In this document: one piece after another, positions 1 through 9,737 of the stretch | How positions within the stretch are numbered: position 1 is the first letter of the stretch | How the letters are laid out: every line of letters begins with the position of its first letter | Notes under the pieces: generated by a model | Database searches by the model: none | The model's input: only the letters and a program-made list of their open reading frames with translations | Told to the model about the DNA's origin: nothing | Made by a program: the position numbers and the translations under genes | DNA from: Paraspadella gotoi | Lineage: Eukaryota; Animalia; Chaetognatha | DNA length: 9,737 bases | Reading direction: 5' to 3' | Assembly: GCA_051294375.1 (NCBI GenBank) | Contig: JBJCIZ010000790.1 | Location: forward strand, 1-9,737

Positions 1-14
1 CAAGAGAGAATTAA

Positions 15-172
15 TTGAATGCGCATGATAATAATACTGTGTGTGATTTGATTGATGCGATGATAGTCATGTCATTGAATGGGATGATAATCATTTATCT
101 GATATGATGATAATCATTCATTGATGCGGTGATAGTCAATTCATCCTGACCGCGATGGAGATCATTTCAATC
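15..172. repeat. Degenerate minisatellite, ~22-24 bp unit (approx. TTGATGCGATGATAATCATTCA)
   Basis: gatgata(a/g)tcat..cattga recurs about 5-6 times in tandem. Confidence 0.7.
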
Positions 173-212
173 GCTTAATAAAACAAACAACATGCGTGTA
201 TGAAAAAATGAA

Positions 213-243
<31 letters not shown>

Positions 244-1222
244 GAGAGAGAGAAGAGAGAGAGAAGAGGTGAGAGAGCTGTCAGTTTTCCACTCTCGTTT
301 ATATAAAGAATAATCAAAATTTTTCAGAAAAAAAATTTCACGAAAATCTTCGGATGTAAATTTGGGATTTGTGTATTGAGAAATAAAAGCGCGGAAATAA
401 ATGGCGGTTGAGAAGAGAGAGAGAGAGTAGAGAGAGAGTAGAGAAAGAATAGAAGAGAAGCTGGACCGCCCTGCCAGAGCTGCACTCGTTTTTCGACGTA
501 ATCTGAGTAGGGAACGAACTCTTTTTTCCTTTCTAATATTTTTTTGTTACTCTTATCAAAAAAAAATTTTGTCCTCATCTTAAGTTTTTCTTGATGAATT
601 TTAGATTGTTCTTTTTTTTAAGAGAAACCAGAACCGAGGTCAAATTTCATATTTGCATATTTTAACTAATTTATAAATATTTATCCCAGACTCAAGATAT
701 ATTATTATTTAAAAAAGTAATAAAAATGATTATAATATTATACACTAAATATTAAATTTTACTTAATTAAAATTTTTAAAATTGTTTATGAAAATAACAA
801 AATAAAGTACTGTTTTAATTTGGAACAATACGTCTCTCATTCTCTGTAACCTCCTACTTTTAGATATAATTTGCCAACTAGTGGGCGACCGGTCAAAGTT
901 ACAGTAATACAACAAAAACAAAATTTTTTTTTTGTTAGCCAAAGTTATACTATGGCAATTAAAATTAATCCGCGCAATTGCCGGACATATAGTACGCTAC
1001 TATGTAGCAGCAGCAAGCTGATGTACATGTGACATTGCCTGGCATTTTTTTCTAAAAGGAATACATGTGAATTCCCTCGATGTGTAAACTTTGGTATTGT
1101 CATAGAGAAAAAAAAAATAAATGCGATAAATAAAGAGTTTTAGAAGGAAAAAAATAATAGGAATTTTCAAAAAAACGAAACGATCGTACACTTGAGAGAG
1201 AACCAGAGAGAAAGAAGAGAGA

Positions 1223-1258
<36 letters not shown>

Positions 1259-1601
1259 CTGAAAGCAGAGCCGGAACTCGTTTACTCGTTTACTCGTCGC
1301 CTGGTGAAAAAAAAAGTGACTAAAAAATTTTTTTTGTAAAAAAAAAAAAGAGAGAGAGAGAAGATAGAGCCGGAACTGCGTTTAAATGACGGAGGTGAAA
1401 AAAAGGCTGACTAAAAATTATTTTTGTACAAAAAAAGAGATAAGAAAGAGAGAAAGAGAGAGAGAGAACAGATAGGACAGAAAGATAGAGAGAGAGAGAG
1501 AGAGACGGAGAGAGAGGAGAGAGAGAGAGAGAGGCCGGAACTCGTTTACTCGTTACAAGTGAAAACTTTTTTTTTTGTAAAAAAAAAGAGAGAGAGAGAG
1601 C

Positions 1602-1638
<37 letters not shown>

Positions 1639-2062
1639 AAGGAGAGAGAGAGAGAGAGAGAGAAGAGCAGAGAGAAAGTTTTCCCGCCAACGATAACGCA
1701 ATATTAGGTCACTCTTGTTTATATCGGCGGTGATCTCGGTCAAGTTGATTTTTTTTATACATCGTAAACGTTTCGTGCCAATCAAAACAGCGTTATTAGG
1801 TCATGTTCCTCGACATTGTTTTACTCGTTGCCGCACCGCAACGGCCCACGAAATCCAGGTCAATAAAGTTTTATTCTTCAAACATTTTCTAAAAAAATTC
1901 CACGAAAATCTAGAATGTAAACTTTGGGATTTTGTATTGAGAAAGAAAGCGCGGAATAAATGGCGATAATAAAAGTTTTTAGAAGGAAAGAAATAATAAA
2001 GAATTTTCAAAAAACGGTGGTAAATACAAAGTGAAATAATTTTTTTTGTAAAAAAGAGAGAG

Positions 2063-2095
<33 letters not shown>

Positions 2096-2357
2096 GAGAG
2101 AGAGAGAAGAAGAGACGGAGGGAGACGGAGGGAGAGAGAGAGAGAGAGCCTCGAACTCGTTTTTTTTAAAACGATTTCAGAAAAGGCCCCGCGCCTGATC
2201 AAATATATATGTTTTTTAGAAGAAAAAATAATCAGACATTTTTCAAAAAACGAACGATCCACGCAAACAGAATCGCACACCAAAGAGAAAGACAGAGAGA
2301 AACTGAATCGTTTTTTAAACGATTCAGAAAGGGCCAGCGCCTAATAAAATATATACC
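213..2357. repeat. Complex satellite-like region of (GA)n tracts interleaved with repeated modules
   Basis: (GA)n tracts at ~213-277, 410-458, 1194-1254, 1436-1532, 1588-1675 and 2055-2147. Module 'cacgaaaatct..atgtaaa.tttgggatt..gtattgagaaa.aaagcgcggaa.taaatggcg' at ~321-407 and ~1885-1966, partial at ~1083-1180. Module 'gagccggaactcgttta...gtgaaaa...tttttgtaaaaaa' at ~1268, ~1366 and ~1532. The stretch ~540-1080 is AT-rich and not clearly part of the modules. Confidence 0.8.
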
Positions 2358-2916
2358 TATAATTAAAAAAATAAATAAAAGAAAGGCAAAAATGTTAGCA
2401 AGGTTTACAATTGGAAACTTTTCCAATTTTTTTCCAATCGCAGCCTCCTGTAAACAGATTTTAATTTTTATTTGTATTAAAATTAAGATAATAGCTTCTC
2501 ATTAAAAAATCCCTTTGAGTTCCCATTTTATTAGAAATATTAACAAAAAATTTTTTTGAAATTTCATCTTCAATATTTATACTACTGCAATATGTTAAAT
2601 TAGCTTAAAGCTTTCTATATACTAATTTGGATATTATAAATCAGTACTATAATCTCATTGGCATATTGCAGTAAAGTAATAATGAAATGGAAAATTCACA
2701 ACAAAAAAATACTTAAATCCAAATGTAATAAGAAAATATCAAAGGCTATTTCAAGATTGGAGAAGCCATATCTAAATTTTTAACTTACTATGAATGCACA
2801 CTTTGTTAAAACTTTATCATAATTCATAAATAATATTTTATTTTAAAAAAACGGTAAGTCACAGTCAAACCTATAAAAGCGTAAGTAGTTTTTTTATAAT
2901 GGGAAGAAACAGCGCT

Positions 2917-3012
2917 GACGGACGAGAACGACGACGACGCTACGTCAAACAAAGAGCTCACCCGATCAATATCAAGCCTGAACCGGCGAAGCCGGTCATG
3001 GCTTGATAACAA
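2917..3012 (+). mobile_element. Possible terminus of a Helentron/DINE-1-like non-autonomous element (GACG-like microsatellite plus terminal hairpin)
   Basis: gacggacgagaacgacgacgacg (2917-2939), then hairpin TATCAAGCC-TGA-a-CCGGC-gaa-GCCGG-TCA-t-GGCTTGATA (2970-3008). The other end was not located. Confidence 0.4.
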
Positions 3013-3984
3013 GTTTGAGCAATAGGGCGGGTTAAATTTGATCCCTTTTTATCATTAGAAGTTCTGTCATATAAAATTCATTTGTCCATCATATACAGGG
3101 TAGGGATTCAAAACTTAGAAAATCCGTATCACTTCTTCTTTTTTTTACTTTATGACGCATTGTGTGTATTAAAATAAAAAAATTGAATTGAAGATACTTA
3201 ACCAGACCTTGTTGTAACTATTAATGCAATGCGATAAGCACTGTTGCAAAAACGACACCTGCCACAGCACCCAAAAGAATCAGAGCTGCTCTTCATAAAC
3301 TCTTCTGAAAGATTGACCCATAGCTCATAAACGGTTTATCCTAGCCTATCAATATTTTGGTTAAAAGTCATATGGGTGCCCCCCTTTAAAACACCCTACT
3401 TAGCAAAGTTAAAAATAATTTGATATGGATAATATAAAGCCGGAAAATCCTTCGTCAAAAATTAAAATGTTGCTGCATCTGAAATCTTCATTTTTTTCAG
3501 CTGTAAACAATAAAGCCCTTTGTTACAGCCAGAGATGCCAGACGCGATCCGGGAGGCGGACTAGAATACGCGCGGAGGCGCATGTTTTTGAGGTGGCGAA
3601 ACTTGGACTAGAGTCAAAAATTGGGGAGAAGGGAGGCGAATGCGGAGACGCAAAAAACGTTTGCGCGTTCGCCCTCTTGTGCTTTTGTTTTTATAGGCGG
3701 AAAATCAAAAAGGTTTCGCTAAATTAAAACCTTTCTTTTGTTCCAAAAATTGTTCATTCTTTCAAATTTATTTATCAAAAAGAGAATATTCTCCTAGTTC
3801 TGTTTATATTTATTTTAAATAATAAGTTGTACATAAGCATAATTTTTATATCTTTTTTTAATACATCATTCACTCAATTTATTCCTTTTTTTAAACACAA
3901 AGCATAATTAATTAGTTAATTTATTCCTATGAATAATTTAATTAATCATTTAATGGTGGACTAAAATCCACCAACCGTTCATCA

Positions 3985-4059
3985 GCGGCCATTGGTGCCG
4001 GAGGCAAAGTCATTCGCCTCCCAACCCCAAAGGTCCGGGGTTCTAGCCCGGTGGTCGTC
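3985..4059 (+). promoter_or_regulatory. tRNA-derived (Gly-like, CCC at anticodon position) Pol III internal promoter in the LTR; not a functional tRNA
   Basis: Acceptor-like stem GCGGCCA/TGGTCGT, A-box-like TGGTGCCGGAGG (3993-4004), TCGCCTCCCA resembling the tRNA-Gly anticodon arm, T-arm/B-box GGTTCTAGCCC (4039-4049) within a CCGGG/CCCGG stem. D and anticodon stems are degenerate. Confidence 0.75.
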
Positions 4060-4061
4060 TG

Positions 4062-4142
4062 GCAGTTAAGAAGGGACGGGGCCGCTTTTAAACCCGCCTG
4101 TAACATGGTGTTAAAAGGCTGATCCGAAGCTCAGGGACTGGC
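4062..4142 (+). ncRNA. Twister ribozyme-like motif (P5-type), 5' LTR copy
   Basis: Core retained: GA-CGG, TAA, CCC-GC and loop CTGA-TCCGAAGC-TCAG. P1 and P3 carry indel noise. Predicted cut near 4089/4090. Confidence 0.65.
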
Positions 4143-4197
4143 TTATATTGAACGCGTTCCTGTCATTAAGCACTTATCAATAATTACTGCTCTTCAT

Positions 4198-4210
4198 TGG
4201 TGAGCCCGAC
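4198..4210 (+). promoter_or_regulatory. Primer-binding site, tRNA-Trp-like
   Basis: TGGTGAGCCCGAC matches 12/13 nt of the tRNA-Trp PBS TGGTGACCCCGAC and lies 1 nt after the LTR's CA end. Identical in copy 2 (6375-6387, -). Confidence 0.8.
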
Positions 4211-4242
4211 TTCCCGAACACAACAAGCAACAACAACATTTT

Positions 4243-4339
4243 CAGGCGACATGCCTCAACCTGGCGATGCACTTTCTGCCACAACACATCAGGCGACATG
4301 CCTCAACTTGGTGACGAACTTTTCCCACACAACAACAAT
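4243..4339 (+). repeat. Internal ~47-bp tandem duplication with small hairpins
   Basis: CAGGCGACATGCCTCAAC at 4243 and 4290, each followed by tgg.ga.g.acttt...cacaac. AGGC/GCCT stem. Also present in copy 2. Confidence 0.8.
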
Positions 4340-4371
4340 TCACTGAGAGATTGCAACAGACTTCTCCCTAC

Positions 4372-4382
4372 GGGAGGGGGGA
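4372..4382 (+). promoter_or_regulatory. Polypurine tract
   Basis: GGGAGGGGGGA directly abuts the TG of the 3' LTR. Equivalent tract at 6203-6212 (-). Confidence 0.85.
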
Positions 4383-4620
4383 TGTATGGTGGACTAAAAT
4401 CCACAACCGTTCATCAGCGTCTGCGCATTGGTGCCGGAGGCAAGTCACATTCGCCTCCCAACCCAGGTCCGGGTTCTAGCCGGGTGGTCGTCTGGCAGTT
4501 AAGAGGGACGGGGCGCTTAACCCGCCTGTAACATGGTGTTACAGCCTGATCCGAAGCTCAGGGACTGCTTATATTGAACGGTTCTGTCATTAACACTTAT
4601 CAATAATTACTGTCTCTTCA
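4383..4620 (+). repeat. 3' LTR of family A copy 1
   Basis: TG...CA termini; contains tRNA-like head (~4417-4491) and twister-like motif (4495-4568). Confidence 0.9.
4495..4568 (+). ncRNA. Twister ribozyme (P5-type permutation), best-preserved family A copy
   Basis: P5 GCAGTT 4495-4500/GACTGC 4563-4568; P2 GG/CC; conserved GA 4507-4508; T1 CGG 4509-4511/CCG 4551-4553; P1 GGCGCT 4512-4517; U^AA 4518-4520; T2 GC 4524-4525/GC 4556-4557; P3 CTGTAACA/TGTTACAG; P4 CCTGA/TCAGG closing loop U-CCG-AA-GC. This fits the twister U-NNN-AA-GC loop and GA-NNN/UAA pattern. Confidence 0.78.
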
Positions 4621-4691
4621 CATTTATTCATAATTCTATTCTATTTATGTTATTTATTTACTTTATCATTTAAGTTATCAAATAATTTTTT

Positions 4692-5245
4692 TATCTAGCA
4701 TCATATTTTTAAACTTGCACCTTTTTTAATTTGCATTATTATTTTAACTGGCATCATTTTTTCAACTGACATAATTTTTTTAACATGCATTATTTTTTAT
4801 TATATTATTTTACAACTTGAATCATATTTTTAATTTGCATTATTTTTTTAATCTATATCATTTTTTGAATTGTTTTTATCTTGGATCATTTTTTAACTTG
4901 CATCATTTTTTAAACTAGCTTCATTTGGAACTTTTATATTTTTTTTATTTGCATTATTTTTTTAACTTGCAATCATTTTTATTTCATTTCATTTTTTTTA
5001 ATTTGCATTATTTTTGAAAATTGCATCATTTTTTTAACTTCCATTATTTTTTTGATTTATAATATTTTTTGGATTTGCATTATTTTTTAACCTACATCAT
5101 TTTTTCATTTTAAATCATTTTTTATCTCGCATAATTTTTTGAATGCATAATTTTTTAACCTATATCATTTTTCTACTTGCATCATTTTTTTCAAACTGCA
5201 TCATTTTTTAAACTTGCCTTATTTTTTTAACTTGTATTATTTTTC
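4692..5245. repeat. Minisatellite, ~19-21 bp unit (approx. TAACTTGCATCATTTTTT)
   Basis: Roughly 25 degenerate tandem copies of aa(c/t)ttgcat(c/t)attttt. Confidence 0.88.
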
Positions 5246-5929
5246 TTTTTTGTAATTTTTAAAATTTATATTACCTTTTAACTTATATGGTTTTAATTTT
5301 TATATTAAAATTTATATTATCAATTTATTTATACAAACAATTCATAAAATTGATACAAACAATATAACAATTATCCATTTGTTGTTAGTTTGTGAAAAAA
5401 TTTATTTATTAATTAATTAATATATAAAAACTAATTAATTATTGTTTTAACTAATTAATTAATTATCGCTAATGATCGTCATCAGATCTGGCATTGTTAT
5501 TCTGATTGTTGAAATTTAGCGCCTCCAGCATCCCTGGTTACAGCCATACATATTAAACCCAAGGGTATTGCCTATTCATAAATGTCAAGAAATGGAATCT
5601 CAGTACTCTATAGTAGACTGCAGCAATGGTTTTTAACACAGTAGCAAAAATACAAAGAAATATTTTTTTATTTCATGCTGCAGTATATTGCATTATGCTA
5701 TTAACTTGATATTCTATACATAGAGTCCCAACTACATTAGTTATTGTTTTCCAAGCTTACAGAGATCGCACTCAGACACACTACAGTGTGAACTTTAAAA
5801 AAAAAATTTACAGCATCTTAAAATATCTTTTAAAAATCAAGGATAGAAATAACTTCTCAAACTGCTGCAGCTTAATGGCCATAGGGTAATAAAGATAACA
5901 TGTCCCAGTAAATATTTCTACATTGAGTT

Positions 5930-6694
5930 TGAAGAGACAGTAATTATTGTTATGTGTTAGTGACGAACCGTCAATATAAAGCAGTCCCTCGCAGCTTTCG
6001 GATAACAGGGCTCTGCTAACACACAACTGTTCACAGAAGGCGGTATTTGAAGCGCCAGTAGACGAGAGAGTACCTCAGGCCTCTAACTGCCAGACGACCG
6101 ACCGGTCGTAAGAACCCGGACCCTTTGGTTGGGAGGCGAATGACTTGCCTCCGGCACAATGGCCGCTGATGAACGGTTGGTTATTTTAGTCGCACCATAC
6201 CATCCCCCCTCCACGTAGGAAGGATGTCTGTTGCGTTCTTCAGTGAATTGTTGTTGTTGTGGACAAGTTCGTCAACCAAGTTGAGGCATGTCGCCTGATG
6301 TGTTGTGGGCAGAAAGTGGCATCGCCAGTGAGGCATGTTCGCTGAAAGTGTTGTTGTTGCTGTTGTGTTCGGAAGTCGGGCTCACCAATGAAGAGACCAG
6401 ACAATTTGATTGTTATGTTGTGCAGTAAGTGATGACAGACAACCTTTTCAATATTCACCCATCGCGTACCGTCCCTGAGGCAGTTCGCGAGGTTCATGGC
6501 TGTAACACACATGTGTACAGGCTGGGTTAATGCGCCGCGCGTCCGCCTCTTAACGTGCCCCAGACACGCACCGGGCTAGCGAACCCGGACCTTTGGTCCT
6601 TGGTTGGGAGGGCGTAATGACTTGCCGTTCCGGCACCAAATGCCGCTAGAACTACCGGTGAGTGGTGGCATTTTTATGTGTCCCAGACCATTTA
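5930..6694 (-). mobile_element. Family A TRIM copy 2 (reverse orientation, noisier)
   Basis: On the minus strand: 5' LTR ~6694-6389, PBS 6387-6375, internal duplicated hairpins, PPT 6212-6203, 3' LTR 6202-5930 ending GTCTCTTCA. tRNA-like heads at ~6564-6646 and 6094-6166; twister-like regions at 6471-6558 and 5981-6090. No clear TSD. Confidence 0.87.
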
Positions 6695-8191
6695 AATATT
6701 CTTCATTTGCTCTCTCTTTAAATTTTCTCCTTTATTAAGCATAATAAAGGGTTGCTTCCAGACAATATATTCATTGGCTTCTTGGGCATGCCTAACAAAT
6801 AGAGAGCTGGATTAGTTGTCTCGCTGTATTAACACGCACTTCTTATATAGCCAATGCACGGTTTTCACCGAACCTCAGAATAACCTATTTATGTCCTATT
6901 CTTAATAAACTTCATTAATTATAATAACACTACCTGACCTGAGGAATAGCTTAAGCCCATATTTTAGGTAGTCGGTTTTATGCTGGCAAAATCCGGCGCG
7001 GAGCATCATCCACAATGTTCAAGCCAACGTTTCATACTTCTTGGTACTCACATCTATCCGTGAATATTAGAGGATCAAGGCTGACGTCATGATTGTCGTT
7101 TAGACACGACGTAGCTGAAAAGAATATAGACGAAACACTCTTACAAGACGAAAAGACATCAGTGCAATATTTGCTCTGATCATGTAAGCTTAGATGGAAT
7201 CAAATAATAAAGTACGCAGAAGTAAATATAGATTCATCTTTAGTCTATGCGGAGCCGCCGATTCAGCACCGCGCATGTACACAGAGCATGAAGGTCTATT
7301 AAGGGTTCGTCACGTGTTTCTAATTTCCTAAGTTTGATTACTACCGCTGTACTTATCCAACTATTGTAAACTATCACTCATTTTTATAACTAGTGAAGCC
7401 ACAGCTATAACATGTGAAGTATCTTAAATATTTAATGCATAGGCAAATTGGAAAAAAAGAAAATTTGTAAAAAAATTTTTTATTCTTTGAGAACGGATTC
7501 AGATAGCCCATTTGAAAAAGTATAGATGCTGGTGTTCTTCATATCTCGGATGAACTAAGTGGTACATAATTGAAAAACCCCTTAAAAATTTATCATCATC
7601 ATCATCAATACCGAGTAATTTTTATAGTTTTGTCTAATTTAACCCCATAAAAACATAAAAATTGAATTCCTTGTAAATATATTCTTTATTATTTTTTTTA
7701 AAGCTCTACCCGAATCCGCTTTTTAAAAAATTCTGAATTTGAAATATAAGATTTTCATGATTTATAGTAATATCGATAAACTTAAAATGCTTCTATGTCA
7801 TAACATACATAAAATCTTAATTTTTTTTTTTATCCCACCAGGAATGCTTTTATCCGTTATTTATATGACGAACTCTTAGTTTTGCCTTTGTTCCGCCTAC
7901 AATAATTAACAGAAGGTAACAGCTAATCAGATGATAAATGACGAAATAAATTCTTTTCCAAAATTCAATTGTGATCAAATAACACGATTGACCATACCAA
8001 ACCAATGGCTTAGCGCATATACATGTAAATCGTGCTTGCAAGGGATTAAACTGGAACTGTTACTATAGAACAAACCCAAATATCTCGATTTCTTACTATT
8101 ATGTAGATTAGTTAAAGCTTTCTTATTTATTTATAAACCATTGCTAAAATACTTTACAAATAATCGCATCAAATTTAATAAATAGAGATAT

Positions 8192-8408
8192 TGAAGAGCA
8201 GCAATATATGTCGGAATATGCTGTTAATGACAGAACCGAAATATAAGGGAGGCCGCAGTCTCCTACCTCTGGAGGCTTTGGCATCAAGGACACTGTACAT
8301 CCACCATGCTTAAGACGAGGCGGAGATTGAGAGCGCCCCGTCCCCCTTCTTACCTGCTAGGCGACCAACCAGGGGTGTAGGGAAACCCGGGACCTTTGGT
8401 TGGGAAGG
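8192..8408 (-). mobile_element. 5'-truncated family A LTR (copy 3)
   Basis: Minus strand reads cccaaccaaaggtcccgggtt...ggtcgcct...aagaagggggacggggcgc...gactgc...cggttctgtcattaac...ctgctcttca, colinear with the LTR from the anticodon arm to the CA end. Confidence 0.8.
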
Positions 8409-8433
8409 ATTCTTAGTACCAAACCGATTAGCA

Positions 8434-8506
8434 TAATCTTGTCCTTGACTAAGGTGCGAGTGAGTTGCGGTTAAGGCCTCCATGCAACACATCTCAGACA
8501 AGAATA
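8434..8506 (-). ncRNA. Degenerate twister-like motif, family B downstream copy
   Basis: Direct repeat of 8827-8889. Retains TGG-AGGCCT-TAA and P5 (TCTTGTC/GACAAGA); L4 and P4 are corrupted. Confidence 0.5.
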
Positions 8507-8826
8507 ATACACAGCTATAAACAAGGCTCTATGGCAATTAACACTTATTTCGACTCAAAAATCTCTCTCTACCGTCCTTGTTTACTTCAACTCCCATGTC
8601 AAACCTGGCCCTTCTATCCCTATCAATAAGTAGTATATGATATATTCATTATGCTAAAGCGATGTCTTTATCAATATTGAGAGTATGAAAGACACACGCC
8701 TTAAGTATCTAGAATGTCGCACGGAGAATACTATATTGTACTTCGCACTAGCATCAATATACAAAAAGCTGAGTTTTATGAAATTGGTACAAATAAAAAT
8801 ATTATCTATTCAATTAATAAATAAGC

Positions 8827-8889
8827 TATCTTGTCCCTGACTTTGGACAGGCTTTGGTGTTTTAAGGCCTCCATCACACTTAAAAGATA
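8827..8889 (-). ncRNA. Twister ribozyme (P5-type), family B
   Basis: Minus strand: TATCTT-tt-aa-GTGT-GA-TGG-AGGCCT-TAA-AAC-AC-CAAAG-CCTG-T-CCA-AA-GT-CAGG-gac-AAGATA. P5 TATCTT/AAGATA, T1 TGG/CCA, T2 AC/GT, P4 CCTG/CAGG, minimal P3, imperfect P2. Predicted cut between 8864 and 8863. Confidence 0.72.
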
Positions 8890-8972
8890 ATAACATTAAT
8901 AATAATATTCATTAATTAATCCATTAATTTACTAATTAAAACATTTATGAGTAAGCATAAATAATAAATTTT

Positions 8973-9673
8973 AAAGTCAACTTGACTTTGATTTTTTTAA
9001 TACAAACTCATTTCCACTCCTCTATTCCATCAAAACTTTATGCTGCTCAATCACACACTTTCCTACCTACACACAAAATTTCATCTCAATCTATCCATTC
9101 AATTTTAAATAATTTGAGTAATTATGAGTTGAAATTAGTAAAAAGATTCAAGTAATTGTGACTTATATTTTTTTCCATTTAAACTAATTTTCACTCGCAC
9201 GATTCCATCGAAACTTTATATCCAGGTTCGTCACACACTTTTCCACCAACACACAAAATTTCATCTCAATCTATCCATCCAATTATTATTAATTAGTGTA
9301 ATTATGGGTTAAAATTAATAAAAAGATTCAAGTAATTGTGACTTATATTTTTTTCTATTTAAACTCATTTCCACTCGCACGATTCCATCGAAACTTTATA
9401 TCCAGCTCAATCACACACTTTCCTACCCAAGTACCCATACACAAAATTTTATTCCAATGCAACCATCCAATCTAGAGTACTTGGAGTTTTTGCTAAGGGA
9501 GAACGGACTGACAGAAAGACAGACGGACGGACGGACATCATTTTTTTTTTAATAATTTATCATAATTTGATGTTCTGACATGATTTAAGTTAATGCCCGA
9601 CAAGATTGAGGGGGCGGACCGACAAAGTGAATTATAGAGTCGGAATCTGCTGATAAGCAGATCCCACTAAAAA
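8973..9673 (+). mobile_element. Helentron-associated non-autonomous element (HINE/DINE-1-like) with internal satellite
   Basis: Palindrome AAAGTCAA-c-TTGACTTT (8973-8989), ~180-bp tandem repeats, GACA/GACG microsatellite (9503-9537), subterminal AAGTGAATTATA (9625-9636), terminal hairpin with core ATCTGCT-gata-AGCAGAT (within 9638-9668), then an A5 run. The left boundary is uncertain. Confidence 0.7.
9004..9471. repeat. Tandem repeat, ~180-bp unit, about 2.6 copies
   Basis: Units start at 9004, 9181 and 9361 (aaactcatttccactc...tcacacactttcc...acacaaaatttcatctcaatctatcca...gtgacttatatttt). Confidence 0.93.
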
Positions 9674-9737
9674 TCCAAGTTTATCCAAATGATAATAAAT
9701 AATTTACCTGAAGATCTCTTGGGTGGAAGATAATGGC

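Follow-up and report, generated by a model that had tools for sequence, protein, structure and literature searches.

Architecture of Element A

The window, a stretch of 9,737 nucleotides from Paraspadella gotoi, is AT-rich, filled with repeats and eukaryotic in appearance, and it carries many insertion errors, like an unpolished long read. At positions 3951 to 4620 it holds element A, a full non-coding miniature long terminal repeat (LTR) retrotransposon, or TRIM, of 670 bp, in which no long open reading frame was found. All features of element A lie on the forward strand. Structurally, two LTRs enclose a primer binding site (PBS), an internal region and a polypurine tract (PPT), an arrangement proposed by the first-pass annotation and confirmed here by the LTR alignment, the PBS, the PPT and the boundaries seen in short reads. 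The 5' LTR (3951 to 4196) contains indels from read errors and ends with CA at 4196. The 3' LTR of 236 bp (4385 to 4620, or from 4383 if the LTR begins with TG) ends with CA at 4620. The two LTRs agree in 89.2% over 250 aligned columns, and their differences are mostly indels, typical for an unpolished long read. The PBS (4198 to 4215) resembles the end of a tRNA-Trp and starts with TGG at 4198; 12 of its first 13 letters equal the end of the honeybee tRNA-Trp as given in the supplement on Helenus (PMC10886601), and the short-read contigs list no substitution within it. The internal region contains an exact 19-nt direct repeat (4242 to 4260 and 4289 to 4307), and the PPT consists of 11 purines at 4372 to 4382.

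Element A is flanked by a probable target-site duplication, CATT, at 3947 to 3950 on the left and 4621 to 4624 on the right. From the consensus of the flanks we infer an LTR that starts with TATGG and a duplication of 4 bp, since the right flanks begin with ATAT and the left flanks end with ATAT plus T; readings of 5 or 6 bp are also possible, the read being noisy. A 4-bp duplication together with a TA start would account for the CATT that borders this copy left and right.

The window contains two further copies, both on the reverse strand and both very noisy. Element B (5930 to 6690) is a second full copy, at which no target-site duplication is recognisable, and copy C (8192 to 8405) is a 5'-truncated LTR. 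An origin of copy B as a hairpin artefact of the read was ruled out, as the DNA between A and B is not an inverted repeat.

The Family in Short-Read Contigs

Contigs from 7 of 13 short-read runs were mapped against the element. Four runs of organism A placed 15,458, 8,039, 2,496 and 1,005 contigs on positions 3850 to 4700, and the runs with a small share placed three (X10), one (X11) and none (X12). The contigs depart from the element at 3953, with 186, 146 and 103 loose ends in runs X1, X3 and X5, and at 4620, with 159, 153, 76 and 41 loose ends in X1, X3, X5 and X9. The flanks beyond these loose ends are mutually unlike and AT-rich; the right-flank consensus begins with ATAT in all four runs, and the left-flank consensus ends with ATAT plus T in two of the three runs listed. 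The family of element A is dispersed, is present in many copies and ends at the boundaries 3953 and 4620. In run X1 the summed contig depth reaches about 4 million over the LTR, compared with about 200 for long contigs that include a flank, and the contigs suggest thousands of copies with LTRs outnumbering internal parts, with the reservation that depth is no copy number. The variants of the family in the X1 contigs are mostly C to T and G to A, with the top shares at CpG sites. Run X9, which is guessed to be RNA, has contigs that enter varied flanks like those of the DNA runs, and it is thus uninformative on expression.

The tRNA-Like Head

Each LTR carries a tRNA-like head, a putative Pol III promoter, at 3985 to 4059 in the 5' LTR, where it is Gly-CCC-like, and at 4417 to 4492 in the 3' LTR. 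ARAGORN reports no tRNA gene in the window at its normal threshold. At the 80% threshold it gives eight matches, three of which are LTR heads (the two above and 6093 to 6165 on the complementary strand, called Gly-CCC). The head has kept its acceptor and T stems intact and has a broken anticodon stem, and box A and box B are both degenerate relative to the Helenus motifs (PMC10886601). The Helenus-type head that had been reported from a first reading is thereby supported, as a degenerate cloverleaf seen at the relaxed ARAGORN threshold. Two variants in run X1, T4488C (22%) and T4491C (64%), each replace a G.U pair of the acceptor stem by G-C.

About 130 nt of LTR follow the head, and they contain no T-run after it. 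The internal T4 runs of element A at 4239 and 4320 are lost in most of the family, as T4239C and T4323C reach 99% and 97% of the X1 depth. This loss fits Pol III read-through weakly, few such runs being expected by chance anyway. The twister-like fold described below begins 2 to 3 nt past the head, in agreement with the 3 nt given by the first-pass annotation.

A Twister-Like Fold in Both LTRs

The 3' LTR holds a twister-like fold of the P5 permutation at 4494 to 4569, with a predicted cut between 4518 and 4519. P5 (4494-4500/4563-4569) forms all 7 pairs, P3 (4526-33/4537-44) all 8, P4 (4545-49/4558-62) all 5, and the pseudoknots T1 (4509-11/4551-53) and T2 (4524-25/4556-57) all 3 and all 2, respectively. 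P2 (4504-06/4521-23) consists of 2 pairs plus C.A. Read from its 5' end, the fold runs through P5, the 3' strand of P2, G4507-A4508, T1, a linker of 6 bases, the cleavage register U4518^A4519-A4520, the 5' strand of P2, T2, P3, P4 with L4, and P5. This order and register equal the published twister layout (PMC8501958, Table 1), which also agrees with the cut at U4518/A4519 that had been predicted earlier. The conserved L1 and L4 nucleotides of the type P5 twister are present along with T1 and T2, so that the identity first assigned to the fold is supported by every pair of P3, P4, P5, T1 and T2. Read errors have damaged the fold of the 5' LTR (4061 to 4142, predicted cut near 4089-4091); at 4071, a loose end in the short reads shows the core as it stands in the 3' LTR.

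A pairing descriptor of the fold matches once in the window, in none of 5000 shuffles of the LTR and in 7 of 100 shuffles of the whole window. A separate figure of 0 in 200 shuffles was discounted as circular, its pattern having been built from the two motifs of the window.

The fold belongs to the majority of the family and is not a read artefact, because the 9,590 contigs of run X1 on 4470 to 4625 show no indel at 1% or more and list no change at G4507, A4508, U4518 to A4520, U4550, A4554, A4555, G4556, C4557 or C4525. For the four informative catalytic G/C sites this invariance is not significant, as 11 of 34 non-CpG G/C sites of the core reach 1% by a hand count. The variant G4494A (48% in run X1) changes a G.U pair of P5 to A-U. 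T1 does vary; G4553A stands at 13% against 7% for its partner C4509T, and some copies break T1. Loss of T1 or T2 in a polished consensus had been named at the outset as evidence against a twister, and the short-read majority retains both. We consider it very probable that the fold is a twister by descent and fairly likely that it cleaves.

Departures from the Canonical Twister

The core had been described as complete in the first-pass annotation. This holds for P3, P4, P5, T1, T2 and the catalytic bases, and it fails in three places. P1 is absent as a hairpin, the linker of 6 nt allowing no intramolecular P1. P2 has 3 bases on its 5' strand instead of 4, and its top pair is C.A. The pair that closes L4 is A4549-U4558 and not G-C, a G-C that is essentially invariant in twisters (PMC5408937). 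Length changes in P2 have been suggested to disturb the twister active site, and P1 is dispensable in vitro (PMC5408937).

A search with the Rfam twister models had been recommended with the original claim, and it does not detect the LTR fold even at E values up to 10; the fold lies below all Rfam thresholds, including the gathering score of RF02684. Readings of the fold as a twister-sister, pistol or hammerhead were dropped, as they lack Rfam support and their conserved bases do not fit.

The short P2 was compared with phage twisters, of which an unbiased sample gave 115 distinct ones, located at 137 sites across 130 viral loci. In this sample the 3-nt spacing of P2 occurs in 7 of 31 P5-type twisters versus 1 of 84 of the P1/P3 type. 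A set pooled with the results of an enriching scan contains 69 three-nt cases; all but two, 67, belong to the P5 type, with varied and paired P2 sequences, and Rfam gathers 18 of 20 loci with this spacing. The 3-nt spacing is, by these sequences, a natural feature of P5 twisters, because it is common among those of phages and mostly gathered by Rfam. A mismatch at the top of P2 is found in just 2 of the 67 phage three-nt cases, and the C.A example among them is one of the two loci that fall under the Rfam cut-off. The P1 linker of phage P5 twisters measures 14 to 42 nt in 96 of 96.

A covariance model, R1, was built from 56 of the 67 phage three-nt P5 twisters, with linkers of up to 26 nt. These had been selected to share a fixed P4, their P1 hairpins are long, and their covariation is partly circular, because T1 and two pairs of P2 had served as filters. 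R1 gives only a partial match to the LTR fold (E 0.93) and does not recognise it. The first searches for relatives of the fold returned none from metagenomes and none from viral contigs. Among 201 loci of a related pattern, which comprise 31 from metagenomes (chance matches), 120 of about 1,100 viral-contig matches, 38 further viral loci and 12 from prokaryote genomes, none combines full pairing with a linker of 6 nt.

The departures bear on a rather unlikely alternative, a passenger twister without activity or without relevance. It would have been captured together with the sequence from which the LTR arose, such as a Penelope-like terminal repeat, and the element would move by way of an uncut transcript like any other Helenus TRIM. 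Such a passenger could well deviate at P1, P2 and the L4 closure, escape both Rfam and R1, and tolerate G4553A at 13%; it would not be expected to keep all helices and both pseudoknots intact in the family majority, nor to have subfamily variants that preserve pairing in P5 and in the acceptor stem, and the short P2 is natural among P5 twisters.

A Palindrome in the Place of P1

In the place of P1 the LTR fold carries a self-complementary hexamer at 4512 to 4517, in which 6 of 6 positions self-pair, with -8.3 kcal/mol as a duplex. The hexamer sits in the exact register of P1, and an intermolecular P1 of 6 bp is possible. In a lone LTR, a competing hairpin reaches -29.0 kcal/mol versus -21.3 for the twister skeleton, a difference of 7.7 with pseudoknots uncounted. 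This hairpin traps T1 and, in the minimum-energy fold, exposes the palindrome in a loop of 8 nt.

A second twister-like fold, motif D, lies on the reverse strand at 8836 to 8878 in a different, unrelated repeat, where it scores 24.8 bits with the Rfam Twister-P5 model (cut-off 37.6); a noisier copy stands about 390 nt away. Compared with the LTR fold, T1, T2 and the palindrome are changed in sequence and the pairing of each is kept, so that the hexamer of motif D, again self-complementary, differs from that at 4512-4517 and occupies an identical register. Motif D keeps the G-C that closes L4 and does not form the competing hairpin of the LTR type. In its unpolished sequence it pairs only 1 of the first 2 positions of P2, and its fold has a z score of +0.24.

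A palindromic helix III marks the dimeric hammerheads of metazoans (PMC4209133). Different palindromes in the same register in two twister-like families point to dimeric cleavage. That the LTR twister needs a dimer for cleavage is a tentative model, which we doubt slightly more than we believe; cleavage as a monomer can also be envisaged, because P1 is dispensable in vitro (PMC5408937).

The exposed palindrome could be read in another manner, with the conserved structure serving as a dimerisation and packaging signal, whose GCGC-loop hairpin would kiss a second RNA, and with an incidental likeness to a twister. We regard this as highly improbable. The minimum-energy fold does place the palindrome in the 8-nt loop that such a signal would use, yet a signal of this kind leaves T1, T2, the L4 bases and the U^AA register unexplained, and motif D lacks the same hairpin.

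Comparison with Known Elements

Element A resembles the Helenus elements, or TRIMp3 (Kojima 2024, PMC10886601), in being non-coding and shorter than 1 kb and in having two LTRs, a tRNA-like sequence, a PBS and a PPT. Its probable 4-bp duplication would be that of the animal families, the Helenus definition giving 4 or 5 bp, and together with the Trp-like PBS it would, as a guess, suit an invertebrate host; a Trp-type PBS is shared with Helenus-2_SyJa, and the inferred TA start with some wasp Helenus families (PMC10886601). Element A matches the published Helenus definition as judged from its sequence, with the duplication read as probable. It differs in the stretch of about 130 nt after the head, which holds a twister fold in place of a T-run. 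Pol III transcription is unproven for Helenus itself and putative for element A. No sequence match to element A was found by motif search among the entries of the Helenus supplement, in which line breaks may hide motifs. A 12-nt match to the LTRs of Ajax was treated as chance.

The Helenus article names no ribozyme in any Helenus, the word occurring once, in the title of a reference (PMC10886601). That twisters are general in Helenus LTRs is unsupported, since no twister loop in a fitting context appears in motif searches or among the supplement entries compared, where line breaks may again hide motifs. Most of the Helenus LTRs compared spread without a ribozyme, as a passenger twister would lead one to expect. 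Inspected by eye, the LTRs of the wasp families Helenus-2_SyJa and Helenus-2_SyUm seem to contain the core of a type III hammerhead, complete with three stems and with loops that complement each other. This apparent hammerhead stands unannotated, shortly past the tRNA head, in LTRs with a Trp PBS. The deposited Helenus families seem, then, to include a hammerhead counterpart, and this apparent ribozyme of another class at the same place speaks against a mere passenger.

The LTR retrozymes of plants (Cervera 2016, PMC4918200) are likewise non-coding, with a PBS, a PPT and a 4-bp duplication; each of their LTRs carries a small ribozyme motif, and solo LTRs are common among them. They have a type III hammerhead, a tRNA-Met PBS, LTRs of 300 to 400 bp and no tRNA head (PMC4918200), whereas element A has a twister fold, a Trp-like PBS and an LTR of 236 bp. 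Their circles have been shown by experiment and are abundant, with a stable fold (PMC4918200); for element A a circle is a prediction. LTR retrozymes are defined by a hammerhead, and Rfam finds none in the LTRs of element A. A 2026 preprint still describes LTR retrozymes as mainly plant elements that bear hammerheads. The plan of element A is nevertheless like that of an LTR retrozyme, with a predicted motif of the self-cleaving type in both LTRs around a non-coding region from PBS to PPT, and by analogy element A may work like one.

Among ribozymes, the type-P5 twister (RF02684) agrees with the LTR fold in its permutation, in the bases of L1 and L4 and in both pseudoknots, T1 and T2, and many of its phage members share the 3-nt spacing of P2. 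The LTR fold differs from it in having a 6-nt palindrome for the P1 hairpin, an A-U closing pair, and a P2 of 2 pairs plus C.A versus four pairs. The minimal dimeric hammerheads of Penelope-like elements and non-LTR retrozymes offer a parallel to the palindrome, as their helix by the cut site is reduced to a palindrome and can be completed by the tandem partner; these systems differ in the ribozyme, in their non-LTR context and in having no PBS or PPT (PMC4209133). Twisters of retroelements have been described at the 5' ends of RTE elements (PMC8501958, PMC7761336). The T-variants of the Perere-3 RTE occur in a eukaryotic retroelement, with a weak P1 and a similar start of P2, T2 and P3, and differ in their P1-type permutation and in being present once, at the 5' end, in an element of the non-LTR kind (PMC8501958).

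A literature search, with Repbase, Dfam, most subscription journals and some supplements outside its scope, found neither an LTR element that bears a twister nor a twister that works as a palindromic dimer. Nor did it find, within that scope, an element that combines a tRNA head with a twister, as the first-pass annotation had supposed.

Proposed Mechanism

The locus holds a real feature, a Helenus-type TRIM of retrozyme-like design whose twister is non-canonical and probably dimeric. We lean modestly towards a mechanism in which the paired LTR twisters, predicted to self-cleave, release a unit RNA that is circularised and copied by a helper LTR retrotransposon. Pol III would start at the head of the 5' LTR and read through the unit, which has no T4 runs in the short-read majority. 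A lone LTR would fold into the competing hairpin and hold its palindrome in the loop. Once transcription has produced the second LTR, its hexamer would pair with that of the first as a shared P1 of 6 bp and both twisters would cut at U^AA, a dimer mode modelled on the minimal hammerheads of metazoans; solo LTRs would stay largely uncut. The resulting monomer of about 428 nt (4091 to 4518), with a 5'-OH and a cyclic phosphate, would be closed by a host ligase. A Gypsy-type reverse transcriptase, primed by tRNA-Trp, and an integrase would then copy and insert the monomer with 4-bp duplications. On whether the circle would be the template for reverse transcription we are nearly evenly divided and incline slightly against it. 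Transposition does not logically require the ribozyme, because the uncut transcript already has terminal redundancy under the logic of LTR reverse transcription (PMC10886601), and this point again favours a passenger twister.

The predicted monomer is not unusually structured in this error-laden copy (z +0.85, 78 of 100 shuffles as good). The lack of a strong fold like that of the plant retrozymes would suit a quite improbable alternative, in which the twister is active, though slow or conditional, and forms the 3' end in place of a Pol III terminator. Linear RNA would then be cut in the 3' LTR alone and keep about 100 nt of redundancy, from the head to the cut site, as in Cassandra. The missing T-run after the head, which sets element A apart from most Helenus LTRs compared, would fit such a role, and the competing hairpin could delay cleavage; still, both LTRs carry the same fold, their shared palindromic P1 would favour simultaneous cuts, and nothing in the analysis spares the 5' copy from cutting.

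A twister and an internal Pol III promoter within one LTR element would form a link between TRIMp3 and retrozymes, two groups kept apart in the literature compared, and the twister would gain a dimer-dependent mode known for hammerheads. As the fold escapes Rfam, counts of ribozymes of this kind in the repeats of eukaryotes would be too low. A wider reading, possible and at present doubtful, is that Pol III-headed LTR retrozymes form an unrecognised non-plant class with an interchangeable ribozyme slot, filled by the hammerhead seen by eye in Synergus Helenus-2 and by the twister in element A. The twister would here be a domain-swapped dimer that cuts only with both LTRs on one transcript, a check for full length before circularisation. 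In its layout, element A presumably resembles a natural version of the twister-flanked cassettes used for the expression of circular RNA.

The tRNA-Like Head and Its Neighbouring Candidate Ribozyme

The acceptor and T stems are the portions of a tRNA that are recognised by tRNA-processing nucleases. Both are retained in the tRNA-like head (4417-4492) of the 3′ LTR of element A, the Helenus-type TRIM, and RNase P or RNase Z could therefore also cleave beside the candidate ribozyme. Behind the LTR end at 4620, a PBS-like but differing sequence is present in two low-depth contigs of organism B from the small-share short-read run X10, hinting at another internal region carried on the same LTR.

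A Candidate Hammerhead in Helenus-2 and P5 Twisters in Phages

Read by eye, the LTRs of Helenus-2_SyJa and Helenus-2_SyUm (Helenus-2_SyJa-LTR and Helenus-2_SyUm-LTR; PMC10886601, Data S1) contain an unannotated candidate type III hammerhead 3′ of the tRNA head, with loops 1 and 2 complementary. If this reading is true, both would be animal LTR retrozymes. Among the viral loci of alignment A3, a three-pair P2 marks a common subtype of the phage P5 twisters, exemplified by L036, L144, L157, L163 and L174; viral cases with a three-nt P2 are P5-permuted in 67 of 69 instances.

Other Repeats in the Window

A second twister-like motif, represented by motif D (8836-8878, minus strand) and another copy about 390 nt away (about 8430-8490, minus strand), has a palindrome unlike that of element A. 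The pair sits directly upstream of LTR fragment C, a truncated LTR of element A's family, and no tRNA head, PBS or PPT was seen with either copy. The motif is possibly a non-LTR retrozyme or a Penelope-like terminal repeat.

Just right of element A lies an AT-rich tandem array (4685-5244) of about 31 copies of an 18-bp unit. A 180-bp tandem repeat (8983-9427, 2.5 copies) is followed by an ACGG-type microsatellite (near 9505-9540), similar to Helitron-related short elements of invertebrates. Positions 200-2350 hold a GA-microsatellite-rich repeat, blocks of which recur at spacings of 839 and 1561 nt.

Follow-up and report, generated by a model that had tools for sequence, protein, structure and literature searches.

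Both LTRs of a mini-retrotransposon (TRIM) of about 670 bp carry a twister-like motif whose elements are predicted to form a P5-permuted twister-type fold. We consider it close to an even chance, though slightly short of it, that the fold self-cleaves and that the element replicates as a retrozyme via an RNA circle of about 430 nt. A more specific version of this proposal is advanced more tentatively: the element would be an LTR element driven by Pol III, its twisters would be coupled through a palindrome and cut only when both LTRs meet, and the resulting circle would serve as the template for reverse transcription. The element lies in a window of 9,737 nt, the whole stretch of DNA analysed here, which also holds further copies of the same family and a second, related family of twister-like motifs (Table 1).

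The element and its copies

The element is non-coding and has the parts of an LTR retrotransposon, namely two LTRs, a tRNA-Trp-type primer binding site (PBS) plus a polypurine tract (PPT), with many distinct insertion flanks. The stretch 4197-4210 agrees in 13 of 14 letters with the tRNA-Trp PBS of Gypsy-32_NVi and Helenus-2_SyJa, as given in the accessible portion of PMC10886601 (Fig S2), and the second full element carries an identical PBS sequence. Pfam searches of 27 window ORFs, 4 of them over the element family, gave no matches, and no TSD was seen around the second element at 5930-6690. A Penelope-type pseudo-LTR reading of the main element is ruled out by the PBS, the PPT and the TG...CA ends. 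In run X1 the left end of the element marks a jump in summed contig depth, about 1.6e4 before it and 2.8e6 after it, and at the right end the depth drops again, 1.4e6 giving way to 3e2. Since single long pieces have depths of 160-250, the LTRs would number roughly 10^4 by order of magnitude, depth being no copy number. Run X9, which may be an RNA run, shows flanks and long contigs resembling those of the DNA runs and is given no weight as evidence of expression.

Table 1. Positions of the element, its parts and related copies in the window
Feature	Positions	Strand	Basis or remark
5' LTR, indel-noisy	3953..4196	+	unrelated flanks before 3953 in 186, 146 and 97 contigs of three runs
3' LTR, TG...CA, 238 bp	4383..4620	+	unrelated flanks behind 4620 in 159, 153, 100 and 41 contigs of four runs
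Candidate TSD, CATT(T)	3947..3951	+	repeated at 4621-4625; 4 or 5 bp, LTR start damaged
Primer binding site, tRNA-Trp type	4198..4210	+	PBS comparison
Internal region of ~186 bp, non-coding, with CAA-rich linkers	4197..4382	+	
Polypurine tract	4372..4382	+	abuts the 3' LTR
tRNA-like unit, 5' LTR	3985..4059	+	ARAGORN -ps80, shuffle-tested descriptor
tRNA-like unit, 3' LTR	4417..4492	+	ends 3 nt before twister P5
tRNA-like unit, second element	6093-6165	-	ARAGORN -ps80
Twister-like motif, 5' LTR copy with homopolymer insertions	4062..4138	+	predicted cut near 4089/4090
P5-permuted twister-like motif, 3' LTR copy	4495..4568	+	descriptor, folding; the public contigs have it as majority allele
P1 position, palindromic hexamer GGCGCT	4512..4517	+	folding
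Second full copy (two LTRs, PBS, PPT), heavy insertion noise	5930..6690	-	
Partial LTR of the main family, heavily insertion-noisy	8190..8410	-	
Related second-family twister-like motif without P3	8815..8895	-	T1 TGG/CCA, P1 palindrome AGGCCT, different P5
More damaged second-family copy	8440..8510	-	391 nt from the 8815..8895 copy, same orientation

Judging from repeat divergence that is dominated by indels, the window looks like unpolished long-read sequence. Against the 3' LTR, the copy at 6395-6700 shows 72 inserted, 9 deleted and 8 substituted letters, the one at 8185-8420 shows 52, 4 and 11, and another window copy 43, 9 and 12; the 5' and 3' LTRs of the same element share 225 matches, with 3 substitutions and 23 gap columns. 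The 3' LTR copy at 4495-4568 is the clean copy of the family, and single-base inferences from 5900-8900 are unsafe. The sequence-only reading had taken extra G's before GA in other copies to point to a 3-bp CCC/GGG P2 in the consensus. Because the copies diverge mainly by insertions, these G's are most likely long-read errors, and this consensus was dropped: the public contigs over 4484-4626 (9159 from run X1 and 1285 from run X5) agree with the 4495-4568 copy, and neither A4504G nor any indel reaches 2% in them. No contigs on 4484-4626 came from the runs of organisms B and C, which is not proof of absence.

Some further structure is apparent in the element. At 4240-4310, between unstructured CAA linkers, a unit of about 18 nt occurs twice and forms a small GGCGACATGCC hairpin, a candidate packaging or protein-binding signal. 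A long-range stem of AACCGTTCA with TGAACGGTT (3973-3981 / 4397-4412 with 4573-4581) would bracket both the tRNA-like unit and the twister in each LTR, and a hairpin is predicted at the LTR start.

Anatomy of the twister-like motif

The core elements listed by the sequence-only reading (GA, T1, UAA, T2, P3, P4 with its loop L4, and P5) are all in register at 4495-4568. P5 (4495-4500/4563-4568) comprises 6 bp, five Watson-Crick pairs and one U.G; G4507, the general base, is followed by the conserved A4508 directly before T1, which joins C4509-G4511 to C4551-G4553 by three Watson-Crick pairs. The U/AA site consists of U4518, A4519 and A4520, where the public contigs hold no variant at 2% or more, and the cut is predicted between U4518 and A4519, with the predicted cut of the 5' LTR copy lying 429 nt upstream. 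T2 pairs G4524 and C4525 with G4556 and C4557 (two Watson-Crick pairs), P3 has eight Watson-Crick pairs (4526-4533/4537-4544) and P4 five (4545-4549/4558-4562), of which the one adjoining L4 is the A-U pair noted earlier; L4 itself reads U-CCG-AA-GC. All T1 and T2 pairs are Watson-Crick both in this copy and in the majority form of the family.

A descriptor of this element order, composed post hoc after the motif had been seen, matches the window once, at 4495-4568, and has no match among 2000 shuffled LTR sequences (dinucleotide shuffling). Scans with twister patterns gave no match in viral contigs and none in prokaryote genomes, and 15 matches in metagenomes are treated as chance, none of them having a 4-bp P4. 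A hammerhead reading of CTGATCCGAAG was ruled out by eye, there being no CUGANGA/GAAA core.

The motif departs from known twisters at P1 and P2. Only 3 nt separate UAA from T2 on the 5' strand of P2, and P2 therefore has 2 bp, as had been read from the sequence, next to either a C.A pair or a bulged A; the published twisters in the accessible part of PMC8501958 (Table 1) have 4 nt at this strand. The hexamer at the P1 position would leave a loop of just 2 nt as a hairpin; as a self-duplex it forms 6 bp at a predicted -8.3 kcal/mol. Rfam finds no twister in 4470-4600 even at E<=10, and no hammerhead either. With P2 one position short, no hairpin at P1 and no Rfam match, the motif is classed as twister-like and not as a canonical member of the twister class. 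The earlier assignment to the P5-type twisters thus stands as regards the elements on which activity depends, and fails as regards P1, P2 and recognition by Rfam; it had been silent on the palindrome with its 2-nt loop and on the tRNA-like unit 3 nt upstream.

Which elements these are is indicated by large-scale assays. Among about 1950 natural twisters, all of them P1-type or found by similarity to P1-type, a faulty P1 or P2 was tolerated and faults in the pseudoknots or catalytic positions were not (PMC11662667); saturation mutagenesis gives the same pattern, with P1 dispensable (PMC5113685). The assay-sensitive elements of the present motif (both pseudoknots, general acid and general base, and the L4 adenines) are intact, and so are all 18 sensitive positions in the majority form.

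A competing hairpin and the variation within the family

A nested competitor pairs CGGG at 4509-4512 with CCCG at 4521-4524, together with a GG/CC pairing, and buries T1, P2 and T2. This hairpin is predicted to lie 7.7 kcal/mol below the nested twister skeleton, a difference that T1, T2 and the tertiary contacts, which ViennaRNA cannot score, would have to repay. Both for the motif alone and within the LTR, the MFE structure is a four-way junction with the CGGG/CCCG hairpin, which shows GCGC in its loop. In a cofold of two copies the competitor hairpins persist and the P1 palindromes do not pair with each other, pseudoknots being beyond what the program scores. Pairing probabilities of P4 and P5 exceed 0.9 in the isolated motif, and that of P5 is just 0.06 in the fold of the whole LTR. 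The GTTAAG/CTTAAC hairpin previously put forward as the competitor has a predicted pairing probability of about 0. The region as a whole folds with a z score of -0.75 against shuffles.

The sequence-only reading had named a core no better conserved than the rest of the LTR as a ground for rejecting it, and no difference in conservation was seen: variable positions amount to 2/18 in the core, 6/56 and, in the flank, 6/52 (p=1.0), a comparison of low power because the family is young. Variants among the repeats are concentrated at CpG (6/10 against 8/116 positions, p=1e-4), and the variation within the family is mostly CpG decay; such decay in repeats accompanies an AT-rich window with 34.7% GC. 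One variant, G4553A, breaks a T1 pair and makes up 13% of the X1 depth and 2.9% of that of X5, and C4509T as its pairing partner does not reach 2%; G4524A, at a T2 position, accounts for 2.8% and 0.3%, respectively. According to the accessible text of PMC11662667, C.A mismatches are among the better tolerated ones in the T1 pseudoknot.

A second family of twister-like motifs

The related motif at 8815-8895 scores 24.8 bits against Rfam Twister-P5, below the gathering threshold of 37.6, with an E value of 0.00084 in a search of 91 nt. Comparison of the two families shows that T1 (TGG/CCA versus CGG/CCG), the palindrome (AGGCCT versus GGCGCT) and P5 all differ and yet all stay paired, whereas P3 is present in the main family only; the second family keeps the twister pairings and lacks the CGGG/CCCG pairing. 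This evidence of covariation comes from two families, the second of them known from noisy single copies. Beyond what any P1 would show, the palindrome contributes no more than its central pair in each of the two families, for which we estimate about 1 in 16 by chance. The two second-family copies flank a non-coding, AT-rich stretch and may form the terminal repeats of another small retroelement, e.g. a Penelope-like one.

The tRNA-like unit and Pol III signals

The tRNA-like unit of each LTR combines an acceptor-type stem of 7 bp with a 12-mer resembling an A box and a B box that reads GGTTC; in the 5' LTR the A-box-like stretch is at 3993-4004, the B-box-like one at 4039-4049, and the anticodon-type arm contains CCC. 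Boxes were called with the consensus strings of the A and B boxes. Under the relaxed setting -ps80, ARAGORN finds the unit in three of the four LTRs of the two full elements, which makes up three of its eight calls there, and labels one copy Gly-CCC; the anticodon arm presumably resembles that of tRNA-Gly. A post hoc descriptor of boxes and stem is matched by 2 of 5000 shuffles. The tRNA likeness is weak, the unit being missed by ARAGORN at default thresholds, and Rfam finds no tRNA in 3960-4080.

With regard to termination, about 99% and 97% of the X1 depth have other letters in place of the T4 runs at 4239 and 4320, respectively, the run at 4086 belongs to an insertion that the 3' LTR lacks, and the second element is without T4 runs. 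The common alleles hence hold no T4 run on the sense strand, which fits Pol III read-through weakly, about 1.7 such runs being the estimate for chance.

Relationship to known elements and ribozymes

By its sequence the element is of the Helenus type, because a tRNA-like unit with A and B boxes lies in the LTR, 3 nt upstream of the motif. As described in the accessible portion of PMC10886601, Helenus/TRIMp3 elements are likewise non-coding TRIMs (311-1263 bp) with such a unit in the LTR, and Helenus-2_SyJa and Helenus-2_SyUm share the tRNA-Trp PBS; the tRNA likeness is weaker in the element studied here. The same portion of that paper describes no ribozyme for Helenus, the word appearing once, in the title of a reference. 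In its sequence file (DataS1.fa), the stretch directly behind the tRNA-like unit of the wasp LTRs Helenus-2_SyJa-LTR and Helenus-2_SyUm-LTR reads, on visual inspection, as a complete type III hammerhead, with a GUC site, CUGAUGA, GAAAC, three helices and a long complementarity between loop I and loop II. A string search of the Helenus LTR consensuses in that part of the file, where line breaks can hide matches, found no twister L4 motif and no match to the present family; the sole tcccaagc match in a Helenus consensus is internal sequence and not LTR.

The closest functional parallel is with the LTR retrozymes of plants, as far as the accessible text of PMC4918200 describes them. These are also non-coding, with a PBS, a PPT, a short TSD and one motif per LTR that cuts in its middle (as predicted for the present one), and their monomer from site to site likewise carries both PBS and PPT. 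They differ in having a type III hammerhead rather than a twister-type motif (Rfam finds no hammerhead here), a tRNA-Met rather than a tRNA-Trp PBS, and a monomer of 600-1000 nt as against about 430 nt with an LTR of 238 bp. Published retrozyme circles are, moreover, highly paired in the available descriptions, whereas the present monomer has a tRNA-like head and is not predicted to be so. Lacking the type III hammerhead of the retrozymes, the element is not filed as one and at most works like an LTR retrozyme.

The type-P5 twister ribozyme is said to go back to Roth et al. in 2014. The motif shares with its Rfam family (RF02684) the element order, the double pseudoknot, the U/AA site and L4, and differs in the 3-position P2, the palindromic P1 that forms no hairpin, the A-U-closed L4 and the added P3. 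The T-variant twisters of Schistosoma, in the accessible text of PMC8501958, are similar in having a defective P1 and residing in a retrotransposon, and by eye the ends of P3 (CUGUA...GUUAC) are alike; they have the P1-type order, a cut near the 5' end and a non-LTR host element, unlike the mid-cut P5-type motif in each LTR here. Finally, Penelope-like elements and animal retrozymes have type I hammerheads that depend on dimers (PMC4209133, PMC7229834) and in which, comparably, a very small helix with a palindromic cap adjoins the cut site. There a second copy completes the helix, in a different ribozyme class and in a non-LTR tandem context; dimer dependence is known for those hammerheads and is only inferred for the present motif.

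A proposed mechanism and its alternatives

Since the common alleles have no T4 runs on the sense strand, we propose that Pol III would start at the tRNA-like unit of the 5' LTR and read through the whole element. Left to itself, either motif of the transcript is probably trapped in the CGGG/CCCG hairpin. The palindromic P1 suggests, by analogy, that cutting is dimer-dependent and tied to transcripts holding both LTRs: the palindromes of two copies, normally those of one transcript, would pair into a shared P1 of 6 bp that lets both motifs fold and then cut at U/AA. The released monomer of about 430 nt would carry the PBS and the PPT without terminal redundancy, and would be ligated through its 5'-OH end and its 2',3'-cyclic phosphate by an RtcB-type ligase. 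A circle appears to be needed because a mid-cut monomer without terminal redundancy could not otherwise yield an element with two LTRs, and the mid-cut P5 permutation would only make sense in a repeat or a circle. tRNA-Trp would prime reverse transcription around the circle, regenerating two LTRs, with enzymes from an autonomous, probably Ty3/gypsy, element. The use of a circularised monomer as template is also what has been proposed for the retrozymes of plants (PMC4918200, PMC7761336). The 429-nt monomer is no more stable than its shuffles (z +0.65 linear and +0.99 circular, computed on a noisy copy).

In a family so young and so abundant, the alternatives are cleavage that is coupled to circularisation and a motif that is silent. 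The latter possibility, which we regard as rather unlikely, has the LTR capture a twister (e.g. from the second family) that later lost its activity, leaving an ordinary Helenus TRIM with a linear RNA running from R to R. It accounts for the short P2 and the stable CGGG/CCCG hairpin as silencers, for a core that is no better conserved than its surroundings and for the amplification of a variant that breaks T1; LTR insertions were, moreover, proposed by Kojima as the origin of TRIMp3 (PMC10886601, accessible portion), and an active cutter in an LTR would be harmful unless the RNA is circularised. A mere passenger is, however, hard to square with the T1, P1 and P5 that differ between the families and still pair, P3 being found in one only, nor would it be expected to retain all 18 sensitive positions in the majority form or to share its slot with a different ribozyme class in the wasp Helenus elements (by eye). 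It is the intact sensitive core, the paired divergence of the two families and the wasp hammerhead in the same slot that lead us to favour coupling over silence.

The lack of a T4 terminator in the common form could also mean that the motif takes the place of one, with only the 3' LTR copy cutting to leave a linear Pol III RNA and no circle; the stretch from the tRNA start to the cut site would then be an R region of about 100 nt for normal LTR strand transfer. In most of the Helenus consensus LTRs looked at, by contrast, the tRNA-like unit is followed by a T run; the lack of unusual structure in the monomer also speaks for this arrangement. Nevertheless we judge it improbable: no asymmetry is evident, since the same motif stands in the same local context in both LTRs, and the palindromic P1 predicts paired cleavage.

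The predicted MFE structure allows yet another interpretation, slightly more improbable again, in which the four-way junction displays the GCGC palindrome of the CGGG/CCCG loop for dimerisation or packaging of the RNA and the likeness to twisters is ancestral. The retroviral DIS is a precedent for dimerisation through kissing loops, and this hairpin prevails in the predictions both for the motif alone and in the LTR. That L4 has kept its complementarity to T1 and T2 would be left unexplained, and the second family retains the twister pairings but not CGGG/CCCG. Lastly, a chance resemblance in a GC-rich, hairpin-rich LTR, to which the failure of Rfam, the post hoc descriptor and the region z score of -0.75 might point, is very improbable given 0/2000 shuffles, the absence (by eye) of a 4-bp P4 from the 15 metagenome matches and the Rfam Twister-P5 match (E 0.00084) to the homologous second-family motif.

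Implications

Twisters are abundant in eukaryote genomes, and the only role that we found for them in print is in non-LTR elements; a search of the full-text literature outside subscription journals and Repbase notes returned no twister in an LTR and no ribozyme in Helenus. If the proposed retrozyme-like cycle is true, twisters would have a second role, the formation of circles, so far described only for a different ribozyme in plants, and the retrozyme strategy would have evolved more than once with unrelated ribozymes. These would be the first dimer-dependent twister and, unless the host is itself a flowering plant, the first LTR retrozymes outside flowering plants. The element would also illustrate how a TRIM driven by Pol III and devoid of a terminator could make replicable RNA, would point to a class of twisters with palindromic P1 and short P2 that Rfam misses, and would be a natural counterpart of the engineered twister-based expression of circular RNA mentioned in the accessible part of PMC7229834. 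Together with the hammerhead of the wasp Helenus-2 elements, it would define a 'ribozyme slot' that follows the tRNA head in the LTRs of TRIMs and whose ribozymes are interchangeable.

Other repeats in the window

A dispersed repeat family at 200-2350 combines (GA)n microsatellites with shared non-microsatellite blocks, e.g. 330-387/1891-1948. Downstream of the element, 4685-5244 is an AT-rich tandem array of about 31 copies of an 18-bp unit. Towards the right end, a 180-bp tandem repeat (8983-9427, 2.5 copies) is followed at about 9505-9540 by GACAGACGGACGGACGGAC, which we take to resemble Helentron-associated elements.

What the first reader, a model, noticed from the sequence alone, without database searches (positions are those of the whole stretch)
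4512..4517. P1 reduced to a 6-nt palindrome in both families: possible dimeric twister
Seen: between T1 and UAA there are only 6 nt, GGCGCT in family A (self-complementary with terminal G-U pairs) and AGGCCT in family B (perfect palindrome, 8865-8870 and 8474-8479). This is too short for a stable hairpin but gives a 6-bp duplex between two copies. Known analogy: minimal hammerheads with a short stem III and palindromic loop cleave as dimers. Inference: cleavage may need both repeats on one transcript, restricting processing to full-length RNA.
Basis: inference. Interest (0 to 1): 0.88.

Follow-up and report, generated by a model that had tools for sequence, protein, structure and literature searches.

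The report
Palindrome-linked twister ribozyme in LTR retroelement
Two repeat families in this DNA carry a predicted twister self-cutting RNA whose first helix is shrunk to a six-letter self-complementary linker, so it likely cuts best when the two copies in one transcript pair up; one family sits in the terminal repeats of a small non-coding element that is likely a mobile retroelement, and cutting is untested.

Summary
GGCGCT (4512-4517) and AGGCCT (8865-8870) lie between pseudoknot strand T1 and the UAA cleavage triplet of type-P5 twister-like folds. They are the majority state in three public runs of the same organism, not noise of this error-rich window. The copy at 8474-8479 is not in an intact motif. 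The linker equals one base pair plus a palindromic tetraloop, the geometry of axolotl hammerheads that cut far better as dimers. Among phage comparators, 16 of 18 type-P5 parses have 14-25-nt P1 hairpins. Chance for both inner palindromes is about 0.004-0.02, post hoc, from only two possibly related families. New here: family A is a 670-bp non-coding LTR element (4-bp target duplication, primer-binding site, polypurine tract) with a twister in each LTR, a twister counterpart of plant hammerhead retrozymes. Against an obligate dimer: P1 is dispensable in open-ended twisters, and a tetraloop can close the monomer. Dimer-assisted cleavage about 0.5, strict dependence about 0.3. Nothing was shown to be transcribed or cleaved. 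New variant of a known kind; interest 0.72.

The parts
4512..4517 (+). P1 linker of motif A2, GGCGCT: one G-U pair plus palindromic tetraloop GCGC, or a 6-bp duplex between copies
   Evidence: majority state in runs X1, X5, X9
4494..4569 (+). Type-P5 twister-like motif A2: P5 4494-4500/4563-4569; P2 4503,4505,4506/4521-4523 (A4504 bulged); G4507-A4508; T1 4509-4511/4551-4553; UAA 4518-4520 (predicted cut 4518/4519); T2 4524-4525/4556-4557; P3 4526-4532/4538-4544; P4 4545-4549/4558-4562; L4 4550-4557
   Evidence: all pairs standard; descriptor hit; not detected by Rfam
4061..4143 (+). Motif A1 in the 5' LTR (linker 4080-4088 reads 9 nt; predicted cut 4089/4090), probably carrying read errors
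3951..4196 (+). 5' LTR-like direct repeat (starts TA, ends CA)
4385..4620 (+). 3' LTR-like direct repeat; loose ends at 4620 in X1, X5, X9, X10 and before 4385 in X9, with varying flanks
4198..4210 (+). Primer-binding-site-like 13-mer starting TGG one base behind the LTR's CA; same 13-mer at 6375-6387 (minus)
   Evidence: shares its first six letters with the site of CsRn1_Cv1, described as complementary to tRNA-Trp; cognate tRNA not tested
4372..4382 (+). Polypurine tract two bases before the 3' LTR; also at 6203-6212 (minus)
3947..3950 (+). Left 4-bp target-site duplication CATT
4621..4624 (+). Right 4-bp target-site duplication CATT
5930..6690 (-). Second family-A element (copies A3, A4), many extra letters; linker GGCGCT at 6051-6056; no matching target duplication
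8190..8420 (-). Noisy or decayed partial family-A repeat; linker GGCGCT at 8332-8337
8828..8892 (-). Type-P5 twister-like motif B1, no P3: G8875-A8874; T1 strand 8873-8871; linker AGGCCT 8870-8865; UAA 8864-8862 (predicted cut 8864/8863); P4 8851-8848/8839-8836; L4 8847-8840
   Evidence: Rfam RF02684 24.8 bits, E 0.09, below gathering 37.6; descriptor hit; high-copy family
8430..8510 (-). B2: degenerate relative of B1 that keeps AGGCCT (8474-8479) and TAA but has no intact L4
   Evidence: no cover in 4 of 4 runs

Best explanation
The six-letter palindrome is the shrunken first helix of a predicted twister ribozyme that sits in both terminal repeats of a likely non-autonomous LTR retroelement, and it likely lets the two ribozyme copies on one transcript swap strands and cut each other out efficiently. 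Shown: the sequence, all pairings of the fold, the two repeats about 430 nt apart, the primer-site, purine-tract and target-duplication hallmarks, and the conservation of the linker across the family. Inferred: in a two-LTR transcript linker 1 pairs with linker 2 (6 bp). The 3' half of copy 1 then folds with the 5' half of copy 2 and vice versa, giving two full twister cores. Double cleavage would release a ~430-nt unit with 5'-OH and cyclic-phosphate ends that a host ligase would circularise, as in plant retrozymes. The circle holds only one motif, so it would cut slowly and persist as template for a helper LTR retrotransposon. Family B likely uses the same trick in a different repeat whose type is unresolved.
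For: Every twister core element pairs in A2. A descriptor finds 2 motifs in the window against 1 in 300 block-wise dinucleotide shuffles. A and B differ by compensatory changes in T1 (C-G to U-A), T2 (G-C to A-U) and the first P2 pair (P2 of B pairs with the majority letter at 8860, 97-100% of depth). In A the two changes above 30% in all three runs keep a P5 pair (4494) or lie in the P3 loop (4534). The linker's middle pair swaps CG to GC between families and stays self-complementary. 16 of 18 phage type-P5 parses have 14-25-nt hairpins, so this linker is not the norm. Swapped dimer -53.3 vs 2 x -20.8 kcal/mol; P1 contributes 8.6 (pseudoknots not modelled). The monomer has a competing misfold 8.2 kcal/mol below the catalytic-type fold. 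One pair plus a palindromic tetraloop is the helix III of axolotl hammerheads that cut much better as dimers (PMC7229834, passages). A run-X11 contig joins family B head to tail with about a 320-nt period.
Against: Twisters lacking P1 cut at almost wild-type rate (PMC5408937), and P1 defects did not lower cleavage in the large CHiTA screen (PMC11662667 section 32), though that screen used type-P1 forms with open ends only. A tetraloop can span one base pair, so the monomer is not sterically excluded (established knowledge). Only two families, alike in and just behind the motif, so perhaps not independent. Within families no palindrome-preserving variant was seen. L095 is a phage parse with a 6-nt non-palindromic linker, though Rfam gives it no hit. 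The swapped fold is still 4.7 kcal/mol above two misfolded monomers, and the cofold minimum (-69.2) uses a P3 swap, not P1. Covariance models give weak or no support: B1 E 0.09, A2 none, own model E 0.35 and 1.2. The released unit folds no better than shuffles (z 0.68). The LTR starts TA, not TG, and only 1 of 2 elements has a target duplication.
Confidence: 0.5

Rival explanations
1. The twister works as a monomer. P1 has shrunk to one pair and a tetraloop because it is dispensable, and the palindrome is a leftover of a collapsed GC-rich stem or chance. Each LTR copy cuts on its own and releases the same unit.
For: P1-less twisters are active; P1 defects are tolerated; natural variants lacking P1 exist in Schistosoma Perere-3 (PMC8501958, passages). 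Deleting the inside of a hairpin leaves self-complementary remnants (inference). Local folding during transcription favours the monomer (inference).
Against: Both inner tetramers are perfect palindromes with a swapped middle pair (p about 0.004-0.02). The published P1-less forms have free ends, not a closed 6-nt tether. The monomer has a more stable misfold.
Confidence: 0.33
2. The palindrome is selected, but as a kissing loop that dimerises element RNAs for packaging or template switching, like retroviral dimer-initiation loops (recalled); catalysis does not depend on it.
For: The monomer's lowest-energy fold shows GCGC in an exposed loop; family A has LTR-element hallmarks.
Against: The palindrome sits exactly in P1 register in two repeats with different surroundings; family B shows no LTR hallmarks in the window.
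Confidence: 0.07
3. The fold is not an active ribozyme, or is active only with protein help; the repeats spread without self-cleavage.
For: No Rfam hit at gathering score; P2 has a bulge; no cleavage or transcript evidence; eight of nine Xenopus hammerhead retrozyme dimers did not cut in vitro (bioRxiv 10.64898/2026.07.22.740005, passage).
Against: All catalytic positions and both pseudoknots are present in both families with compensatory changes, and frequent variants spare the core.
Confidence: 0.1

Closest known systems
Type-P5 twister ribozyme (Rfam RF02684, clan CL00120)
   Same: Order P2'-GA-T1'-P1-UAA-P2-T2-P4-L4 with ends in P5; conserved G, A, UAA, L4 pattern; both pseudoknots. A 3-bp P2 and the AC/AAGU form of T2 also occur in phage examples L050 and L053.
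   Different: P1 is 6 nt, not a 14-25-nt hairpin; A carries P3 and P5 together; T1 is CGG/CCG or UGG/CCA; below Rfam's cut-off.
Dimeric type-I hammerheads with minimal helix III (axolotl HHR_Amex1, newt satellite, Penelope-like elements)
   Same: One base pair capped by a palindromic tetraloop, in repeats a few hundred bases apart (PMC7229834; PMC6765202).
   Different: Unrelated ribozyme class. Helix III matters for hammerhead activity, whereas twister P1 is reported dispensable. Dimer dependence is shown there and untested here.
Plant LTR retrozymes (PMC4918200)
   Same: Non-coding, ribozyme in each LTR, primer-binding site, polypurine tract, 4-bp target duplication.
   Different: Twister instead of type-III hammerhead; smaller (LTR about 236 bp, unit about 430 nt); primer site Trp-like rather than Met; LTR starts TA; unit not unusually stable; circles not shown; host probably not a flowering plant (inference from composition, not tested).
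T-variant twisters of Schistosoma mansoni Perere-3 (PMC8501958)
   Same: Twister with weakened or absent P1 in a retroelement.
   Different: Those are single type-P1 motifs at the 5' end of a non-LTR element, with P1 made partly by the target duplication; no closed linker, and the words dimer and palindrome do not occur in that text.

Membership tests
Twister ribozyme, type P5 | L1 with conserved G and A on one side and N-A-A cleavage triplet on the other | tested here: met
   GA 4507-08 and TAA 4518-20; GA 8875-74 and TAA 8864-62
Twister ribozyme, type P5 | Pseudoknots T1 (3 bp) and T2 (2 bp) to L4 | tested here: met
   All Watson-Crick in A2 and B1, compensatory between families
Twister ribozyme, type P5 | Stems P2 and P4 with 8-nt L4 | tested here: met
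   P4 5 bp (A), 4 bp (B); P2 3 bp with one bulge in A, in B only with the majority letter at 8860
Twister ribozyme, type P5 | Termini in P5; no downstream P2'-GA-T1' strand that would make it type P1 | tested here: met
   7-bp P5 in A2; no such strand behind P4 in the sequence
Twister ribozyme, type P5 | P1 closed as an intramolecular hairpin | tested here: not met
   At most 1 bp plus 4-nt loop, +5.6 kcal/mol; hence filed as a variant
Twister ribozyme, type P5 | Rfam RF02684 gathering score 37.6 | tested here: not met
   B1 24.8 bits; A2 no hit
Twister ribozyme, type P5 | Site-specific self-cleavage | not testable with these tools
   needs in vitro transcription
LTR retrozyme / TRIM-size non-autonomous LTR element (family A) | Two direct repeats around a short non-coding core, ribozyme in each | tested here: met
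   3951-4196 and 4385-4620; only ORF of 60 aa or more in the element is one of 77 codons
LTR retrozyme / TRIM-size non-autonomous LTR element (family A) | Primer-binding site behind the 5' LTR and polypurine tract before the 3' LTR | tested here: met
   2 of 2 elements in the window; cognate tRNA not identified
LTR retrozyme / TRIM-size non-autonomous LTR element (family A) | 4-bp target-site duplication and TG...CA ends | tested here: inconclusive
   CATT in 1 of 2 elements; 3' end CA fixed, 5' end reads TA
LTR retrozyme / TRIM-size non-autonomous LTR element (family A) | Ribozyme is a hammerhead | tested here: not met
   no hammerhead hit at E up to 1; the motif is twister-like
LTR retrozyme / TRIM-size non-autonomous LTR element (family A) | Abundant linear and circular RNA monomers | not testable with these tools
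   only contigs were served, no raw RNA reads
Dimer-dependent self-cleaving ribozymes | Closing helix of one pair plus palindromic tetraloop | tested here: met
   2 of 2 families
Dimer-dependent self-cleaving ribozymes | Higher rate in two-motif than one-motif transcripts | not testable with these tools
   bench test
Penelope-like element pseudo-LTR (considered for family B) | Attached reverse transcriptase / GIY-YIG frame, partial tandems, 5' truncation | tested here: inconclusive
   loose ends at several 5' places and a head-to-tail contig; no long frame in the window

The most novel reading that the evidence does not exclude
A natural twister ribozyme that is switched on only by strand-swapped pairing of two copies through a palindromic mini-P1, built into the LTRs of a new class of twister retrozymes. 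The two-LTR precursor cuts itself, while the single-motif circle is stable. This would be convergence on the dimeric-hammerhead trick in an unrelated ribozyme class, and would explain why P1 is conserved although dispensable in open-ended constructs.
Probability: 0.3. Interest if true: 0.87.

Novelty: new variant of a known kind. Interest (0 to 1): 0.72.

Why it matters
Dimer-dependent cleavage is described for hammerheads; I found no natural twister example and no LTR retrozyme with a twister in eight full-text searches. It offers a cheap, decisive test of what P1 does in a closed type-P5 twister, a form that the large screen did not cover. It gives a simple answer to how a ribozyme-made circle avoids cutting itself. 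It shows that LTR retrozymes are not tied to hammerheads. It also implies that Rfam misses high-copy eukaryotic twisters. A two-copy-gated ribozyme would be a useful switch.

Tried and rejected
No own genome is held, so copies could not be aligned one by one. No RNA holder listed; X9 is only guessed to be RNA and was not used on expression. Searches for more short-linker families: viral contigs 21 loci, 16, 120 of about 220, 22, 0; genome contigs 16; metagenome contigs 3, all lacking L4 in GC-rich DNA. None gave a genuine short-P1 type-P5 twister. Apparent ones were dropped: L011/L016/L048/L052, L005, L025 and L178 are type-P1 motifs read across a neighbour; L004, L020 and L183 have a longer P1 on a better parse; L095 remains unexplained (no Rfam hit). 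Only 7 loci were scanned with Rfam. A model built from 17 phage motifs found B1 only at E 0.35 and A2 only in part. A type-P1 reading of A2 with a downstream strand was rejected from the sequence. Within-family conservation cannot test the palindrome: too few polymorphic sites. A text search for the primer-site letters was uninformative. No tRNA gene in the window; the bacterial promoter scan was at chance level. Look-ups of earlier findings by sequence and place, and one by words, were empty. Lunse et al. 2017 is not held; the CHiTA supplement could not be read; Roth et al. 2014 and its alignments were not seen and may hold short-P1 type-P5 examples.

Full report
What was checked. The window is AT-rich, microsatellite-rich DNA without long reading frames, most likely eukaryotic (inference). 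It is error-prone: relative to copy A2, copies A1, A4 and A3 have 17, 49 and 81 extra letters but only 3, 5 and 5 mismatches (end gaps are included in these counts). I therefore laid contigs of public runs on the motifs. For A2, runs X1, X5 and X9 gave 10386, 1378 and 646 records (X10 two); the only listed change in the linker is C>T at the CpG 4514 (5.5, 0.6, 0.2%), like other CpG sites of the motif (4509: 6.9%, 4553: 13% in X1); three indel rows were not shown. For B1 (5207, 1045, 353, 3 records) nothing at or above 5% is listed in the linker. Both are high-copy families and the linkers are their majority state. The hexamer at 8474-8479 lies in a degenerate relative without L4 and without cover in four of four runs.

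Is it a twister? In A2 every element pairs: P5 7 bp, P2 3 bp with one bulge, P3 7 bp, P4 5 bp, T1 and T2 Watson-Crick. B1 lacks P3 and has compensatory T1 and T2 pairs; its P2 pairs with the letter that 97-100% of depth shows at 8860. My descriptor finds these two motifs in the window and one hit in 300 shuffles; it was written after seeing them. Of nine variable positions listed in 4494-4569, the two above 30% in all three runs keep a P5 pair or lie in the P3 loop; minor ones at 4494 (G>T) and 4553 break a pair. Covariance models are weak: Rfam RF02684 gives B1 24.8 bits, E 0.09, and A2 nothing; a model from 17 phage motifs gives E 0.35 and 1.2. I put an intact twister fold at about 0.9; cleavage is untested.

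How unusual is the linker? Of 18 distinct parses with a fully paired P2, 16 have hairpins of 14-25 nt; one is a type-P1 motif misread; one, L095, has a 6-nt non-palindromic linker and no Rfam support. Ten type-P5 hits in L050, L053 and L004 were confirmed by Rfam, nine above the cut-off; the other comparators rest on my parse. So the 6-nt linker is outside the phage range, but I found no third short-linker family, because the collections hold little eukaryote DNA.

What the palindrome can and cannot say. A two-base loop is unfavourable, so a monomer can form only the outer pair with a tetraloop (+5.6 kcal/mol). The inner tetramers GCGC and GGCC are both perfect palindromes, and the middle pair is swapped. 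Chance is 0.064-0.066 each: 0.004 if independent, about 0.02 if related. A and B align only over the motif and a few bases behind it (0 of 500 shuffles as good; flanks not significant), so relatedness is open. This is suggestive, post hoc, n = 2.

The setting. Family A is a 670-bp element: CATT, repeat 3951-4196 ending CA, one base, a TGG-starting 13-mer, a short core, a purine tract, repeat 4385-4620, CATT. A second element at 5930-6690 (minus) has the same 13-mer and tract but no matching duplication. Loose ends in the runs fix the 3' end at 4620 and, in X9, the 5' end at 4385. This is the plan of plant LTR retrozymes (PMC4918200, passages) with a twister in place of the hammerhead. The primer site shares six letters with that of CsRn1_Cv1, described as tRNA-Trp-primed with 4-bp duplications typical of its group (PMC3630058, passages and one supplement passage); the helper is a lead only. 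The LTR starts TA rather than TG. Family B joins head to tail with a period near 320 nt in one X11 contig and has loose ends at several 5' places; it may be a Penelope-like pseudo-LTR derivative (inference; Naiads lack canonical hammerheads, PMC8557442, passages).

Mechanism. On a two-LTR transcript the swapped arrangement is nested: 5' half 1 with 3' half 2, linker with linker, 3' half 1 with 5' half 2. For two unchanged A2 motifs it scores -53.3 kcal/mol, -44.7 without P1, against -20.8 per catalytic-type monomer (-16.9 with the one-pair hairpin) and -29.0 for a monomer misfold that pairs 4510-4512 with 4521-4523 (pseudoknots and magnesium not modelled). The swap thus narrows the gap to the misfold from 8.2 to about 2.4 kcal/mol per core but does not close it, and the cofold minimum uses a P3 swap instead. 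The closest precedent has the same geometry: axolotl HHR_Amex1, a single pair capped by a palindromic tetraloop, weak as monomer and efficient in dimeric constructs (PMC7229834, passages; review PMC6765202, passages). Double cleavage would free a 429-nt unit in this window (4090-4518); it folds no better than shuffles (z 0.68). A circle would carry one motif and would be stable if monomers are slow (inference).

Against. Twisters without P1 cut at almost wild-type rate (PMC5408937, passages); P1 defects did not matter in CHiTA (PMC11662667, section 32 and passages), which tested type-P1 forms only; Schistosoma variants lack P1 (PMC8501958, passages). None of these has a closed six-base tether, which is why the question stays open. 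I give dimer-assisted cleavage 0.5 (strict dependence 0.3), independent monomers 0.33, inactive 0.10, packaging-type kissing loop 0.07.

Literature. Searches listed no natural dimeric twister and no twister LTR retrozyme; two searches concerned the primer site. Besides those named, I saw passages only of PMC7761336 (mentions truncated twisters in RTE elements, in preparation), bioRxiv 10.1101/2022.07.19.500677, PMC3587641, PMC10085705, PMC13725137 and bioRxiv 10.64898/2026.07.22.740005. Roth 2014 and Lunse 2017 were not read, subscription papers are not covered, and unseen supplements (Roth alignments, CHiTA tables) may hold short-P1 examples. Twister nucleotide roles and retroviral dimer loops are partly recalled. 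Earlier AI notes on other genomes describe type-P5 twisters with an abnormal or self-complementary P1 in Naiad elements; I could not see their sequences and count them as leads, not support.

Verdict. Real feature; new variant of a known kind; interest 0.72. Most novel reading: a dimer-gated twister in a new class of LTR retrozymes, probability 0.3, interest 0.87.

Noticed in passing
window 4526-4544: P3 of family A is a near-perfect 19-nt palindrome around one central G; the common 4534 T>C variant (38-54%) turns a U-G into a C-G pair that can form only between two molecules. Folding programs pair P3 of one copy with P3 of the other. Family B has no P3.
   Followed up: partly
window 3951 and 4385; about 6690 (minus): The LTR-like repeat starts TATGG, not TG, although TG precedes it behind the purine tract; unusual for integrase-made ends.
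   Followed up: partly
window 4226-4346: The core of element A holds CAA-rich runs and two copies of a ~25-nt repeat; role unknown.
   Followed up: no
window 4340-4660 and 8425-8960, runs X1 vs X5 and X9: CpG-type C>T and G>A changes are several times more frequent in X1 than in X5 and X9, pointing to methylation-driven decay of old copies or to assembly depth.
   Followed up: no
window 8750-8896, run X11: A 354-letter contig of a biofilm metagenome run joins family B head to tail (period about 320 nt).
   Followed up: partly
window 1190-2310: GA microsatellites each followed by a short conserved motif, repeated at least five times.
   Followed up: no
window 4670-5280 and 9040-9490: An 18-bp T-rich minisatellite and a 180-bp tandem repeat (2.5 copies).
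   Followed up: no
window 2910-3050: Short GC-richer stretch that looks like a coding fragment; not searched.
   Followed up: no
L050 (27-2970), L053, L041: Phage contigs with clusters of type-P5 twisters: six in 3 kb in L050, three in L053, at least three in L041.
   Followed up: partly
L052 1460-1559; L025 145-197 and 609-661: Two type-P1 twisters directly back to back in a phage contig; two equal-scoring type-P1 twisters 464 bp apart in an archaeal genome bin.
   Followed up: no
L095 (minus, around 185): Twister-like parse with a 6-nt non-palindromic linker and no Rfam hit; chance or a counter-example.
   Followed up: partly

Follow-up and report, generated by a model that had tools for sequence, protein, structure and literature searches.

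A repeat on the minus strand of the window (the whole stretch of DNA analyzed, 9,737 nt), which we call B1, carries a type-P5 twister-like motif whose P1 is a loopless, self-complementary 6-mer, and it is one copy of a large, abundant, non-coding repeat family, B. Relative to a second twister-bearing family in the same window, A, its paired elements differ by compensatory changes. With moderate confidence, we propose that family B is likely self-cleaving at U|A, that it spreads in the manner of a retrozyme, and that its twisters are predicted to pair with one another through P1.

The B1 motif

8827..8889, minus strand: B1, type-P5 twister-like motif, located by a descriptor, Rfam, a phage-trained model, and a parse into elements
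8889-8884 and 8832-8827, minus strand: P5 arms (UAUCUU/AAGAUA)
8878-8876, minus strand: far P2 strand
8875-8874, minus strand: GA
8873-8871, minus strand: T1
8865..8870, minus strand: P1, loopless and self-complementary (AGGCCU)
8864-8862, minus strand: UAA
8863..8864, minus strand: predicted cleavage site, U8864|A8863, from the twister consensus (PMC8501958, excerpt)
8861-8859, minus strand: P2 strand
8858-8857, minus strand: T2
8856-8852, minus strand: junction
8851-8848 and 8839-8836, minus strand: P4 and P4' (CCUG/CAGG)
8847-8840, minus strand: L4

B1 can be parsed in full as a type-P5 twister. It has GA, U|AA, P4, P5, and the two pseudoknots, which are made with an 8-nt L4 (U-NNN-AA-NN), T1 as UGG/CCA and T2 as AC/GU. 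A preliminary description of this DNA had called for a Twister-P5 profile search, and that search found B1, although its score of 24.8 bits lies under the gathering cut-off of 37.6 (Rfam RF02684; E-value 0.09, or 0.0075 when searched on 811 nt); no other Rfam match with E of 1 or less was obtained in the window. A loose twister descriptor matched A1, A2, and B1 only in the window, and 25 of 500 shuffles. When a P5 of at least 6 bp was added to the descriptor, 15 of 1500 shuffles matched, and none of 1500 did so when a self-complementary P1, a criterion added post hoc, was included as well. A model built from 50 phage twisters placed B1 at the top in the window (15.2 bits, E 0.002) and A2 next, a result that is partly non-independent of B1 because the training patterns contained the T1 and T2 letters of family B.

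B1 has its elements in the same order as type-P5 twisters (RF02684) and shares with them GA, UAA, the U and AA of L4, and a 3-nt P2 strand directly before T2; it differs from them in its loopless 6-nt palindromic P1 (14–30 nt in theirs), in belonging to a eukaryote-like repeat family, and in its score below the Rfam cut-off. Because neither a P1 hairpin nor an above-cut-off score was found, we file B1, on its sequence, as a twister variant and not as a full member. In the window, 1 of its 3 P2 pairs is formed (AAC vs UGU; the third pair is C.U). Judging from this P2 mismatch, and from the broken structure of the second copy, B2, both window copies are probably impaired as ribozymes.

Comparison with phage twisters

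As a yardstick, natural type-P5 twisters were gathered by pattern searches over viral contigs, a set confined to three pseudoknot types and to P4 stems closed by GG/CC. Where the pseudoknots are canonical, a 3-bp P2 lies directly before T2 in 65 of 69 distinct sequences, which is the geometry that family B requires; the idea of a conserved bulge in P2 was dropped because phage twisters have a 3-bp P2. The T1 and T2 of family B are each present in phage type-P5 twisters: P2 is intact in 102 of 117 distinct matches with T2 AC/GU and in 6 of 6 with T1 UGG/CCA, all six of these being ACC/GGU, with ACC after UAA as in the B majority. For the double variant of T1 and T2, no intact example was present among 119 matches from 39 of the 64 parts of the viral contigs. 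For the CAAAG junction of B1, locus L125 offers a parallel, CAAUG. T1 tolerates other Watson–Crick pairs in mutational scans (PMC9901934, excerpt), and P5 has been found in 1% of annotated twisters (PMC6154101, excerpt). Exact family B patterns had no match in viral, metagenome, or prokaryote contigs, and the family A pattern had none in prokaryote contigs.

In the same viral-contig searches, T2 AC/GU was at least as common as GC/GC. Four phage contigs (L186, L216, L224, and L225) hold arrays of 3–5 type-P5 twister pattern matches within 1–2.3 kb.

Family B across DNA runs

8726..8896, minus strand: family B stretch at B1, from contig alignments (several pieces start at 8726–8733)

Eight DNA runs from two studies share words with the stretch, four of which were aligned to 8100–9000 and two to 8822–8905; the runs share only 0.05–0.08 of words and possibly do not come from the window's own species. 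The 84-nt stretch 8822–8905 was matched at 80% likeness or more by 2,879 contigs in one run and 123 in another (summed contig depth was not taken as copy number), and the longest stop-to-stop frames overlapping the B segment are 72 and 60 aa. The preliminary description had made its twister call and its second repeat family depend on copies beyond the window; these contigs supply them in large numbers and support both.

It had likewise looked for P2 pairing in the consensus, an expectation borne out in part. The majority base at 8860 (minus strand) is C in 98.6, 97.4, 99.8, and 98.7% of depth (runs X1, X3, X5, and X7, respectively), so that the P2 strand becomes ACC and the second P2 pair is restored; the majority thus forms 2 of 3 pairs, repairing one of the two that are broken in B1. 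Majority calls exclude positions near alignment ends (8877–8896; 8834 is absent in the 84-nt set). Other variants within B account for 1–4% of depth, mostly C-to-U changes, paired positions included, and no compensatory change within B was listed at 1% or above; we read these variants as decay and not as covariation. One contig equals 8726–8843 without any difference, and B1 is therefore at least partly accurate sequence.

At 8896, contigs cease to fit the window and continue with one common sequence (83 and 11 contigs), which indicates that B1 is shortened or interrupted upstream. What precedes the B twister in other copies (upstream of 8896, minus strand) is similar to the 3' half of a family A twister: its four top-scoring places in the window fall on the four A twister ends, but the best of these scores is equaled by 11 of 300 shuffled motifs. 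A tandem arrangement of two twister modules is possible in some B elements. B1 itself adjoins another repeat family from about 8907. Relative to the twister core, depth at 8720–8781 is ~7–8% for one study's runs and <1% (first bin) for the other's, a hint that a subfamily differs from sample to sample.

Family A and the palindromic P1

3947-4625, plus strand: small non-coding LTR element of family A (LTRs 3952-4196 and 4383-4620)
4495..4568, plus strand: family A twister, copy A2, used as comparator (T1 CGG/CCG, T2 GC/GC, P1 GGCGCU, P4 CCUGA/UCAGG)

The family A element has CATTT duplicated on both flanks (a 5-bp target duplication), a PBS-like site from TGG at 4198, a purine tract before LTR2, and one twister per LTR, 429 nt apart cut to cut. 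The LTR has a tRNA-like head by eye, and ARAGORN reported no tRNA in it. A second two-LTR family A element lies at 5930–6700 (minus strand) and is insertion-rich relative to A2.

Families A and B have in common the CCUG/CAGG P4, UAAG before P2, GGGAC after P4, and a 6-nt self-complementary P1, whereas the LTRs, PBS-like site, PPT, 5-bp target duplication, and P3 hairpin have so far been seen only in A; from their sequences, the two families are probably homologous. MAFFT misaligned A and B, and their elements were placed by descriptor. The preliminary description had taken covariation between the families as its strongest support for a twister and had counted among the changes an L4 closing pair going from A-U to G-C. 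The T1 and T2 changes are real and compensatory between A and B1, although no covariation exists between the two B copies, and at L4 the better description is that the inner A-U pair has been lost, with CCUG/CAGG common to A and B. We regard the pseudoknot covariation as sound sequence support for the fold, yet as ordinary twister variation; the palindromic loopless P1 is a new feature, and the T1 and T2 changes are not.

In both window families, P1 consists of six letters that are fully self-complementary (GGCGCU in A, AGGCCU in B); about 5% of 6-mers in the window have this property. Within one molecule, such a P1 comprises 1 bp and a 4-nt loop at a computed +5.6 kcal/mol, not an intramolecular hairpin, while as an intermolecular duplex it comprises 6 bp at a computed –8.3 (A) and –9.1 (B) kcal/mol. 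The P1 region spans 14–30 nt in 173 of 173 P2-intact phage twisters, from patterns that allowed 4–30. Moreover, the inner pair is C-G in A and G-C in B, a compensatory switch that matters only if two molecules pair, because no hairpin can form there. Since A and B look homologous, the palindrome argument amounts to about one evolutionary comparison, not two independent cases. Searches for a short P1 recovered 17 loci, of which L134 alone could be parsed as such a twister; a fixed-length short-P1 pattern had no match in viral contigs. L134 (697–738, plus strand) is a metagenome type-P5 twister that scores 37.0 bits, with a 5-nt P1 region holding a 4-nt palindrome and an intact P2; it is a possible independent case of a minimal P1.

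A plausible, if less than probable, alternative is that the twister is active and cuts as a monomer, the 6-mer being a short linker (1 bp plus a tetraloop) in an element that is otherwise retrozyme-like. L134 is consistent with this idea, as is the env22 twister, which cleaves without P1 at a nearly wild-type rate (PMC5408937, excerpt) and by analogy suggests that dimers may not be needed here. A monomer would constrain the outer pair only, however, whereas the 6-mers of both families are self-complementary throughout and their inner pair has changed in a compensatory manner. A hammerhead of the axolotl whose stem is 1 bp capped by a palindromic tetraloop cleaves poorly on its own and far better as a dimer (PMC7229834, excerpt).

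Copy B2 and the 391-nt spacing

8434..8500, minus strand: copy B2, decayed or misread; UGG, P1 palindrome, UAA, and P5 arms kept, GA and L4 loop absent
8503..8725, minus strand: spacer between B1 and B2
8186..8410, minus strand: A5, a 5'-truncated, insertion-rich solo copy of the family A LTR, directly after the short tail of B2

The two related repeats that had been described ~391 nt apart on the minus strand are present: a 13-mer recurs exactly in B1 and B2 with an offset of 391, a 9-mer with an offset of 392, and 57 of 80 columns are identical in their alignment (local score equaled by 4 of 1000 shuffles). The cuts predicted for them, at 8864/8863 and 8473/8472, coincide with U|A of the UAA in the respective copies. 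The remaining elements had been assigned to both repeats, and here the copies part. B1 keeps GA, UAA, and the L4 U and AA, together with T1 UGG/CCA, T2 AC/GU, and the CAAAG junction, but B2 has C-A where B1 has G-A before UGG, and no L4 loop (U-CCA-AA-GU) was found in it. B2 went undetected by the descriptor, the Rfam search, and the phage-trained model. Relative to B1, it has 12 extra letters, 2 missing letters, and 9 substitutions, and the tails of the two copies show no significant likeness (221 of 300 shuffles equal the score).

The quality of the surrounding sequence bears on these differences. Compared with A2, the family A copies to the right of ~5900 differ chiefly by extra letters: A3 has 43 extra, 9 missing, and 12 substituted; A4 has 75, 7, and 8; and A5 has 52, 4, and 11. 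Contigs on A5 miss letters that are present in the window at six places. A surplus of extra letters is the pattern of uncorrected long reads, and B2 probably lies in insertion-rich sequence of this kind. For this reason, the defects of B2 may be read artifacts, and the 391-nt spacing, which probably includes read insertions, may be too long. Over B2 and the spacer (8410–8719), none of four runs gave a contig at 80% likeness, a gap that is non-diagnostic in so insertion-rich a stretch. Four tests detected no significant likeness between the spacer and the LTR or internal region of family A, the predicted fold of the 391-nt unit is no more stable than that of shuffles (z –1.3), and no PBS or clear PPT was seen by eye in B, where the sequence is noisy and element ends are undefined.

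One credible interpretation, which we judge to fall short of probable, is that B1, spacer, and B2 make up a single two-ribozyme element that releases an RNA of ~350–390 nt, with the defects of B2 being read errors. The copies have the same orientation at a spacing near that of the family A twisters, and the extra and missing letters of B2 match the insertion bias of the neighboring A copies; its 9 substitutions and short tail, and the missing PBS and PPT, fit less well. This interpretation is compatible with our preferred one, retrozyme-like spread of family B. Somewhat less likely still, in our view, is that B1 and B2 are independent SINE-like or LINE-end insertions at an incidental spacing, with a twister that trims the element end as in Perere-3/RTE. 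Insertion at separate sites would suit the break in B1 at 8896, beyond which other copies continue, and the abutment of the short B2 tail on a truncated A LTR; twisters have also been described from the 5' ends of LINEs (PMC8501958 and PMC7761336, excerpts). Placed at a 5' end, however, a type-P5 twister would remove its own upstream third, whereas contigs span the motif to 8896, and no long ORF is adjacent. We consider it improbable that B is a fossil family of twister-bearing ancestry that has lost cleavage and now multiplies as DNA, whether as a satellite or as Helitron or MITE cargo, for although B1 abuts another repeat family and the within-family variation resembles neutral decay, the majority keeps every reported catalytic and pseudoknot position despite divergence from A at several paired sites.

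Discussion

Under our preferred reading, that of a retrozyme-like family with P1-paired twisters, intact B copies would self-cleave at U|A. In a type-P5 twister, the P5 arm, the far P2 strand, GA, T1, and P1 lie upstream of the cut, and a linear RNA that starts at the cut could therefore not regenerate the gene. Because this third of the twister is nevertheless kept in genomic copies, we think it likely that new copies arise from a terminally redundant template, whether tandem, circular, or LTR. We put the next step at slightly below an even chance: two copies in one transcript would join through a P1 duplex of 6 bp, flanked on each side by a core, cutting would be favored when the full unit is transcribed, and the distinct palindromes would keep A and B separate. 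Each core of the dimer is predicted to be built from both strands, with release of the full unit favored. By analogy, a host RtcB-type ligase might circularize the unit, and the reverse transcriptase of another element might copy the RNA.

The retrozymes described to date rely on hammerheads, a ribozyme class for which cleavage that depends on dimers is known. We tentatively suggest that A and B could be the first twister-based retrozymes, natural double twisters that swap strands via a family-specific palindromic P1, such that only same-family two-copy transcripts would be cut and circularized, some B elements perhaps having an A-like module just upstream. The literature searched, in which subscription journals were thinly covered, held no twister-bearing retrozyme or natural twister dimer; the alignments of Roth et al. 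2014 may hold similar eukaryotic variants.

The nearest likenesses are to other ribozyme-bearing elements. Metazoan non-LTR retrozymes (axolotl HHR_Amex1; PMC7229834, excerpt) are, like B, non-coding, AT-rich, and present in very many copies; their ribozyme stem is 1 bp plus a palindromic tetraloop, and a unit of 170–400 nt would fit. Their own marks are a type I hammerhead in place of a twister, tandem units of about 150–450 nt with a ribozyme apiece, a target-site duplication, and abundant linear and circular monomer RNA; in B, two copies lie 391 nt apart, the second of them broken, and no hammerhead match was obtained in 8150–8960 at E up to 10. LTR retrozymes of the plant type have LTRs with a PBS, a PPT, and a short target-site duplication, whereas the B spacer is unlike the internal region of family A and shows no PBS by eye. 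The dimeric minimal hammerheads of Penelope-like elements likewise have a palindromic stem that is thought to pair adjacent ribozymes (PMC6765202, excerpt), although theirs is another ribozyme class and no coding element is seen beside B. In Schistosoma, the twister variants of the Perere-3 5' end resemble B in residing in a retroelement and in their weak P1, but they are opened at P1, which derives partly from the target site (PMC8501958, excerpt), whereas B is opened at P5 and its upstream sequence is kept. Truncated twisters at RTE 5' ends have been cited as in preparation (PMC7761336, excerpt), and totiviruses carry ribozyme pairs in tandem (PMC13725137, excerpt).

If our proposal is correct, the twister has converged on the dimer design, and pairing through a palindromic stem would be a general solution for ribozyme-bearing retroelements; genomic twisters would gain a testable role. 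Related families with distinct palindromes and pseudoknots in one genome would then constitute a natural experiment in specificity, and self-pairing twisters might be of use in circular RNA production.

Repeat content of the window

A twister-like 5' half near 3020–3050 (minus strand) was rejected, with no L4 found downstream. The region as a whole is repeat-dense and eukaryote-like. GA microsatellite-rich repeats occupy 200–2300, a GC-rich hairpin lies at 2960–3010, an 18-nt tandem array spans 4670–5280, and three copies of a 180-nt repeat are found at 8919–9487.
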